From an uncultured Chloroflexia bacterium (GTDB lineage Bacteria > Chloroflexota > Limnocylindria > Limnocylindrales > CSP1-4), in assembly GCA_963766735.1 (NCBI GenBank), contig CAVYBU010000007.1, forward strand, positions 288,001 through 352,000: DNA of 64,000 nucleotides. Reading direction: 5' to 3'. This document shows positions 1-64,000 of the stretch, piece by piece; positions within the stretch are counted from its first letter, which is position 1; the number at the start of each line of letters is the position of its first letter. A model generated the notes under the pieces. The model did no database searches. It saw only the letters and a list, made by a program, of their open reading frames with translations, and was not told the origin of the DNA. Position numbers and translations under genes: made by a program.

Positions 1-362
1 CCGTTGCCAAAGAGGCCGCGCAGGCCGAGGTCCGGCTCCTGGAGATCCAGCACCAGGGCAACACGCTCCGCCTCGCCGCGCAGCTGGAGCAATTGACCGG
101 GCTCGAGTCTCGCGTCTCGATCCTGGGCTATGTCCAGCGCGGCGGCACCCCGTCCCCGATCGACCGTCTCCTGGCGACGCGCCTCGGGACCGCCGCAGCG
201 GATCTCGTCGCGGCCGGGACGTACGGCGTCATGGTCGCGGCGCGAGGTGACGGCACGGAGGCCGTCCCGCTGGAAGAGGTCGCCGGTCGCCGCAAGCTGG
301 TGCCGGTCGACCACCCGTGGGTGGCGTCGGCGCGGCACGTGGGTACCTGTCTCGGCGACTGA
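1..362 (+). CDS. pfkA: 6-phosphofructokinase, C-terminal part (truncated by window start)
   Basis: Motif '[26 protein letters not shown]' is the conserved PFK C-terminus; frame is open back to position 3. Confidence 0.9.
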
Positions 363-433
363 CAGGCTGCCGCGTCGTGGGCGCCTCGTGGCGGGTGGTC
401 TTCGTGGGGCTCAGCCGACCGGGGTGGTGAGCC

Positions 434-1228
434 TCAGCCGACGCGTCGCGAGAGAACACGGAGGCCGATCATCATTGCACCGACGACGAGCGTCACCGCG
501 GCGAGCGCGAGAAGGATGACGTTCCCCGGCGTCGCCGCTGTCTCCTGGCTGTCTGCCAAGACCCGGCTCGCGTCGCCGGACGGCGCGGCCACCTCGGCCG
601 GCGGCGACGCCTGGCGGACGCCCTCGTTCGAGGTGTCGGCATTCGCGTCAGAACTCTTGTCCGTCCCGGGTGCCCGGGACCCGGCGTACATATCGGCCTC
701 CGGCGCCGTGACCGCACCCTGGATGTCCGGGGAGTCCGGGGCGACGGTGGCGCTGACATCGCCGCCCTCGGCGACTGGCGATCCATCAGCCATTGGCGGT
801 GCCGCGAGGAGCGGGGCCTCTGCGGGCGCCGCACCCGCCGTGGCGCCGCCCAGGGGCAGCCCGGTGCCGGCGAGGAGGATGCCCACGAGGCCCAGGGCGG
901 CGAGCCCGGACCCCAGCGGAGCGGCAAAGGCGAAGCGAGGCCCGGCGAACGGCGCGAGGAGCCGGCGCCAGCCGGCGGGACGGAGGGACGCGGCCTCTTC
1001 GGCGGTCAGGCGGAAGTCGCGGGTGCGGCGGGGCGCCGGCATGAGCGGCAGGGCCGCGGCGATCGCGCGCAGATCGTGGTGGAGGGCCGCGCACGCGGCA
1101 CACCCGGCGACCTGGGCGGTCGCGGCCTCGAGCTCCGCGCCCGTGGCGTCACCCGCGGCATAGGCGGCGACGAGGACGGGATCGTGGGCGGCGTGGGCGG
1201 CGGGCGTGGCGGCGGCGGGGTGCGGCAT
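434..1228 (-). CDS. Membrane-anchored anti-sigma factor-like protein (zinc-finger-type N-terminus), copy 2
   Basis: HAAHD...AYAAG...CAAC N-terminus, 'PRRTRDFRLT' motif, a TM helix, a low-complexity linker and a C-terminal TM; lies downstream of the ECF sigma. Confidence 0.7.
   Translation of the reverse strand: MPHPAAATPAAHAAHDPVLVAAYAAGDATGAELEAATAQVAGCAACAALHHDLRAIAAALPLMPAPRRTRDFRLTAEEAASLRPAGWRRLLAPFAGPRFAFAAPLGSGLAALGLVGILLAGTGLPLGGATAGAAPAEAPLLAAPPMADGSPVAEGGDVSATVAPDSPDIQGAVTAPEADMYAGSRAPGTDKSSDANADTSNEGVRQASPPAEVAAPSGDASRVLADSQETAATPGNVILLALAAVTLVVGAMMIGLRVLSRRVG
815..1204. repeat. Direct duplication copy A (~390 bp; partner at 1588-1977)
   Basis: Identical by eye to 1588-1977 except C1034 vs T1807. 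Confidence 0.9.
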
Positions 1229-1239
1229 GTCCCTGCCAT

Positions 1240-1265
1240 GACGACGCGACGGGCCCGGCGGTTCC
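1240..1265 (-). promoter_or_regulatory. Putative ECF-type promoter GGAACC-N16-CGTC upstream of anti-sigma copy 2
   Basis: Minus strand reads GGAACC gccgggcccgtcgcgt CGTC, ending 11 nt before the ATG at 1228. Confidence 0.4.
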
Positions 1266-1269
1266 AGGG

Positions 1270-2012
1270 TCAGGGAGCGCGGACCGCAGACCGTCCCGCG
1301 AAACGCAGCACCACCAGGGCCAGGCCGGCCATGAGGGCAACCAGGGAGACCGCCAGCGCCATCGGAATTGCCGATCCGTTGTCGTCCCTGGCCGCCTTGT
1401 CCTCGGCGCCCGCGCCCGGTGCTGCCGGGTCGGCCGGCTGCGCGGCCAGCTGCGGGTCAATGCTCGCGTCGGGAACGCCGGCCACCGAGGGCTCTCCCTG
1501 CGCCATCACGGCGTCCTCCGGCGAGGGCGTCTGCATGTCCAAGGCTGGCGCCGGTGCCATCTCCGCCCCATTGGAGGTTGCGCGCTCGGCCTCTGCGGGC
1601 GCCGCACCCGCCGTGGCGCCGCCCAGGGGCAGCCCGGTGCCGGCGAGGAGGATGCCCACGAGGCCCAGGGCGGCGAGCCCGGACCCCAGCGGAGCGGCAA
1701 AGGCGAAGCGAGGCCCGGCGAACGGCGCGAGGAGCCGGCGCCAGCCGGCGGGACGGAGGGACGCGGCCTCTTCGGCGGTCAGGCGGAAGTCGCGGGTGCG
1801 GCGGGGTGCCGGCATGAGCGGCAGGGCCGCGGCGATCGCGCGCAGATCGTGGTGGAGGGCCGCGCACGCGGCACACCCGGCGACCTGGGCGGTCGCGGCC
1901 TCGAGCTCCGCGCCCGTGGCGTCACCCGCGGCATAGGCGGCGACGAGGACGGGATCGTGGGCGGCGTGGGCGGCGGGTCGACGGCGGGCGTGGCGGCGGC
2001 GGGGTGCGGCAT
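1270..2012 (-). CDS. Anti-sigma factor-like protein, copy 1 (apparent 1-nt frameshift near 1975, probably a sequencing error)
   Basis: ATG at 2012 overlaps the sigma stop; begins MPHPAAATPAVD, then continues in the 1270..2061 frame, near-identical to copy 2 over ~135 aa. Confidence 0.7.
1588..1977. repeat. Direct duplication copy B (partner at 815-1204)
   Basis: Offset of 773 bp from copy A. Confidence 0.9.
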
Positions 2013-2680
2013 CAGCCCTCCTCCCCGCGGAACAGGCCCATGGTGCCCTCGAGCTGCTCACGCAGGGCCAGGCGGCCGCGATGGATCCGGGACTTCACGG
2101 TCCCCAGCGAGACGCCCGTCAGATCGGCGATCTCCGCATAGTCGTAGCCCTCCACGTCGAACATGACGATCGCGTGGCGTTGATGAGGGGTGATCGCCGC
2201 GAGGGCCGCCCGTAGCACGCGCGCCCGCTCGCCGTGCATCGCCGTCCGCTCGGGGTCCGCCTCGGGGCCGGCTGGTGGCTGCCAGGTCTCGTCCTCAAGC
2301 TCTGGGTAGGGCTGGGACGGGCGGCGCTTCTTGAGCCGCTGCTGGTCCATCGCCGCGTTGATCGCGATCCGGCTCAGCCACGCGCGGACGCTGCCGCCGC
2401 GGAACGAGCGCATGTTCCGGTACGCGGAGAAGAACGCCTCCTGGACGGCGTCCGACGCCTGGTCGCGGTCCGGGACCATGCGGGCAACGAGCGAGAACAG
2501 GTGGTCCTGGTAGCACTCGACGAGATCGTTGAAGGCGTCGAGGCTGCCGTCGCGTGCCTTCTCCAGCAGGATCAGGTCGCGGCGCTGGATGGGATCCTCG
2601 ACGGCCCCCGACGGCCGGGCGTCCTGCACGACGGGCGCGACCCTCCTGGCGACGGTGGTGAGGCGCGCCGAGTCTAGCAT
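2012..2680 (-). CDS. ECF (sigma-70 family) RNA polymerase sigma factor
   Basis: Region 2 'DAVQEAFFSAYR...WLSRIAIN' and region 4 'YAEIADLTGVSLGTVKSRIHRGR'. Confidence 0.93.
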   Translation of the reverse strand: MLDSARLTTVARRVAPVVQDARPSGAVEDPIQRRDLILLEKARDGSLDAFNDLVECYQDHLFSLVARMVPDRDQASDAVQEAFFSAYRNMRSFRGGSVRAWLSRIAINAAMDQQRLKKRRPSQPYPELEDETWQPPAGPEADPERTAMHGERARVLRAALAAITPHQRHAIVMFDVEGYDYAEIADLTGVSLGTVKSRIHRGRLALREQLEGTMGLFRGEEG

Positions 2681-2800
2681 CGGGGTGCGGTGGAAACGCC
2701 GATCGCGGGAACGCCGATCGCGGCGACGAGGCTGGGCATCGCGGTTGGGACGCCAGGCGACCTGCCGAGGTTCCCTCGTCGGCTACGATGGCCTCTGCCT

Positions 2801-2886
2801 GGCGAAGTGGCGGAATGGCAGACGCGACGGTCTCAAACACCGTTGGCCGCAAGGTCGTGTGGGTTCGAATCCCACCTTCGCTACCA
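2801..2886 (+). tRNA. tRNA-Leu (anticodon CAA)
   Basis: Acceptor GGCGAAG/CTTCGCT, anticodon arm ACGGT-CTCAAAC-ACCGT, long variable arm, T arm GTGGG-TTCGAAT-CCCAC, encoded CCA. Confidence 0.95.
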
Positions 2887-3059
2887 CAATTGGCAGCAAT
2901 CCCGCACTCGTACGGACAGTCGGGTCGTTTGTGGGCGACCCGAGATTGCCAAGTCATTCCAGGCCGATGCTACTTCGCGAGCGACAGCGAGCGCATCTGC
3001 CGCCCGTACCCTGCTAGCGGATGCCCGGCGACGAACCGCGGCTGACCGATCGGCAGGGT

Positions 3060-3488
3060 ATGAGGGCGATCGCTGCCTCAGGGAGTCGGCGTCTGAGCGC
3101 GGTAGCGCGTGTCCCGCCCCGGGGGCCGGGACACGCGGATCTCTTGACCAACGGCCTTTCGCCGGCTCGCCACCCGAAGCGCGGCTCCACGCTCATCCGC
3201 CTGACGCTCGCCGCACAGGTCGCCGATCTGCTGACGTTCCTGCTCGCGGTGGCCATCGAGCCGGACCTCGTCTCGTTCGAGGTAGGTCCGATCGGTGCCA
3301 TCTACGCGGTCGGAGGTCCGGTAGCGGCGACGGCGTTCAAGGTCGCAGGACTGGCCGTGGTGTTCGCCGCGCTGGCCGTCTACCGCGGTCGCCTCACGAA
3401 ACCGATCCTGGTCGCCGTCTTGGCACTCGGCGCGGTCGGTGCCGTTGCGAACGTGCACGCGCTGCTGGTTGCCGGGGGTCTCATCTGA
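3060..3488 (+). CDS. Small membrane protein (DUF5658-like); start uncertain
   Basis: Several hydrophobic helices; 'QVADLLTF...E.GP...FKV' pattern. Confidence 0.55.
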   Translation: MRAIAASGSRRLSAVARVPPRGPGHADLLTNGLSPARHPKRGSTLIRLTLAAQVADLLTFLLAVAIEPDLVSFEVGPIGAIYAVGGPVAATAFKVAGLAVVFAALAVYRGRLTKPILVAVLALGAVGAVANVHALLVAGGLI

Positions 3489-3722
3489 TCCGCGGGTGCC
3501 AGATGTCTCCCTTCTGACACGCGGCAAGTACCAACCGTGCCCGGCTCAGACACATCGCCTGACCGATCCGCAGGGCCAGCAGGCGACATGGGGGCCGATG
3601 AGGCCTGTTGCCCCTTGGCGGCGACAGTCACCGCAGCGACCATGTTGGACCGAGGCTGAGCTGTGGTCGGCAGCCACACCGACGGCCGCCAGTCGCGAAC
3701 GTCTCAACGCAGGAGGCATCAC

Positions 3723-3884
3723 GTGGGGATCAACCGGACGCTGTTCGCTGCCGGTCTGCTGGTCGCCTTTGGCGCCGCCACGCTCCTGGTGCTGAACGTC
3801 CTCGAGTCAGGTCCTGCTGCCGCAATCGGCATCCTGGGGATCGGCCTGATTGCCGCTTCGGGTCGTACGCGACCCAGCCGCTAG
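3723..3884 (+). CDS. Small two-TM membrane protein
   Basis: AGGAGG RBS at 3711, GTG start, two hydrophobic segments. Confidence 0.6.
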   Translation: MGINRTLFAAGLLVAFGAATLLVLNVLESGPAAAIGILGIGLIAASGRTRPSR

Positions 3885-4070
3885 TGACCCACCTCCAGCC
3901 CAGCACTCGCCCGACCGATCGGCAGGGCCAGCGGGCGACCGGGGGCGTCGCTGCTTCTGGCAGAAAATGTGGCGCAATTGGGGCGGACGGAGGCGGCTAC
4001 GCGGACCGAAATAGAACGCCGTTCGTGCGGGAATTGGGACACCGCGGACACCGGCGGACGCTATCCGGGC

Positions 4071-4128
4071 GTCTCAAACACCGTTGGCCGCAAGGTCGTG
4101 TGGGTTCGAATCCCACCTTCGCTACCAC
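4071..4128 (+). repeat. 3' fragment of tRNA-Leu (att site)
   Basis: Exact copy of the tRNA from the anticodon arm to CCA, lacking the 5' half. Confidence 0.9.
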
Positions 4129-4188
4129 GGCCCCTGTGCCCGATCGGGCCCAGGCCACCCAAATATGGCGCCAGAGGAGGCCAACGGG

Positions 4189-4389
4189 TTGAGCAACAAG
4201 CACCACAGCGAGAGCAGCAAGTCGCACAACGCCCGCAAGAAGCACGACCAGCAGGCCCGCCAGCACGAACAGGCGACGGGCAATCCCTGGCACGAGTCGA
4301 AGGGCGCCCGAATCGGGATGGCCGCGATCGCCATCATCGCGGTGGTGTCGCTGACCCTGCTGTTCCTGGGCGGCGTCATCAAGTGGTAG
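4189..4389 (+). CDS. Small protein with C-terminal TM helix
   Basis: GAGGAGG RBS followed by TTG; basic/His-rich N-terminus and hydrophobic C-terminus. Confidence 0.6.
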   Translation: MSNKHHSESSKSHNARKKHDQQARQHEQATGNPWHESKGARIGMAAIAIIAVVSLTLLFLGGVIKW

Positions 4390-4492
4390 GCGCGGTGGTC
4401 GACGCCACCGTGTCCCCCCGCCCGAACCCGGCTTGGGCCGCGAGCCGGTAGACTCCCGGCTGCGCAAACCGTCAACCTTCCGCGGAGTCCAC

Positions 4493-5068
4493 ATGAGCCT
4501 CTTTCGCCGCGTCCTGAACCTCGATGCCCCCGACTCGCCCGATCTCCCGGTCCATCCCGACGCGCCGCTGCCGGCTGCAACTGCCGCCGAGACCGACAGC
4601 GTGCGGACGATCTCGATCCGCCTGGAGGCCCTGCCGCCGGCCCGGGCACGATACGTCGCGGCGTTCGCCTACCTGCTCGGCCGCGCCGCGCATGCGACGG
4701 GCGACATGAGCGACGCCGAGCGCGCCGCGATGCTGCGCATCGCCGACGCCGGCGGTCTCGACGCGGAGACCGCACCGCTCGTGATCGACCTGGCCGGAAC
4801 GCTGGCCGGCGAGTTCGGCGCGACGGAGGACTTCCTCGTCACTCGCGAGTTCAAGGCGATCTCGACGATGGAGGAGCGGGAGCGGCTCCTGCGCTGCTGC
4901 TTCCTCGTGATGGCGGCCGATGACGAGATCGACGCGACCGAGTCCTGGCTGGCGAACCGCCTGGCGGAGGAGCTGGACGTCGAGCGCCCGGATCTCAATC
5001 GCATCCGCGAGGAGTTCCACGAGCAGCTGTCCGGCGTGCGCGAGCTCCGGGAGCTCCAGGCCGGCTGA
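4493..5068 (+). CDS. TerB-family (tellurite resistance-like) protein
   Basis: GGAG RBS; two TerB-like motifs 'AHATGDMSDAE' and 'AADDEIDATE...IA/LAEEL'. Confidence 0.75.
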   Translation: MSLFRRVLNLDAPDSPDLPVHPDAPLPAATAAETDSVRTISIRLEALPPARARYVAAFAYLLGRAAHATGDMSDAERAAMLRIADAGGLDAETAPLVIDLAGTLAGEFGATEDFLVTREFKAISTMEERERLLRCCFLVMAADDEIDATESWLANRLAEELDVERPDLNRIREEFHEQLSGVRELRELQAG

Positions 5069-5171
5069 ACGGCGCCACGTGCGGGGGATCCTCGCCGGGC
5101 GGAGGAGTGCGCCACCGGCGCCGCCTGCCACCTGCCGCACGCGCGCGCGACACGCGCCCGCGCCGGGGGCC

Positions 5172-8100
5172 TCAGGCCAGCTGGAGGTCGATCACACCCT
5201 CGCCGACGCGACGTCGCACCTCGGCGACCAGCTCCGCGTCGTAGGCCACACCCCGCAGCTCCATCGGCAACGCGCTGCCCCCCGGGGCCGGCACGTGCAC
5301 GATCACGCGCGTCGCGCCAGGCCTCTCCCTCAGCACGCCCTTGAACGCCTGCATCGCGGCCAGGACGCGATCCGTCGCGGCACCGCGGGCGAAGCGGATG
5401 TTGAGCACGGCACCGGGAGCCGCCTCAACGGGACGTGACGGGGCATCGTTGGCCGCCGCGGCGCGGGAGCGCTGTTCGTCGGGGAGCGGCGGCGACTCGG
5501 GCTCGTCGGTTCCCTCGAGCCCCGTCGCTCCCGGCGGCTCCGCGTATGTTGGGACGGGCTCGGCCGGACGGAGCGGGCCACCGCCGCGGCCGTTGGCGCC
5601 GCTGCCGTTGCCGTTGTCCCGGGCGCCGTTCCCGTTTCCGCCACCGCGGGCGCCGACGCCGCTCCCCCCTGGAGCTCCCCCACCCCGTCGCGCCGCCCGC
5701 TTGTCCAGCGAGCCGACGTCCTTCGCGAACGCCTCCGGCCCGCGATCCGCGACGGCATCCCAGTCCCAGACCGAGTCGGCCAGCAGCGAGGCCTCGTCGC
5801 CCCGGTGGTCCACGCGTCCGGCCACCAGCAGGATCGCGCCGTCGCGCCAGGTCCCCACCGTCTGCTCGTACGTCTTCGGGAAGACCACCACCTCGAGAGT
5901 CCCCTGCAGGTCCTCGAGCGTGACGACCGCCATCATGCTCTTCGACTTGGTGAGCACCGAGCGGATCCCGGTCACGATCCCGCCCAGGACCACGCGCTGA
6001 CCGTCGAGCGACTCGTCCTTGAGGTCTCCGGAGTACGCCGTCACGAACTGCCCGACGCGTTCCGCCACCTCGCCCATCGGGTGATCCGAGAGGTAGAGCC
6101 CCATGAGCTCCTTCTCCCAGCGGAGACGCTCCCTGACCGGGGTCTCCGGCGTGGACGGCAGCGGCCGCTCCAGCGTGGAGGACTCGTCGCCGGTCATGTC
6201 GAACAGCGACGTCTGGCCGCTGATCCGGTCGCGCTGCGCGGCCTGGCCCGCGGCGAGCGCGTCGTCCAGGCCCATCAGGATCTGGGCCGGGTGCCCGAGA
6301 ACGTTGAGCGCTCCGACCTTGGCGAGTGACTCCAGCACCTTGCGGTTGGTGAGACGCAGGTCAACACGAGTGCAGAAGTCCGTCAGCGAGCGGAACTCAC
6401 CGCCCTCCTCGCGGGCCTTGATGATCGACTCGATCGCGCCCTCACCGACGTTCTTGACCGCCAGCAGCCCGAACCGGATGGCGTCGCCCTCGACCGTGAA
6501 CCCCAGCCCCGACTCGTGGACGTCCGGCGTGCGCACCTCGATGCCCAGGCGCCGGCACTCGGCGATCGCGGCCGCGACCTTCTCCGCGTTGTCCCGGAAC
6601 GCGGAGAGCACGGACGTCATGTACTCGACGGTGTAGTTCGCCTTGAGGTATGCGGTCTGGTACGCGATCAGCCCGTAGCAGGTCGCGTGGGCCTTGTTGA
6701 ACCCGTACCGCTCGAAGGGCTCGAACGCCTTGAACACCGCGTCGATGGTCTTTGCCGGCACGCCGCGCTCCGCGGCCCGCTCGACGAAGGTCTCCCGCAT
6801 CGACTGGAGCACCGCCCGCTTCTTCTTGCGGATGGCGTAGCCCAGCATGTCCGCCTCGGGCCCCGAGAAGCCGCCCAGGGCGATGGCGGCGGACATGATG
6901 TCCTCCTGGTACACGAAGATCCCGTACGTCCGGTTGAGGAACGGCTCCAGGAGCGGGTGGAGATACGTCACCGGCTCCTGGCCGTGCTTGCGCCGGATGT
7001 AGGCCGGGATGTTGTCCATCGGGCCCGGGCGGTAGAGCGCCACCATGGCCGCAAGGTCGAAGACGGACGTCGGCTGGAGCTCCTTGACGTAGCGGCGCAT
7101 CCCCGCGGACTCAAGCTGGAAGACACCCGTTGTCTCACCCGACGCGAGGAGATCGAAGGTCTTCGAATCGTCGAGCGGGATGTTGTCCAGGTCCACCGCG
7201 ATGTCGCGGTCCTCCTTGATCAGGTCCACGGCCTTGCGCAGGATCGTGAGGTTGGACAGGCCCAGGAAGTCGAACTTGAGCAGGCCCAGCGCCTCGATGC
7301 CGTGCATCTCGTACTGGGTCATCAGCGCGTCCGAGTTGGTCGCCTTCTGGAGCGGCATCAGCTCCGTCAGCGGCTCCCGCGAGATCACGACCCCGGCGGC
7401 GTGCGTGGACGCGTTCCGGGCCACACCCTCCAGTTGCTTCGCGAGCCCGATCAGCTTCCCGATCTGCGGATCCCCGTCGTGCATCTCCTTGAGCTGCGGG
7501 GAGAGCTGCAGTGCCTCCTCCAGCTTGATGCCCAGCTGGTTCGGGACCGCCTTGGCGATCCGGTCCACGTCCCCGTAGGACATCCCCAGCACGCGCCCGA
7601 CGTCCCGGATCGCGGCGCGGGCGAGCATCGTGCCGAAGGTGATGATCTGCGCGACGTGGTCCTGGCCGTACTTGCGGCTGACGTAGTTGATGACCTCGTC
7701 CCGGCGCTCGTCCTCGAAGTCCACGTCGATGTCCGGCATCGTCACGCGGTCCGGGTTGAGGAACCGCTCGAAGGGGAGGTCGTAGTGGAGCGGGTCCACC
7801 GGCGTGATGCCCAGCGTGTAGGTGACGATGGACCCGGGCGCCGACCCCCTGCAGGTGGTGGCGATCCCTTCCTGGCGTGCGAACCGCACGAAGTCCGCCA
7901 CGATCAGGAAGTAGCCGGCGTAGCCCATGGAGATGATCACGCCCAGCTCGTAGTCCAGGCGCTGCTGGAGGGCCGGGGTGATCACCCCGTAACGGCGGAC
8001 GAGGCCCGCCTCGCACTCCTTGCGCAGCCAGGTCTCCACCGTCTCGCCGTCGGGCACCGGGAAGTGCGGGATCCGGAGGTCGCCCAGCGGCAGCTTCAGG

Positions 8101-8930
8101 TCGACCATCTCGGCGATGCGCCGGGAGTTGAGCAGGGCATCCCGCTGGTCCGGGAACAGCCGCTGCATCTCGGCGGCCGTCTTGAGGTAGAACTCCTGGC
8201 CCTCGAACCGCATCCGGTTCTGGGTGTCGATGTTGTTCCCGGTACCGACGCAGAGCAGGACGTCATGTGCCTCGTGCTGCTCCGGGTGGACGTAGTGCAG
8301 GTCATTGGTGACGACCAGCGGCAGGCCGGTCTCCGGCGCCAGGCGGAGCAGCTGCTCGTTCAGGCGACGCTGCTCCGGGATGCCGTGGTCCTGGAGCTCC
8401 AGGAAGAAGCGGTCCTTGCCCAGGATGTCGCCGTACTCGCCCGCCAGCTTGCGGGCGAGCTCCCAGTCCTCGGCCTCGAGCGCCTTGGGGATCTCGCCGC
8501 CCAGGCAGGCGCTGAGGCCCACCAGACCCTGGCTGTGCTTCGCGAGGTGCTCGCGGTCGATGCGGGGCTTGTAGTAGTAGCCGTCGATGTGGGCGTCCGT
8601 GACCAGGCGGCACAGGTTCTGGTAGCCGGTCATGTCGGTCGCCAGCAGGACCAGGTGGAAGGGCTGGCTGTCGGCCTTGCCCTCCTTGTCGGTCATCGAC
8701 CGCCGCGCGACGTAGGTCTCCACCCCGATGATCGGCCTGATGCCCGCCTTGGTCGCCGCCTGGTAGAAAGCGACCGAGCCGTAGAGGGCTCCGTGGTCAG
8801 TGACGGCGAGCGAATCGAACCCGTGGCGGCCGGCTGTATCGACGAGGTCGGTGATCCGGCCGAGCCCGTCGAGCAGGCTGAACTCCGAGTGGGTGTGGAG
8901 GTGGACGAAGTCGTTCGGGGCGATGGTCAC
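5172..8930 (-). CDS. dnaE: DNA polymerase III alpha subunit
   Basis: PHP motif 'FVHLHTHSEFSLLDG', catalytic 'MPDIDVDF', 'GFNKAH', OB fold; GTG start at 8930. Confidence 0.97.
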   Translation of the reverse strand: MTIAPNDFVHLHTHSEFSLLDGLGRITDLVDTAGRHGFDSLAVTDHGALYGSVAFYQAATKAGIRPIIGVETYVARRSMTDKEGKADSQPFHLVLLATDMTGYQNLCRLVTDAHIDGYYYKPRIDREHLAKHSQGLVGLSACLGGEIPKALEAEDWELARKLAGEYGDILGKDRFFLELQDHGIPEQRRLNEQLLRLAPETGLPLVVTNDLHYVHPEQHEAHDVLLCVGTGNNIDTQNRMRFEGQEFYLKTAAEMQRLFPDQRDALLNSRRIAEMVDLKLPLGDLRIPHFPVPDGETVETWLRKECEAGLVRRYGVITPALQQRLDYELGVIISMGYAGYFLIVADFVRFARQEGIATTCRGSAPGSIVTYTLGITPVDPLHYDLPFERFLNPDRVTMPDIDVDFEDERRDEVINYVSRKYGQDHVAQIITFGTMLARAAIRDVGRVLGMSYGDVDRIAKAVPNQLGIKLEEALQLSPQLKEMHDGDPQIGKLIGLAKQLEGVARNASTHAAGVVISREPLTELMPLQKATNSDALMTQYEMHGIEALGLLKFDFLGLSNLTILRKAVDLIKEDRDIAVDLDNIPLDDSKTFDLLASGETTGVFQLESAGMRRYVKELQPTSVFDLAAMVALYRPGPMDNIPAYIRRKHGQEPVTYLHPLLEPFLNRTYGIFVYQEDIMSAAIALGGFSGPEADMLGYAIRKKKRAVLQSMRETFVERAAERGVPAKTIDAVFKAFEPFERYGFNKAHATCYGLIAYQTAYLKANYTVEYMTSVLSAFRDNAEKVAAAIAECRRLGIEVRTPDVHESGLGFTVEGDAIRFGLLAVKNVGEGAIESIIKAREEGGEFRSLTDFCTRVDLRLTNRKVLESLAKVGALNVLGHPAQILMGLDDALAAGQAAQRDRISGQTSLFDMTGDESSTLERPLPSTPETPVRERLRWEKELMGLYLSDHPMGEVAERVGQFVTAYSGDLKDESLDGQRVVLGGIVTGIRSVLTKSKSMMAVVTLEDLQGTLEVVVFPKTYEQTVGTWRDGAILLVAGRVDHRGDEASLLADSVWDWDAVADRGPEAFAKDVGSLDKRAARRGGGAPGGSGVGARGGGNGNGARDNGNGSGANGRGGGPLRPAEPVPTYAEPPGATGLEGTDEPESPPLPDEQRSRAAAANDAPSRPVEAAPGAVLNIRFARGAATDRVLAAMQAFKGVLRERPGATRVIVHVPAPGGSALPMELRGVAYDAELVAEVRRRVGEGVIDLQLA

Positions 8931-9030
8931 GGGACGTCCATGGTAGCCCGGCGGCGGGCACCGGGCCTGGTGCCCGGCGCGGCGCCGGCCTGATGCCATG
9001 GACCGGAGCAGCCTGCGCCACAATGTCACG

Positions 9031-9945
9031 ATGCGCCCGACACTGCGGTTCCAGGTCCTCTGTCTTCCCAACGTCCCCTGGAGAGTGCTGAAGGAGCGGT
9101 TCGTCCGGCTCGAGCAGCTCGGCATCGAGGTGGCGGCGCTGCCGGACCATTTCGTCGACTGGACGAATCCGCCGAGCCCCTGGTTCGAGTCCTGGACGGC
9201 GCTCACAGGCCTGGCTGCCGCCACGACAAGCATCCGGCTGTCCAGCTGTGTGACGCAGATCCCGTTCCGGAACCCGGCGATGTTCGCCCGCCAGGCGATG
9301 ACGCTCGACCACATCTCGCAGGGCAGGCTCGAGATCGGCCTTGGGACCGGCCTCGCGGGCGACCCGTCCTACGCCATGATCGGCGTCCCGGACTGGGAGC
9401 CCAAGGAACGCGTCGGGCGGCTCGTGGAATACGTCGAGATCGTGGATCGACTGCTGCGCGATGAGGTCACGTCGTTCGGCGGCGACTTCTACAGGGTGAA
9501 CGGGGCGATCATGAGCCCGCGACCCGTCCAGTCGCCGCGGCCCCCGATCTCGGTTGCGGCCTTGGGGCCCGTGATGATGCGGCATGCCGCGCGGCTTGCG
9601 GACACCTGGAACAGCCTGTCGTTCCTCGAATCGTTCGACGCCCAGTTGGAAGAGACGCAGCGTCGCTCCGAGTCGATGAACGAGTACTGCGATGCGCTCG
9701 GGCGCGAGCCCGCGACGCTTCGGCGTTCCTACACGATGTACGACGCCAAGGCCCGCCCACGGGGGGGCTGGTACGAGTACTACGACTCGGTGGATCGCTT
9801 CGAGGAGATGGCGGGTCGGATCATCGACCTCGGGATGGACGAGATCGTGCTCTACTACCCGCCGGACGAGCGGCAGCTGCCGATATTCGAGCGGATCGCC
9901 GCGGACGTGCTGCCCCGACTCCGGGGGCGCCGGGCTGGCGCCTGA
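9031..9945 (+). CDS. LLM-class flavin-dependent oxidoreductase
   Basis: 'PDHF', 'FRNPAMFARQAMTLDHISQGRLEIGLG', 'AARLADTWN'. Confidence 0.9.
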   Translation: MRPTLRFQVLCLPNVPWRVLKERFVRLEQLGIEVAALPDHFVDWTNPPSPWFESWTALTGLAAATTSIRLSSCVTQIPFRNPAMFARQAMTLDHISQGRLEIGLGTGLAGDPSYAMIGVPDWEPKERVGRLVEYVEIVDRLLRDEVTSFGGDFYRVNGAIMSPRPVQSPRPPISVAALGPVMMRHAARLADTWNSLSFLESFDAQLEETQRRSESMNEYCDALGREPATLRRSYTMYDAKARPRGGWYEYYDSVDRFEEMAGRIIDLGMDEIVLYYPPDERQLPIFERIAADVLPRLRGRRAGA

Positions 9946-9992
9946 CGGATCGGCTCCGGCCACCGAAGACCCGTCCACCGGCTGGGCGCGCC

Positions 9993-10330
9993 TTGGACAT
10001 CGACCGGCTGGACGAGCTCGCTTCGAAGTCGACCGGTTGGCAGAAGGCGAACCGATTGCGGGTCGCCGCCCTGGCCCGCGCCGCCGCCGGAAACCTGGAA
10101 GCGGCGGAGACGCAGGCTCGAGCGGCAGTGGATGGGATCGCGAGCACGGATCTGGTCTTGTTCCATGCGGATGCCCAGCTGACCCCGGGCGACGTGCTGC
10201 GCTCTGCCGGTCGTCCTGCCGAGGAGGGTGAGGCCTTCCGGGAGGCACTCGATCCCTAACGGCAGAAGGGCAGCCTCGTGGGGGTCCAGACGGTGGAGGC
10301 CCGGCTGGCCGGCTGGCCGGACTCACGGCA
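9993..10330 (+). pseudogene. Fragment resembling the C-terminal TPR tail of AAA/TPR (cyclase-type) regulators, with in-frame stop
   Basis: 'ALARAAAGNLEAAETQARAAV...TDLVLFHADA...EALDP*RQKGSLVGVQTVEARL'; no N-terminal domains present. Confidence 0.45.
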
Positions 10331-10473
10331 GGGCCTGTCGTCGAGGTGACAGTTGGATGGTCACAATGTGTCTTTACCCCGGACGCGACAAGGCCCATTC
10401 TGTGCAGCACAAGCGGCGAAGCGCTTGATCCCGAACCAGAAGGGTCGGGACGGCCAGACCAGAGGAGCGTCCC

Positions 10474-11190
10474 ATGACGACCGAGATGATCCCTGAGGGC
10501 GGCGAGTCCATCGCCCGCCACGCCGACGAGAACGACGTCGAGGGCCACAGGCTGGCCAAGACCGGCGCGATCCCGGACGAGAACGACGTCGAGGGCCACA
10601 GGCTGGCCAAGACCGGCGCGATCCCGGACGAGAACGACGTCGAGGGCCACAGGCTGGCCAAGACCGGCGCGATCCCGGACGAGGACGACGTCGAGGGCCA
10701 CAGGCTGGCCAAGACCGGCGCGATCCCGGACGAGGACGACGTCGAGGGCCACAGGCTGGCCAAGAGCGGCGCGACCCCGGACGAGGACGACGTCGAGGGC
10801 CACAGGCTGGCCAAGACCGGCGCGACCCCGGACGAGGACGACGTCGAGGGCCACAGGCTGGCCAAGAGCGGCGCGACCCCGGACGAGGACGACGTCGAGG
10901 GCCACAGGCTGGCCAAGAGCGGCGCGACCCCGGACGAGGACGACGTCGAGGGCCACAGGCTGGCCAAGACCGGCGCGACCCCGGACGAGGACGACGTCGA
11001 GGGCCACAGGCTGGCCAAGAGCGGCGCGACCCCGGACGAGGACGACGTCGAGGGCCACAGCATCGGCTACGGGAGCCCGAGGTTGGCCGGCGATGTCTAC
11101 AAGGTGCGCGAGCGGGAGATCCAGCGAGGAATGGCCCGCGGCTCGATCCTCCGCGACGCCAAGATGGTGATCAAGCGCAGGAAGCCCTGA
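10474..11190 (+). CDS. Tandem-repeat protein with 11 DE[ND]DVEGH motifs (candidate multi-core precursor or protease substrate)
   Basis: AGAGGAG RBS; 17-aa leader, 10 full 17-aa repeats, one 8-aa partial repeat, 43-aa basic tail. Confidence 0.85.
   Translation: MTTEMIPEGGESIARHADENDVEGHRLAKTGAIPDENDVEGHRLAKTGAIPDENDVEGHRLAKTGAIPDEDDVEGHRLAKTGAIPDEDDVEGHRLAKSGATPDEDDVEGHRLAKTGATPDEDDVEGHRLAKSGATPDEDDVEGHRLAKSGATPDEDDVEGHRLAKTGATPDEDDVEGHRLAKSGATPDEDDVEGHSIGYGSPRLAGDVYKVREREIQRGMARGSILRDAKMVIKRRKP
10525..11058 (+). repeat. 51-bp tandem repeat, about 10.5 copies
   Basis: Unit GACGAG[A/G]ACGACGTCGAGGGCCACAGGCTGGCCAAGA[C/G]CGGCGCGA[T/C]CCCG. Confidence 0.95.
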
Positions 11191-11211
11191 CGTTCGTCCA
11201 TGGGTTCCTCC

Positions 11212-11247
11212 GAACACGGGCGGAGTCGCAAGACCCCGCCCGTGTTC
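11212..11247 (+). terminator. Strong stem-loop after the repeat gene
   Basis: GAACACGGGCGG...CCGCCCGTGTTC 12-bp stem; no long U tract. Confidence 0.65.
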
Positions 11248-11374
11248 TGCGTCTGCCGCCTGGACGGCAACGGCCCGGGTGCATCGCCGGCCCATACAAG
11301 CGTTGCGCAGCGGTCTGCGCGCCGCTAGCATTCGGCGCGGTATCCGGCGCCACGGACTGAGGAAGGGACCGAAC

Positions 11375-12079
11375 GTGACAGCGACCGCGCGGACCACCGC
11401 CGTCGATGCGCTGCGGCGCTGCGCCCTCTTCTCACGGGTAGACGATCAAACGCTGGCCGTCTGCATCAACTCGCTCCGGACACGCCAGTATCGGCGCAAC
11501 GAGACGATCTTCCACCAGGGAGACGCGGGAGACTCCCTTTACATCATCGAGGTGGGTACCGTGAAGATCGTGCTGCCCTCGCCGGAAGGTGAAGGCGAAG
11601 CCATCATCGCGACGTTGGGCCCGGGTGACTTCTTCGGCGAGCTGGCGTTGCTCGACGGCGCCGAACGCTCGGCCACTGCGATCGCCCATCAGGCGACGAC
11701 AGCCCTCGTCCTCCGGCGGGACGCATTCGGCCAGCTGATCGACACCGTTCCCGCGCTGCGCCACGACCTCCTGGCAGGGTTGGCCGCTGAGCTGCGCCGG
11801 CTGACCCACCACGTTGGGGAGCTCTACTTCCTCGACCTGCCCGGCAGGCTGGCGCTCCTGATCGTGCGCCTCGCCCGCGACGTGGATCCCAAGCCGACCG
11901 GACCCGTGACGCTCAACTGGAGCTTCTCCCAGTCGGAGCTCGCGGGGATGATTGGCGGGACGCGACAGACAGTGAACCGGCTCCTCGGCGAATTCACGGC
12001 CGAGGGCATGATCAAGATCGAGAACGACACGCTCATCGTGCCCGACGTGGACCGCCTCGAGCGGGCGGCCGCACGCTGA
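11375..12079 (+). CDS. Crp/Fnr-family transcriptional regulator
   Basis: cNMP-binding 'IFHQGD...GDFFGELALLDGAERSATA' and HTH 'SQSELAGMIGGTRQTVNR'. Confidence 0.93.
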   Translation: MTATARTTAVDALRRCALFSRVDDQTLAVCINSLRTRQYRRNETIFHQGDAGDSLYIIEVGTVKIVLPSPEGEGEAIIATLGPGDFFGELALLDGAERSATAIAHQATTALVLRRDAFGQLIDTVPALRHDLLAGLAAELRRLTHHVGELYFLDLPGRLALLIVRLARDVDPKPTGPVTLNWSFSQSELAGMIGGTRQTVNRLLGEFTAEGMIKIENDTLIVPDVDRLERAAAR

Positions 12080-12098
12080 GCGGCCGCGGCCAGATCCG

Positions 12099-12926
12099 AT
12101 GACCGAGCCAGAAGCCGGCCCGCGGCGTCGCTCACCGGCGTTCGATCGGGATGCGCGTGCGGCCCTCGAGGCGATCGGCCGCCGCGCCGAGATCGCGCGC
12201 CGGCTCGAGCTGGGGAGCGCCGATGCCGTCCTTCGATCCGTGGTGGAGGCGGCGGTAGCGATGTTCGAAGCGGAGGCGGCATCCATCGCGCTCTACGAGC
12301 CGGCCCGCAACCTGCTCGTCTTCCGGGTCGCGGCGGGGGTGCAGGGCCAGGGCGTCGTTGGACTCGAGATCACGCCTGACCAGGGTCTCGTGGGGTACGT
12401 CTTCTCGAGCGGGCAGGCGCTCGCGATCGCGGACGTTCGAGCGGATCCCCGCTTCGGCCGGAGCTTCGCCGAACGGACGGAGTACGTACCGCGCAGCATC
12501 GTGGCGGTGCCGCTGCTGGACGAGCGCGGCACGCTCGGCGTGCTCGAGGTGCTCGACAAGCGGAGCGAGGCGAGCTTCTCCCTCCGGGATGTCGAGCTGG
12601 CGGGCGTCTTCGCGCGGCAGGCGACGGTCGCCATCCGGTCCAGCCGCGTCGAACGCGAGACGGCGATGCTGCTGCGATCCGTGATCGGTGCGCTCGCCGG
12701 CGGCGAGGCACCCACGGACGGCGTTGAGGCGCTCGTTGCCGCCGCGCTCGCCGACATTGATGACCCGGACGACCCGCTGTGGCCGCTCGTCGAGCAGGTC
12801 GCAGCGCTCCGCGGGTCCGGTCCAGAGCAGCGAGAGCTGCTCGGCGCCTTGCTCAACGTCCTCGTTCGCCAGACCGAACGTGGCCACGGGCGACGCGGTG
12901 GACGCCTTCGCGCGCCCGGCAGATGA
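12099..12926 (+). CDS. Stand-alone GAF domain protein
   Basis: 'GLVGYVFSSGQ...DVRADPRF...SIVAVPL...GVLEVLDK...FSLRDVEL'. Confidence 0.88.
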   Translation: MTEPEAGPRRRSPAFDRDARAALEAIGRRAEIARRLELGSADAVLRSVVEAAVAMFEAEAASIALYEPARNLLVFRVAAGVQGQGVVGLEITPDQGLVGYVFSSGQALAIADVRADPRFGRSFAERTEYVPRSIVAVPLLDERGTLGVLEVLDKRSEASFSLRDVELAGVFARQATVAIRSSRVERETAMLLRSVIGALAGGEAPTDGVEALVAAALADIDDPDDPLWPLVEQVAALRGSGPEQRELLGALLNVLVRQTERGHGRRGGRLRAPGR

Positions 12927-13750
12927 GCGATCAGCTCCTCCCCGCCTGGAGCGAACCGTTCGTCGGCGCTGGGCGGGACACGTTGCGCCGGCTCCCGCCC
13001 CTTGGGATCCTGGACCGCAACTGGGCGATCGGCGGCAGCGACGGGAGCGGTGTCACGGTCGCGATCATCGACTCCGGCGTAGAGCGGGATCATCCCGCCG
13101 TCGGTGGGAAGCTGGTCCGTAGCGTCAGGGTGGAGCTGGCCGCAGACCCGGACGACGACCCGGTCGTGCTTGAGGACGAGGAAGCACTGGACGTGGTGGG
13201 CCACGGGACTGCGTGCGCCGGGATCATCCACGCCATTGCGCCCGGCGCCGACCTCGTGTCGGTCCGTGTCCTTGGGCCGGACAACCGCGGCAAGGGGATC
13301 GTCTTTGCGGCCGGCGTCGACTGGGCAATTGACCAGGGTGTCGGGGTGATGAACCTGTCGCTCTCCTCCAAGAGCGAGGCGCTCTTCGGTACCTTCCACG
13401 ACCTGGCGGATCGGGCCTACTTTGCGAATGCGCTCCTGGTCTGCGCGGCCAACAACGTCCCCGGCAACAGCTACCCGTCGCTCTTCGCCTCGGTCGTCTC
13501 TGTCGCCGCCCACGACCTCCCCGAACCCGCAGCGTGGTTCTACAACCCGCGCCCGCCGGTGGAGTTCGGGGCGTTCGGCCTGGACGTGGACGTCGCGTGG
13601 CGCGACGGGAGCCGGATCACGGCAACCGGCAACAGCTTCGCGGCACCCCACATCGCGGGGTACGCGACCCTCATCCGGGCGAAGCACCCGGACGTGACCC
13701 CGTTCGAGGTGAAGGCCATCCTCGCCGCGATCGCCACGGAGACCCGGTAG
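12923..13750 (+). CDS. S8 (subtilisin-like) serine peptidase, no signal peptide or obvious prodomain
   Basis: Triad motifs 'VAIIDSG', 'GHGTACAG', 'GNSFAAPH'; ATGA overlap with the GAF gene stop. Confidence 0.92.
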   Translation: MSDQLLPAWSEPFVGAGRDTLRRLPPLGILDRNWAIGGSDGSGVTVAIIDSGVERDHPAVGGKLVRSVRVELAADPDDDPVVLEDEEALDVVGHGTACAGIIHAIAPGADLVSVRVLGPDNRGKGIVFAAGVDWAIDQGVGVMNLSLSSKSEALFGTFHDLADRAYFANALLVCAANNVPGNSYPSLFASVVSVAAHDLPEPAAWFYNPRPPVEFGAFGLDVDVAWRDGSRITATGNSFAAPHIAGYATLIRAKHPDVTPFEVKAILAAIATETR

Positions 13751-13824
13751 GCGTCGCCCCTCACGGACCCCACGGCCGGTCGCCCGCCGGGGATGCTGCG
13801 GGCAACCGCCATCGGCGGGAGCGC

Positions 13825-14583
13825 CTACTGCGCCGTCCAGCCCCCGTCGACCGGCAGGATCGTGCCCGTCACCAGGCCCGACGCACGGGACGACAGAAAG
13901 ACCACCGCGGCCGCGACGTCGGCTGTCGTGCCGACCCGGCCGACGGGGATCCGGTCGAGGACCTCGGCCAGGAAGACCGGGTCGTCGAGCCGCTCGGCCG
14001 TGCCGGGCGTGTAGATGAAGGTGGGCGCGATCGCGTTGACCGTCACGCCGTGCGGCGCCCACTCGAGGGCGAGGACCTTGGTCAGGAGGTTCACGCCACC
14101 CTTGCTCGCGGAGTAGACCGCGTGGCGCCGGATGCCGACGAGCCCGGCCTGCGAGCTGAGGTTGACGACGCGTCCGTAGCCCCTCTCCACCATGTGGCGG
14201 CCGACGGCCTGACTGGTGAAGAACAGGCCCTTGAGGTTGACGTTCATCATCCCGTCCCAGTCGGCCTCGGTCACGTCGATCGCGTCGTGGTTCGCCCCCA
14301 GGCCCGCGTTGTTGACCAGGATGTCGATCCGGCCGTGCGTCGCGACCGCGGCGTCGACCGCCGCGCGAGTACCCCCGACATCGGTGACGTCGAGCCGGAT
14401 CGGCTCCACGCGACCCCCGTCCGGCGCGGCCCAGACGACATCGGTCGCGTCCGTGTCACGAATGCCGGCGAGGACGTGCGCGCCGCAGGCCGCCAGGGCC
14501 CGCGCGAGGTCACGGCCGATCCCCCGCCCCGCGCCGGTCACCAGGGCAACCTGCCCGGTCAGATCAAAGTCCGGTCGCTGCAT
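13825..14583 (-). CDS. Short-chain dehydrogenase/reductase (SDR)
   Basis: TGAGRGIG, NNAG and YSASK motifs. Confidence 0.92.
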   Translation of the reverse strand: MQRPDFDLTGQVALVTGAGRGIGRDLARALAACGAHVLAGIRDTDATDVVWAAPDGGRVEPIRLDVTDVGGTRAAVDAAVATHGRIDILVNNAGLGANHDAIDVTEADWDGMMNVNLKGLFFTSQAVGRHMVERGYGRVVNLSSQAGLVGIRRHAVYSASKGGVNLLTKVLALEWAPHGVTVNAIAPTFIYTPGTAERLDDPVFLAEVLDRIPVGRVGTTADVAAAVVFLSSRASGLVTGTILPVDGGWTAQ

Positions 14584-14650
14584 CGAGCGTTCCTCCGTCT
14601 CGCCCACGACATGGGTCGCACACACCAGATTGTGGGGCCTGGCGGCTCCC

Positions 14651-15478
14651 TCAGCCAACGCCGCGCGCGTCCAGCACCCGGCCCCAGTGGAACAGCCGAA
14701 CCGCGACCAGGACCCCGAATGCCGCCATCACCAGCATCGCCGCCGCGGCAATCGACGCGTCCAGGGCGCCGCCCTGGAACTCACCGTAGACAACCAGGGG
14801 GAGCGTCTGGGTCCGGCCCATCACGTTGCCGGCAAACATGATCGTGGCGCCGAACTCCCCCAGCGCCCGGGCCCAGCACATCGTCAGCCCCCCGGCCAGG
14901 GCGGCGCCGGCCAGCGGCGTTGTGATCGTGCGGAACAGCTGGCGCTCCGACGCACCGTCAACCCTGGCCGCATCCTCCAGGTCCCGATCCACGCCCGCGA
15001 GCCCTGTCCGGGCGGACCGGATGAAGAACGGCGCCGACACGAATGTCTGGGCGAGGACCACGGCGACCATCGTGAACGACACGGAGATGCCGAGCTCGTG
15101 GAGCGGGGCCCCAAGCAGCCCCAGCCGTCCGAAGACCAGCAGCAGCGCCAGGCCGGCGACCGATGGCGGCAGCACGATCGGCAGGTCCACGATCGCCTCC
15201 ACGAGCCCTTTGCCCCGGAACCGCCATCGGGCCAGCACGAAGGCGAGCGGCAATCCCATGACCACGGTGATGGTCAGGCTGATCGCGGTCGTCACGAGGC
15301 TCAGGACGAGCGCGTCCAGGACCACCGGCGACCCGAGAGCGTGGACGAGCGATCCGTCGAGGATCGCCCGTGCCACGAGGGTGACGACGGGCAGACCCAG
15401 GAACAGCGCGAACAGAGCCGCGAGAGCCGCGAGCGTGCGCGTGCCCCAGCCTCCCCGGACCTGCGTCATGTGGGTCAT
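14651..15478 (-). CDS. modB: Molybdate ABC transporter permease
   Basis: 'DLPIVLPPSVAG', 'ARALGEFGATIMFAGN'. Confidence 0.9.
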   Translation of the reverse strand: MTHMTQVRGGWGTRTLAALAALFALFLGLPVVTLVARAILDGSLVHALGSPVVLDALVLSLVTTAISLTITVVMGLPLAFVLARWRFRGKGLVEAIVDLPIVLPPSVAGLALLLVFGRLGLLGAPLHELGISVSFTMVAVVLAQTFVSAPFFIRSARTGLAGVDRDLEDAARVDGASERQLFRTITTPLAGAALAGGLTMCWARALGEFGATIMFAGNVMGRTQTLPLVVYGEFQGGALDASIAAAAMLVMAAFGVLVAVRLFHWGRVLDARGVG

Positions 15479-16284
15479 GGGACGCGCAGGAACCCGGATT
15501 CCGCGAGGATCGCCTGGCCCTCCGGCCCGGCGAGCCAGTCAAGGAACGCCGTGGCGGCCGCGGTATGCCGGGATGAGCTGACCACGACACCAGCGTATGT
15601 CGCCCTGACGTTGGCCGACTCGGGCAGGTCGATCGTGGACACCGCCTTCGACGCGCGGGCGTCAGTGACGTACGCGATGCCGGCATCTCCCTCGCCCAGC
15701 TCGATCTTCGCGACGATCGACCTGGCGTTGTCCTCCTTGGACACGATGTTGGCGGCGTAGGCGGACGCGAAGTCCGCGGGGTAGCCCGCCTCCCGCGAGA
15801 GGTTGTCCACGAGCCGGGTCGCGTACGTCGTGATCGGCACCCCATCACCCGCGGCGATGACCTTCACGCCCGCCATGGCGAGGTCCGCCGGCGTCCGGAT
15901 CCCGGCGGGGTTGTCTTCGGGCACGATGACCGTGAGCCCATTGCCGGCGAACGGGATCGGGATCCCGGAGGCGAAGCCGGCGTCGACGAGCTTCTGCGGG
16001 TTCCTGGTGTCCGCGGACAGGAAGACGTCCGCGGGGGCTCCCTGCTCGATCTGGGTCTCGAGCGTGGTCGAGGAGTCCGTCGCGATCGTCAGCGTGGTGC
16101 CCGGCTTCGCCGCCTCGTATGCCGTGCGGACCTGCTCCAGAACGCCCTTCAGCGATGCGGCGCCGTAGATGGTCAGGCTGGCCTCTGTCGGGCCGAGGCT
16201 CCCATCCGGAGCAGCGGCACCCCCGGAGCAGGCTGCGATGACGAGAGCGAGGGCGGCGGCCCCAACTCCGAGACCGGACTTCAC
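15475..16284 (-). CDS. modA: Molybdate ABC transporter substrate-binding lipoprotein
   Basis: Lipobox IAAC; 'AASLK', 'QIEQGAPADVFLSAD', 'GEGDAGIAYVTD'. Confidence 0.9.
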   Translation of the reverse strand: MKSGLGVGAAALALVIAACSGGAAAPDGSLGPTEASLTIYGAASLKGVLEQVRTAYEAAKPGTTLTIATDSSTTLETQIEQGAPADVFLSADTRNPQKLVDAGFASGIPIPFAGNGLTVIVPEDNPAGIRTPADLAMAGVKVIAAGDGVPITTYATRLVDNLSREAGYPADFASAYAANIVSKEDNARSIVAKIELGEGDAGIAYVTDARASKAVSTIDLPESANVRATYAGVVVSSSRHTAAATAFLDWLAGPEGQAILAESGFLRVP

Positions 16285-16724
16285 GCGCGCGGTTCCCTCG
16301 AAGACGGGATCTCGACGATGACGTTGGTCGACTTGACGACACACACTGCCTCATCGCCAACCTTGAGACCCAGCTCCGCGACGGCCTCGGCGGTCATGAG
16401 GCTGACGAGGCGATGCGGACCGGCGATGACCTCCACGACGGCCGCCACGCGGTCGACCTCCACGCGGGTCACGATGCCTGCGAACCTGTTGCGAGCCGAT
16501 TGGGCAACGATCGGGCGGTCGGTGGCCACCCTCCGGCGCTCGTCCAGGAGCCTCGAGATCTCCTCAATTGCGACCAGGCGCTGTCCACCCTCGGAACGCT
16601 CCATCGCGAGCCGGCCTTCGGCCTCCCAGCGGCGCAGCGTCTCGACGGAGACGCCCAGCATCTCCGCCGCCTGGCCGACGCGGACCTGGGTGCCATGGGC
16701 CTCGACAATCTTGCTCATACCCAT
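16281..16724 (-). CDS. MerR-type HTH plus TOBE molybdate-binding regulator
   Basis: 'AAEMLGVSVETLRRW' HTH; 'SARNRFAG...ELGLKVGD...VKST' TOBE. Confidence 0.85.
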   Translation of the reverse strand: MGMSKIVEAHGTQVRVGQAAEMLGVSVETLRRWEAEGRLAMERSEGGQRLVAIEEISRLLDERRRVATDRPIVAQSARNRFAGIVTRVEVDRVAAVVEVIAGPHRLVSLMTAEAVAELGLKVGDEAVCVVKSTNVIVEIPSSREPRA

Positions 16725-16732
16725 GAAGTATC

Positions 16733-16764
16733 GCCAATATGGGCGTACATGTCGAAGTATTGGC
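16733..16764. promoter_or_regulatory. Inverted repeat GCCAATA-N18-TATTGGC upstream of the mod operon (putative operator)
   Basis: AT-rich inverted repeat immediately upstream of the regulator start. Confidence 0.4.
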
Positions 16765-16877
16765 CCAAGACGTGAGGTTACGTGAACCTCGCGCGGGGTT
16801 GTCCAACTGGTGATTGCGGCGCGAGTGCCCCTCGGCGTGGTCAGCGTGTCGAAGCCGACCCGGCTACGCTGCGGGAC

Positions 16878-17277
16878 ATGGATGGGCCGATCGACGACAC
16901 CGCGTTCGAGGACTGGGTCTTCGAGGCGATCGACGCCCTTCCCGCTGCCTTCCAGGAGCGCCTCGGCAGCGTCGCCATCGTCATCGAGGAGTGGCCCACC
17001 GCAGGCGCAGCTGGCCTCGGTGGGTGCCGGTGGCCTGTACGGCCTGTACCAGGGCGTGCCGCGCTCCCTGCCCGGCGCAGACCATGCGGCGAGCCCGTCC
17101 AAGATCACGATCTTCCGCGGCCAGCTCGAGCGCCACTACCGCACGCCCCAGGCGCTTCGGGCCAAGGTGATCGACACCGTCCACCACGAGATCGCCCATC
17201 ACTTCGGCATCTCCGACGCCAGGCTGCACGAACTCGCGGCCGAGCACGATGACGGGGCCGGCCGACACGCGCGCTAG
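16878..17277 (+). CDS. Zincin-like metallopeptidase family protein (frameshift near 17000, likely sequencing error)
   Basis: N-half 'FEDWVFEAIDALP...IEEWP' and C-half 'GLYQGVP...HEIAHHFGISD' lie in different frames. Confidence 0.8.
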
Positions 17278-17304
17278 CTCCCCGCCCGCTGCCATACTCA
17301 CGCC

Positions 17305-18000
17305 GTGGACGCGCACATCCTGCTGGTCGAGGACGACCCGTCGATCCGCGAGGTCACGGCCCTCGCCCTCCGAGCGGCCGGCTTCACGGTGAGCGTCGCA
17401 GCGGACGGCCTGGAGGGGCTGGAGCGCTGGCGCTCGGGGCAGCCGGACCTCGTGCTCCTGGACGTGATGCTGCCGAGGATGGACGGCCTCGAGGTCTGCC
17501 GAGCCATTCGCCGCGAGGCCACCACGCCCATCGTCATGCTCACCGCGCGCGCCGACACGATCGACGTGGTCGTGGGCCTCGAGTCCGGCGCCGATGACTA
17601 CCTGCGCAAGCCATTCGAGACGCCGGAGCTGGTGGCCCGCGTGCGCGCTGCGCTCCGCCGCCACGGTCACGAGCCCGCGACCGGGACTCCCGCCGTCCTG
17701 TCCCTGGGCCCACTACGGATCGACCTCGCCGGTCGGACCGTGGAGCGCGATGGTGTCGAGGTCGCCCTGACGCGGACTGAGTTCGACCTGCTCGTGGTAC
17801 TCGCCAGCCACCCCGGGCAGGTGTTCACCCGCGACCTGCTCCTCGACCACGTCTGGGGGTACGACTACCTCGGCGATTCGCGCCTGGTGGACGTGGCCGT
17901 GGGCAGGCTCCGCGCCAAGATCGAGACGGACCCGGCGGTGCCGGCCCTGGTGCTCACCGTGCGGGGCGCCGGCTACAAGGCCGCGCGGCCGACGGGGTAG
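17305..18000 (+). CDS. OmpR-family response regulator (MtrA-like)
   Basis: Receiver 'LLVEDD...LLDVMLP...GADDY.RKPF' plus winged helix. Confidence 0.93.
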   Translation: MDAHILLVEDDPSIREVTALALRAAGFTVSVAADGLEGLERWRSGQPDLVLLDVMLPRMDGLEVCRAIRREATTPIVMLTARADTIDVVVGLESGADDYLRKPFETPELVARVRAALRRHGHEPATGTPAVLSLGPLRIDLAGRTVERDGVEVALTRTEFDLLVVLASHPGQVFTRDLLLDHVWGYDYLGDSRLVDVAVGRLRAKIETDPAVPALVLTVRGAGYKAARPTG

Positions 18001-18010
18001 GACGACACCG

Positions 18011-19450
18011 GTGACCATCGGCATCCGTGCCCGGCTCGCGATCACCCTGGTCGCCCTGGTGGCCGTCACCGTGGCGGCGCTCGGGGTGGGCGTCTACGTG
18101 TTCGTCGACACCTCCCTGCGCGCTCGACTCCTCGCCGACGCCCGGCAGCAGGTGGACTACGACATCTCGGTCCTCATGCCCGGCGCCGACCCCCGGCCGA
18201 CGGACGCGCGGTCCTTCGCGGCGAGCGGCCTTCCGACGGCGTTCGCGCTCCGAGGAGCAGGCCGCGTGATCGCGGACTTCGGCGACGGATCGCCATACGA
18301 GCCCGGTGACCTGGCCGGGGCGTTGGGGCAGATCTCGCCCGAACTCACCGCGATCGTCAGGAGCGGCCAGCTCGGGTACGCGTGGCAGCCCCTCGGTGAC
18401 GCACCGGTCCTGGTCGTGGGTGGCAGACAGGGCGGTCCGCCGGAGCTGTACGTCGTCTTCTCGGCCGCCCCCATCGAGGATGCGCTCGCCCAGCTGCGGG
18501 TCGGACTCCTGGCGGGGTGGGCGGCCGCAATCGGGATGGCGCTCCTGGTTGCTGGGATCATTGCCCGGTGGCTGCTGCGGCCCGTGACGGCAGCTGCTCG
18601 CGCGGCGCGGCGGATCGCAGGCGGCGACCTCACGGCACGCGTGCCGGCGGGTGGCGCCGACGAGGTCGGGCGATGGGCGGCGGACTTCAACCGCATGGCC
18701 GACTCGCTCCAGGGGACGATCGCACGCCTTGAGTCGGCCCAACAGCACAACCAGCGATTCGTGGCGGACGTCGCCCACGAGCTGCGAACGCCGCTGACGG
18801 CCCTCGTGACCGAGGCGTCGCTGATCGTCGGTTCCCTCGGTGAGCTACCACCCGACGCGCGCAGGGCGGCTGAGTTGCTGGCCATCGACATCCGCCGGCT
18901 GCGGGTCCTGGTGGACGACCTGATGGAGATCTCACGCTTTGACTCCGAGGCGGAACGAACCAGCCTCGAGCCGGTTGACCTCGTGCGCGTCTTGACCGGA
19001 GCCGTAGCCGCACGCCTGCCGGAGGCGGCCGTCACGCTGCCGCCCACGCCGCTGGTGGTCGAATCGGAGCCCCGGCGGCTGGACCGCATCCTGGGGAACC
19101 TGCTCGACAACGCCCGGGATCACGCACCGGGCTCGCCGGTGGAGGTCGCTCTCGCGCGCACCCGCGAAGGGGCGGTGATCGTGGTGGCGGACCGCGGGCC
19201 CGGCGTCCGGGCCGACGCTCTCCCCCATCTGTTCGACCGGTTCTACAAGGCAGACCCGTCCCGTGCCGGGGGCACCTCCGGCCTCGGGCTGGCCATCGCC
19301 GCGGAACATGCCGCGCTCCTGGGGGGTTCGCTGCGCGCCCGCTCACGCCCGGGTGGCGGCCTGATGCTCACCCTCACGCTGCCCGTGACCGGATCGTTAC
19401 CAGCGGGTCATGCGGTCGACACGCGCCCTGCGGATGCTGTGGCCACATGA
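18011..19450 (+). CDS. HAMP-domain sensor histidine kinase (MtrB-like)
   Basis: Two TMs, HAMP, 'VAHELRTPL', 'NLLDNA', 'GLGLAI'. Confidence 0.93.
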   Translation: MTIGIRARLAITLVALVAVTVAALGVGVYVFVDTSLRARLLADARQQVDYDISVLMPGADPRPTDARSFAASGLPTAFALRGAGRVIADFGDGSPYEPGDLAGALGQISPELTAIVRSGQLGYAWQPLGDAPVLVVGGRQGGPPELYVVFSAAPIEDALAQLRVGLLAGWAAAIGMALLVAGIIARWLLRPVTAAARAARRIAGGDLTARVPAGGADEVGRWAADFNRMADSLQGTIARLESAQQHNQRFVADVAHELRTPLTALVTEASLIVGSLGELPPDARRAAELLAIDIRRLRVLVDDLMEISRFDSEAERTSLEPVDLVRVLTGAVAARLPEAAVTLPPTPLVVESEPRRLDRILGNLLDNARDHAPGSPVEVALARTREGAVIVVADRGPGVRADALPHLFDRFYKADPSRAGGTSGLGLAIAAEHAALLGGSLRARSRPGGGLMLTLTLPVTGSLPAGHAVDTRPADAVAT

Positions 19451-19472
19451 GATCCGCACCGAGGACCGGGCC

Positions 19473-20489
19473 GTGACCCCCGCCATTCGCGCCGCCGCAG
19501 CAGCCGCCCTCATGGCTGCCGTCGCCATCACGTGGGCCGCGTGCGCCCCGTCCACGGGCTCATTGGGCACGCCCGCCGCCCCCGTCGTCACGCAGACGCC
19601 CCCCGACGAGGCAAGCCCGTCCGACGTCGCGCCGGAAACGCCGCTGCCCAGCGCGTCGCCGACCACGGCTCCCAGCACGAACCCGACCGGATCCGGCGCG
19701 CCCGCCACGCCGAACCCGGCCGCGACACCGTCCGCCACCCCCACCGGGACCACGATCGTCCGCGCCTACTTCATGCTCGGCAGCTTCACCGACAATCCCG
19801 GGCTGGCTCCGGTGCTGCGAACCGTCCCGGAGACCCGGGCCGTGGCCAGGGCGGCGATGAACGCGCTCCTCGCGGGGCCGGAGGGCGCCGAGCTGGAGGC
19901 ATCGCCCGCCATGTACACCGCGATCCCGGATGGGACGCGGCTCCTGGGCCTGGCCATCAGTGACGGGATCGCCACGGTGGACCTGTCGAGCGAGTTCGAG
20001 TCCGGAGGTGGGTCGGCCTCAGCATTCACGCGGCTCGCGCAGGTCGTCTACACGCTCACGCAGTTCCCGTCCGTAGAGGAGGTCCTGTTCCGGATCGAGG
20101 ACGAACCGGTGACCGTGTTCAGCTCGGAGGGCATCGTCCTGGTCGGCCCCGTGGATCGCGCCGACTACCGCGACTCCCTGCCCGCGATCTTCGTGGACCG
20201 CCCGGCCTGGGGCGCCTCGGCCGGCAACCCGCTGAAGCTGAGTGGCCTGGCGAACGTGTTCGAGGCCCAGTTCCGCGTCCAGCTTCTGGACAAGACCGGG
20301 ACCCTCATCGCGGACAGGCCGGTCACGGCTTCGTGCGGCACGGGGTGCTGGGGGACGTTCAAGGCCGATGTCGTCTACGCGGTGGACAAGGCCCAGTACG
20401 GCACCCTGCGCGTGTTCGACCTCTCGCCCAGGGACGGCGCTCCCGAGAACGTCACCGAGTACAGGGTCTGGCTGACGCCCGCGCCCTGA
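19473..20489 (+). CDS. GerMN-domain lipoprotein with Gmad2-like C-terminal domain
   Basis: Lipobox WAAC, P/T-rich linker, 'ATVDLSSEF..GGGS...QVVYTLTQFP', 'GLANVFEA'. Confidence 0.8.
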   Translation: MTPAIRAAAAAALMAAVAITWAACAPSTGSLGTPAAPVVTQTPPDEASPSDVAPETPLPSASPTTAPSTNPTGSGAPATPNPAATPSATPTGTTIVRAYFMLGSFTDNPGLAPVLRTVPETRAVARAAMNALLAGPEGAELEASPAMYTAIPDGTRLLGLAISDGIATVDLSSEFESGGGSASAFTRLAQVVYTLTQFPSVEEVLFRIEDEPVTVFSSEGIVLVGPVDRADYRDSLPAIFVDRPAWGASAGNPLKLSGLANVFEAQFRVQLLDKTGTLIADRPVTASCGTGCWGTFKADVVYAVDKAQYGTLRVFDLSPRDGAPENVTEYRVWLTPAP

Positions 20490-20525
20490 GGTCCCACGGG
20501 CAGCGGCGTCAGCCCACGCGCGCGC

Positions 20526-21794
20526 TCACTCCTTGACGTACGGCGTCCCGTCTGCGGCGGGCATGCGTACCCGCCCCACGAGACCAGCGACCACGGCGAT
20601 CGTCGTGATGTACGGGATCATGCCCAGGAACTCCGAGGGCACCGCCGAGCCCAGGATCGAGAGCCGGCTCTGCAACGCGTCGGCGAAGCCGAACACGAGG
20701 CTGGCGAGGAACGCCCCGATGGGTGTCCAGCCGCCGAAGATCATCGCCGCCAGGCCGATGAAGCCGCGGCCGGCCGTCATGTCGCGCTCGAAGGTACCGG
20801 TGGATCCGATCGTGAAGTAGGCGCCACCGATGCCGGCGACCATGCCGCCCAGGATGACGTTCCGGTAGCGCGTGAACTGGACGTTGATGCCCACCGTGTC
20901 CGCCGCCCGCGGGTGCTCGCCCACGGCCCGGACCCGCAGACCGAACCGTGTGTAGAACAGCACGAAATGGATGAGGCCGACCAGCACGAACAGCGCGTAC
21001 ACGAAGAAGCTGCCCGAGAAGAAGATCGGCCCGATGATCGGGATGTCCGACAGCACCGGGATCACGATCGGCTCGAAACGCGGCGGGATATTGAGCTCTT
21101 TGTTCTGCGACAGGACGCGGGTGGACAGGAACGCCGTGATCCCGGCAGCGAAGATGTTGATCACGGTGCCGGCGATGATCTGGTTGACGCGATACCGGAT
21201 CGCCAGGACGGCCAGCACCGCAGCCAGCAGCCCCCCGGTGATGGTGGCACCGATCAGGCCGGCCCAGGTGCTGCCGGTCATGCTCGCGACGACGGCCGCC
21301 ACGAAGGCTCCCGAGAGGAGCATGCCCTCGATCGCGATGTTCACCACGCCTGATCGCTCGCAGAGAACGCCCGACAGCGCGGCGAAGGTGATCGGGACCG
21401 CCCGGTAGAGCGTCGTCTGGAAGACGCCGACCAGGCTCATGGACTTCCCGGCCGCGGTCCAGGTCAGGAACCCGAATATGAACGCGATGAGCGCGATGGA
21501 GAGCAGGACCGCCCACTTGGCGCCCACGGCCCTGGTCAGCTGGAGTGCGCCGCAGAACACCGCGACGCCCGCCATGAGGTAGATGACGGGTGTCGACGGG
21601 AGCACGAGGTCCGGCAGCCTGATCGCCGGCGCGGAGCCCAGGTTGAGGGTGAACTTCGTCTCGGTCCCCGGCTCGATGCCCGAGCCGAAGACGAGGACCA
21701 GCAGCGCCGCGAGGCCGAAGTAGAACGCGGCCAGGACGATTGCCCGGCGACTGACCGTCCTGGGAGCGGGCATCACGGCGGTCGTGGTGCTCAT
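20526..21794 (-). CDS. Nucleoside/sugar ABC transporter permease
   Basis: 'ERSGVVNIAIEG', 'RAVGEHP.AADTVGINV', 'GRGFIGLAAMIFG'. Confidence 0.9.
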   Translation of the reverse strand: MSTTTAVMPAPRTVSRRAIVLAAFYFGLAALLVLVFGSGIEPGTETKFTLNLGSAPAIRLPDLVLPSTPVIYLMAGVAVFCGALQLTRAVGAKWAVLLSIALIAFIFGFLTWTAAGKSMSLVGVFQTTLYRAVPITFAALSGVLCERSGVVNIAIEGMLLSGAFVAAVVASMTGSTWAGLIGATITGGLLAAVLAVLAIRYRVNQIIAGTVINIFAAGITAFLSTRVLSQNKELNIPPRFEPIVIPVLSDIPIIGPIFFSGSFFVYALFVLVGLIHFVLFYTRFGLRVRAVGEHPRAADTVGINVQFTRYRNVILGGMVAGIGGAYFTIGSTGTFERDMTAGRGFIGLAAMIFGGWTPIGAFLASLVFGFADALQSRLSILGSAVPSEFLGMIPYITTIAVVAGLVGRVRMPAADGTPYVKE

Positions 21795-23061
21795 GCCCGC
21801 CACCCCTGCGCGAGGATCTCGGTGCCCGTCGTGCGCGCGGCCTTGATGCGGTAGATCTGACGGATCAGCGCGGGCGCCGCGACGAACATGATCACGAGCG
21901 CCTGGATGACGACCACGAGGTCGATCGGGATGCCGGTCGCCGCCTGCATCGGCGTGGCCCCGGCGCGCAGCGCCCCGAACAGCAGCGCGGCAAGGACGAC
22001 GCCCAGCGGCGACGAGCCGCCGAGCAGGGCGATTGCGATCCCATCGAAGCCGTAGCCCGGCGAGAAGCCCGGGGTCATGGCCTTGTTGACGCCGATGATC
22101 TCGGTCGTGCCCGCCAGCCCGGCAAGCCCGCCACAGATCGACATCGTGAGGATGAGGGTCCGCGAGATGTTCATGCCGGCGTACCGCGCACCCGACGGGT
22201 TCAGCCCCACGGCACGGAATTCGAAGCCCAGCGTGGACCGGAACAGGAGCCATGAGACGAACGCGGCGGCGAGCAGGGCGAGCACGAACCCCCAGTTGAC
22301 CCGCAGCCCCTCGATGAGCGGCGGGATCATCGCCGACCCGTCGACGATCGGCGAGACGGGGTCACTGCGGCCAGGCCTCTGATAGAAGGGCTGCCGGAGC
22401 ACCCATGTCACGAGCAGGTACGCCACGTAGTTGAGCATGATCGTGACGATCACCTCGTGGGCACCCGTGCGCGCCTTGAGGAGGCCGGGGATGAAGCCCC
22501 ACAGGGCGCCTCCCAGGAAGCCGGCGGCGATCGTGATGGGCAGGTGCACGAACCACGGGAGCCCGTGAAGCGAGAAGCCGACGAAGGTGGCGACGATCGC
22601 GCCGAGGTACAGCTGGCCCTCGGCCCCGATGTTGAACAGGCCGCTGCGGAAGCCGAGGGCGACGGCGAGGCCGGTGAAGATGAGCGGCGTCGCCGCGAGG
22701 ATTGTCTCGCTGATCGGCCGGAACGCGAGCTTGATCTGGTCGATGTCGCCGGACGTGAACGCCTCGATGTAGTCGCGCGGGCTCCCGATAGCGCCCGCGA
22801 TCAGCGCCCCGTAGCCCTCGAGGACGGCGCGGATGGATGCCCCGGCCGCCTTGACCGGGTTGGTCGTCCACATCTCCAGGAGGACCGGATCCGACAGCAC
22901 GATGATGAACGCGCCGATGAGCATCGCCGTGAACACCGCCAGGAACGGCAACACGATGCGGCCGGGCAGGCGGCGGATCCAGCCGGGCTCGGCGGGCTCG
23001 GCGGGCTCCACGGGCTCGGCGGGCTCCACGGGCTCGGCGGGGGTGGGAACGCTTGCGTCGC

Positions 23062-23065
<4 letters not shown>
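21791..23065 (-). CDS. Nucleoside/sugar ABC transporter permease
   Basis: 'GLFNIGAEGQ', 'HEVIVTIMLNY', 'GFDGIAIALLG'. Confidence 0.9.
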
Positions 23066-24654
<1,589 letters not shown>

Positions 24655-24734
24655 GTGTGCCTCAGCTGTGCCTGGTTATGGACGGGCGGCGCCTGACGTG
24701 AGCGCCGCCCGTACCCTACGGTCGATGGATGCGA

Positions 24735-25865
24735 CTACTTCTTTGCGTAGTAGTCCGCCGGCTTCACCTCGCCGGAGATGATCTTCGCCTTCAGGGCATC
24801 GACGCCGTCCTTCAGCTCCTGCGAGACCGCGGAGTCGAAGGTGTTGTACGGGCCAATGTCCACGCCGCCGTTGGCGAGCGTGCTGACGAACAGGGCCTGG
24901 GGGGCCTCGCCCTTGACCGCGCGATCGATAGCCGCCGTGACGGAGACGTCGATCTTCTTGAGGACGCTGGTCAGGAGGATGTCGCAGTACTGCGGCGCGG
25001 ACACGCACCAGTCGACATCGACGCCGATGCCGTAGTCCTGGGCCGGAGACTCCTGGAGCGCCGTGTAGGCGCCGCCGCCGATCGGGCCGCCGACGGGCAG
25101 GATGACGTCAGCGCCTTCCTGGAGCATCGGGACGGTCAGGGCCTTGGCGTTGTCAAGCGAGTCGAAGTCACCCGTGAACGAGCCCTCGCCCTTGACGGGA
25201 TCCCAGCCGAGCACGCTGACGCTCGTGCCCATCGCCTCGTTGTAGTAGTTGGCGCCGGCCACGAAGCCGCTCATGAAGTCGGTCACGCCGCCGCCGATGT
25301 TGATGCCGCCGAAGGTGCCCATGATCCCGGACTTTGACATCCCGGCCGACACGTATCCGACGAGCATCGCCGCTTCACTGGTCGTGTAGACGAGGCCCTC
25401 GACGTTCGGGATCGCCGGGTCGTAGGCGTAGTCGACGATCGCGAACCGGATGCCCGGGTTGGCCTCGGCAGCGGCCTTCGTGGCATCGCCGAGCAGGAAC
25501 CCGACGGTCACGATCATGTCGCACTTTTCAGTGACGAACTGGTTGATGTTCTTCTCGTAGTCGGTCGCGGCTCGCGACTCGAGGAACTTGACCTCGATGC
25601 CGAGCTGCGCCTGGGCATCTTCCATGCCCTTCCAGGCGTTCTCGTTGAAGCTGTTGTCGTCGATGCCGCCGACGTCGCTGACCATGCAGGCCTTGAAGGC
25701 GATCGGCTCAGCGGTCGGCGCGGGGGTGGCGGGCTCGGGGGTGGCGGGCGCCGCCGTGGCAGGGGCGGCGGTGACCGGAGCCGTGGTCGCGGTGGAGCCG
25801 CCACAGGCGGCAAAGATGAACGACGCGGCACCCACAAGGGCGACGAGTCGAGTGCTGGTCCGCAA
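24735..25865 (-). CDS. BMP-family ABC substrate-binding lipoprotein
   Basis: Lipobox FAAC; 'DVGGIDDNSFNE', 'IGVDVD', 'TSVLK'; GAGGAGG RBS before TTG. Confidence 0.9.
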   Translation of the reverse strand: MRTSTRLVALVGAASFIFAACGGSTATTAPVTAAPATAAPATPEPATPAPTAEPIAFKACMVSDVGGIDDNSFNENAWKGMEDAQAQLGIEVKFLESRAATDYEKNINQFVTEKCDMIVTVGFLLGDATKAAAEANPGIRFAIVDYAYDPAIPNVEGLVYTTSEAAMLVGYVSAGMSKSGIMGTFGGINIGGGVTDFMSGFVAGANYYNEAMGTSVSVLGWDPVKGEGSFTGDFDSLDNAKALTVPMLQEGADVILPVGGPIGGGAYTALQESPAQDYGIGVDVDWCVSAPQYCDILLTSVLKKIDVSVTAAIDRAVKGEAPQALFVSTLANGGVDIGPYNTFDSAVSQELKDGVDALKAKIISGEVKPADYYAKK

Positions 25866-26181
25866 GGTATCTTCCTCCTCGTTGTCCCGGCACCGGAGCG
25901 CGATGCTCATGGTCGCCGAGAACATCCTGACGCATCACTGGCGCCAACAGACGCCGCTCGTCACGGAACGCGTGCGGCCACATCGCGACCGACAGCCGGG
26001 CGGCTGACTGCGAGAATAGCGCACCGGGACTCGTCCGTTAGTGCCCGACGGACCATCCGACCTGGTCTGTCGGCACGGGCCAGGCCTCGCCGCCACGGCA
26101 CCACGACGTTCCCACTGCGGCCACCCCTCTGGGCCCTCGCTGGCGAACCGAAGAAAGTCGCTCGCGGGTCCGTCCCGGCCC

Positions 26182-26454
26182 CTAGCCGATGACGAACGCC
26201 GCAACCACGCAGACGACCCCGGCGATCACGATCAGCCCGCCGGTCTGCGCCTTGCGGCGGAACATCTGCATCGCGACGGACGATCCGGTCTTGGGATCCG
26301 TGCGCGGCCCGCCGCGCCAGGCCTCGTAGCGGGCCACGTTGGCGTCCTGCTCGCGCAGGGCCATGTAGCGGCGATACGGATCGCGGGCACGAACCACGCC
26401 AAGGACGATCAGGGCGACCCCCACGAGCAGGAGCAGCAACCCGGCCAGGCTCAT
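26182..26454 (-). CDS. Hypothetical two-TM membrane protein
   Basis: GGAG RBS; terminal hydrophobic helices; directly follows gatB. Confidence 0.65.
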   Translation of the reverse strand: MSLAGLLLLLVGVALIVLGVVRARDPYRRYMALREQDANVARYEAWRGGPRTDPKTGSSVAMQMFRRKAQTGGLIVIAGVVCVVAAFVIG

Positions 26455-26458
26455 CGCG

Positions 26459-27955
26459 TCACCCTCCCGTCTCGAGGCGCTCGCGGACCAGCGTGGTGAC
26501 ACGAGCCGCGTCCGCCGCCCCGCCCGTGGCCTTCATCACCTGCCCGACGAAGAAGCCGGCGACAGGCTTGCCGGCCCGATAGTCCGCAACGGCCTTCGGG
26601 TTCGCGGCAATGACCGCGTCGATGTGCCCCAGAAGCGAGACATCGTCCGAGATCGGCCCGGGCCCTGCTGACGCAAGCAGATCGTCCGCGGCCGTCCCTT
26701 CCGCCAGGTGTCGGTCCAGGAGGTCCCGGCCAGTCGTCCGCGCAACCTGGCCGGACGCGATCGCGGAGATGAGGTCGGCAATGCCCGCAGGCGTGGACGA
26801 GCCCGCCGTCCCGGCCGCGTTGAGCCCGCCATCCTTCGCGGCCCGCGCGTGGACGCCCGTGACGAAGTGCGCAACCTCCTTCGCCGGCGCCTTTCCCGCG
26901 GTCGAGATCGCCTCGAACGACGTCGTCATCGCCGGGTCCGCGACGATGACCGCGGCGTCGTAGGTCCCCAGGCCCAGGGCGACGTACCGCGCGCGACGAG
27001 CGGCCGGCAGCTCCGGCAGGGCGGCACGGATGCCGTCGATCCAGGACGCGTCCACGTGGAGCGGCGGCAGGTCCGGCTCCGGGAAGTACCGGTAGTCGTC
27101 GGAGGTCTCCTTGGCGCGCATCCGGTACGTGGCCTGCCGGCCGTCGTCCCAGCCGCGGGTCTCCATGACCAGCGGCTCACCGGCGTCCAGCGCCGCGGCC
27201 TGCCGCTCGATCTCGAACGCGATCGCCCGCTCCACCGCCCGGAACGAGTTCATGTTCTTGACCTCGACCCGCGTCCCGAACGGCTCCGTCCCGCGGGGCC
27301 GCAGCGAGACGTTCGCCTCGACCCGCATCTGGCCCCGCTCCATGTCCGCGTCGCTGACCCCGATCGCGCGGAGCAGCAGCTGCAGCTCCTCGGCGTAGCG
27401 GCGGGCCTGCTCGGCCGTCCGGATCTCGGGCTCCGTGACGATCTCCATGAGCGGCGCCCCGGCGCGGTTGAAGTCCACCAGCGTCGTCCGCTCGCCCGAT
27501 GCGCCGGCGGTGTCACCGTGCAGAAGCTTCGCCGTGTCCTCCTCGAGGTGCGCGCGCGTGATCGCCACGGTGAATGGACCGGCCGACGTCTCGATCGCAA
27601 GGCGCCCCGCCGCCGCCAGTGGGATGGCGTACTGGCTGATCTGGTAGCCCTTCGGGAGGTCCGGGTAGAAGTAGTTCTTGCGCTCCCACTGGGTGCGCTC
27701 CGGGATCGTTGCCTCGATGGCCAGGCCGGTCGCGATGACGAACTCCACCGCGCGCCGGTTGATGACCGGCAGCGTCCCGGGCAGGGCCAGGCACACGGGG
27801 CAGGCGTGGGTGTTCGGTGCTGCGTCCGCGTAGGCCGTGGAGCAGCCGCAGAACATCTTGGACGCGGTCCGCAGCTGGCAGTGGATCTCGATGCCGATGA
27901 CGGCCTCGTAGCGCTCCATCACGCCCGCGACGCGATCGGCGGTCGCGGTCGTCAC
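26459..27955 (-). CDS. gatB: Asp/Glu-tRNA amidotransferase subunit B
   Basis: 'IGIEIHCQL', 'RKNYFYPDLPKGYQISQ', 'DYRYFPEPDL'. Confidence 0.97.
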   Translation of the reverse strand: MTTATADRVAGVMERYEAVIGIEIHCQLRTASKMFCGCSTAYADAAPNTHACPVCLALPGTLPVINRRAVEFVIATGLAIEATIPERTQWERKNYFYPDLPKGYQISQYAIPLAAAGRLAIETSAGPFTVAITRAHLEEDTAKLLHGDTAGASGERTTLVDFNRAGAPLMEIVTEPEIRTAEQARRYAEELQLLLRAIGVSDADMERGQMRVEANVSLRPRGTEPFGTRVEVKNMNSFRAVERAIAFEIERQAAALDAGEPLVMETRGWDDGRQATYRMRAKETSDDYRYFPEPDLPPLHVDASWIDGIRAALPELPAARRARYVALGLGTYDAAVIVADPAMTTSFEAISTAGKAPAKEVAHFVTGVHARAAKDGGLNAAGTAGSSTPAGIADLISAIASGQVARTTGRDLLDRHLAEGTAADDLLASAGPGPISDDVSLLGHIDAVIAANPKAVADYRAGKPVAGFFVGQVMKATGGAADAARVTTLVRERLETGG

Positions 27956-28302
27956 GCCGTCACCGTCATGCCGGCGGTCACCAGGTACAGCCCGTACATC
28001 GCCACCCCGAGCCAGAGCAGGGACAGCCCGGCGTGGCGGATGGCAAATCGCACCCGCGCGCGCTCGTGGACAGGTTGGGAGGCCTCGACCAGGGTCCGCG
28101 TCGCGTCGCCCTCGCGAACGAACGGCAGCAGCGCCGACCGGGCGGCCAGATACCCACGCCAGGACCCGTAGGCGGCGGCAAACGCGCCGGACAGCAGGAG
28201 GATTGCGCCGATCATCGCGGGCCAGTTTCGCACAAGCGGACCGCCGACCCGGTCCCGCCGCGCGACCGCGCTACCCGTCGCCGGGGTGTTCCCCCCGGAC
28301 AC
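27952..28302 (-). CDS. Hypothetical membrane protein; start uncertain
   Basis: Two hydrophobic segments; stop overlaps the gatB start. Confidence 0.55.
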   Translation of the reverse strand: MSGGNTPATGSAVARRDRVGGPLVRNWPAMIGAILLLSGAFAAAYGSWRGYLAARSALLPFVREGDATRTLVEASQPVHERARVRFAIRHAGLSLLWLGVAMYGLYLVTAGMTVTA

Positions 28303-28678
28303 CGGCGATCGCCTCCTGGATGGCCTCGTGCAGGCGCGCTCCCGTTGGCTGGCCCTGGAGCTCCACCACGCCCGGGTCCGCCGAGGGCTCCCAGGAATAG
28401 CCGGGGCCCGAGACCGTGAGCACGATCGGCACCGTCGGGTGGATCTGGCGCAGTCCCGCGATCAGCTCCGCGGACCCGTCGATATCGCCGCTGGCCCACG
28501 CGTCGTAGACCATCACGTCGACCTCCTCGGCGAGGCCGCACTTCTGGCCGTTGAAGATCGGGCAGGAGTTGGCGGTCGGCCCGCTGCACTGCTCAACCTC
28601 GTAGCCGAGGCGGCGCAGGGAGTCGACCTCCTGGTCAGCGAGGTCGATGTCGTGGTGGACAACGAGCGCTCGGGTCAC
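28271..28678 (-). CDS. Degenerate receiver-like protein with Cys motif
   Basis: GGAGG RBS; 'RALVVHHD...LRRLGYEVEQCSGP...CP...C...DVMVYD'. Confidence 0.6.
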   Translation of the reverse strand: MTRALVVHHDIDLADQEVDSLRRLGYEVEQCSGPTANSCPIFNGQKCGLAEEVDVMVYDAWASGDIDGSAELIAGLRQIHPTVPIVLTVSGPGYSWEPSADPGVVELQGQPTGARLHEAIQEAIAGVRGEHPGDG

Positions 28679-28840
28679 GGCGTACCTCCATCGACCCCGG
28701 GGACGCAGGCCCGAACGGGGGCTGCTCCGGATCGGCCGATGGTGCACGCGGTCCGGTCCCTGCGGAAGGGGCAAAGGTCACATCGCCCGACGTGGCGTGG
28801 GCGAGGGCGTGGGCGTGGGCAGCGCCGGCCATCCACGCGA

Positions 28841-30043
28841 TCAGGCAGTCCGGACCTGCGCCACGAAGCGCTCGATGCGGACCAGCGCCTCCTCGATCTT
28901 CTCGTAGGCCGTGGCGTAGCACATGCGGACGTGACCCTCGCCGGACGGGCCGAACGCGGACCCGGGCACCACGGCCACCCGCTCCTCGCGCAGGAGCCGC
29001 TCCGCGAACTCGTCCGACGAGAGGCCCGTGGACGTGATCTGCGGGAAGGCGTAGAAGGCACCGCGCGGCTCGAAGGTGGGCAGGCCGATGCGATTGAGCC
29101 CGTCCACCAGGAGACGCCGGCGGCGGTCGTACTCGGCGACCATCGCCTGCACCGCGGGCTCCCCGCCCTGGAGCGCGGCGAGCGCGGCGTCCTGGGCCAC
29201 TGTGGGGGCGGACATGATCCCGTACTGGTGGACCTTGACGATCCCCTCGAGGATCGCTGCCGGGGCGCACATCCAGCCCACTCGCCAGCCCGTCATCGCG
29301 TACGCCTTGGAGAAGCCGCCCATGAGGATCGTCCGATCCCGCATGCCGGGCAGCGAGCTGAACGCGCGGTGGCGGTAGGTACCGTAGGCGAGGCGGTCAT
29401 AGATCTCGTCGCTGTAGACGAGGAGGTCGTGATCGCGCGCGATGCGGGCCAGCTCATCCTGCACGGCATCGTCAAGGACGGCGCCTGTCGGGTTGGCCGG
29501 GTAACCCAGGAACAGGGCCTTGGTGCGCGGCGTGATGGCGGCTTCCACGGCCACGGGATCCAGGGCGAAGTCGTCCTCGAAGCGGGTCGCGACCGGGACG
29601 ACGGTGCCGCCCGCGAAGACGACAGCCGGGACATAGGCCACGTACGACGGCTCGTGAAGGATGATCTCGTCGCCTGGGTCGCAGGTGGCGCGCAGCGCCA
29701 GGTCCACCGCCTCGGAGGCGCCGACCGTGATCAGGATCTCCGTGTTCGGGTCGTAGCCGACGCCGTACAGCTCCTCCAGGTGCGCCGACAACGTGCGACG
29801 GAGCTCGATGGTCCCGTAGTTGGACGTGTAGTGCGTCCGGCCCTCGCGCAGGCTCTCGACGCCCGCCTCCACGATCTCCCGCGGCGTGTCGAAATCGGGC
29901 TCCCCCACCCCGAGACTGATGACGTCGGTCATCGTGGCCAGGATGTCGAAGAAGCGGCGGATGCCGGACGGAGGAACGTCGATCACGCGCTGCGCGAGCG
30001 CACGCTCGGCCAGTGGAGCTCGGGCCGCGGGGTCTGTGGTCAT
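28841..30043 (-). CDS. PLP-dependent aminotransferase class I/II
   Basis: 'SLGVGEPDF', 'NPTG', 'SDEIY', 'GFSKAYAMTGWRVG'. Confidence 0.93.
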   Translation of the reverse strand: MTTDPAARAPLAERALAQRVIDVPPSGIRRFFDILATMTDVISLGVGEPDFDTPREIVEAGVESLREGRTHYTSNYGTIELRRTLSAHLEELYGVGYDPNTEILITVGASEAVDLALRATCDPGDEIILHEPSYVAYVPAVVFAGGTVVPVATRFEDDFALDPVAVEAAITPRTKALFLGYPANPTGAVLDDAVQDELARIARDHDLLVYSDEIYDRLAYGTYRHRAFSSLPGMRDRTILMGGFSKAYAMTGWRVGWMCAPAAILEGIVKVHQYGIMSAPTVAQDAALAALQGGEPAVQAMVAEYDRRRRLLVDGLNRIGLPTFEPRGAFYAFPQITSTGLSSDEFAERLLREERVAVVPGSAFGPSGEGHVRMCYATAYEKIEEALVRIERFVAQVRTA

Positions 30044-30189
30044 GCCGCGAAGGGTACGGCATCGCCCGCGTCGCGGACGTAAGGGCCGGGATCGCCCACT
30101 GTCGGCCCCAGCCCGGTTCGACCAGATCCGGCCCGCGTCCGGCCCGGCCCCGATCGACCCGACCCGGCTGGCGTGGTGCCCCGTTCGCC

Positions 30190-30396
30190 ACCCGCCCCGA
30201 TGCGGTTCGACCCGGTCGGGCTCGCCGAGGCGCCGATCCCGTCATCTACCAGCCTGGTTGGTGTCGGACAAGGATTCGACACCCGGATCGTCGGCTGGGC
30301 GGGATGGGACGATGATCCCGTGCGTGAGACAACCACCGGGACGCCTATGCGCGCCTGGCACGAGCCCCAATCCGGACTTCCACCAGCGCGGCGGGT
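30190..30396. ncRNA. Candidate structured non-coding RNA (long interrupted hairpin, possibly 6S-like)
   Basis: Nested inverted repeats at 30190/30396, 30218/30367, 30249/30298 and 30260/30283, inside a ~490-bp gap with no convincing ORF. Confidence 0.35.
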
Positions 30397-30537
30397 AGGT
30401 GCACGACTTCCGGCGGTGTGGCGCGGATAGCACCAGCGGGGCTGGTGTGTGATGGAACCAGACCGGGTCGCCGTCCTGCGGGCAGGGTCGCCGGGGATCG
30501 AGATCGTCCGCGCTCTCGGGCCCCGCGATCGTCCGCG

Positions 30538-32147
30538 CTATCTGGCCCCGCGATCGTCCGCGCTACTGGCCCCGGCGGCGACTCGCTGGGCAGGCGTGGG
30601 GGTGGATGGGTCCGTGAGCAGCGCCAGATCTCGCGGCTGGACCCGGCGCCAGTCGGCGTCCGTCGTCGCGCCCTCGTACGCGCGCGCCCCCCGGAGCAGG
30701 GATGCCTCGGACCAGGGCGCGCCGATCATCTGGAGGCCGACGGGCAGGCCCTCCGAAAGGCCGCACGGGATCGAGATCGCGGGCAACCCGGCCATGCTGA
30801 CCGGCAGGGTGCAGGTGTCGGACAGGTACATCTGCACCGGGTCCGCGGTGCGGGCGCCGAGCGGGAAGGCGACGCTGGGTGAGGTCGGCGCCACCAGGGC
30901 GTCGAACCCGGCCGCCCACAGCATGTCGAAGTCCCGCTTGATCAGCGTCCGGACCTTCTGCGCCTTGAGGTAGAACGCGTCGTAGTAGCCGGCGGACAGC
31001 GCGTACGTGCCCAGCATGATCCGGCGCTTGACCTCTGGCCCGAAGCCCTGGCCTCGCGTGGCGAGGTAGTTCGCAAGGTAGTCGTCCCCGCCTCGGACGC
31101 TGTAGCCGAACCGGACGCCGTCGTAACGGGCGAGGTTGGCGGACGCCTCCGCCGGGGCGACGATGTAGTACGTGGCCAGGCCGTAGTCCGTGTGCGGGAG
31201 GCTGACCTCCTCCACCGTGGCACCGGCCGCCTCGAGGGACGCGACGGCCTCCCGGATGCGCGCCGCCACCCCGGGCTCCATGCCCTCGACGAAGTACTCC
31301 CTCGGCAGGCCGAAGCGCTTGCCCCGGAGCCACGACGCCGCCTCGTCGTCCGAGGCCGGGAGCCCGAGCAGGTCGTCGGGCACCGGCACCGGCGCGGAGG
31401 TGGAGTCCCGCTCGTCGCGCCCGGAGACCGCGTGAAGCAGCGCGGCGGCATCGCGCACGTCGCGACCGAGCGGTCCGACCTGGTCCAGCGAGCTCGCGAA
31501 GGCCACGATCCCGTACCGGCTCACTCGCCCGTAGGTCGGCTTCATCCCCACGATCCCGCACATCGCCGCCGGCTGGCGGACGGAGCCGCCGGTGTCCGTG
31601 CCGATGGACGAGCGGGGTCTGGTACGCCGCGACCGAGGCCGCGGACCCGCCGCTGGACCCGCCGGGGACGCGATCCAGGGCCCACGGGTTGGCCGTCGGC
31701 CCGAACGCGGAGTGCTCCGTGGAGGAGCCCATCGCAAACTCGTCCATGTTCGTCTTGCCCAGGATCACGGCCCCGGCATCCCGCAGGCTCTCCGTGATGT
31801 GGGCGTCGAACGGGGCGCGGTACCCCTCCAGGATGCGGGAGCCGGCCGTGCACTGGCCACCCTTGACGGATACGAGGTCCTTGAGCCCCACCGGGATGCC
31901 CAGCAGCGGGTGGAGTCGGTCCACCGCGCCGGCGCCCTCGCCGCGGGCGCCGGCCAGGCGAGCGTCGGCAACGTCCGCCTCGGCCAAGGCCCGCTCGTCG
32001 TCGATCGTCAGCCAGGCGTGGAGGCCGTGGTCGGTGCCTCGGGCGCGGGCGAGGTGCGCGGCCGTGAGCTCGCGCGAGGAGACGATCGCCGGCCCGGAGG
32101 CGGGCGGCCATCTGGTGCGCGGGCAGCGTCGTCGGGTCTGCCGTCAT
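30538..32147 (-). CDS. gatA: Asp/Glu-tRNA amidotransferase subunit A (frameshifts near 32085 and 31615, likely sequencing errors)
   Basis: '[15 protein letters not shown]', '[10 protein letters not shown]', '[12 protein letters not shown]' and '[16 protein letters not shown]' are spread over three frames. Confidence 0.92.
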
Positions 32148-32154
32148 CGGCCGC

Positions 32155-32451
32155 TCAGTCGCCGCCCAGGATCGCCGGGACGACGAAGAAGTCACCGTCG
32201 CGCTCGGGTGCGTTCGCCAGGACCGCGTCGGCCGCCAGGGATGGCCGGGCCACGTCCTCCCGGAGGATGTTCTCCAGCTCGATGACCTGCGCCGTGGGCG
32301 GGATCGCGTCGGTGTCCAGGTCCGCGAGCTTGGCGTACTGGTCCAGGATGTGGTTGAGCTGCCCCTCGAGCCGGGCGATCTCCTCGTCCGTGAGCCCGAG
32401 TCGGGCGAGGTGGGCAACGTGCTCGACATCGGCACGGGTAAGCGAGGCCAT
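32155..32451 (-). CDS. gatC: Asp/Glu-tRNA amidotransferase subunit C
   Basis: 'VEHVAHLARL...NILREDV...LANAP...FFVVPAI'. Confidence 0.95.
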   Translation of the reverse strand: MASLTRADVEHVAHLARLGLTDEEIARLEGQLNHILDQYAKLADLDTDAIPPTAQVIELENILREDVARPSLAADAVLANAPERDGDFFVVPAILGGD

Positions 32452-32568
32452 GGCGGGATGATACGCGGCCCGGATGCGACGGCCGGCGCGAGGACTGCCC
32501 GGAGAGTCCGCCCGGAGGACCCGCCGGACGCCGGCAATCGGTCGCCCAGGGGGGACGCCCCCTGACCC

Positions 32569-33526
32569 CTAGAGCGGACCGTGCGGTGGTCGGCGGCGTC
32601 TGGAGCTCCGGCGGCCACCCGGTCTGGTCGACCCGAGGCTGCGCGGCCGAGGCCGCGGCGGAGGGCCCGCCCTGCCCCTGCGAGGCGCCCAGGAACCGCG
32701 ACAGGAACTGGCGCGTGCGCTCCTCCTGCGGCCGGTCGATCACCTGCTCGGGCGGACCGATCTCGACGAAGACGCCCTCATCGATGAAGTAGACGCGGTC
32801 GGCCGCCTCGCGGGCGAACTGCCATCTCGTGCGTGACCACGATCATGGTCTGCGCCCTCGTGGGCCAGGTCCTCCATGACGTTGAGCACCTCGCCGACGA
32901 GCGACGGGTCAAGGGCCGACGTGGGCTCGTCGAAGAGCAGCACCTTGGGCTCCATCGTCAGCGCCCGGGCGATCGCGACGCGCTGGCTTCTGGCCGCCGG
33001 AGAGGCGCGCCGGGTACTCGTCGCGCTTGTCCTGACAGGCCCACCTTGTCGAGGTAGTTCTCCGCGAGCGCAACGGCCTCGCTTCCTCGACAGGCCCTTG
33101 ACGCGGATCGGGCCCTCGATGAGGTTGTCGATCACGGAGAGGTGCGGGAACAGGTTGAACTCCTGGAACACCATCCCGGCCTGGATCCGCATCTGGCGGA
33201 TCTGCTCGCGATGGTGGCCGGAGCGGCCGCCGAACGGCATCGCCTCGACCGGGTAGTTGCCGATGGTCACGGTGCCGGCGCTGGGCTCCTCGAGGAAGTT
33301 GATGCATCGCAGGAAGGTGCTCTTGCCGGACCCGGAGCGACCCAGGATCGCGATCGTCTCGCGCGGACAGACCGTCATGGAGCAGCCACGGAGCACGTGG
33401 TTGGTCCCGAAGTACTTCTCGATGTCGGTCGCGAGGACGATGGGATCCGAGCCCGCGGGCGTCAGGGCACCCGGGATTCGGAGGGGTGGATGACTGCTTG
33501 GCGGGGATAGCCGTGGCATTGCTCAC
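32569..33526 (-). CDS. Polar amino-acid ABC transporter ATP-binding protein (multiple frameshifts; ends approximate)
   Basis: GRSGSGKST, 'GMVFQEFNLFPH', 'LSGGQ' and 'LFDEPTSALDP' in shifting frames. Confidence 0.8.
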
Positions 33527-34386
33527 GGGGGTTCACCGCTCGATCGCCGACGGCCAGGCGCTTCTCGAGCCGGTCCTGGAAGTACGAGAGGACGATGGTC
33601 ATGGCCCAGTAGACGAGCGCCGCGACGATCAGCGTCTGGATCGACTTGTAGGTCGGCCGGCCGGCCGCCTGTGCCTTCCACAGGAGCTCGTGGACGCCGA
33701 TCACCGACACCAGCGAGGAGTCCTTGACCATCGAGATGAAGTCGTTGCCGATGGCCGGGATAATGATCCGGACCGCCTGCGGAACGACGATGCGCCGCAT
33801 GCGTGTCCGTCCGCTCATCCCCAGCGACTGCTGCCGCCTCCGTCTGGCCACGCGGAACGGCCTGGATGCCGGCCCGGAAGGTCTCGGTCATGTACGCGCC
33901 GTAGTTGAAGGCGAGCGCGATGATGCCGAGGACCTCCTTGGGCACGTCGTTGATGAACGGCAAGACCTGCGGCAAGGCGAGGTAGATGAACAGGATCTGC
34001 ACGAGAAGTGGGGTGCCGCGAACCATCGACACATAGAGCGTCGACAGCGAGTAGAGGATGGAGTTGGAGCTCAGGCGCCCCAGGGCGCCGACCACCGCGA
34101 ATGCGATCGCGAACGCGATGGAGATCACTGCGACGTAGATCGTGGTCGTGACGCCGCCGAGGATGTACGGCATCCACTCGGCCATGAAGGGGAAGTCGAC
34201 CTTCCCTGCCACGACGAGCGACGAGAGCGCGCCGCCGATGACGATCAGCCAAGTCGCGATGAAGATCAGCCGGAACCTGCGCTGCTGGCGCCGCCGCTGC
34301 TCGGCGATGGCCGCGACGATCGGGTTCGTCGCTTCGGCGGGAACGCCACCCACAGGCGCGCCCACTGCACCGCTCGCTGCTGTCAT
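33523..34386 (-). CDS. Polar amino-acid ABC transporter permease (frameshift near 33830)
   Basis: 'RGTPLLVQI', 'AYMTETFRAGIQAVPRGQTEAA', then 'PQAVRIIIPAIGNDFISMVKDSSL' in another frame. Confidence 0.85.
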   Translation of the reverse strand: MTAASGAVGAPVGGVPAEATNPIVAAIAEQRRRQQRRFRLIFIATWLIVIGGALSSLVVAGKVDFPFMAEWMPYILGGVTTTIYVAVISIAFAIAFAVVGALGRLSSNSILYSLSTLYVSMVRGTPLLVQILFIYLALPQVLPFINDVPKEVLGIIALAFNYGAYMTETFRAGIQAVPRGQTEAAAVAGDERTDTHAAHRRSAGGPDHYPGHRQRLHLDGQGLLAGVGDRRPRAPVEGTGGRPADLQVDPDADRRGARLLGHDHRPLVLPGPAREAPGRRRSSGEPP

Positions 34387-34410
34387 TGCGTCCTCCCGTC
34401 GCCTAACGAG

Positions 34411-34440
34411 AACGGGGGCGTCCGTTCGGACACCCCCGTT
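34411..34440. terminator. Stem-loop between the binding-protein and permease genes
   Basis: AACGGGGGCGTCCG-TT-CGGACACCCCCGTT. Confidence 0.6.
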
Positions 34441-34460
34441 GGGTTACGTGCTCCGTGGCG

Positions 34461-35399
34461 TCAGCCGGACGGATCGACCGTGAGGTCCCCGCCGAACCAC
34501 TTCTCGGAGAAGGCCTTCAGCGTCCCGTCGGCACGCATCTCTTCCAGGATCCCGTTGACTCGCAGGACCATGTCCGTCGGATCGGGACCGCTCTTGTCGA
34601 AGGCGACACCAAGCGGCTCCGAGAACACCGGGTCACCGACGGCCACCAGCGGCAGGCCCTCGGCGATGGCCGCATCGACGGTCGTCTTGGAGCTGAGCCA
34701 GCCCTCGAAGTCCTTGCGGCCGGCCTTCCACGTCTCGGCGCACAGCCGGTCTGTGGTCAGGGTCGTGGCCGTTGAGCCCTCGGGGGGCTTGGCGGTCGGG
34801 GTGTAGCTCCCGAGGTCGAGCGTGCCCTGCATCCAGTCGTAGTAGGTGGTGGCCTCGCCGACGCAGATGGTCTTGCCGGCAAGACCCTCGAGCGTCGTGA
34901 TGCCGGATTCGGTCGAGGCGGCCATCTGGGCGGGGGTGTAGTAATACGGATTGCTGAACGCCAGGACCTGCTCACGCGGGGTCGTGATCGTCATCGAACC
35001 CACGCTGAAGTCCCAGCGCGCGCCCCACGAGCCGGCCGTCAGGAGGTTCCAGTCGGGTGTTTCGAAGGCAATATCGACGCCGAGCCGCTTCGCGATCTCG
35101 GTCCCCACGTCGATGTCGAAGCCCTCGTACGTCCCGTCGGACTTGATCTCGGACTGGGGTGGGTACTGCGGATCGGTCGACATCTTGATCGTGCCGGCCG
35201 TGAGCACCTTGTCGAGCAGGCCGCCGGCGATCGGCCCGGCACTCGGCGCCTCGGTGGGTGCCATGGATTCGGCGGCGCTCGGGGCGGCGTCGGTCGGCGG
35301 GGCGGCCGTCGGCGGTGCCGGGGTGGCTGCCCCACCGCTACAGGCGGCGACGAGCACGGCCGTGGTGCCAAGTAGGACTAGGCGTCCTCGTAGGGACAT
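34461..35399 (-). CDS. Polar amino-acid ABC substrate-binding lipoprotein
   Basis: Lipobox VAAC; 'YPPQS...GFDIDV...SMTIT..R...FSNPYY'; AGGAGG RBS. Confidence 0.9.
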   Translation of the reverse strand: MSLRGRLVLLGTTAVLVAACSGGAATPAPPTAAPPTDAAPSAAESMAPTEAPSAGPIAGGLLDKVLTAGTIKMSTDPQYPPQSEIKSDGTYEGFDIDVGTEIAKRLGVDIAFETPDWNLLTAGSWGARWDFSVGSMTITTPREQVLAFSNPYYYTPAQMAASTESGITTLEGLAGKTICVGEATTYYDWMQGTLDLGSYTPTAKPPEGSTATTLTTDRLCAETWKAGRKDFEGWLSSKTTVDAAIAEGLPLVAVGDPVFSEPLGVAFDKSGPDPTDMVLRVNGILEEMRADGTLKAFSEKWFGGDLTVDPSG

Positions 35400-35575
35400 T
35401 CGCTCCTCCTTCACGGGGCATCGCCCGACATACAAGGCGTCGCCTGATTGCGCCCCATTATGTGCCGGTCGGAGGCCAACGCGAGCAAGGGCCGAACGGC
35501 CCCCCGTGCCAAAGGCGCGCCTGAGAGCCGGCGTCAGGCCGGCACCGTCGGTGTCCCGCGGCGGCCGTTCCGGCC

Positions 35576-39203
<3,628 letters not shown>

Positions 39204-39270
39204 GTTCCGCAGCATATGTCCCGGGGCGACGACATGGCATGCACGCCGGAGCTCCGCCAGCACACGTGCC

Positions 39271-39638
39271 TCAGCGAAGGCGGAGGCCCGCGCCGATCGC
39301 GGCTCCCCCGTGGAGTGCCAGGGCGGCGCCGACCAGCATCGTGCAGGCCTCGCCTCTGGTGTCGGCCGAGGTGGACGCCCATGCCCCGATGAGCAGGACG
39401 CCTGTCACGTCGCCGCCACGCCCACGACGCCCAGACCCAGACGGATCGGGTCCGCCGGGCGCACGAGGAATGCCACGGCAGCAGCAACCGCGGCCAGGTC
39501 AACGGCCGTCACGATCGCCCACACGACCACGTTGTCCGGATCCCGAACGGGCAGCACGAACACCATGACGGAGACCAGCCACAGCCCGACCAGCGCGGCC
39601 ACGATGGTCGTCGCCGCCAGGGCGCCTCGCCGGGTCAG
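39271..39638 (-). CDS. Small multi-TM membrane protein (frameshift near 39408; possible CTG start)
   Basis: Hydrophobic frame 'TRRGALAATTIV...' continues as 'TGVLLIGAW...GLRLR' after a 1-nt shift. Confidence 0.45.
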
Positions 39639-42331
39639 CCGATGACCTCGAGGTTCGCGAGGCTGGCGAGCATCGTCTTGCGGCCGACGGACAGGTCCTT
39701 GAAGCCGACCATCACCTCCTCGTCGTCCCGAGTCAGCTTCGAGGTGATCACGATGCCGTCGCCCCACCGGGCGTGGCGCACGCGGTCCCCGTCGCGGTAG
39801 CGGCGTTGCCCGGGGACGATCGGCCGGGGCGGGATCGCCGCTCGCGGCTGTGGCTGCGGCGACAGTGATCCCGACGGCGCCCCCGCTGCGAACGCGTCGC
39901 GCTTCGCGCCCAGGTCCCTCGTCGGCCGGAACGTCTCCCCGGCCTGCGGCGCCCCCGGTCGCCCGCTTCCCTGCCGGTAGGCACCTCCGCCGGCCCGGAC
40001 GCCGGCCCCGAACCGTGACCCCCGCTCGCGGAACACGACGTCCGGGTCGAGGTCTGCGCCCATCTCGCCCCCGCCCTGGAGCCGCGGCCCGGACATCAGC
40101 TCCGGCGGGATCTCCAGCAGGAACCGGGACGGAATGCTCATGCCGCCGCCGCCCCACGTCGCGCGGCGCCAGGCGTGGGAGAGGAACAGCCGCCGCTTGG
40201 CGCGGGTGATGCCGACGTACGCGAGCCGGCGCTCCTCCTCCAGCTCCTTCTCGTCGTCCAGGGCCCGGTTGTGCGGGAAGAGACCCTCCTCCATGCCGGC
40301 GATGAACACGACCGGGAACTCCAGGCCCTTGGCGGCATGGAGCGTGATGAGCGTCACCGCATCGGCCTCGCCCTCGTACGTGTCCTGGTCCGCCACCAGC
40401 GCCGTCTCCTCCAGGAGTCGGTCCAGGGCATCCTCGGGTGAGAGGTCCTCGTAGCGCAACGTGACCTCGCGCAGCTCGAGCAGGTTCGCCCAGCGGTCCT
40501 CGCCTTCCTCGGAACCGTCCGCGAGCATCGCCCGGTAGCCGGACGTCTCGAGGATCTCGTCCAGCAGCTCCGGCAGCGGCAGCACCCCGATCCGCTTCCG
40601 CAGCCTCCGAACCAGCGCCACGAATTCGCCGAGGGCCGTCCGGATGCGCGGCCCCAGTCCCTCCACGGAGCCGGCAGCGCCCGCCTCGACCGCCGCCCAG
40701 ACGTCGTCGCCGTGCCTCACCGCGTAGCGCCGCAGCGCCTCCACGCTCTTCTCGCCCACACCGCGCGCCGGGACGTTGATGATCCGCTCGAACGAGACGA
40801 CGTCCGTGTCCGATCTGAGCACCCGAAGGTAGGCCAGCGCGTCCTTGACCTCGCGCCGCTGGTAGAAACGCGTGCCGCCGACCAGCTGGTAGCGAATCCC
40901 ATAACGGAGGAACGCCTCCTCGATGGCGCGGGACTGCGCGTTCATCCGGTACATCACGGCCACGCCCTTGGGCCGGAACCGCGTGGACTCGTCGTCGTCG
41001 GCCCGGCGGGTCAGCAGGGAACCGCGGCCGGTTGAACCCACCAGGCCCTCCACCTGGCGGGCGATCCACTCGGCCTCCTCGTCCTCGTTGTAGGCCTCGA
41101 AGCGCTGGATCGGCACGCCGCCCTGGTTGTTCGTCCAGAGCTTCTTGTCCGTGCGGCGTTCGTTGCGCGAGACCACGGAGTGCGCCGCGTCCAGGATCAG
41201 CTGCGTGGAACGGTAGTTCTGCTCCAGCTTCACGACCGTGACGTCGGGGTAGTCGCGCTCGAAGTCGAGGATGTTCTGCACGTTGGCGCCGCGCCAGCCG
41301 TAGATCGACTGGTCGTCGTCCCCCACCACGCACAGGTTCCGGTGGGCCGCGGCGAGGGCCCGCACCCACAGGTACTGCGGCCGGTTGGTGTCCTGGTACT
41401 CGTCCACATGGAGGTAGCGCCAGCGGGCCTGGTACTTCTCCAGCACCTCGGGCGCACCCTCGAACAGCTCCACCGCACGCAGGAGCAGGTCGTCGAAGTC
41501 GAGCGCGATCGCGGCGCGGAGTCGCTCCCGGTAGCGGGCCGCCAGCTTCGCGATGACCCGCTCCTTGTGCGTCGTCGCGTTCTCGGCGAGAAACACGTCG
41601 TCGAGCATCTCGTTCTTGGCCCGGCTGATGGCACCCAGGATCGCGGCCGGACGGAACTCGCCCGTGGCAGGCAGGTCCTCCTCGGCCAGGATCCGCTTCA
41701 TCAGCTGCTGCTGGTCGTCCGTGTCGTAGATGACGAAGCGCCGGTCGAGCCCGATCGCCTCTCCGTCGCGCCGCAGGACACGTGCGCACAGGGCGTGGAA
41801 GGTTCCGGCCTCCACCTCCTTGCCCTGTTCCCCGACCAGGGCGATGATCCGCTCCCGGAGCTCACCGGCTGCCCGGTTCGTGAAGGTCACGGCGAGGATC
41901 CGGCGCGGCTGGACCGCCTTCACGCCGATGAGATACGCGATCCGGTGGGCGACCACGCGCGTCTTGCCGGACCCCGCTCCGGCCAGGATCAGGAGGGGGC
42001 CGTCCGTGGTGGTGACCGCCCGGGCCTGTTCCGGGTTGAGGTTCGTGACGATCTCGTCGGCGCGGGCGGCGCGGCGCTCCGCGAGCGCGGCGGCCACAGC
42101 CGCGGGGTCCAGGGCGGGCGCGGTGCCAACCTCGGGTTCCGGGGGCGCGTCCCGAAGCCATTCCGGCTCCTCCGGCGGGGCCGGCTCGGGTTGTGCCGGC
42201 TGATCCGAACCGCCGGTTCCGGCACCCGGGTCAGCGTCCGACCCGAAGTCCAGCCACGTGCCCTGGACGTCGGGCTCCGCGGCACGGGTGCGACGGCGCT
42301 TCGCGGGCTGGCCGGAAGGGGTGGGACTCAC
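39635..42331 (-). CDS. pcrA: ATP-dependent DNA helicase PcrA/UvrD
   Basis: 'LAGAGSGKT', 'VDEYQDTN', 'GDDDQSIY', 'HAAKGLEF', 'EERRLAYVGITRA', C-terminal Tudor-like domain. Confidence 0.95.
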   Translation of the reverse strand: MSPTPSGQPAKRRRTRAAEPDVQGTWLDFGSDADPGAGTGGSDQPAQPEPAPPEEPEWLRDAPPEPEVGTAPALDPAAVAAALAERRAARADEIVTNLNPEQARAVTTTDGPLLILAGAGSGKTRVVAHRIAYLIGVKAVQPRRILAVTFTNRAAGELRERIIALVGEQGKEVEAGTFHALCARVLRRDGEAIGLDRRFVIYDTDDQQQLMKRILAEEDLPATGEFRPAAILGAISRAKNEMLDDVFLAENATTHKERVIAKLAARYRERLRAAIALDFDDLLLRAVELFEGAPEVLEKYQARWRYLHVDEYQDTNRPQYLWVRALAAAHRNLCVVGDDDQSIYGWRGANVQNILDFERDYPDVTVVKLEQNYRSTQLILDAAHSVVSRNERRTDKKLWTNNQGGVPIQRFEAYNEDEEAEWIARQVEGLVGSTGRGSLLTRRADDDESTRFRPKGVAVMYRMNAQSRAIEEAFLRYGIRYQLVGGTRFYQRREVKDALAYLRVLRSDTDVVSFERIINVPARGVGEKSVEALRRYAVRHGDDVWAAVEAGAAGSVEGLGPRIRTALGEFVALVRRLRKRIGVLPLPELLDEILETSGYRAMLADGSEEGEDRWANLLELREVTLRYEDLSPEDALDRLLEETALVADQDTYEGEADAVTLITLHAAKGLEFPVVFIAGMEEGLFPHNRALDDEKELEEERRLAYVGITRAKRRLFLSHAWRRATWGGGGMSIPSRFLLEIPPELMSGPRLQGGGEMGADLDPDVVFRERGSRFGAGVRAGGGAYRQGSGRPGAPQAGETFRPTRDLGAKRDAFAAGAPSGSLSPQPQPRAAIPPRPIVPGQRRYRDGDRVRHARWGDGIVITSKLTRDDEEVMVGFKDLSVGRKTMLASLANLEVIG

Positions 42332-42354
42332 CCGCCCATTCTAGGTTGGGCGGC

Positions 42355-43191
42355 TCACTCCGGGCTCACGGGCGGCTCATCGATCCGGACTGGTGCGTCC
42401 CAGTCCCAGAACCTGAGCACGAGCCGCAGGTCGATCGTTCCGTCCTCCGAGGCCGCGATCACGCTGAGTGAGGTCGGGCGCAGCGTGAGCGCGTCCGTCC
42501 GAAGCGTGACGACGGTTGAGACGGGGGGCACCGTGGCGTCGGACGCACCGGGCAGCATTCCCGTCAGGATGCCGGCCGGATCGGTCCCTGCCTCCAGGCG
42601 GACCTCGTGACAGCGACCCGAGGCGCTGCCGCACGCGACGTCCGTCGTCGTTGGCGTCCGGCCGCTGCTGTCCAGATAGGAGCGAAGGCGGTCCACGAGC
42701 GTGAGGGGGTTGATGTCCACGCCGGTATCGGACGTCGCCTCCACGACCGGAGCCTGTTGCCACGGGCCACCCCCGTTCCGATACCAGGCCGTCGTCCAGA
42801 CGGTGATCGTCTCGAGGTCCACGCCAAGGGGAAGCGCCCTGATGCGCGCCCTTGTGCGGGCGTCGCGAGGCCGCAGATCTGCGGTGAGCTGTGTCCCGGC
42901 GAGGTCAACCTCGGCCTCGTCCCGCTCCAGGAGCGTGCCCGGCAGGGTGCCCTCGAGCGTGCCGTCGACATGGACGGAGGCTGCATCGAGGGTCGCCTGG
43001 AGCGAGCGAGCGATCATCTCGCCCGGGTCGGTGACCTGGTCCGGCGGCACCACGCCCGCGAGTGGCCCGATGCCGACCGCGCGACCCACGCCCGCCGCCA
43101 CCACCAGCAGGAGGACGAGCGTGAGGGCACCCTGAACCGCGCCGCCGATCAGCGGGCGGCGACGGACCGTTGGCGGCGTCGGGCGGCTCAG
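42355..43191 (-). CDS. Membrane-anchored hypothetical protein (possible LppX/LprAFG-like fold); start uncertain
   Basis: N-terminal TM, beta-rich body, C-terminal 'FWDWDAPVRIDEPP'. Confidence 0.55.
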   Translation of the reverse strand: MSRPTPPTVRRRPLIGGAVQGALTLVLLLVVAAGVGRAVGIGPLAGVVPPDQVTDPGEMIARSLQATLDAASVHVDGTLEGTLPGTLLERDEAEVDLAGTQLTADLRPRDARTRARIRALPLGVDLETITVWTTAWYRNGGGPWQQAPVVEATSDTGVDINPLTLVDRLRSYLDSSGRTPTTTDVACGSASGRCHEVRLEAGTDPAGILTGMLPGASDATVPPVSTVVTLRTDALTLRPTSLSVIAASEDGTIDLRLVLRFWDWDAPVRIDEPPVSPE

Positions 43192-43652
43192 CCGGGTGCG
43201 CCCGGAGGAGGAGGCGGAACGGACCCAGGAGAGCCGAACGAGGTGGGCTGCCCACCGTACTGACCCGGCGCGCCGTACTGCCCGGCGGGAGCCCCGTATC
43301 CGCCGGGAGCGCCGTAGGCCGGGTAGCCCCCGGACGGTCCCACGGGTCCAAGGGCTTCGACCTGCATCTCGATACCGCCGACCCAGCCCGCGGCCAGGTT
43401 GTAGATGGCACAAGCGATGGCCGTCACGATCCAGCCGATCACCGCGTAGATGGCGGCCCCGAACAGGCCGAACAGCAGCACCCCGGCAACGCCCGCCCCG
43501 AACCCGGCAAACCCGCCGTCCGGCACCATCGACACGCCGATGATCGCCAGCGGGAACAGGATCACCAGCGTCACGATGAGCGTCATCACCGCATACATGG
43601 CCGCGGCCACGGTCGCCGTCTTGACGATTCCAAAGCGCCGGATGCGGATCAT
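43188..43652 (-). CDS. DUF3566-like membrane protein with G/P/Y-rich tail
   Basis: Two TMs and 'IYNLAAGWVGGIE' motif. Confidence 0.7.
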   Translation of the reverse strand: MIRIRRFGIVKTATVAAAMYAVMTLIVTLVILFPLAIIGVSMVPDGGFAGFGAGVAGVLLFGLFGAAIYAVIGWIVTAIACAIYNLAAGWVGGIEMQVEALGPVGPSGGYPAYGAPGGYGAPAGQYGAPGQYGGQPTSFGSPGSVPPPPPGAPG

Positions 43653-43729
43653 CGAGGCCTCCTGGCAGGTTTCGGGGTGGCCCGAGTGTACGCCCGCGGA
43701 CGCGACGCTCCGCAGCAGGCGGGACGCAG

Positions 43730-43764
43730 AACGGCCCCCGGAGGCGGTGCCTCCGGGGGCCGTT
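43730..43764 (-). terminator. Terminator hairpin after groEL
   Basis: AACGGCCCCCGGAGGC-GGT-GCCTCCGGGGGCCGTT. Confidence 0.8.
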
Positions 43765-43783
43765 GGTTGTCGCGAGGTTCGGA

Positions 43784-45454
<1,671 letters not shown>

Positions 45455-45491
45455 TCAGGCGCCGGCGAGTCGGTGCCGGCGGTGCGCCGCG

Positions 45492-45800
45492 TCAGTCCTC
45501 GACGATCGCGAGGATGTCCTTCTGGCTGACGATGAGGAGATCCTCGGCGTCGACCTTGAACTCGGTCCCGGCGTACTTCGCGTACAGGACCTTGTCGCCG
45601 ACGGCGACATCCATGGTCTCGCGGGATCCGTCGTCGAGGATCTTGCCGGGGCCTGCGGAGAGGACGACGCCCTCCTGGGGCTTCTCCTTCGCGGTATCCG
45701 GCAGGACGATGCCCGACTTCGTCATCTCCTCACGCGGGGTGGGCTTGATGACGAGGCGGTCGCCCAGCGGGCGGAGCTTCGTCGAAGAGGCGGTGGCCAA
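45492..45800 (-). CDS. groS: Co-chaperonin GroES
   Basis: 'LRPLGDR...[16 protein letters not shown]'. Confidence 0.97.
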
Positions 45801-45995
45801 GGTGCATTCCTCCTGTGGCGGCCGCGACCGGCCGCCTGTGGCCTATGACATGGGTCGGGTCGACCGGGCAGGCCGCGGACGCCCCGTGTTGCTCTTGGTC
45901 GAGTGCTGGGCCAGGTTCGCGAGCGGGGGCCTGTGCCGCCGGATGCTTTCCCCGTGGGGTTCCGGCCGGGCCCCAGCGGATCGCGTTCCGCTGGA

Positions 45996-46022
45996 TTGGC
46001 ACTCTCGCGTTGAGAGTGCCAA
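45996..46022. promoter_or_regulatory. CIRCE element (HrcA operator)
   Basis: TTGGCACTC-N9-GAGTGCCAA upstream of groES. Confidence 0.92.
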
Positions 46023-46023
46023 C

Positions 46024-46052
46024 AAGGTAGCGAATGGTCGTCCGGCTGTCAA
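46024..46052 (-). promoter_or_regulatory. Sigma-70-type promoter of groESL
   Basis: TTGACA-N17-TACCTT directly upstream of the CIRCE. Confidence 0.75.
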
Positions 46053-46386
46053 CCGCGGCGTCGTGGACAGTGCTCACCGCTCACCTGGGCGGCGCGAAAC
46101 GCTGGGACTGGCAGTCACAGCTGCGCCGGAACGCGATGCTGCCCCATGACTGCGGCGCACTCCCCGCGCCTGCGGATGCCCGGATTCGGGCCTCTCCTGC
46201 GACCACCAGCCCCAGGTGAGCCCATCGCGACGGTGCAGCTCTGACCTGGAGTCCTCTGTCCGCTGCCGCCTGGTGGCGCAGCCGCCCGCGCAGCAGCCGG
46301 TCCGGGCAACGAACGACCCCGGCAGCAGGCGCCGCCGGGGTCCGATCTTCGGGCGCCTTGCCTGGGCGAGGCGCTCGTCTACGGGT

Positions 46387-46719
46387 CTAGAGCCCGAGCG
46401 CCTTGGCCTTGGCCGCGGCGAACTCCTCGTCGCTGAGGATGCCGGCAGAGTGCAGGCTGGCGAGGTTCGTCAGCTGCGCCATCACCGGGTCCGCGGCCGG
46501 AGCCGCGGGAGCGGCAGCCGGAGCGGCGGCTGCCGGAGCGGCAGCCTGCTGCGCCTGGAGGGCGGCGATCTGCGCATCCTGGTCGGCCAGCTGCTGCTGC
46601 TGAGCCTGGTCGTTGTACTGCTCCTGGGCCTTCTTGTTCGCGTGGGAGGTGCCCACGCTCGCTGCCGTGCCGACCACGGCTGCCGTCATGAGAAGACCGG
46701 GGCCTCGTCGTCGTCGCAT
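46387..46719 (-). CDS. SHOCT domain-containing protein
   Basis: C-terminal 'QLTNLASLHSAGILSDEEFAAAKAKAL'. Confidence 0.85.
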   Translation of the reverse strand: MRRRRGPGLLMTAAVVGTAASVGTSHANKKAQEQYNDQAQQQQLADQDAQIAALQAQQAAAPAAAAPAAAPAAPAADPVMAQLTNLASLHSAGILSDEEFAAAKAKALGL

Positions 46720-46752
46720 TCGGATTCGTTCCTTCCTGGTCGTTCGGGTGGG

Positions 46753-47190
46753 TTACGCGGAGAGGGCTGCGGCCTCGATCTCGGCCTCCAGCATCTCCAG
46801 GGACTCGGGCCGGATTGACTCCCGCGCGATCAGGAATCCGCCGGCGTTGACCATCGCGGTCTTGAGCTTCACGGCCCAGCGGTGCTCGAACATGATCACG
46901 AGCGCGGAGGTGTTCGGCTCGAGGTCAGCCGCGATCTCGTCGATGTCCTCCTCGGTCAGCAGGCCGGTGAGGCCCTCGAACATCCCTGCGAACCCGGCGA
47001 AGCGCGGATCGTCCTTGTTGTCGAGCTCCAGGGACTTGGCGTTGCCGTCGATGTCCTTGGTGACGAACACGAGGTCCACCAGGGCGATGATCCCCGAGTC
47101 GATGACCTCGGCGAGGTCCTTGGCGATCTCGCCGTTGAACCGGTTCCCTTCGAACCCGATGACCGTGTACTCGAGCGGTCCCAGCGTCAT
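46753..47190 (-). CDS. DUF6325/DUF1269-like protein
   Basis: 'LGPLEYTVIGF.GNRF.GEI...DLVFVTKD...FEHRWA'; AGGAGG RBS. Confidence 0.75.
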   Translation of the reverse strand: MTLGPLEYTVIGFEGNRFNGEIAKDLAEVIDSGIIALVDLVFVTKDIDGNAKSLELDNKDDPRFAGFAGMFEGLTGLLTEEDIDEIAADLEPNTSALVIMFEHRWAVKLKTAMVNAGGFLIARESIRPESLEMLEAEIEAAALSA

Positions 47191-47500
47191 GGTTTCCTCC
47201 TGATGTCCCGGGCACGAACGTCGATCCCGGATCGCCGCGAGGATCGACGAGGATCTGTGACGTTCCCCACGCTCGCGCGGAGAGAGTCTAATCCCTCGGG
47301 TGCCGATTGCGCCTCACCCACAACAGGCGATGGTGGCGCAGTCCAGGCCGAGTCGCGCAGTCACATGCCGGCGAGGCTCGTGGGCGCTCGCCGTCCAATA
47401 GGCGCGGCGGACCAGGGGATCCGCGCCGGGATCGCCAACCAGGCGGGAGCGTCAGGCGCTACCGTCCTCGCAGCATCGACGACAGGCAGATGGAGGAGAC

Positions 47501-48538
47501 ATGACCGTGAACACGGGCACCGGCGCCACGGTGCCGCAGCTCGGGCAACCCCCGCACCCGGGGCTCATCGATGCTCGGCAGTCGCTCGGGCCGGCCAAGC
47601 TCGGCGACCTGTTCCCGGAAGGCGAGCTGTTCCGGCGATCGCTGCTGACCTTCGTCGCGCTCCTGGCGCTCGCAGGGCTGATCGCCTCCTTCGGCCTCTA
47701 CCAGGACTCCGTCGCATCGATCATCGGCGCGATGGTCGTGGCGCCCCTCGGGGGCGCGATCATGGCCTTCGCCGGGGCCCTCGTCACGGGGCGGACGCGC
47801 TGGCAGGGGATCACCCTGCTCCAGGTGGGGCTGGGCGCGCTGATGGTCGCCGGGATCGGGTACCTGGTCTCGTGGGTCATGCCCGATCCACTCGCTCTCA
47901 CGCCGTCGCTCGAGGCGCGCACGTCGCCGGGGCTGCTCGACCTGGGCGTCGCGCTCAGCGCGGGAGCCGCCGGCGCCTGGGTCGCCGTCCGCCGCACCGG
48001 CAGCGACGCGCTGCCGGGCGTCGCGATCGCCGTGTCGCTCGTGCCGCCGCTTGCCACGGTGGGGATCTGCCTGGAGCTCGGGCGCCCAGACGACGCGTTC
48101 GGTGCGTTGACCCTGTTCCTCACCAACTTCTGCGCGATCGTCGTGGTGGCCTGCATCGTGTTCATGACGGCCGGCGCTGCTCCCAGCCGGGAGATGATGC
48201 GAGAGCGTCACCGGCTGCGCAATGGCTTCATCCTGGCCCTCGTCGCGCTCGTGATCATCGCGATCCCGCTCGCCATCCACGGCATCGACACGGCTCGATC
48301 GACCATCTGGAGCACGATCGGCGCTCCGGTCGTCCGCGAGTGGGTGGGCGACCGCGACCTCGAGGTGACCGCCTGGAGCATCACCGGCGACACGGTCTCG
48401 ATCGCGCTGACCGGGCCCGATGCCCCGGCCGCGGCCACGCCGCTCGCTGCGTCCCTGGCGCAGGCCATCGGCCAGGCCGTCAACCTGGAGATCAGCTACA
48501 CCCCCGTGGTGCACGAGCAGGCAAGCGCGTCGCCGTAG
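47501..48538 (+). CDS. DUF389-family membrane protein
   Basis: 'DSVASIIGAMVVAPL', 'LPGVAIAVSLVPPL', 'LFLTN'. Confidence 0.88.
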   Translation: MTVNTGTGATVPQLGQPPHPGLIDARQSLGPAKLGDLFPEGELFRRSLLTFVALLALAGLIASFGLYQDSVASIIGAMVVAPLGGAIMAFAGALVTGRTRWQGITLLQVGLGALMVAGIGYLVSWVMPDPLALTPSLEARTSPGLLDLGVALSAGAAGAWVAVRRTGSDALPGVAIAVSLVPPLATVGICLELGRPDDAFGALTLFLTNFCAIVVVACIVFMTAGAAPSREMMRERHRLRNGFILALVALVIIAIPLAIHGIDTARSTIWSTIGAPVVREWVGDRDLEVTAWSITGDTVSIALTGPDAPAAATPLAASLAQAIGQAVNLEISYTPVVHEQASASP

Positions 48539-48600
48539 CCGGGGCGTCGCCAGGCGGGTGCGTCGCCGTCGTAGCGCGTCGCCGTAGCCGGGGCGTCGCC
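48524..48600. repeat. 28-bp direct repeat (48524-48551 and 48573-48600)
   Basis: AGCGCGTCGCCGTAGCCGGGGCGTCGCC occurs twice and spans the DUF389 stop. Confidence 0.8.
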
Positions 48601-48615
48601 GTGGCCCGCCCTCCG

Positions 48616-49443
48616 TCAGCGCGGGCGCACCCGCGGGAACGTGCCGTCGTACGCGGGCACCAGGGAGTCGCCCAGCTCGTCCTCCCCCACCCCGCGGAGG
48701 CCCGCCGCCCAGCGGGCCGTGATCGACACCCAGGCCGGCTCGTTGCGCGACCGCGGGGCTCCCGGCGGCGACAGGAACGGCGAATCCGTCTCGACCAGGA
48801 GCCGCTCCGCGGGGACGAGGGCGACCGCCTCCGCCGAGGGCTCCTCGCCGCGCCGGAACACGAGGCCGGAGAAGCTCACCGCGAGGCCCATCGCGATCAC
48901 CGTCTCCGCGTAGTCCACGGGACCAGAGAAGCTGTGGATCACCGCCGGTGGCCGGCTGCCGAACGCCGCCCGTGCCGGCGCCCCGTCGAACCCCGCTGCC
49001 CTCAGCTCGTCCACGAGCGCGTCCTGCGCGTCGCGCGCGCCGGCGCGCGAGCGACAGTGGAGGATCGCCGGCTTCCCGGTCGCCAGCGCGAGCGCGAGGT
49101 TGGCCCGCAGATTGTCCAGCTGGGCGTCCCACGGCGAGAACATCCGGTCCGAGTCGAGACCGGTCTCCCCGATTCCGACCACCCGCTCGTCACGTGCCCA
49201 GCCCTCGATCGCCCCCCACTCGGCATCCGTCACCTTCGCGGCGTCGTGGGGATGCACTCCGACGGCCGCGTCCAGCCACGACCATTGGTCGGCCAGGTCC
49301 AGCGCACGCTCGGACGAGTGGGCGTTCCAGCCCGGGACGAGGATCCGCTCGAGCCCGGCCAGGCGCGCGTCATCCACCACGGCTCCGACGTCGTCCGCGA
49401 AGCGGTCCGCGTTGAGATGCCCGTGGGAGTCGATCAGGCGCAC
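48616..49443 (-). CDS. tatD: TatD-family hydrolase
   Basis: 'IDSHGHL', 'GVHPH', 'IGETGLD', 'ETDSPFL'. Confidence 0.92.
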   Translation of the reverse strand: MRLIDSHGHLNADRFADDVGAVVDDARLAGLERILVPGWNAHSSERALDLADQWSWLDAAVGVHPHDAAKVTDAEWGAIEGWARDERVVGIGETGLDSDRMFSPWDAQLDNLRANLALALATGKPAILHCRSRAGARDAQDALVDELRAAGFDGAPARAAFGSRPPAVIHSFSGPVDYAETVIAMGLAVSFSGLVFRRGEEPSAEAVALVPAERLLVETDSPFLSPPGAPRSRNEPAWVSITARWAAGLRGVGEDELGDSLVPAYDGTFPRVRPR

Positions 49444-49518
49444 GGGTCGATGGTACGCGGCGCGTGGGCCCGACGGTTGGAGACCACTCGGCCGGCGATG
49501 GGCCCGAGCCGGTGCGTG

Positions 49519-49893
49519 TCAGCGGCGAGGGGCGTCGGGCGATGCCTCGAACAGGCCAACCTCGGTGCCCTCGGAATCGAGAACCACGGCAAACCGGCCC
49601 ATGCCCGCGCCGATCACCGTCGGGGCCTCCACGATCGACCCGCCGTTCGTTTCGGCCGCGGCGCAGGCATCCTCGAGCGAATCGACGGAGATGTAGATCC
49701 GGAGTGCCCTGGCGATCGTCTCGCCACGCGTGCCGATGGCCCCGCCCTGCCCTGGTGCGGTGCTGAACAGGTGGTAGCCGGGCATCTCCGGCATCTCGCC
49801 GAACTCCCAGCCCGCGACCGCGGCATAGAAGCGCTTCGCGCGCTCGGGATCGTCGGCGGGGAACTCGACGTGGGTGATCTCGCCTCTGGCCAT
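49519..49893 (-). CDS. VOC (glyoxalase/bleomycin resistance) family protein
   Basis: 'HVEFPADDPERAKRFY...GW', 'GRFAVVLDSEG'. Confidence 0.88.
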   Translation of the reverse strand: MARGEITHVEFPADDPERAKRFYAAVAGWEFGEMPEMPGYHLFSTAPGQGGAIGTRGETIARALRIYISVDSLEDACAAAETNGGSIVEAPTVIGAGMGRFAVVLDSEGTEVGLFEASPDAPRR

Positions 49894-49964
49894 GACCAGC
49901 ACCTCGTGGGACGCGGAGTGGACCCGGAGCATACGGCGACGGCGTCGGCGCGGCTCCAGACGGA

Positions 49965-51614
49965 CTACGCCTCCGGGGCTTCGGCCGTCTCGATCTCGAT
50001 GCGCGGGAACAGCGGCACGGGCGTGTCGGTCACCCGGCCGGGACTGCTCGCCGCTCCCCACACCAGCAGCTCCAGGATCCCGGGGCCACCGTTGCCGTCC
50101 TCCGCGTACGGATACGTGTACCCGAGCTGCTCCAGGATGCGCGGAGCGATGCCAGGCATGAACGGCGCAACCGCCAGCCCCACCAGCCTGCAGGCCTCGA
50201 CCAGGTCGCCCAGCACCCCCCGCAGGCGCGCCTCGGCTTCCACGTCGCCGGCCTTCGCTGCCTTCGCCAGCGTCCACGGCTGCTCGGCATCAACCGTCTT
50301 GTTCGCCCCGCCCACGAATTCCCAGAGCTCGCCCAGGGCGTCATGGAGGAGGGTGGCGTCCAGTCGCTCCCCGTACAGCCGCAGGGTGTCGGTCCAGCCC
50401 TCGGCCAGCGGCGACTGCCCGGCTGCGCGCGGATGCGGCCGTTCCCCGCCGAAGTACCGGTTGACCATCGAGACGGTGCGGTTGACGAGGTTGCCGAAGT
50501 CGTTGGCGAGGTCCGCGTTGTAGCGGCGGACGAACGAGTCCCAGGAGACCTCGGTATCACGATCGAAGGCGACCTCGCGCAGGGTCACGTACCGGGCGCC
50601 GTCCGCGCCGAACGCCGCGACGACCGCGTGGGGGTCCAGGAAGTTGCCCCGGCTCTTGCTCATCCGCTCGCCGCCCTGGACCAGCAGCCAGCCGTGGACC
50701 CAGACGTGCTTCGGCGCATCGATCCCGGCCGACCACAGCATCGCCGGCCAGTAGATGGTGTGGAAGCGGGCGATGTCCTTCCCGATCACGTGGAGATCCG
50801 CCGGCCACCACTCGCGGAACAGGTCCATGTTGTCCGGGAATCCTGCGCCGGTGATGTAGTTGATCAGCGCGTCGTACCAGACATAGATGGTGCCGGCGTC
50901 CGGGTCCCACGAACCGTCCGATCGCTGGGCGGACGATCCGTCCGGCATCACCGGGAACGGGATCCCCCACGTGGCGCCCGCGCGGCTGATCGAGAAGTCC
51001 TGCAGCCCCTGGCGGATGAAGCCCAGCATCTCGTTGCGCCGGTAGTCCGGCTGGACGAAGTCCGGGTTCTTCTCGTACCAGTCGAGCAGGCGGTCCTGGT
51101 AGGCCGACAGCCGGAAGAACCAGTTCCTCTCCGACAGCCACTGCAGCGGCACGTCCGGGTGATTGGGGCACTGCATGCCCTTCGCGGTCTCGTGCAGGTC
51201 GGAGGGCGCCTTGAAGCCCTCGCTGGGGCAGTACCAGCCGTCGTAGCTCGCCTGGTAGATGTCGCCGTTGGCGTACGCCTTGCGGACCATCTCCTGGGCG
51301 GAGCGGTAGTGGTCAGGGTCGGTGGTGCGGATGAACCGGTCGGGGCTGATGAGGAGCGCGTCCTCGGCCGCCCTGAACAGCGCCACCTTCTCGTCCACGA
51401 ACGCGCGAGGGGTGACTCCGAGGGCATCGGCGGACTGGGCGATGTTGACCGAGTGCTCGTCCGTGCCGGTCAGGAACCGCGTGTCGTCGCCCTGCATCCG
51501 GTGCCAGCGCGCGACCACGTCCGCCCCGATCACCTCGTACACGGTGTGGAGTCCGGGCGCGTTGTTCGCGTACGCGATGGCGGTGGTCAGGTAGAAGCGC
51601 TTGCGATCTGACAT
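49965..51614 (-). CDS. metG: Methionine--tRNA ligase (short form, atypical HIGH motif)
   Basis: 'FYLTTAI.Y.N', 'FLTGTDEH', 'YVWYDALINY', 'IGKDI.RFH.IYWPA', RMSKS. Confidence 0.95.
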   Translation of the reverse strand: MSDRKRFYLTTAIAYANNAPGLHTVYEVIGADVVARWHRMQGDDTRFLTGTDEHSVNIAQSADALGVTPRAFVDEKVALFRAAEDALLISPDRFIRTTDPDHYRSAQEMVRKAYANGDIYQASYDGWYCPSEGFKAPSDLHETAKGMQCPNHPDVPLQWLSERNWFFRLSAYQDRLLDWYEKNPDFVQPDYRRNEMLGFIRQGLQDFSISRAGATWGIPFPVMPDGSSAQRSDGSWDPDAGTIYVWYDALINYITGAGFPDNMDLFREWWPADLHVIGKDIARFHTIYWPAMLWSAGIDAPKHVWVHGWLLVQGGERMSKSRGNFLDPHAVVAAFGADGARYVTLREVAFDRDTEVSWDSFVRRYNADLANDFGNLVNRTVSMVNRYFGGERPHPRAAGQSPLAEGWTDTLRLYGERLDATLLHDALGELWEFVGGANKTVDAEQPWTLAKAAKAGDVEAEARLRGVLGDLVEACRLVGLAVAPFMPGIAPRILEQLGYTYPYAEDGNGGPGILELLVWGAASSPGRVTDTPVPLFPRIEIETAEAPEA

Positions 51615-51643
51615 GGCTGCTCGATGGTAACAGCGGCGGGGGT

Positions 51644-52348
51644 TCAGCCGAGCCCCAACACCCCTGCGACGCGCCCGGCAACAACGGCGATTGCGTCGCC
51701 GGGACGACGTTCGAGGACCGGGATGCCGGCAGCCTCGGCGTCCTCGACCATCGCGCGGGCAAGATGGCGGTCCAGGGCCAGGAACCGCCCGACCGGGTCG
51801 GCGACCGCCGTCACACCGGCCACCATGTCGAGGAACGCGCGGCGATCCTCGGTCGCGGTCCAGACGCGGGCCTGGTCCGCGAGCGGCAGGGCGAGGCAGG
51901 CGACACGATCCGTCGCCACGACGCGAGCCAGCACCCCGACGCTCCCGAAACCGCCGTCGATGAGCAACTGGCGGTCGGGGTCCATGTCGCGGAGCTCGTC
52001 GACGAGCAGGTCCAGTGCCTCCGCGGTGCTGGCCGCCTGGAACGCGAGGTACGCCTCCGGCTCGAGCGCCAGCTGCCAGGCAAGGGGATCGGGCGCCACC
52101 GCCCAGGCGTGACTTGCCGGGTGGCGCGCCGCGTCGAACCTGCCGTGCCAGCTGCCGTAGATCCGGGCGTCCATGTCCAGCACGTCGATGCCCATGCGTT
52201 CGGCCAGCGCGGCACAGACCGTCGTCTTGCCCGTGCCCGCGGCCCCGACGACGAACCGGAGCCCGGATCTCGCCTGCAGGGCTTCCCGGGCGCCGTCGAC
52301 CAGTGCGGCATCTACCGGGCCGGCCTCGCCGTGTGCCATCCCGGTCAT
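51644..52348 (-). CDS. P-loop small-molecule kinase-like protein
   Basis: Walker A 'GAAGTGKTT', 'VLDMD', 'LLIDGG'. Confidence 0.65.
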   Translation of the reverse strand: MTGMAHGEAGPVDAALVDGAREALQARSGLRFVVGAAGTGKTTVCAALAERMGIDVLDMDARIYGSWHGRFDAARHPASHAWAVAPDPLAWQLALEPEAYLAFQAASTAEALDLLVDELRDMDPDRQLLIDGGFGSVGVLARVVATDRVACLALPLADQARVWTATEDRRAFLDMVAGVTAVADPVGRFLALDRHLARAMVEDAEAAGIPVLERRPGDAIAVVAGRVAGVLGLG

Positions 52349-53313
52349 CGGAGCGCTGCGCTGAAGAAGCCTGCCAGGCGCTCCTCGTACAGCTCGGGAT
52401 CGACGAAGGCAGCCTGCACGTGTTCCACTCCCTCGAGGATCCACGGATCGACGGCTGTTCCACCCTGGCCCGCGGCAGCGGCGAGCGCGATGCCCTGGCT
52501 GACGTCGATGGTGGCGTCCGATGAGCCGTGGACGATGTACACGGGACGGCCCGCCAGCCTGGTCCGGAAGTAGTCCGCCGGGCTCGCTCCGAGCAGGTCG
52601 TCGCCGCCGATGATCCCGCCGATGAAGAGCGCACCGGGGACGAGCCAGCCGGGTTTGTCGTTGGCGTCGGCGTAGAAGGTCGACGCCTCCAGGATGTTGG
52701 CGTACGGGCTGTCGAGAAAGGCCGCTGCAATCGCGGGCTCGCGACCCATCGCGATCGAGACAGACCCGGCGCCCATCGAGCTGCCGTACAGGCCGATGTG
52801 ATCCGCCGTGTACCCCAGGTCCCGGAGCCACTGCCAGGCGCCCAGCACGTCCTGCCACTCGTCGGTGCCGCCAGCCCAATGCCCGTCCTCGCTGTCCAAT
52901 TCGCCGTGGTCCCGCAGATCCGGCACCAGCACCCCGAAGCCGGCCCGCGCAAGCATGCCCGCGGGCAGCAGCGAGGTGGCGTCGCGGCGGCACGAGCCCT
53001 TGCCGTGGACCACGATCACAACCCGATCCCCGCCGTCTCGCGGCGCGACCCACCAGGCGCGGAGCGTCAGCCCGGACGTGAGGCTCGGAATCGACACATC
53101 CTGCGCGTCGAAGTGGAACGCGGCGGCGTCCACGAACGGCCCGGTCTCCTGGTTCCACGCGCCGACGAAGTTCGCAGGCGTCTGGGTGGTGCGCGTGGCG
53201 AGGCAGCTCCCATCGACCGTCGTGATCTGGTCCCAGGCGGCGGCCGACACCCCGAGGTACGCCACCACCCCAACCCCAACAGCGAGGACCAGGGCGATCA
53301 GCAGTTTGCGCAC
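52345..53313 (-). CDS. Membrane-anchored or secreted alpha/beta hydrolase
   Basis: N-terminal TM, 'VVHG', 'DLRDHG', GSSMG, 'VHGSSD', catalytic His. Confidence 0.85.
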   Translation of the reverse strand: MRKLLIALVLAVGVGVVAYLGVSAAAWDQITTVDGSCLATRTTQTPANFVGAWNQETGPFVDAAAFHFDAQDVSIPSLTSGLTLRAWWVAPRDGGDRVVIVVHGKGSCRRDATSLLPAGMLARAGFGVLVPDLRDHGELDSEDGHWAGGTDEWQDVLGAWQWLRDLGYTADHIGLYGSSMGAGSVSIAMGREPAIAAAFLDSPYANILEASTFYADANDKPGWLVPGALFIGGIIGGDDLLGASPADYFRTRLAGRPVYIVHGSSDATIDVSQGIALAAAAGQGGTAVDPWILEGVEHVQAAFVDPELYEERLAGFFSAALR

Positions 53314-53349
53314 GTCACCTCCCCGGATGCCTGCGGAACACGATGCGGC

Positions 53350-55617
53350 TCAGTGGCGGAAGTGCCGGGTACCGGTCACGAGCATCGCCGCGCCGGCGGC
53401 CTCGACGTCCACGAGGACCTCCGCGTCCCGCATCGATCCGCCGGGCTGGACGATGGCGCTCACGCCCGCGTCGAGCAGCACACGGGGGCCGTCCGCGAAC
53501 GGGAAGAACGCGTCCGACGCGGCGGCGGCGCCGATCGCGCCTGCTGCGCCCTGGAACAGGCGCGCCTTGTCAACGGCCCCGCGGCAGGCATCCACGCGGC
53601 TGACCTGCCCGGAGCCGACGCCGATGAGCATCCCGTCCCGCACGAGCACGATGGCGTTGGAGACCACTCCCCGGCAAAGGCGCCAGGCGAGGTCCAGGTC
53701 ACGCCGCTCGGCATCCGTCGGCGGCCGCGAGGTGGTGCAGCTCCACTCCGCGGGGTCGTCGATCAGGATGTCAGGGGCGGTGACGAGGACGGCCCCACCG
53801 GCAGTCCGGAACGACCCCAGGTAGTCCACGGCCAGGAGGCCGCGCTTCGTCAGCCCGCTCCGGTCCGCGGCAGCGTCCAGGCTCGGATCCAGGACCAGTC
53901 GCAGGTTCGGCTTCGCCGCCATGACCGCGCGGGCGTCTTCGTCGAACGCCGGCGCGACCACCACCTCGAGGAAGATCGAGACCAGCCGCTCGGCCAGGGC
54001 CCGCTCCACGGTGCCGGTGACCGCCACCACGCCGCCGAAGGCCGAGACAGGGTCGCCGGCCAGCGCCGAATCCCATGCCTCGAGCAGGGTTTCGCGCTCG
54101 GCGGCGCCGCACGGGTTCGTGTGCTTGACGATGACCACGGCGGGGCCGCGCATGAGGCGTGCGAGGGAGGCCGCGGCGGACGCGTCGAGCACGTTGTTGT
54201 AGCTGAGCGCCTTGCCCTGGAGCGGCGGCTCGCCGCTCGCGAAGGGCCCCTCCGCGGTTCGCGGTTCACGGTCGGTGCGGCGGTAGCGAGCGGCCGGCTG
54301 GTGGGGGTTCTCGCCGTAGCGGAGGGACTCGACCTTCTCGAGCGAGATCGTCAACACCGGCGGGTACGGGTCTTCGGAGCCTGGCAGACCGGGCTCCGGG
54401 GGAAGCTCCACCCCCGCCTCGAGCATCCGGCACGGCAGCTCCGCGGCAATGCGCGCGTCGTAGGCGGCGGTGTGGCGGAACGCCTCCACGGCAAGCGCGG
54501 ATCGGAGGCCCAGCGGGACCTCGCCCTGCTCGTCCAGCGCGGCAAGGACCTCGCCGTACTGCGCGGGCGAGGTGACGATCGCCACCGACGCGTGGTTCTT
54601 GGCGGCAGCGCGGACCATCGACGGCCCGCCGATGTCGATCTCCTCCACGAGGCCGTCGAAGGAGAGGTCGGACCTGCGGGCGGCGGCGGCGAACGGGTAG
54701 AGGTTGACGACGACGAGACCGAAGGGCGCGATGCCTGAGGCCAGGAGCGCCTCGCGGTGGTCGGCGCGGCGACGGTCCGCGAGGAGTCCTCCGTGGACCC
54801 GCGGGTGGAGCGTCTTCACGCGGCCGTCGAGCATCTCCGGGAAGCCGGTCACGGCCGCGACATCGGTCACGGGGAGACCCGCCTCGCGCAGTGCCCGCGC
54901 CGTGCCGCCGGTGCTGACCAGCTCCCAGCCACGGGCGACCAGGCCGCGACCCAGCTCGGCCAGGCCGGTCTTCTCGTAGACGGAGAGGAGGGCCCGTCGC
55001 GGGACGGGGAGGCGGGCATCGGCAACGGCCGTGTCCAGGCGCGCGCGCCGGGCGCCGGGGGCCACCGTGAGCGCCCCGGCCAGCAGCGCTGCCACGGTTG
55101 CCGGCAGGAGCCGGTGCTCGATCGGGTGGATCCGCGCCAGCAGCGAGGCCTCGTCGTCGTCCGGCAGCACCGGGACCGCCTCCTGGGCTGCGATCGGCCC
55201 ACCGTCCAACGTGGCGTCCACGAGGTGCACGGTCACGCCGCTCACGGCCACGCCGGCGGCCAGGGCGTCGCGCACCGCATGGAGGCCGGGAAATGACGGC
55301 AGCAGAGATGGATGGACGTTCAGGATCCGGCCACCGAAGGCCGCCAGGACCGCGGGGCCGATCAACCGCAGATACCCGGCCAGGACGACGACGTCCGGGG
55401 CCACGGCCAGCAGCGTCTCGGCCAGCGTCTCGTCATCGCCGCCGGGGACCAGGATCGTGTCGATCCCCTGCTCCGCCGCCCAGTCCAGCCCCGGGCACGG
55501 CCGATCCGCGAAGACGAGGACCACGTCACCGCCCAGCGTCCCCCGCCCCGCCGCTGCGACCAGCGAGCGCAGGTTGGACCCGGTGCCCGACACCCCGACC
55601 GCGATCCTGCCGCTCAC
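53350..55617 (-). CDS. purH: Fused PurN-PurH (GAR transformylase plus AICAR transformylase/IMP cyclohydrolase)
   Basis: PurN 'SGTGSNL...NVHPSLLP.F.G' then PurH 'GRVKTLHP', 'IDIGGP', 'LRYGENPHQ', 'SDAFFPF', 'RHFRH' in a single frame. Confidence 0.93.
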   Translation of the reverse strand: MSGRIAVGVSGTGSNLRSLVAAAGRGTLGGDVVLVFADRPCPGLDWAAEQGIDTILVPGGDDETLAETLLAVAPDVVVLAGYLRLIGPAVLAAFGGRILNVHPSLLPSFPGLHAVRDALAAGVAVSGVTVHLVDATLDGGPIAAQEAVPVLPDDDEASLLARIHPIEHRLLPATVAALLAGALTVAPGARRARLDTAVADARLPVPRRALLSVYEKTGLAELGRGLVARGWELVSTGGTARALREAGLPVTDVAAVTGFPEMLDGRVKTLHPRVHGGLLADRRRADHREALLASGIAPFGLVVVNLYPFAAAARRSDLSFDGLVEEIDIGGPSMVRAAAKNHASVAIVTSPAQYGEVLAALDEQGEVPLGLRSALAVEAFRHTAAYDARIAAELPCRMLEAGVELPPEPGLPGSEDPYPPVLTISLEKVESLRYGENPHQPAARYRRTDREPRTAEGPFASGEPPLQGKALSYNNVLDASAAASLARLMRGPAVVIVKHTNPCGAAERETLLEAWDSALAGDPVSAFGGVVAVTGTVERALAERLVSIFLEVVVAPAFDEDARAVMAAKPNLRLVLDPSLDAAADRSGLTKRGLLAVDYLGSFRTAGGAVLVTAPDILIDDPAEWSCTTSRPPTDAERRDLDLAWRLCRGVVSNAIVLVRDGMLIGVGSGQVSRVDACRGAVDKARLFQGAAGAIGAAAASDAFFPFADGPRVLLDAGVSAIVQPGGSMRDAEVLVDVEAAGAAMLVTGTRHFRH

Positions 55618-56747
55618 CCCGCGAGCCCCTCCTCCACGTACCGCTTGCCGCCGAGCGCCGCGGCGTCCACGACCTCGCCCACGACCCAGGCCGGGATTCC
55701 ACGCTCCCGCGCCAGCTCCACGGTAGCCGCGGCGGCTCCCGCCGGCACGACGATCACCATCCCCAGCCCCGCGTTGAACGTCGCGCGCAGCTCCGCCTCC
55801 GCGATCCCCCCGAGCGTCCCCAGCACGCGCATGACCGAGGGCATCGGCCAGAGCGACGGGTCCAGGCGGGCTCCAAGCGCTTCAGGCAATGCGCGCGGAA
55901 CGTTGCCGGGCAGGCCTCCACCAGTGACGTGGGCGATCCCGCGAACCTCGTGGCCCGCCGCCCCGAGGGCGGAGCGCATCGCCAGCATGTCCTTCGCGTA
56001 GATCCGCGTGGGCGTCAGAAGGACGTCACCCAGCGTCGCATCGGCGTCGAGCATCTCCCGCACCAGCGCCTCGTCTGCCGAGGCGTCGCCCAGCACCCGC
56101 CGGAGCAATCGCACATACGCCTCTCCAAGATCCAGCCGGTGCTCGGCGATCAGTCCTCGCACCAGCGAGTACCCGTTCGCATGCAGCCCTGAGGACGCCA
56201 GCCCCACGATCGCGTCGCCGGCCCGGGCGGCGGACCCGTCCAGCAGCCGCGACCGCTCGCCCACCCCGATGCAGAACCCCGCCAGGTCGAACGCGTCAGG
56301 CTCCATCACGCCCGGGTGCTCCGCCGTCTCGCCACCAGTGAGCGCGCAGCCCGCCTGGCGGCAGCCCTCGGCGATCCCCGACACCAGCGCGGCCACCCGG
56401 TCCGGGTCCAGTCTCCCGATCGCGATGTAGTCCAGGAACGCCAGCGGCTCGGCTCCCGTGCACGCCACGTCGTCCGCGCACATCGCGACGAGGTCGATCC
56501 CGATCGTGTCCAGCCGCCCCAGCGCGGCCGCAATCGCCGTCTTCGTGCCCACGCCGTCCGTGGACGAGATGATGACGGGCTCCCGGTAGCCAGCCGGGAT
56601 CGCCACCGCGGAGCCGAACCCGCCCAGGCCGTCCAGCACCTCCGGCCGCCAGGTGGATGCCACGGACCCGCGCATCAGCTCCACGGCCCGCTCGCCGGCG
56701 GCGACATCGACCCCGGCGCGTGCGTAGGCGGCCCGCTCGCCGGTCAT
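55614..56747 (-). CDS. purM: AIR synthetase
   Basis: 'YARAGVD', 'TDGVGTK', 'GGETAEHP', 'SSGLHANG'. Confidence 0.95.
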   Translation of the reverse strand: MTGERAAYARAGVDVAAGERAVELMRGSVASTWRPEVLDGLGGFGSAVAIPAGYREPVIISSTDGVGTKTAIAAALGRLDTIGIDLVAMCADDVACTGAEPLAFLDYIAIGRLDPDRVAALVSGIAEGCRQAGCALTGGETAEHPGVMEPDAFDLAGFCIGVGERSRLLDGSAARAGDAIVGLASSGLHANGYSLVRGLIAEHRLDLGEAYVRLLRRVLGDASADEALVREMLDADATLGDVLLTPTRIYAKDMLAMRSALGAAGHEVRGIAHVTGGGLPGNVPRALPEALGARLDPSLWPMPSVMRVLGTLGGIAEAELRATFNAGLGMVIVVPAGAAAATVELARERGIPAWVVGEVVDAAALGGKRYVEEGLAG

Positions 56748-58198
56748 CGGGCCTCCACCGCCCCCACGGACCCTTCGAGCATGAACTTGCGCGCCGACAC
56801 GTCGTAGGGGACGGGCACCGGGTACCTGCCGTCGAAGCAGGCGAAGCAGAACTGGTCGTAGGGCAGGTCCAGCGCCGCCAGGACGCCGCGGATGGACAGG
56901 TAGCCCAGCGAGTCCGCCCCGATGAAGTCGCGGATCTCGTCGACCGAGTGACTGCCGGCGATCAGCTCGGTGTCGATCGCCGTGTCGATGCCGTAGAAGC
57001 ACGGGTGGTAGATCGGCGGGGCCGAGATCCGGACGTGGATCTCCCGGGCGCCGGCGCGCCGCAGAAGGCCCACGATCTGCTTGGTCGTGGTGCCGCGGAC
57101 GATCGAGTCGTCCACGACGATCAGGCGCTTGTCGCGGACGACCTCGCGCAGGGGGCTCAGCTTGACGTTGACGCCGCGCTGGCGCATCGCCTGGGAGGGC
57201 TGGATGAACGTCCGGCCGCTGTAGCGGTTGCGGACCATCCCCTCGCGGTACGGGATCCCGGATGCCTCCGCGAAGCCCGCCGCGGCCGGCGCGCCCGTGT
57301 CCGGCACGGGCATCACCATGTCGGCCTCCACCGCGTGCTCCGAGGCCAGCTGGATCCCCATCTGGCGGCGCGCCTCGTACAGGTTGCGCCCCAGCATGTA
57401 TGAGTCGGGCCGGGCGAAGTAGATGAGCTCGAACACGCACAGGGCGGGCGTTGCGGTTGCGTAGCGCACCGAGACGGGCTCGCGGCCGGGCTCCAGGATG
57501 ACGATCTCGCCGGGTTCCACGTCCCGGACCAGCTCCGCGCCGACGATGTCGAGCGCGGCGGTCTCGGACGCGAGGATCCAGCCGCCGGTGTCGTCGCCCC
57601 AGAGGTCGGGACCGCCGGCGTCGGCCGGGACCGGGAGGCGGCCGAGCACGAGCGGACGGAAGCCGTGCGGGTCACGGACGCCGATGACGCGGTGCTCGTC
57701 GAGGATCACGAGGCTGAACGCTCCACGGACACGCGGCAGGACCTTGCGAAGGGCATCCACGGTGTCGTCCGCGGGCTCGTCCGCGAGGAGGGCCGTCAGC
57801 AGCTCCGTGTCCGTGCTGGCAGGGAGCCGGCCACGGCCGCCACGGAGCTGCTCGAGGAGCTCTCGCGTGTTGACGAGGTTCCCGTTGTGGCCGATGGCGA
57901 GGGCGCGCCGTGGGCCCAGGCGGAGCGTCGGCTGGGCGTTCTCCCAGACCGTGGAGCCCGTGGTGGAATAGCGGCAGTGGGCCACGGCCAGGTCCCCGGC
58001 CAGCGACGGGATCCGTCGCTCGTCCAGCACCTGGCCCACCATGCCCAGGTCCTTGTAGATCATGAGGTGTTGACCGTCGGACACGCCGACGCCCGCCGAT
58101 TCCTGGCCCCGGTGCTGGAGTGCGAAGAGGGCGGTCGCCGCCACGGCCGCCGCCTCGTGGCCACGGTTGGGCAGGACGACCCCGACCACGCCGCACAT
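56744..58198 (-). CDS. purF: Amidophosphoribosyltransferase
   Basis: N-terminal MCG, 'LQHRGQE', 'VDDSIVRGTT'. Confidence 0.96.
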   Translation of the reverse strand: MCGVVGVVLPNRGHEAAAVAATALFALQHRGQESAGVGVSDGQHLMIYKDLGMVGQVLDERRIPSLAGDLAVAHCRYSTTGSTVWENAQPTLRLGPRRALAIGHNGNLVNTRELLEQLRGGRGRLPASTDTELLTALLADEPADDTVDALRKVLPRVRGAFSLVILDEHRVIGVRDPHGFRPLVLGRLPVPADAGGPDLWGDDTGGWILASETAALDIVGAELVRDVEPGEIVILEPGREPVSVRYATATPALCVFELIYFARPDSYMLGRNLYEARRQMGIQLASEHAVEADMVMPVPDTGAPAAAGFAEASGIPYREGMVRNRYSGRTFIQPSQAMRQRGVNVKLSPLREVVRDKRLIVVDDSIVRGTTTKQIVGLLRRAGAREIHVRISAPPIYHPCFYGIDTAIDTELIAGSHSVDEIRDFIGADSLGYLSIRGVLAALDLPYDQFCFACFDGRYPVPVPYDVSARKFMLEGSVGAVEAR

Positions 58199-60540
58199 CA
58201 GCCGCCGGACTCCCAGCCGAGCGCCCGAGGCAGACCGTGCTCCCACGCGTGCCGCAGGTCCGCCACCGGGACCTCCAGCGCATCCGCGATCCGGCTGCCG
58301 CGCTCCTCGGCGGCGCCCGTGGCGCCCTCGCCGGTCAGCTCCACGACCAGGCGGTGGCCACCGGTCGCCCCGAGCGTCTCCACCGGCAGGCCGTGATGGC
58401 GGGCAAGGAGCGCGAGGGCCGGTGCGTGGCGCTGCGTCGTCTCCACGACCAGGCGCGACGGGCTCTCCCCGAACAGCGCCACGGCCGGCGAGTCGCCGAC
58501 GCCGAGCCTCAGCTGCGCGCCCACGTCGCCCCAGATGCACATCTCGGCGAGCGCCACGGCCAGGCCGCCGCCGGAGACGTCCTGGCAGCTCTCCACGAGG
58601 CCCCGGGCAATGGCCTCCCGGATGAACGCCTGCAGCCGTGTCTCCACGGCCAGGTCAAGGACCGGCGGGCCGTCCTCGAAGGCGCTGCCCGCCAGGCGGG
58701 CGTACTCGCTGCCGGCGAGGCCCGGGCCCGCGTGACCGACCAGCAGCACGGCACTCCCGGCCGCGACGAACGCCGGACCGACGCGCCTGGACACGTCCGT
58801 CAGCAGCCCCACGATCCCGATCTCCGGCGTGGGCGCGATGGCGGAGCCGGGCGCCTCGTTGTAGAGCGAGACGTTGCCACCCGTGACCGGAAGGCCCAGT
58901 GCGGTGCACGCGTCGGCAAGACCACGGACGCCCTCTGCCAGGGCCCAGAAGGCCTCCGGCCGCGTCGGATCGCCGTAGTTGAGGCAGTTGGTCACGCCCA
59001 GCGGCCGCGCGCCGGTGATGGACACGTTGCGCGAGGCCTCGGCAACCGACATGGCGGCGCCCAGCCACGGGTCCACGGCGCTGACCGGGGCGTTGCCGTC
59101 CGTCGTGGCGACCAGCGCCTTCGTCGTGCCCTTGATCCGGATCACTGCCGCCCCTCGCCCGGGGCCGGTCACGGTGTTGGCCTGGACGTTGTGGTCGTAC
59201 TGCTCGTAGACGGACCGGCGCGACGAGAGGTTCGGCGAACCGAGCAGCGCCACCAGCACGGCACCGGGGTCCTGGCCGCGGAGCGGCAGCTGGTCCACAG
59301 GCTCCGCAGGGGCACCGGGAGCGGGGGCCGGGCGACGCCGGGCCGGTGCCCGCGACACACGTTCGAAGACGATTGCCTCGGACGCCAGGGCGCGCGCAGG
59401 GATGCGGGCGAGCTCCTCGGCGCCGCTCACCGGGCGGCCGTCGGCATCCAGCGCGCCGCGACCGCCGGGTCCCGTGAGAATGACGATATCCCGCTCCCCC
59501 GTGACCCGGCCGATGATCGCAACGGGCAGGTCCCACCGCTCGCAGACAGCTCGGACTCCCTCCCAGCGCGCGGGCTCAACGATCGCGACCATCCTCTCCT
59601 GAGACTCGGAGATCATGACCTCGAACGGCTCGAGGCCCGGCTCCCGGCGCGGGATCGCGTCCAGGTCCACCAGCATCCCGGTGCCGCCGCGGTCCGCGGT
59701 CTCGCAGGTGGCGCACGTGATCCCGGCGGCGCCCAGGTCCTGGATCGAGACGACGAGACCCTTCGCGATCAGCTCCAGCGTCGCCTCGATGAGCAGCTTC
59801 TCCGCGAACGGGTCCCCGACCTGGACGGACGGGCGCTTGCTGGGGTCCTGCTCACCGAAGGTGGCGCTGGCGAGGACCGACGCCCCACCGATGCCGTCCC
59901 GGCCGGTCGCCGAGCCGTAGAGCACGACGAGGTTGCCGGGGCCGTCCGCGGACGCCCGCATCAGCATCCCGTCCTCGAGCAGACCGATCGCCATGACGTT
60001 GACCAGCGGATTGCCCTGGTAGGACGGATCGAACACCAGCTCGCCGCCGACGGTGGGCACGCCCACGCAGTTGCCGTAGCCGCCCACGCCGCGTACGACG
60101 CCGTCGACGAGGTGTCGCGTCCGGGCATCGGACGGATCCCCGAAACGCAGCGCGTCCAGGACGGCGATCGGGCGCGCGCCCATTGCGAACACGTCGCGCA
60201 GGATGCCGCCGACGCCGGTCGCGGCGCCCTGGTACGGCTCCACGGCGGACGGGTGGTTGTGGCTCTCGATCTTGAACGCGACCGCCAGGCCGTCGCCGAT
60301 CGCGATGACCCCCGCCTGCTCCCCCACCCCGGCGACAACGTCCTCGCCCTTCGTCGGGAGGGTGGCGAGCAGCGGCCGGGAGCTCTTGTAGGAGCAGTGC
60401 TCGCTCCACATGACGCTGAACATGGCCAGCTCGAGGTCGTTGGGGTCCCGGCCCAGCTTCGCCCGGATCGCCTCGAGCTCCACGTCCTCGAGCCCGAGGG
60501 TCCGGTGCAGCGGCATCGGCGGGATCGCGGACGCGGTCAT
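58198..60540 (-). CDS. purL: FGAM synthase subunit PurL
   Basis: 'MWSEHCSYK', 'ESHNHPS', 'SESQERM'. Confidence 0.96.
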
Positions 60541-61298
60541 CGCACGCCCCCGGTGGCCACGACACCCGTGCCCGCGATCGAGCCCGTGCTGGCCCATTCC
60601 GCGGCGCTCACCACCAGCGAGCGGATGATGCCCAGGCCATCGTCCGAGCCGAGGATCGACTCGACCGCGGTCTCCGGGTGGGGCATCAGCCCCGCCACGT
60701 TGCCCGCGGCGTTGCGCACGCCCGCGATCCCGCGCAGCGACCCGTTCGGGTTGCCGGCATCGTCCGGTCCCGCGACGGAGCCGTCCCCGTTCGCGTAGCG
60801 CCACAGCACGCCGCCGTCGCGCTCCAGCTCGTCCAGCGTCGCCTCGTCAGCGTAGTAGCAGCCCTCACCGTGGGCGACGGGCATCCGCAACGGCCGCCGT
60901 GCCCCGATCTCGCGCGTGAACGGCGAGTCCATGTGCTCGGGCAGGAGGGTGACCTCACGGCAGACGAACCGCAGGCCGCGGTTGCGCAGCAGGGCACCCG
61001 GCACCAGACTCGCCTCGGCGAGGACCTGGAACCCGTTGCAGATGCCCAGGACCGGGCCGCCCCGCTCCGCGAAGTCCGCCACGGCGCGCATCACGGGACT
61101 GAACCGCGCGATGACGCCGGCGCGCAGGTAGTCCCCGTACGCAAACCCGCCCGGGAGCAGGATCCCGGCGACGCCCGCCAGGTCCGCGTCCTCGTGCCAC
61201 AGGATCTCCGGCTCGGCACCAGCCACGCGCAGGGCATTGACCGCGTCGATGTCCCTGTTGGAGCCCGGGAACAGGACGACCCCGACGCGCACCGTCAC
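60537..61298 (-). CDS. purQ: FGAM synthase glutaminase subunit PurQ
   Basis: 'FPGSN', 'GICNGFQ', 'MPHPE'. Confidence 0.96.
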
Positions 61299-61600
61299 CC
61301 GTGCGTCCCCGTATCGGCCACCACGACCTCGCCCACCTCGCCCAGCGGCTCGACCTCGAACAGCTCCATCAGCGGGTTCGAGAGCAGCTCGCCCGCCAGT
61401 CGGTCCACCACGGCCCGGGCGGCGGCCTCGTCGGCGGCCTCCACGACCATCTCGACCCGGCGGCCGACCCGGACTCCGCTCACCCCGGTGATGCCGAGGT
61501 GCGGGAGGCTGCGCTCAACGGCCTTTCCCTGGGGGTCCAGGATGCCGGGCTTGGGCGTGACGTTGACGGCGTAGCGGTAGGCGCGGGCCGGGTCGCTCAT
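61295..61600 (-). CDS. purS: FGAM synthase subunit PurS
   Basis: 'KPGILDPQG', 'LLSNPLME'. Confidence 0.93.
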   Translation of the reverse strand: MSDPARAYRYAVNVTPKPGILDPQGKAVERSLPHLGITGVSGVRVGRRVEMVVEAADEAAARAVVDRLAGELLSNPLMELFEVEPLGEVGEVVVADTGTHG

Positions 61601-62514
61601 CGTGCGATGACATCCTCCGTGAGATAGCGGGCGAAGCTCGCCCCGGTGATGCGTTCGAAGGCCTCGACGTAGCGGGTCCGGGTGCCGGCCACCACGTCCT
61701 CCGGGAGCTCCGGCCCGGGCGCGGTCTTGTCCCACGGCTGCCGCTCCAGCCAGTCGCGGACGAACTGCTTGTCATAGCTGGCCTGGGCACGCCCCGGTTC
61801 ATACGCCGCGGCATCCCAGAAGCGCGAGGAATCCGGCGTCATGACCTCGTCGATGAGCACCAGCGCGCCCGACGACACGAGGCCGAACTCGAACTTGGTG
61901 TCCGCGAGGATGATCCCGACCCGCTCGCATTGGGCGGCGCCGCGGTGGTAGAGCGCGAGCGAGACCGAACGCACCTGCTCCGCCAGCTCCTCGCCGATCA
62001 ACTCCTGAACGTGGTGGAAGTCGACGTTCTCGTCGTGCTGGCCGGCCGGCGCCTTCGAGGCCGGCGTGAAGATGGCCGACGGCAGGCGGTCGCTCTCGCG
62101 GATGCCATCCGGGAACCTGATCCCGCAGACGGCGCCGGTGGCCTGGTAGTCCCTCCAGCCGGAACCGCTGAGGTATCCGCGCACGACGCATTCCACCGGC
62201 AGGACGGAGGCTTGGCGACCGAGCATGATCCGGCCGCGGAGGTCCGCGATGAGCCACGGGTCGCCCCGCGTGATCTCCTCGGGGAGGTCCACGGGATCCG
62301 TGGCCAGCAGGTGGTTCGGGACGATGTCGGTCGTCTCGGAGAACCAGAACCGAGAGAGGCCGGTCAGGATCCGGCCCTTGTCGGGGATCGGCGTGGGCAG
62401 GACGACGTCGAAGGCGGACAGGCGATCGCTGGCGACCAGGAGGAGGCGGTCGTCGTCGACGCGGTACAGGTCCCGGACCTTGCCGGACCGCACAAAGGAA
62501 TCAGCGAGCGGCAT
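61597..62514 (-). CDS. purC: SAICAR synthetase
   Basis: 'SGKVRDLY', 'DRLSAFD', 'DTKFEFG', 'TPDSSRFW'. Confidence 0.96.
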   Translation of the reverse strand: MPLADSFVRSGKVRDLYRVDDDRLLLVASDRLSAFDVVLPTPIPDKGRILTGLSRFWFSETTDIVPNHLLATDPVDLPEEITRGDPWLIADLRGRIMLGRQASVLPVECVVRGYLSGSGWRDYQATGAVCGIRFPDGIRESDRLPSAIFTPASKAPAGQHDENVDFHHVQELIGEELAEQVRSVSLALYHRGAAQCERVGIILADTKFEFGLVSSGALVLIDEVMTPDSSRFWDAAAYEPGRAQASYDKQFVRDWLERQPWDKTAPGPELPEDVVAGTRTRYVEAFERITGASFARYLTEDVIAR

Positions 62515-63829
62515 CGGGATCCCCCTTGCGCTCGAGCGCGTCCAGGCGGGCGATCACCTCCGGCACGTGCCGGAGGACCGCTGCGTCATCGAAGCAGGAA
62601 TCGAGGTCCGCGAGCGGCAGCCGCCCGGCGACCGCGGGATCCGTGGCCAGGAGGTCGTGAAGCGGCACCCGCTCGTCGGCGGCCCGCAGGGCATTGCGCT
62701 GGACGATGGCGTAGGCGTCCTCGCGCGACAGCCCGGCCGTCTCGACCAGGGCCAGCAGCACCCGCGAGGAGGCATGGAGCCCAAGGCCGCGCTCGATGTT
62801 CTCGCGCATCCGCTCCGGGCGGACCACCAGCCCTTCGACCAGGCCCGTCGTCCTGACCAGCATGTAGTCCAGCAGCGTCGTGGCGTCGGGGAGGATCACC
62901 CGCTCCGCGGAGCTGTGGCTGATGTCGCGCTCGTGCCACAGGGGCTGGTTCTCGAGGGCCGTGTGGGCGTAGCCGCGCAGGAGCCGCGCGAGACCCGCGA
63001 TCCGCTCGGACAGGATCGGGTTGCGCTTGTGGGGCATGGCGCTCGAGCCCTTCTGGCCGCTCCTGAACGGCTCCATGACCTCGGCGATCTCGGTGTGCTG
63101 GAGGTTGCGGACCTCGGTTGCGAGCCGCTCGAGGGTGCCGCCGAGGATCGCGATCGCCGCGAGGAAGGCGGCGTGACGGTCCCGCTGGACGATCTGGGTG
63201 CTGACCGGGTCCACGCGCAGGCCCAGGTCAGCGAGCACCTCCGCCTCGAGATCGGGGCCGAGGTGGCTGTACGTCCCAACCGGGCCACTGATCTTGCCGG
63301 TGGCGATCTCGGCGGTGGCCTGCGCCAGGCGCTCGCGGCCGCGGGCGACCTCGAACGCCCAGCCGGCGCACTTCAGGCCGAAGGTCGTGGGCTCCGCGTG
63401 CACGGAGTGCGTGCGACCCATCATCACGGTGCCTGCCTCGCGCCGGGCACGGGCGATGAGGGCGGCGAGCAGGTTGTCCGCATCGAACAGGAGGCGTTCC
63501 CCGGCGGCCCGCAGTTGGAGCGCCAGCGCAGTATCCACGACGTCGCTGCTGGTCAGGCCCAGGTGCAGGAACCGCCCCTCGGGCCCCACGCTCTCCGCCA
63601 CCTGCGAGACGAAGGCGATGACGTCGTGATCCGTGGTCGCCTCGATCTCGGCGATCCGGTCCACGTCCACGACCGCGCGGACCTCGATGACGGCCAGTGC
63701 CTCGGCCGGAACGAGCCCGCGACGGACCTGCGCCCGGCAGACGGCGATCTCCACCTCGAGCATGCGCTCGAAACGGGCCTGCTCGGACCAGGTGGCAGCC
63801 ATCTCCGGGAGCGTGTAGCGGCGGATCAC
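62501..63829 (-). CDS. purB: Adenylosuccinate lyase
   Basis: 'GSSAMPHKRNP', 'GLTSSD', 'HERDISHS'. Confidence 0.96.
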   Translation of the reverse strand: MIRRYTLPEMAATWSEQARFERMLEVEIAVCRAQVRRGLVPAEALAVIEVRAVVDVDRIAEIEATTDHDVIAFVSQVAESVGPEGRFLHLGLTSSDVVDTALALQLRAAGERLLFDADNLLAALIARARREAGTVMMGRTHSVHAEPTTFGLKCAGWAFEVARGRERLAQATAEIATGKISGPVGTYSHLGPDLEAEVLADLGLRVDPVSTQIVQRDRHAAFLAAIAILGGTLERLATEVRNLQHTEIAEVMEPFRSGQKGSSAMPHKRNPILSERIAGLARLLRGYAHTALENQPLWHERDISHSSAERVILPDATTLLDYMLVRTTGLVEGLVVRPERMRENIERGLGLHASSRVLLALVETAGLSREDAYAIVQRNALRAADERVPLHDLLATDPAVAGRLPLADLDSCFDDAAVLRHVPEVIARLDALERKGDPDAAR

Positions 63830-64000
63830 CGGGCGACCTCCAGCGCTGCGGGGTGTGGCAGGTCCAGCGCGATGTCGCGCCGGCGCTGCAGGCCATCCCA
63901 GGTGATGGACTCCGCGGCCACCTCGGCCGCCACCCGTGCTGCCGCCAGGTCCGGGCCCCGCCCGACGACCGTCAGCACCCGACCGCCGTTCGTCCCGAAG
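63826..64000 (-). CDS. purD: GAR synthetase, C-terminal part (truncated by window end)
   Basis: Minus frame reads 'TNGGRVLTVVG...RRDIA'; stop overlaps the purB GTG. Confidence 0.85.
   Translation of the reverse strand, partial: FGTNGGRVLTVVGRGPDLAAARVAAEVAAESITWDGLQRRRDIALDLPHPAALEVAR

Follow-up and report, generated by a model that had tools for sequence, protein, structure and literature searches.

A mobile gene module of Limnocylindria-type Chloroflexota that links an S8 subtilase, a GAF protein and a Crp-family regulator with DVEGH-tagged proteins

In the Kex2/furin type of processing, known from yeast alpha-factor and fungal repeat proteins, an S8-family enzyme cuts a precursor made of tandem repeats at the short motif closing each unit; these proteases belong to the eukaryotic secretory pathway, carry a P-domain and recognize dibasic sites. 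The mycosins are subtilases associated with type VII secretion. A cytoplasmic S8 enzyme acting on a precursor with repeated recognition sequences is found in the PatA/PatE cyanobactin pathway, where the PatE precursors are multi-core, and PatA is described as cutting after G(L/V)E(A/P)S (PMC10885120). The same source describes ElxP, one of the S8 leader peptidases (LanP) of lanthipeptide pathways, as a cytoplasmic protease whose motif has Asp or Glu at -5, Leu or Val at -4, two further residues and Gln at -1. Finally, QhpE, a small, leaderless S8 protease encoded beside its sole substrate, takes off the leader of QhpC during maturation of quinohemoprotein amine dehydrogenase; its action is described as cytoplasmic and single-turnover (PMC7876137).

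The cassette considered here occupies positions 10474-13750 of the window, by which we mean the whole stretch of 64,000 nucleotides that was analysed, and comprises four ORFs on the plus strand, encoding a DVEGH-repeat protein (REP), a Crp-family regulator (crp), a stand-alone GAF protein and an S8 protease, all present and co-oriented as a first-pass annotation of the same DNA had stated. That annotation recognized no named system, and since searches of the literature, of family models and of PADLOC returned no family model or paper for the cassette, we regard it as an undescribed gene module combining an S8 protease and a GAF protein with a cAMP-type regulator and a DVEGH-repeat protein. The features of the region are as follows:

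9993-10259, plus strand: 3' remnant (88 codons) of a Zn-ribbon/class III cyclase/AAA_16/TPR gene, aligning with the C-terminus of the relatives' upstream gene
10336-10351, no strand assigned: palindrome TGTCGTCGAGGTGACA (5-6-5), TGTCG-N6-CGACA, candidate operator for a Crp-family regulator, from an alignment of 9 upstream regions
10373-10401, plus strand: promoter-like elements TTTACC (10373-10378) and CATTCT (10396-10401), 17 bp apart, called from conservation
10474-11190, plus strand: REP, a class A VEGH protein of 238 aa, with 11 DVEGH tags and a conserved 43-aa basic tail (net charge +8)
10525-11060, plus strand: 51-bp tandem array (Tandem Repeats Finder: period 51, 10.5 copies, 98% matches, score 995)
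11212-11247, plus strand: GC-rich hairpin between REP and crp, 22 nt past the REP stop and with no U tract, candidate leaky terminator or attenuator
11375-12079, plus strand: Crp-family regulator, 234 aa from a GTG at 11375 (likely start; the longest ORF begins at 11279)
12099-12926, plus strand: stand-alone GAF protein, 275 aa, with an N-terminal helix, a GAF fold and a C-terminal four-helix extension
12923-13750, plus strand: leaderless, prodomain-less S8 subtilase, 275 aa, whose ATGA overlap with the GAF gene indicates translational coupling

The protease belongs to the S8 family (PF00082, 101.1 bits against a cutoff of 21.8), and among proteins of solved structure its best match in sequence is mature subtilisin BPN' (1.5e-33). 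The first-pass annotation had described an ATGA overlap, an intact Asp/His/Ser triad and the lack of a signal peptide or prodomain, and all three descriptions held. The overlap is present in the sequence. The triad consists of D50, H94 and S238, accompanied by the oxyanion residue N178: across 16 aligned sequences H94, N178 and S238 are invariant and D50 is found in every sequence covering that position, and over 56 tabulated loci D50, H94 and N178 are unchanged in all and S238 in 55, the other having a gap. No hydrophobic 19-mer above a Kyte-Doolittle value of 1.4 occurs in any of the four cassette proteins, and the conserved N-terminus of the protease, LPAWSEPF, leaves no room for a prodomain.

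When compared with the described systems, the protease resembles several and belongs to none. Mycosins provide the best NCBIfam model (TIGR03921), with 109.5 bits against a cutoff of 278.75; however, the protein has no hydrophobic segment that could serve as a signal peptide or membrane anchor, and no ESX genes lie nearby in the window. The QhpE model (NF049966) comes second with 91.8 bits, below its equivalog cutoff of 165, and although both are small, leaderless S8 enzymes encoded beside a substrate or putative substrate, qhpABCDFG are absent from the window, where Pfam annotation of the neighbours gives a luciferase-like monooxygenase, an SDR and ModAB, and the substrate here would be a repeat protein rather than an enzyme subunit. 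In contrast to the Kex2/furin type, this is a minimal bacterial cytoplasmic enzyme with an acidic site ending in His. The cyanobactin analogy drawn in the first-pass annotation stands at the level of function, in that the PatA site, as far as that source describes it, and the VEGH site share a hydrophobic P4, Glu at P3 and a small P2; it does not extend to family membership, since the PatA/PatG model (TIGR03895) gives 17.2 bits against a cutoff of 421 and no tailoring genes occur in the flanks annotated for the window and three relatives. The heterocyclase, the macrocyclase, the DUF or oxidase gene and the core/recognition-sequence II architecture of cyanobactin loci are missing here, and, unlike in PatA pathways, the protease is accompanied by Crp, GAF and a cyclase. 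More generally, no conserved modifying enzyme of the kind expected for a RiPP cluster was found among the neighbours in the window or in annotated relatives. The site D(-5)-V/T(-4)-E-G-H/Q(-1) also recalls the ElxP motif as given in that source, but the cassette differs from ElxP/LanP systems in having no lanthionine synthetase or tailoring enzyme, as many as 11-13 copies of the site, a GAF partner dedicated to the protease and apparent cNMP control.

REP was read as a coding frame because its GC3 is 0.98 and its GC2 0.45, and because GAGGAG stands 8 nt before the ATG. The 238-aa repeat protein of the first-pass annotation was recovered with its 11 DVEGH motifs and a 51-bp repeat whose copies are 98% identical, the 17-residue unit taking the form RLAK[TS]GA[IT]PDE[ND]DVEGH. 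The repeat is not a chance occurrence, since REP is the sole multi-VEGH frame in the 3.6-Mb genome, as against 14 single chance motifs. The class A family to which it belongs has 224 database members, every one named 'hypothetical' and without a Pfam domain. Its tail is conserved across 14 aligned relatives and the spacers between VEGH motifs differ even among close ones; judging by these alignments, class A conserves its basic tail and not the repeats. A second class A-like gene of the host genome, with the motif DTEGS, adjoins another Crp and has no S8 or GAF gene nearby; therefore, class A proteins may have a role linked to Crp for which the protease is not required.

The first-pass annotation had proposed that its hypothesis be dropped if S8 and GAF homologs showed no neighbourhood association with DVEGH-motif ORFs, and the opposite was found. 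Among the best 80 of 580 S8 relatives in species-representative genomes, a GAF gene lies directly upstream of S8 in 75 loci, with a Crp ortholog (40-89% identity) upstream of GAF in 55, and a [VT]EGH frame occurs within -2.6 to +1.8 kb of S8 in 57, 40 of these having at least two motifs; the strict motif is missing in 23. With a generalised motif, an ORF is found in 65 of these 80 loci, or in 49 of the 57 with full flanks, the other 8 full-flank loci having no motif ORF under the search patterns. Motif frames are concentrated near S8 (82 in 384 kb, 47 of them multi-motif) relative to the rest of the same loci (28 in 688 kb, 2 multi-motif). Their placement varies: upstream of crp in 30 loci, between crp and GAF in 12 and convergent downstream of S8 in 42, with two VEGH classes together in 15, so that the S8-VEGH linkage has outlasted these changes of gene order. 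Within the window's genus, GAF is upstream and a VEGH-type ORF adjacent in 17 of 18 S8 loci each. S8 is present in 36 of 70 genomes of this genus, and a VEGH profile matches exactly these 36 and not one of the remaining 34, a pattern that represents fewer independent events than genomes because genomes of one genus are kin. A class A protein occurs in seven genomes of the genus, the same seven in which S8 identity to the window is highest.

VEGH-tagged proteins fall into at least three classes, the REP class being one of them, and the conserved C-terminal part behind the tag differs among loci, being a basic tail, an FGxLRSPxSRGE-type or NPHGER-type end, or a transmembrane segment. Of the proposal that the repeat protein is the substrate of the protease, the link between the S8/GAF pair and DVEGH-motif ORFs is upheld; a correction is that REP represents one class among several, in which the tail rather than the repeat is conserved.

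Across a profile of 215 motifs, D occupies P5 in 192, V or T stands at P4, E at P3 in 194 and G at P2 in 198, and the P1 residue is H in 190 and Q in 25. When the protease was modelled in complex with a VEGH peptide, V-E-G-H was placed in subsites S4-S1 with a score of 0.68 (best of three controls, 0.00), passing a mark that was attained in 116 of 157 cases with solved complexes and in 2 of 215 with mismatched pairs; this pass may partly reflect memory of the family, since subtilisin-peptide complexes have been solved in large numbers, and the register may have been steered by VEGH being the only invariant stretch of the partner in the supplied alignment. The runs share at least 51% of contacts, with a partner pLDDT of at least 46. 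In the model, partner residues E12-Y22 lie in the cleft, with V15 against residues 117, 122, 124, 125, 128 and 147-149 of the protease, E16 against N121 and R122, G17 against D50, H94, S238 and L117, and H18 against L147. The claim that DVEGH is the recognition site therefore gains a modelled position in the cleft in the canonical P4-P1 register, and cleavage itself is a prediction. The tags are most likely the protease's cutting sites, and the model is best read as placing the cut after the His of each VEGH tag.

The regulator matches the cNMP_binding (PF00027, 90.1 bits, 9.4e-26), HTH_Crp_2 (PF13545, 55.8 bits, 4.5e-15) and PF00325 (25.9 bits) models of the Crp/FNR family, and its phosphate-binding cassette, as read from the sequence, is FGELALLDGAERSATA. 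It is not CRP proper: the equivalog model NF008732 gives 96.9 bits against a cutoff of 266, and no canonical TGTGA-N6-TCACA box with up to two mismatches occurs in 9900-13800. The palindrome upstream of REP is instead a candidate operator, TGTC-N8-GACA occurring nine times in the 3.6-Mb genome; it is found near the S8 gene in 55 of the best 80 of 580 loci, at distances where VEGH genes of all classes begin. The Crp-family protein may be its binder, another factor being possible. Further downstream, CTTTACC is invariant in nine of nine aligned upstream regions and is followed 17 bp later by a conserved CAT; the promoter at 10373-10401 was called from this conservation, because a simple sigma-70 scan finds no site there. 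The palindrome would be centred about 64 bp upstream of the predicted REP transcription start. The hairpin past the REP stop has a dG of -43.6 kcal/mol (z -4.19, 0 of 200 shuffles as stable), and a terminator scan requiring a T run found none at 11212-11247; 12 of 14 relatives likewise have a GC-rich hairpin, of varying sequence and with folds read by eye, past the class A stop.

A further line of evidence concerns cyclic nucleotides, which the first-pass annotation had suggested as gating the system. The ORF at 9993-10259 has no Pfam match of its own, and corresponds to the C-terminus of a 1052-aa gene upstream of the cassette in relative genome G091 (Guanylate_cyc 81.6 bits, AAA_16 91 bits, TPR_12) and of its counterpart in G086; thus, the closest relatives of the cassette carry a cyclase-AAA-TPR gene directly upstream, of which the window retains only the 3' remnant. 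In addition, 26 of the best 80 of 580 loci encode, within 4.5 kb, an MFS_1/MFS_3 transporter that carries a cNMP_binding domain. The remark that no exporter is present holds for the window, one of the 54 loci without this adjacent transporter, but not for those relatives, and the host genome keeps an ortholog, 77% identical, on contig C27. The GAF protein is assigned by PF01590 (70.6 bits against a cutoff of 22.4), and its model (pLDDT 86) has 304 PDB matches at E <= 0.001, all of them GAF domains among the matches listed; the top structural neighbours include the cAMP- or cGMP-binding 5w10 (cAMP), 1ykd, 1mc0 and 2zmf at 21-30% identity, with haem- and other-ligand GAFs close behind. The modelled fold thus resembles cNMP-binding GAFs, and a cNMP is possibly its ligand. 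Taken together, the Crp domains, the palindrome, the cyclase gene and its remnant, the MFS::cNMP transporter and the structural neighbours of the GAF model support a wiring of the cassette to cyclic nucleotides; of the gating claim, it is this wiring that is substantiated.

The cassette is a mobile accessory unit. In the sister genome G026, the flanks are 92-93% identical to the window and the cassette is absent at the same site, window positions 9983-13820 giving way to 1,064 bp of unrelated sequence that include a lipoprotein ORF, and G091 holds the cassette in a different genomic context.

We therefore consider it probable, with moderate confidence, that the four genes and the remnant of a fifth constitute a mobile, cNMP-controlled cassette for site-specific cytoplasmic proteolysis by S8. 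In the ancestral form, the cyclase-AAA-TPR protein would make the nucleotide, which in the host would have to come from one of at least ten other cyclases of the genome, because the window has lost that gene. The Crp-family regulator would bind the palindrome and control REP, and the hairpin would pass part of transcription into crp-GAF-S8, so that substrate would be in excess over enzyme. S8 would read the acidic tag [DE][DE]D-V-E-G-H by seating V in S4 and H in S1, with G at P2 and the P3 Glu facing Arg122, and would cut after the His; cutting after every VEGH would turn REP into a 25-aa head, ten acidic 17-mers and the conserved 43-aa basic tail. The GAF protein, always co-made with the protease, would be its regulatory partner, a small ligand, possibly a cNMP, licensing the cut.

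Another reading, which we regard as unlikely, is that VEGH proteins are regulators or pseudo-substrate buffers of S8 or Crp and not precursors of useful products: the tag array would fill the active site or set a timer, the true targets would be elsewhere, and the basic tail would act on Crp or nucleic acid. The modelled docking suits an inhibitor as well as a substrate, and the spacers, being hypervariable, may be linkers, variation that fits a linker as well as a peptide product; it is also the tail that class A conserves, and class A genes always lie directly before a crp gene, including on an S8-less island on contig C3. However, a subtilase would be expected to cut a disordered peptide that is productively bound in its cleft, a tag set before varied conserved C-terminal parts looks like a portable pro-sequence, and many relatives have an adjacent exporter. 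That exporter would itself suit an exported peptide signal, pheromone or bacteriocin-like, with VEGH as the leader or spacer cleavage site and the cNMP-gated MFS pumping peptides out to act between cells, the window relying on the ortholog on C27. The variation of repeat units between species, the patchy distribution within the genus and the hairpin 3' of the structural gene, an arrangement also seen in lantibiotic operons, would fit such a signal. Yet no receptor has been identified, most of the surveyed loci, the window included, have no adjacent transporter, the products would be highly charged with no modification enzymes at hand, and we know of no MFS pump exporting peptides of this size; we hold this idea, which extends the proteolytic cassette rather than excluding it, to be more doubtful still.

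Least likely, in our view improbable, is mere co-regulation, with VEGH proteins as acidic, His-bearing disordered proteins (metal-binding or stress hydrophilins) in a cAMP regulon and S8 as a general cytoplasmic protease, or, as a variant, an island for anti-phage defence in which a STAND-like cyclase would act as sensor and the protease as effector. Some relatives do have His-rich units, such as GHHHKNFADAEDDDTEGH repeated 12 times in locus L127, and an acidic match of REP to a Ca-binding domain model exists, though weak and below threshold (20.9 bits, with a cutoff of 25); nevertheless, a strict five-residue motif with hydrophobic P4 and small P2 has the look of a protease site, a pattern that a metal site does not need, and the co-occurrence in all 36 genomes together with linkage across three gene orders exceeds what co-regulation would give. 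Defence would agree with the variable site and patchiness of the cassette, with the STAND-like cyclase-AAA_16-TPR architecture of the relatives' upstream gene and with the likeness of the Crp cNMP domain to those of Pycsar effectors. Against it, PADLOC 2.0 names no known anti-phage system, its matches being limited to a generic subtilase model (9e-17) and that Crp likeness, with none for GAF or REP, and the annotated flanks showed neither phage nor defence genes.

Beyond the Crp, GAF, S8 and VEGH genes, the MFS::cNMP transporter and the cyclase, the neighbours vary by locus and include DapA/DapB, PAD, PFOR, M24, LLM and SDR. The host is described as a soil or freshwater Chloroflexota bacterium.

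We consider it rather likely that four co-oriented genes in the window form a cAMP-controlled module, in which a Crp-family regulator governs the gene of a VEGH-tagged protein and a subtilase partnered with a GAF protein cuts that protein after the His of each VEGH. The ORF table and Pfam bear out the arrangement described by the first-pass annotation at 10474–13750, namely a repeat protein (REP), a Crp-family regulator, a GAF protein and an S8 peptidase:

Cassette genes and repeat array
10474–11190, + strand: REP, the VEGH-repeat protein, 238 aa (ORF table)
10525–11060, + strand: tandem array within REP (Tandem Repeats Finder)
from 11279 (longest ORF), + strand: Crp-family gene, with its likely start at the GTG at 11375, after GGAAGGG
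12099–12926, + strand: GAF gene (ORF table, Pfam GAF)
from the ATG at 12923, + strand: S8 gene, overlapping the GAF stop as ATGA

The array in REP, the only one reported by Tandem Repeats Finder, has a period of 51 and 10.5 copies with 98% matches and zero indels (score 995), and the protein carries 11 VEGH motifs. Its frame is regarded as coding on account of a GC3 of 0.98, compared with 0.45 for GC2, and of a GAGGAG 8 nt ahead of the ATG. Nor is the repeat a compositional accident, since REP is the sole frame with more than one [DE][VT]EGH motif in the whole 3.6-Mb genome (a MAG of 35 contigs, 94% complete), where 14 other frames hold a single, evidently chance, copy. A Binary_toxB Ca-binding domain was discarded for REP, as the match reached 20.9 bits against a cutoff of 25, had no domain stretch and was taken as acidic low complexity.

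The regulator comprises cNMP_binding and HTH_Crp_2 domains (Pfam) and retains, as read from the ORF translation, the phosphate-binding cassette FGELALLDGAERSATA, while the third and fourth proteins match the Pfam families GAF and Peptidase_S8 (101 bits). The ATGA overlap behind the proposed coupling of the S8 gene to the GAF gene is confirmed in the sequence, and the description of the peptidase as having an intact triad and neither signal peptide nor prodomain also stands: catalytic D50, H94 and S238 and oxyanion N178 are conserved among aligned relatives, no transmembrane-like or signal-like hydrophobic stretch occurs in any of the four cassette proteins, and the N-terminus LPAWSEPF is kept among relatives, leaving a prodomain no room. 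Its nearest solved structure by sequence is mature subtilisin BPN'. Two further possibilities were rejected: a GAF-S8 fusion, suggested by open frames of 529–570 aa where either the frames are not the same or the read-through consists of Arg-rich, out-of-frame junk, and a role of the GAF C-terminal extension as a trans-acting I9-like prodomain, which is unsupported, the model being all-helical with four helices at 162–265. Database relatives of S8 number thousands; the best 120 of them (73–100% identity, 231–299 aa) are named at most 'subtilisin family serine protease' and stem from 'Candidatus Limnocylindrales' or Chloroflexota MAGs.

The first-pass annotation had named, as a refuting check, the neighbourhood association of S8 and GAF homologs with motif ORFs; the check was run and the association was found. 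In the 18 S8 loci fetched from the genus, GAF lies directly upstream of S8 in 17, a Crp ortholog (51–63% identity) upstream of GAF in about 10, and a VEGH-type small ORF adjoins S8 in 17 (12 by the strict pattern and five with a variant residue before the motif). A wider scan of one genome per species, with the S8 alignment as query, matched 597 stretches; 580 encode a relative, and the best 80 of these were kept, mostly from Limnocylindria/Chloroflexota MAGs, with a few labelled Anaerolineales, Gaiellaceae, Actinomycetota or Methylomirabilota. Of these best 80 of 580, 75 have GAF directly upstream of S8, 55 have an upstream Crp ortholog, and 57 have a [VT]EGH frame between −2.6 and +1.8 kb relative to S8, with two or more motifs in 40 of the 57. 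With the remainder of the same 80 loci serving as internal control, 82 motif frames were counted in 384 kb near S8 (47 multi-motif), against 28 in 688 kb elsewhere (two multi-motif). A generalised motif makes 65 of the 80 loci positive, including 49 of the 57 with full flanks and leaving eight of these 57 with no motif ORF; more distant loci carry DTEGQ, EVEAH or EVAAH in place of VEGH. The module is common among Limnocylindria, uncultured bacteria that are abundant in soils and fresh waters.

When classified by gene position, the VEGH proteins fall into three classes, of which A (30 loci plus the window) is encoded upstream of crp on the same strand, B (42 loci) convergently and just downstream of S8, and C (12 loci) between crp and GAF; 15 loci have both A and B. 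Class A proteins continue past their last VEGH into a conserved basic tail (about 45 aa; ..P.LAR.LARA.ERD[IV]QR...EAKR..K), and this tail, not the repeat, is the constant part, because some members have a single VEGH. Class B proteins share an LPGTGGD head and end in ..GPTTQGEF.KR.P.DNPHGER or ..FGxLRSPxSRGE, and class C proteins consist of repeats only. The sole feature common to all is the tag, whose profile over 215 motifs gives D at P5 (192/215), V or T at P4, E at P3 (194), G at P2 (198) and H (190) or Q (25) at P1, preceded by more acidic residues. Spacers vary even between close relatives of the window's genome: G091 (S8 91% identical) has MRKAPGATPDEDDVEGH and G086 (89%) quite a different unit, with tail and protease conserved in both. 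The class A arrays of these two genomes (L139, 3296–4227, − strand, and L140, 3242–4152, − strand, respectively) are split over two or more frames, whether by genuine frameshifts or by misassembly of near-identical repeats. A transmembrane segment comes after the tag in a few loci: at L108 (− strand, about 1.4 kb past the start of S8) and L125 (+1611, + strand) the tag is followed by a conserved SLRFPS..DA..F.R.LL and a transmembrane-like stretch, so that, judging from these frames, the tag may also serve larger proteins.

Protease and tag also share their distribution. Across 70 genomes of the genus, S8 is present in 36, and a VEGH profile built from class B proteins has matches in exactly those 36 and in none of the 34 that lack S8. 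Since the genomes are related to one another, and many of them incomplete, independent events number fewer than 36. In one of them (G027) the profile match is on another contig and contains a stop codon, and a class A gene stands beside its S8. Class A occurs in seven of the 70 genomes, and it is these seven whose S8 ranks highest in identity to that of the window; the protease lineage therefore tracks the substrate class.

The proposed co-folding of S8 with the repeat peptide yielded a predicted docking of VEGH in the cleft. The S8 alignment was modelled against the last class A repeat plus tail (61 aa, 14-row alignment) and scored 0.68 (runs 0.51, 0.68 and 0.71), compared with 0.00 for the best of three controls, the score mark being one reached by 116 of 157 solved complexes and by two of 215 mismatched pairs; at least 51% of contacts recur between runs, and partner pLDDT is at least 46. 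In the model only partner residues 2–4 and 12–22 (EDDVEGHSIGY) touch the enzyme, with V15 placed against S8 residues 117, 122, 124, 125, 128 and 147–149, E16 against N121 and R122, G17 against D50, H94, S238 and L117, and H18 against L147. The SLSS segment at 146–149, which we take to be BPN' residues 125–128, gives the canonical register P4 V, P3 E, P2 G and P1 H, with the predicted scissile bond after His. The model lends support to a putative binding of the tag by S8, with two caveats: solved structures include many subtilisin-peptide complexes, so that the pass may in part reflect the model's familiarity with them, and VEGH is the only invariant stretch of the partner alignment. A possible covariation of enzyme and tag was noted as well: the four loci with Gln at P1 all have N120 and T or A at 123 in S8, whereas the His group has D or E at 120 (49/49) and G at 123 (48/49); likewise, S177 is found in all four Gln loci, against N in the His group (49/49), and in four sister loci with no detected motif. 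Because the four Gln loci fall in one clade of eight tips, this covariation amounts to about one evolutionary event and is suggestive only.

As regards control, the upstream regions of nine class A genes were aligned and share three conserved elements, listed here with a hairpin behind REP:

Regulatory features in the window
10336–10351: palindrome TGTCG-N6-CGACA, candidate operator (alignment of nine)
10373–10378: −35-like element, invariant CTTTACC (alignment of nine)
10396–10401: CATNNT, 17 bp after the −35-like element (alignment of nine)
11212–11247: hairpin after the REP stop (dG −43.6, z −4.2)

The palindrome has the 5-6-5 layout of Crp/FNR operators and is centred about 64 bp upstream of the inferred transcription start, near 10408, which fits an activating site of the class I type. 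Its core, TGTC-N8-GACA, occurs nine times in the whole genome and near S8 in 55 of the 80 loci, nearly always at the S8 distances where VEGH genes begin, in any class and on any strand. A canonical CRP box (TGTGA-N6-TCACA) was rejected as the operator, none being present in the cassette and the 80 loci showing no clear positional enrichment; scans of 10200–13900 for sigma-70 promoters and T-tract terminators gave no matches. By our reading of the folds, a GC-rich hairpin of varying sequence lies 3' of 12 of 14 class A genes. The one behind REP has no U tract and, by analogy with lantibiotic structural genes, where a partial terminator keeps substrate in excess, is read as a putative partial terminator of the same kind. 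The GAF model (pLDDT 86) has among its nearest solved folds the cAMP- or cGMP-binding GAFs 5w10, 1ykd, 1mc0 and 2zmf, with GAFs for other ligands close behind. Two sediment metatranscriptomes (X19, X20) yielded contigs that match parts of crp, GAF, S8 and the 3' end of REP at 90–99%; since contigs cannot reveal transcription, strand or ends and may stem from DNA carry-over, they are not taken as evidence of expression.

A putative source of cyclic nucleotide is encoded beside the module in close relatives. In G091 and G086, the gene directly upstream of class A encodes a 1052-aa protein with Zn-ribbon, class III cyclase, AAA_16 and TPR parts, and a window ORF of 88 codons (9993–10259) aligns with its C-terminus, so that the window holds a truncated copy of a five-gene module; DNA similarity to G091 begins at 10035. 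At least ten other cyclase-domain genes are present in the genome, none of them in the window. To judge from the flanks, the cassette is mobile: in the sister genome G026 the flanking monooxygenase and SDR genes are 92–93% identical in DNA to the window, an unrelated 1,064-bp segment with a lipoprotein ORF replaces 9983–13820 (3,838 bp), and neither an S8 nor a VEGH gene was found in that genome, while the G091 cassette is far from SDR homologs. A DNA contig from run X1, joining 10307 to 13739 with nine other letters between and skipping 3,431 bp, is weak (depth 2, 20-nt side) and agrees with the cassette-less G026. The cassette is preceded by a luciferase-like monooxygenase gene and by a long DnaE-like ORF (5172–9314), whose listed start is probably too far upstream; downstream, 13825–17108 (− strand) holds the SDR gene, ModB-like and ModA-like ORFs, named by reading translations, and a further ORF.

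RiPP and pro-hormone pathways offer known cases of dedicated proteases cutting at repeated recognition tags; Kex2, for example, processes repeat pro-hormones. The likeness to Kex2, as to the leader peptidases PatA, ElxP and QhpE, is in the mode of working, while partners and control differ. S8 stays below the equivalog cutoffs of mycosin, QhpE and PatA/PatG, none of whose gene contexts is present; no tailoring enzyme is conserved among the annotated neighbours, as had been claimed, which sets the locus apart from RiPP clusters as usually understood, and PADLOC finds no known anti-phage system here. REP has no NCBIfam or PADLOC match, the VEGH proteins of four relatives have no Pfam domain, and the 224 database members of the class A family (30–107 aa) are all named 'hypothetical' and lack Pfam domains; the ESM Atlas returned an unnamed Chloroflexota cluster (score 0.80), a lead only. 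A literature search on the VEGH motif or module, with most subscription journals outside its coverage, found nothing relevant, nor any tag-cutting protease paired with a GAF sensor, Crp, cyclase and cNMP-gated transporter. The VEGH-tagged proteins belong to no family described in Pfam, NCBIfam, PADLOC or this literature, in keeping with the earlier view that this is not a recognised named system. The kind of system, a dedicated protease with a tagged precursor, is familiar; for its pairing with GAF, Crp, cyclase and cNMP transporter the search gave no precedent. PatA cuts after G(L/V)E(A/P)S and cytoplasmic ElxP recognises D/E at −5, L/V at −4 and Q at −1, with any residue at −3 and −2 (PMC10885120); the inferred VEGH site resembles both.

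Cleavage after each VEGH would release from REP a head of 25 aa with a net charge of −6, ten 17-mers of sequence RLAK[TS]GA[IT]PDE[ND]DVEGH that carry −2 or −3 apiece, and a tail of 43 aa (+8) beginning with SIGYGSP; several outcomes can be envisaged. The fragments may be exported as signals through an MFS pump. The earlier statement that no exporter is present holds for the window itself and fails beyond it, since 26 of the best 80 of 580 relatives have, no more than 4.5 kb from S8, a gene for an MFS transporter with a fused cNMP-binding domain, and an ortholog (77% identity) stands alone on another contig of the same genome (C27:82142–83944, − strand; L138:6137–8095), beside an M24 peptidase gene, at a site syntenic with the one that MFS, GAF, S8 and a class B gene occupy in other members of the genus. 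Alternatively, an active basic tail may be released from an acidic pro-region, or the VEGH protein may act as a buffer or pseudo-substrate. Class A proteins may also act on or with Crp in their own right, as a second class A-like gene in the window's genome (C3:329382–329534, − strand; L137:6383–6535) suggests: its motif, KDTEGS, is followed by the conserved basic tail, it lies directly upstream of a second Crp-family gene and between cyclase/AAA_16 and TPR genes (neighbours L137:4883–6073, − strand, and L137:7257–9233, + strand), and no S8 or GAF gene is near it.

A doubtful extension of the cAMP-controlled cleavage module is a bacterial 'pro-hormone convertase' system for cyclic-nucleotide-gated peptide communication, comparable with Kex2/alpha-factor processing though made of other parts. 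The STAND-type cyclase would sense a cue and make cAMP, Crp would then turn on the VEGH polyprotein, and the GAF-licensed cytoplasmic subtilase would dice it after every VEGH His into a species-specific 17-mer in many copies and one conserved cationic 43-aa peptide, which would act as signals or effectors, exported where the cNMP-gated MFS pump exists. If true, such peptide communication would be unique to one lineage, uncultured but abundant in soil and fresh water. Cleavage after VEGH, if true, would in itself provide a new compact pair of sequence-specific cytoplasmic protease and tag, and the first bacterial example of cAMP signalling feeding site-specific polyprotein proteolysis; with four proteins, a predicted cleavage site and a predicted operator, the module offers a biochemical entry point.

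Two side observations concern other loci. One (L040, G018:C13, 9569–10656) has a divergent second S8 (48% identity), with the GAF gene placed downstream and not upstream; the sole motif ORF next to it (DADFEGH) is doubtful. The other, in a record labelled Actinomycetota MAG, contains a frame (L127:3047–3706, + strand) with 13 DTEGH motifs, 4.3–5 kb upstream of a paired GAF and S8, the latter sharing 58% identity with the S8 of the window; the frame's His-rich unit GHHHKNFADAEDDDTEGH, present 12 times, hints at metal binding.

Follow-up and report, generated by a model that had tools for sequence, protein, structure and literature searches.

Exchange of the first and third residues of the HIGH signature in the methionyl-tRNA synthetase of Candidatus Limnocylindria

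The metG locus and its product

The window analysed here is a 64,000-nucleotide stretch of DNA, and its metG gene comes from a soil or freshwater Chloroflexota bacterium of the class Candidatus Limnocylindria. The product of this gene, P0001, is a methionyl-tRNA synthetase (MetRS) of the MetRS1 type, and both of its class I signatures, an insertion and two neighbouring genes are listed in Table 1.

Table 1. Features of the metG region (positions are those of the window)
Feature	Positions	Strand	Basis
metG (P0001), MetRS1-type methionine--tRNA ligase, 549 aa	49965-51614	-	Open frame and translation, profiles, PDB, model
Permuted class I signature G21-L22-H23-T24, replacing H-x-G-H/T	51543-51554	-	Codons GGA CTC CAC ACC
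Insertion of 15 residues (S227-G241) in metG, after its WGIP and before its YVW motif	50892-50936	-	Gap in M. tuberculosis chain
Second class I signature (KMSKS loop), R317-M-S-K-S321 = RMSKS	50652-50666	-	Translation
Small gene of glyoxalase/bleomycin-resistance fold (VOC), between metG and tatD	49519-49932	-	PF00903 6.7e-08, PF22677 1.6e-08
tatD-family hydrolase gene, downstream of metG	48616-49443	-	PF01026 1.1e-52

Profile searches and structure prediction agree on the identity of P0001. The Pfam profile PF09334 scores 301 bits (cut-off 20.1; 1.4e-89) and the NCBIfam model TIGR00398 reaches 422.2 bits, above its cut-off of 336.35; the narrower equivalog NF008900 gives 532.9, under its cut-off of 598. 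Among PDB chains, phmmer returns MetRS1 matches with E-values of about 1e-125 to 5e-125. The AF2 model (pLDDT 94.9, pTM 0.93) adopts the MetRS1 fold, including a helical domain for anticodon binding, and MetRS structures make up all 50 of its top 50 Foldseek matches, 6ax8 being the best. In addition, P0001 keeps Y15, N17, P20, D32, D52, W246, H285, H307, G308, S319 and K320, which lie in columns that are invariant or at least 90% conserved; Y15, D52, W246, H285, H307 and G308 belong to the methionine and adenylate pocket.

The intact frame and the RMSKS form of the second signature, at residues 317-321, are as the initial annotation had read them. RMSKS is found in 99 and KMSKS in 19 of the 120 closest homologues listed, a script having located a motif of this type in 118 of them and none in the other 2, and 92% of 59 canonical representatives have K at the first position. 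As for the 15-residue insertion, it was seen in 5 rows derived from loci of family f1 and 2 of family f2, and in 3 of 5 further rows with GLHT, the window's own included, while in the alignment it is absent from the rows of families f3, f4 and f5 and from canonical representatives. It was considered as a partner of the change in the first signature and rejected, since it is confined to f1 and f2.

The linkage of metG and tatD extends over 41 of 43 related loci, which span families f1-f5 of the class and the Chloroflexota family f19. A homologue of the intervening VOC gene lies at the same place in 10 of these 43.

An exchange of signature positions 1 and 3

HIGH is one of the two signatures by which class I aminoacyl-tRNA synthetases are defined. 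No positions in it are more conserved than the first His and third Gly, and in class I enzymes the first His stabilises the transition state when the amino acid is activated. Mutants of this signature in E. coli MetRS were reportedly studied by Schmitt et al. in 1995.

At the N-terminus of helix alpha1, which begins at residue 22 in the AF2 model, P0001 lacks the class I signature H-x-G-[H/T/S/N]; instead, the protein reads G-L-H-T, in the context YANNAP-GLHT-VYE. In phmmer alignments with M. tuberculosis MetRS (5xet, 5xgq, 6ax8), residues 5-107 contain zero gaps and GLHT lies on HVGH. Similarly, when 66 MetRS are aligned with MAFFT, the segment from T10 to about V34 is free of gaps in 66 of 66 rows, with GLHT also on HLGT and the conserved Y15, N17, P20 and D32 in register on both sides of the motif. 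This gap-free register on both flanks rules out an indel or a shifted register as the cause of GLHT. The exchange of signature positions 1 and 3 in a MetRS, proposed in the initial annotation, is thus confirmed: GLHT occupies the signature column.

The fourth position has a different standing. H-x-G is present in 127 of 127 canonical MetRS1 representatives, but 45 of the same 127 (35%) lack His at position 4, where they have T, S, N, F, Y or W, and the nearest canonical relatives of P0001 read HLGT, HVGT, HLGF or HLGY. Natural MetRS1 enzymes with HxGT, HxGS, HxGN, HxGF or HxGY resemble P0001 in having the fourth His replaced while still being housekeeping MetRS, and they differ from it in retaining both the first His and the third Gly. 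The fourth His is therefore naturally dispensable in MetRS1 and the real novelty is the exchange of His1 and Gly3; the Thr at position 4, which had been taken as part of the rearrangement, is an ordinary MetRS1 variant.

Comparison with the M. tuberculosis enzyme (6ax8, 5xet) indicates which contacts are affected. In the accessible part of PMC6038951, its Table 3 included, N-epsilon2 of His18 is described as bonding adenine N7, Gly20 as touching adenine C6 and N1, His21 as bonding the alpha-phosphate and Glu24 as bonding the ribose 3'-OH. The Met-AMP contacts listed there are Ala9, Ile10, Ala11, Tyr12, Asp49, Glu24, Gly261, Asp263, Ile264, His290 and Gly291, and all of them have identical counterparts in P0001. 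The two proteins share 42% identity, a TM-score of 0.93 and the order of their domains. They differ in that HVGH is replaced by GLHT (His18 to Gly, Gly20 to His, His21 to Thr) and KMSKS by RMSKS, and in the insertion, which follows WGIP.

Residues that might accompany the exchange were sought by comparing 41 swapped rows, mostly from f1, with the 59 of 142 canonical rows that passed a regular expression. Only positions 21 and 23 discriminate the two sets cleanly, and no compensating residue common to all swapped subgroups was found between these 41 and 59 rows. K317R, W305, V356 and others were rejected as compensating changes, as they are lineage-specific and do not occur in all swapped subgroups.

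Distribution, copy number and the sister lineage

The exchange had first been regarded as a peculiarity of the window's MetRS, a view that its distribution does not sustain. GLHT is present in all 120 closest homologues listed (77-90% identity to P0001) and in 29 of the 30 loci taken from 40 relatives, the remaining locus (L027) being without its N-terminus. P0079, which has an N-terminal extension, escaped the regular expression used for the homologues. A strict DNA pattern for GLHT in its context has exactly one match per genome in 85 of 91 f1 genomes and 11 of 12 f2 genomes, and the reversed control pattern has 0 matches in these same genomes. As for the six f1 genomes without a strict match, four have GLHT followed by L-H-E, one has an ALHS-type signature (G268) and one has no MetRS match (G235). 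Other families of the class carry related forms, namely GLHH in f3, ALHS or PLHS in f4 and GLHF in f5, so that the class-wide form is [G/A/P]-[L/V/I]-H-[T/S/H/F/Y].

A scan of the genome collection gave a similar picture, with a pattern that demanded the context TT[A/P]I.Y....P and had MetRS2-type enzymes outside its reach. Among the at least 120 loci listed, GLHT occurs 79 times, GLHH and ALHS 11 times each and PLHS 10 times, followed by the rarer GVHT (4), GLHY (2), GIHT, GLHF and ALHY (1 each); all these swapped stretches belong to MetRS of the Limnocylindria type or the ALHY type. His at position 4 of a swapped MetRS is found only in the GLHH relatives of f3, 11 of 120 among the loci listed. 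The phylum-wide pattern overlooked 5 of the 23 f1 genomes known from the strict pattern to carry GLHT. Beyond Limnocylindria, the relatives examined read H-x-G-x, apart from two signatures of f19 described below. By this distribution, the exchange is not private to the window's gene but an old feature shared by the class as a whole.

The motif DNA is informative in itself. Across 116 distinct stretches, Gly is encoded by all four of its codons and Leu by CTC, CTG, TTG or CTT, while His stands at position 3 in every one of the 116, encoded by CAC in 107 and by CAT in 9. Such synonymous variation indicates that the motif is under purifying selection and, at the level of sequence, this shows the permutation to be fixed and maintained across the class. 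The same data bear on whether sequencing, assembly or alignment might have generated the motif as an artefact. The source is a metagenome-assembled genome, but the motif recurs in more than 200 independent assemblies, both flanks align without gaps, and its presence in close relatives with synonymous codons speaks against both chance and sequencing error, so that the probability of an artefact is practically negligible.

In the window's genome, which is 93.85% complete, one full-length PF09334 match is the only MetRS-family gene found; the other hits of this profile are LeuRS, ValRS, CysRS and LysRS-I. The possibility of a second metG, raised in the initial annotation, thus finds no counterpart there; such a copy would have to lie on the missing DNA. 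Its suggestion that this is the housekeeping copy next to tatD also agrees with the sole full-length match and the conserved tatD link, except that the two genes are not immediate neighbours, as the VOC gene intervenes. Across 201 class genomes, a Pfam search gives a MetRS match in 195, and the best match is of the MetRS1 type in 185 of these 195. A canonical MetRS of another type occurs in a minority of the class, in nine f3 genomes and in G214, which has both types. Searches with P0001 at E <= 1e-30 do not detect other MetRS types and in this way overlooked G044, later found by Pfam; statements on sole copies consequently rest on the Pfam searches only. On that basis, the swapped MetRS is the sole MetRS gene in most genomes of the class.

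These observations make it very improbable that P0001 is a MetRS-like paralogue which has lost its activity or been re-purposed, with methionine charged by another enzyme. Such a scenario could draw on the incompleteness of the genome and on the MetRS-like domains that, in the literature consulted in part, also occur in hydrazine biosynthesis. Nevertheless, it is difficult to reconcile with the single MetRS-family gene of the window's genome and the predominance of MetRS1-type best matches in the class, with a full-length protein in which the anticodon-binding domain, RMSKS and every pocket residue are present, and with the conserved, operon-like link to tatD and the strong purifying selection on the motif. 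Instead, the preferred reading, to which a probability of about 0.78 is given, is that P0001 would be a working housekeeping MetRS whose sole essential signature His lies at position 3 instead of position 1. As the only MetRS-family gene found and purifying selection suggest, P0001 would charge tRNA-Met with methionine.

The closest canonical relatives by tree are the MetRS of family f19 (G339, G439, G552, G580 and G615), which form one clan of 26 rows with the Limnocylindria MetRS (SH-aLRT 99). They share with P0001 about 50% identity and the metG-tatD linkage, but differ in the signature, which in the 7 f19 genomes with a MetRS is HLGF in 4, HLGY in 1, QLGF, with no His, in 1 and ALHY in 1. 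QLGF is known from one metagenome-assembled genome and depends on a single base. ALHY is carried by G657, with which a second species (L156) shares 86.5% identity over 126 aa. The coexistence of HLGF, HLGY, QLGF and ALHY in one family means that the state of the signature changed at least twice. In the tree the f19 clade is a three-way fork, which fits either ALHY as a second gain or HLGF and HLGY as a reversal.

Function and origin of the exchange

The precedent named in the initial annotation, the G/AXHH signature of IleRS2, is as had been claimed. In the available portion of Brkic et al. 2023 (Nat Commun 14:5498, PMC10485003), this form is associated with mupirocin hyper-resistance, with a Ki up to 1000-fold higher. 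N-epsilon2 of the third His sits at the site of N-epsilon2 of the first His, catalysis is mildly reduced and, in GXHH crystal structures, the tip of helix alpha1 is displaced and adenine is not pushed out. Ile-AMS binds much the same in swapped IleRS2 mutants, and resistance is attributed to a clash with mupirocin-specific parts. By contrast, the exchange abolishes activity in IleRS1, and a Gly-to-Pro change at position 3 of MetRS, cited in the same paper, reportedly impairs kcat severely. Since the exchange kills IleRS1, tolerance of it cannot be assumed. That part of the 2023 paper presents the exchange as adopted exclusively in IleRS2 and explains it as an adaptation to antibiotics; in the literature searched, no description of a swapped signature in MetRS was found, in agreement with the initial annotation, which knew of none.

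In swapped MetRS as in G/AXHH IleRS2, position 1 holds Gly or Ala and position 3 holds His. Both are broadly inherited housekeeping enzymes in which the signature arose or changed more than once, and the GLHH of f3 is identical to the IleRS2 form. They differ in that P0001 is a MetRS1 with Thr24 at position 4 (elsewhere Ser, Phe or Tyr) and thus has one His and not two, in that Pro is also found at position 1 of swapped MetRS, and in that no inhibitor is known to play a part.

By analogy with the IleRS2 crystal structures, the imidazole of His23 would take the place of the first His from position 3, for which Gly, Ala or Pro at position 1 would give room. Thr24 may take over the contact of the fourth residue with the alpha-phosphate, as in many natural HxGT MetRS, and helix alpha1 probably has its tip displaced, as in GXHH IleRS2, such that the bulky residue at position 3 spares adenine.

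Why the exchange was fixed can be read in different ways. It might be an adaptation to a natural inhibitor of the ATP or adenylate site of MetRS, conferring intrinsic resistance as GXHH does for mupirocin. Apart from the large effect on mupirocin Ki in IleRS2 (PMC10485003), this would fit the IleRS of the window's genome, a separate gene with the swapped signature GVHH, and the two or more changes of state in the MetRS subfamily could reflect recurrent selection. Nevertheless, among Chloroflexota genomes 353 of 401 match the IleRS pattern, with G-x-H-H in 144 of 150 among the matches listed. Coupling of the two exchanges was therefore rejected, as GxHH IleRS is phylum-wide while the MetRS exchange is restricted to one class and a small lineage. 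Moreover, the gene that carries it is the only housekeeping copy throughout an entire class, neither an additional copy for resistance nor a neighbour of a biosynthetic cluster, and no natural-product inhibitor of MetRS contacting the HIGH region was found in the literature searched, as far as its accessible text goes. In addition, the effect in IleRS2 needed groups specific to mupirocin, and REP8839 is described, in the source consulted in part, as binding an enlarged Met pocket and an auxiliary pocket. As for the altered sensitivity to adenylate-like inhibitors that the initial annotation put forward as a possibility, adenylate-analogue binding was similar in IleRS2 (PMC10485003), and the analogy gives no reason to expect resistance to Met-AMS or REP8839. 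Selection by an inhibitor is thus considered unlikely.

A second possibility, to which somewhat less than an even chance is given, is neutral or compensated drift in a Chloroflexota MetRS subfamily with a relaxed signature, the His having passed from the first to the third position with no selective advantage. The mixture of four signatures in 7 f19 genomes is in line with this, as are the variation within the class (T, S, H, F or Y at position 4; G, A or P at position 1) and the absence of the fourth His in over a third of canonical MetRS1 representatives. Against it, the invariance of the swapped His over all distinct stretches points to strong constraint, and the QLGF form comes from the one genome and single base mentioned above. 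Furthermore, the path from H-x-G to A/G-x-H costs about four nucleotide changes, probably through poorly active intermediates, which makes drift alone hard. On balance, selection by an inhibitor seems no more likely than compensated drift in a subfamily whose motif is relaxed.

A broader proposal is speculative and held to be improbable. The exchange may be a recurrent, general option for class I synthetases, in which case the Limnocylindria MetRS would grip the adenine and phosphate of ATP differently and be intrinsically insensitive to some natural compounds that act at the ATP site or mimic the adenylate. A Chloroflexota lineage that already had GxHH IleRS would later have acquired the exchange in MetRS under similar pressure, and HLGF, QLGF and ALHY in f19 would preserve the path.

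For annotation, rules that demand H-x-G would misjudge swapped MetRS; the bearing on MetRS as a drug target is indirect only. The swapped enzyme is the sole housekeeping MetRS in most of an environmentally abundant class, with no known inhibitor behind the exchange. Its natural variants (G, A or P at position 1; T, S, H, F or Y at position 4), together with the HLGF, QLGF and ALHY forms of f19, provide a series for dissecting the function of the motif. Finally, the occurrence of the exchange in a second synthetase family makes the permutation a more general evolutionary option.

A permuted class I signature in a methionyl-tRNA synthetase

The metG product, P0001, carries a class I HIGH signature in which positions 1 and 3 are exchanged (TTAIAYANNAP-GLHT-VYEVIGADVVAR), together with the second signature RMSKS at residues 317-321. 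The swap in an intact frame, which the initial annotation had proposed, is borne out by the codons and by the uninterrupted open frame (Table). P0001 matches Pfam PF09334 (1.4e-89) and scores 422 bits for NCBIfam TIGR00398 (cut-off 336); for the narrower equivalog NF008900 it lies below the cut-off (532.9 vs 598). Its top phmmer matches among PDB sequences are MetRS1 chains, with E ~5e-125 for the M. tuberculosis chains 5xet, 5xgq and 6ax8. Residues 5-107 align with the M. tuberculosis enzyme without a gap, GLHT standing opposite 18-HVGH-21 rather than beside a canonical HxGH elsewhere, and the motif region is also gap-free in all rows of a 66-row MAFFT alignment. Thus, GLHT is a true sequence permutation, and a register shift as its origin is excluded.

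Table. Features in and around the metG region, and related loci in other genomes
Feature	Position	Strand	Basis or remarks
metG, open frame of 549 residues	window 49965..51614	-	translation
permuted signature G21 L22 H23 T24, codons GGA CTC CAC ACC	window 51543..51554	-	direct reading
15-residue MetRS insertion (SSAQRSDGSWDPDAG) between WGIP and YVW motifs	window 50892-50936	-	in 10/12 readable f1, f2 and other GLHT rows; unlinked to swap
137-aa glyoxalase/bleomycin-resistance-fold gene between metG and tatD	window 49519-49932	-	at that place in 10/43 related loci
P-loop protein upstream of metG	window 51644-52402	-	weak AAA-type Pfam matches; all Pfam matches below cut-off except IPT (21 vs 20 bits)
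755-aa ORF fusing PurN (PF00551), MGS-like domain and PurH (PF01808)	window 53350-55617	-	
IleRS (L168/L169), outside the window	G000:C7:221071-226101		1126-aa frame, ...GPITANNPM-GVHH-AWG
f4-like MetRS in an f1 genome (L045)	G268:C89:13833-18398		ALHS; 57% identical to P0001; search output shows a single in-frame TGA
f19 MetRS series	L173 (G495:C29), L174-L176, L187, L188, L177/L166 (G657:C68), L156		
other-type f3 MetRS	L182 (G044:C17), L191 (G055:C5), L192 (G105:C184)		

Not every part of the rearrangement is unusual. Among the best 150 representatives of 50%-identity clusters, 139 rows are readable at the motif, the query counted; the swap occurs in nine, each at least 52% identical to the query, three are blank, and the other 127 read H-x-G-x. 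The fourth residue of these 127 is H in 82, T in 22, S in 10, N in 8, F in 3, and Y and W in one each, so Thr24 is ordinary. On this comparison, what is novel in the motif is the His1/Gly3 exchange and not the Thr at position 4.

The IleRS2 precedent (GxHH) invoked by the initial annotation is found in the available part of Brkic et al. (PMC10485003), where the exchange is said to occur "exclusively in IleRS2"; in the accessible part of this group's 2026 paper, MetRS is mentioned only as an outgroup. As the annotation had supposed, full-text searches, subscription journals and supplements aside, gave no report of such an exchange in MetRS. GLHT in P0001 belongs to a kind known from IleRS2 (G/AXHH) and, as a MetRS variant, is new to the searched literature.

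Distribution and history of the swap

GLHT is present in all of the best 120 database homologues (77-90% identity to P0001), several of which are named Candidatus Limnocylindrales or Chloroflexota; one, P0079, has an N-terminal extension and its motif was misread by the regular expression. The motif also occurs in 29 of 30 loci fetched from 40 relatives, the N-terminus being missing from the remaining one (L027), and eight of these GLHT loci come from family f2, with genomes of ~1.1 Mb and 64% identity. A strict DNA pattern for PG[LVI]HT.[YF]E was run over genomes of the class Candidatus Limnocylindria (families f1 to f5) with a reversed control, which gave zero matches. Exactly one match per genome was obtained in 85/91 f1 and 11/12 f2 genomes, and none in f3 (0/92), f4 (0/103) or f5 (0/2). 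Four of the f1 genomes missed by it read GLHT followed by L-H-E, and the other families have their own versions of the swap: ALHS or PLHS in f4, GLHF in f5 and GLHH in f3.

A broader pattern, TT[A/P]I.Y....P.[NTN]H........D, is not fully sensitive (5 of 23 f1 genomes with known GLHT were missed) and, over 401 Chloroflexota genomes, matches 40 of the class and, outside it, 1 of 355: G657, of the Chloroflexota family f19, which reads ALHY. Over all species genomes it finds at least 120 loci; those listed read GLHT (79), GLHH (11), ALHS (11), PLHS (10), GVHT (4), GLHY (2), and GIHT, GLHF and ALHY (one each), and 115 of the 120 are titled Chloroflexota. The f4-like MetRS in the f1 genome G268 may reflect a binning error or gene transfer.

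Position 3 of the motif is His in all 116 distinct DNA stretches (CAC 107, CAT 9), and synonymous codons vary around it (GGC, GGG, GGT and GGA for Gly, four for Leu, and ACC, ACG and ACT for Thr). This pattern of codons indicates that the permuted motif is under purifying selection.

A maximum-likelihood tree of 66 MetRS (quick IQ-TREE search, SH-aLRT support) was built with alignment columns 262-273, which hold the motif and the residues flanking it, taken out. It separates 40 canonical sequences from a single 26-row clan (support 99), made up of f1+f2+f4 (18 rows, 100), f3+f5 (3 rows, 100) and f19 (5 rows, 100). The tree requires a minimum of two state changes. The swap, which the initial annotation took to have arisen independently in a MetRS, is class-wide and not confined to the window's gene.

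Within f19, ALHY of G657 (78% identical to G339) groups with HLGF, HLGY and QLGF sequences. With the forks among the three clan groups and within f19 poorly resolved, ALHY may be a second gain, or the H-x-G forms of f19 a reversal. The signatures of this sister MetRS lineage (HLGF in four genomes, HLGY and QLGF in one each, and ALHY) form a natural series around the swap. QLGF has CAG in place of CAC/CAT, hence no His, and is one base from HLGF; from the codons, H-L-G-Y to A-L-H-Y takes ~4 base changes. ALHY as an error is ruled out by its recurrence in a second species genome, L156, whose sequence shares 86.5% identity with G657 across 126 residues, compared with 69% for G339.

Probable housekeeping role and proposed active site

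At 35 contigs and 93.85% completeness, the window's genome contains a single full PF09334 match, the P0001 gene, so the search for a second metG yielded none; weaker matches are LeuRS (HIGH), ValRS (HLGH), CysRS (HIGN) and class I LysRS (HVGS). The reading of metG as a tatD-adjacent housekeeping copy agrees with this and with the adjoining tatD in 41 of 43 related loci, but in the window a small gene of the glyoxalase fold intervenes, with metG upstream of both it and tatD. In an alignment of 104 MetRS, P0001 retains all invariant or at least 90% conserved columns, including Y15, N17, P20, D32, D52, W246, H285, H307, G308, S319 and K320. The AlphaFold2 model built on this alignment (mean pLDDT 94.9, pTM 0.93) has helix alpha1 beginning at residue 22, and its top Foldseek matches are MetRS structures only (TM 0.93 to 6ax8).

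In M. tuberculosis MetRS with Met-AMP, as given in the available part of PMC6038951, His18 N-epsilon2 bonds adenine N7, Gly20 packs adenine C6 and N1, His21 bonds the alpha-phosphate and Glu24 the ribose 3'-OH; the corresponding residues of P0001 are Gly21, His23, Thr24 and Glu27. The accessible sections of PMC10485003 describe IleRS2 crystal structures in which the third His of GXHH has its N-epsilon2 at the place of the first His's and the alpha1 tip is moved by ~1.7-2.4 Å, so that the bulky third residue leaves adenine in place. According to the same sections, IleRS1 shows no such shift and loses its activity when the motif is swapped, and no simple determinant of tolerance was identified. 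By analogy, we infer an IleRS2-like arrangement in P0001: His23 N-epsilon2 would take the first His's place, with the alpha1 tip shifted as in IleRS2, and Thr24 would serve the phosphate, like natural HxGT enzymes. A comparison of swapped with canonical MetRS found no compensating residue common to all swapped subgroups.

Inhibitors, IleRS and exceptions within the class

The suggestion that the MetRS swap confers resistance to an inhibitor is neither supported nor refuted directly. Several points speak against it: the whole class carries the swap in its only MetRS copy, the literature searched at the level of listings and abstracts gave no natural MetRS inhibitor acting at the motif, REP8839-type compounds bind in other pockets, and swapped IleRS2 mutants bind adenylate analogues similarly in the available part of PMC10485003.

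The IleRS of the window's genome is itself swapped (GVHH), of the type known from IleRS2. Of 401 Chloroflexota genomes, 353 have a match to an IleRS context pattern; among the 150 matches listed, G-x-H-H is read in 144, a tally that takes in the unpublished G566, G629, G358, G454 and G527. GxHH IleRS thus seems general in Chloroflexota, and since it is phylum-wide, the MetRS and IleRS swaps are not phyletically coupled.

Of 201 class genomes with a completeness of 85% or more, 195 have a MetRS by Pfam search, these class tallies including the unpublished genomes G102, G278, G122, G320, G146, G157 and G131. The best match is MetRS1-type in 185 (E 1e-93 to 1e-32); the other ten, one of them G102, have a far better-scoring MetRS of another type (at least 449 bits). 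The f1 genome G214 has an E. coli-like MetRS (L190, G214:C9; 685 aa, HIGH and KMSKS) alongside its GLHT gene, perhaps through contamination or gene transfer. Nine of the ten belong to f3, where a ~600-aa other-type MetRS stands in place of the swapped enzyme; the canonical motif was read in three (G044, G055 and G105), as 600-residue enzymes with HLGH (AWPYTNGPR-HLGH). Judging from the canonical or other-type MetRS of these ten genomes, the swapped enzyme has been displaced at least once within the class.
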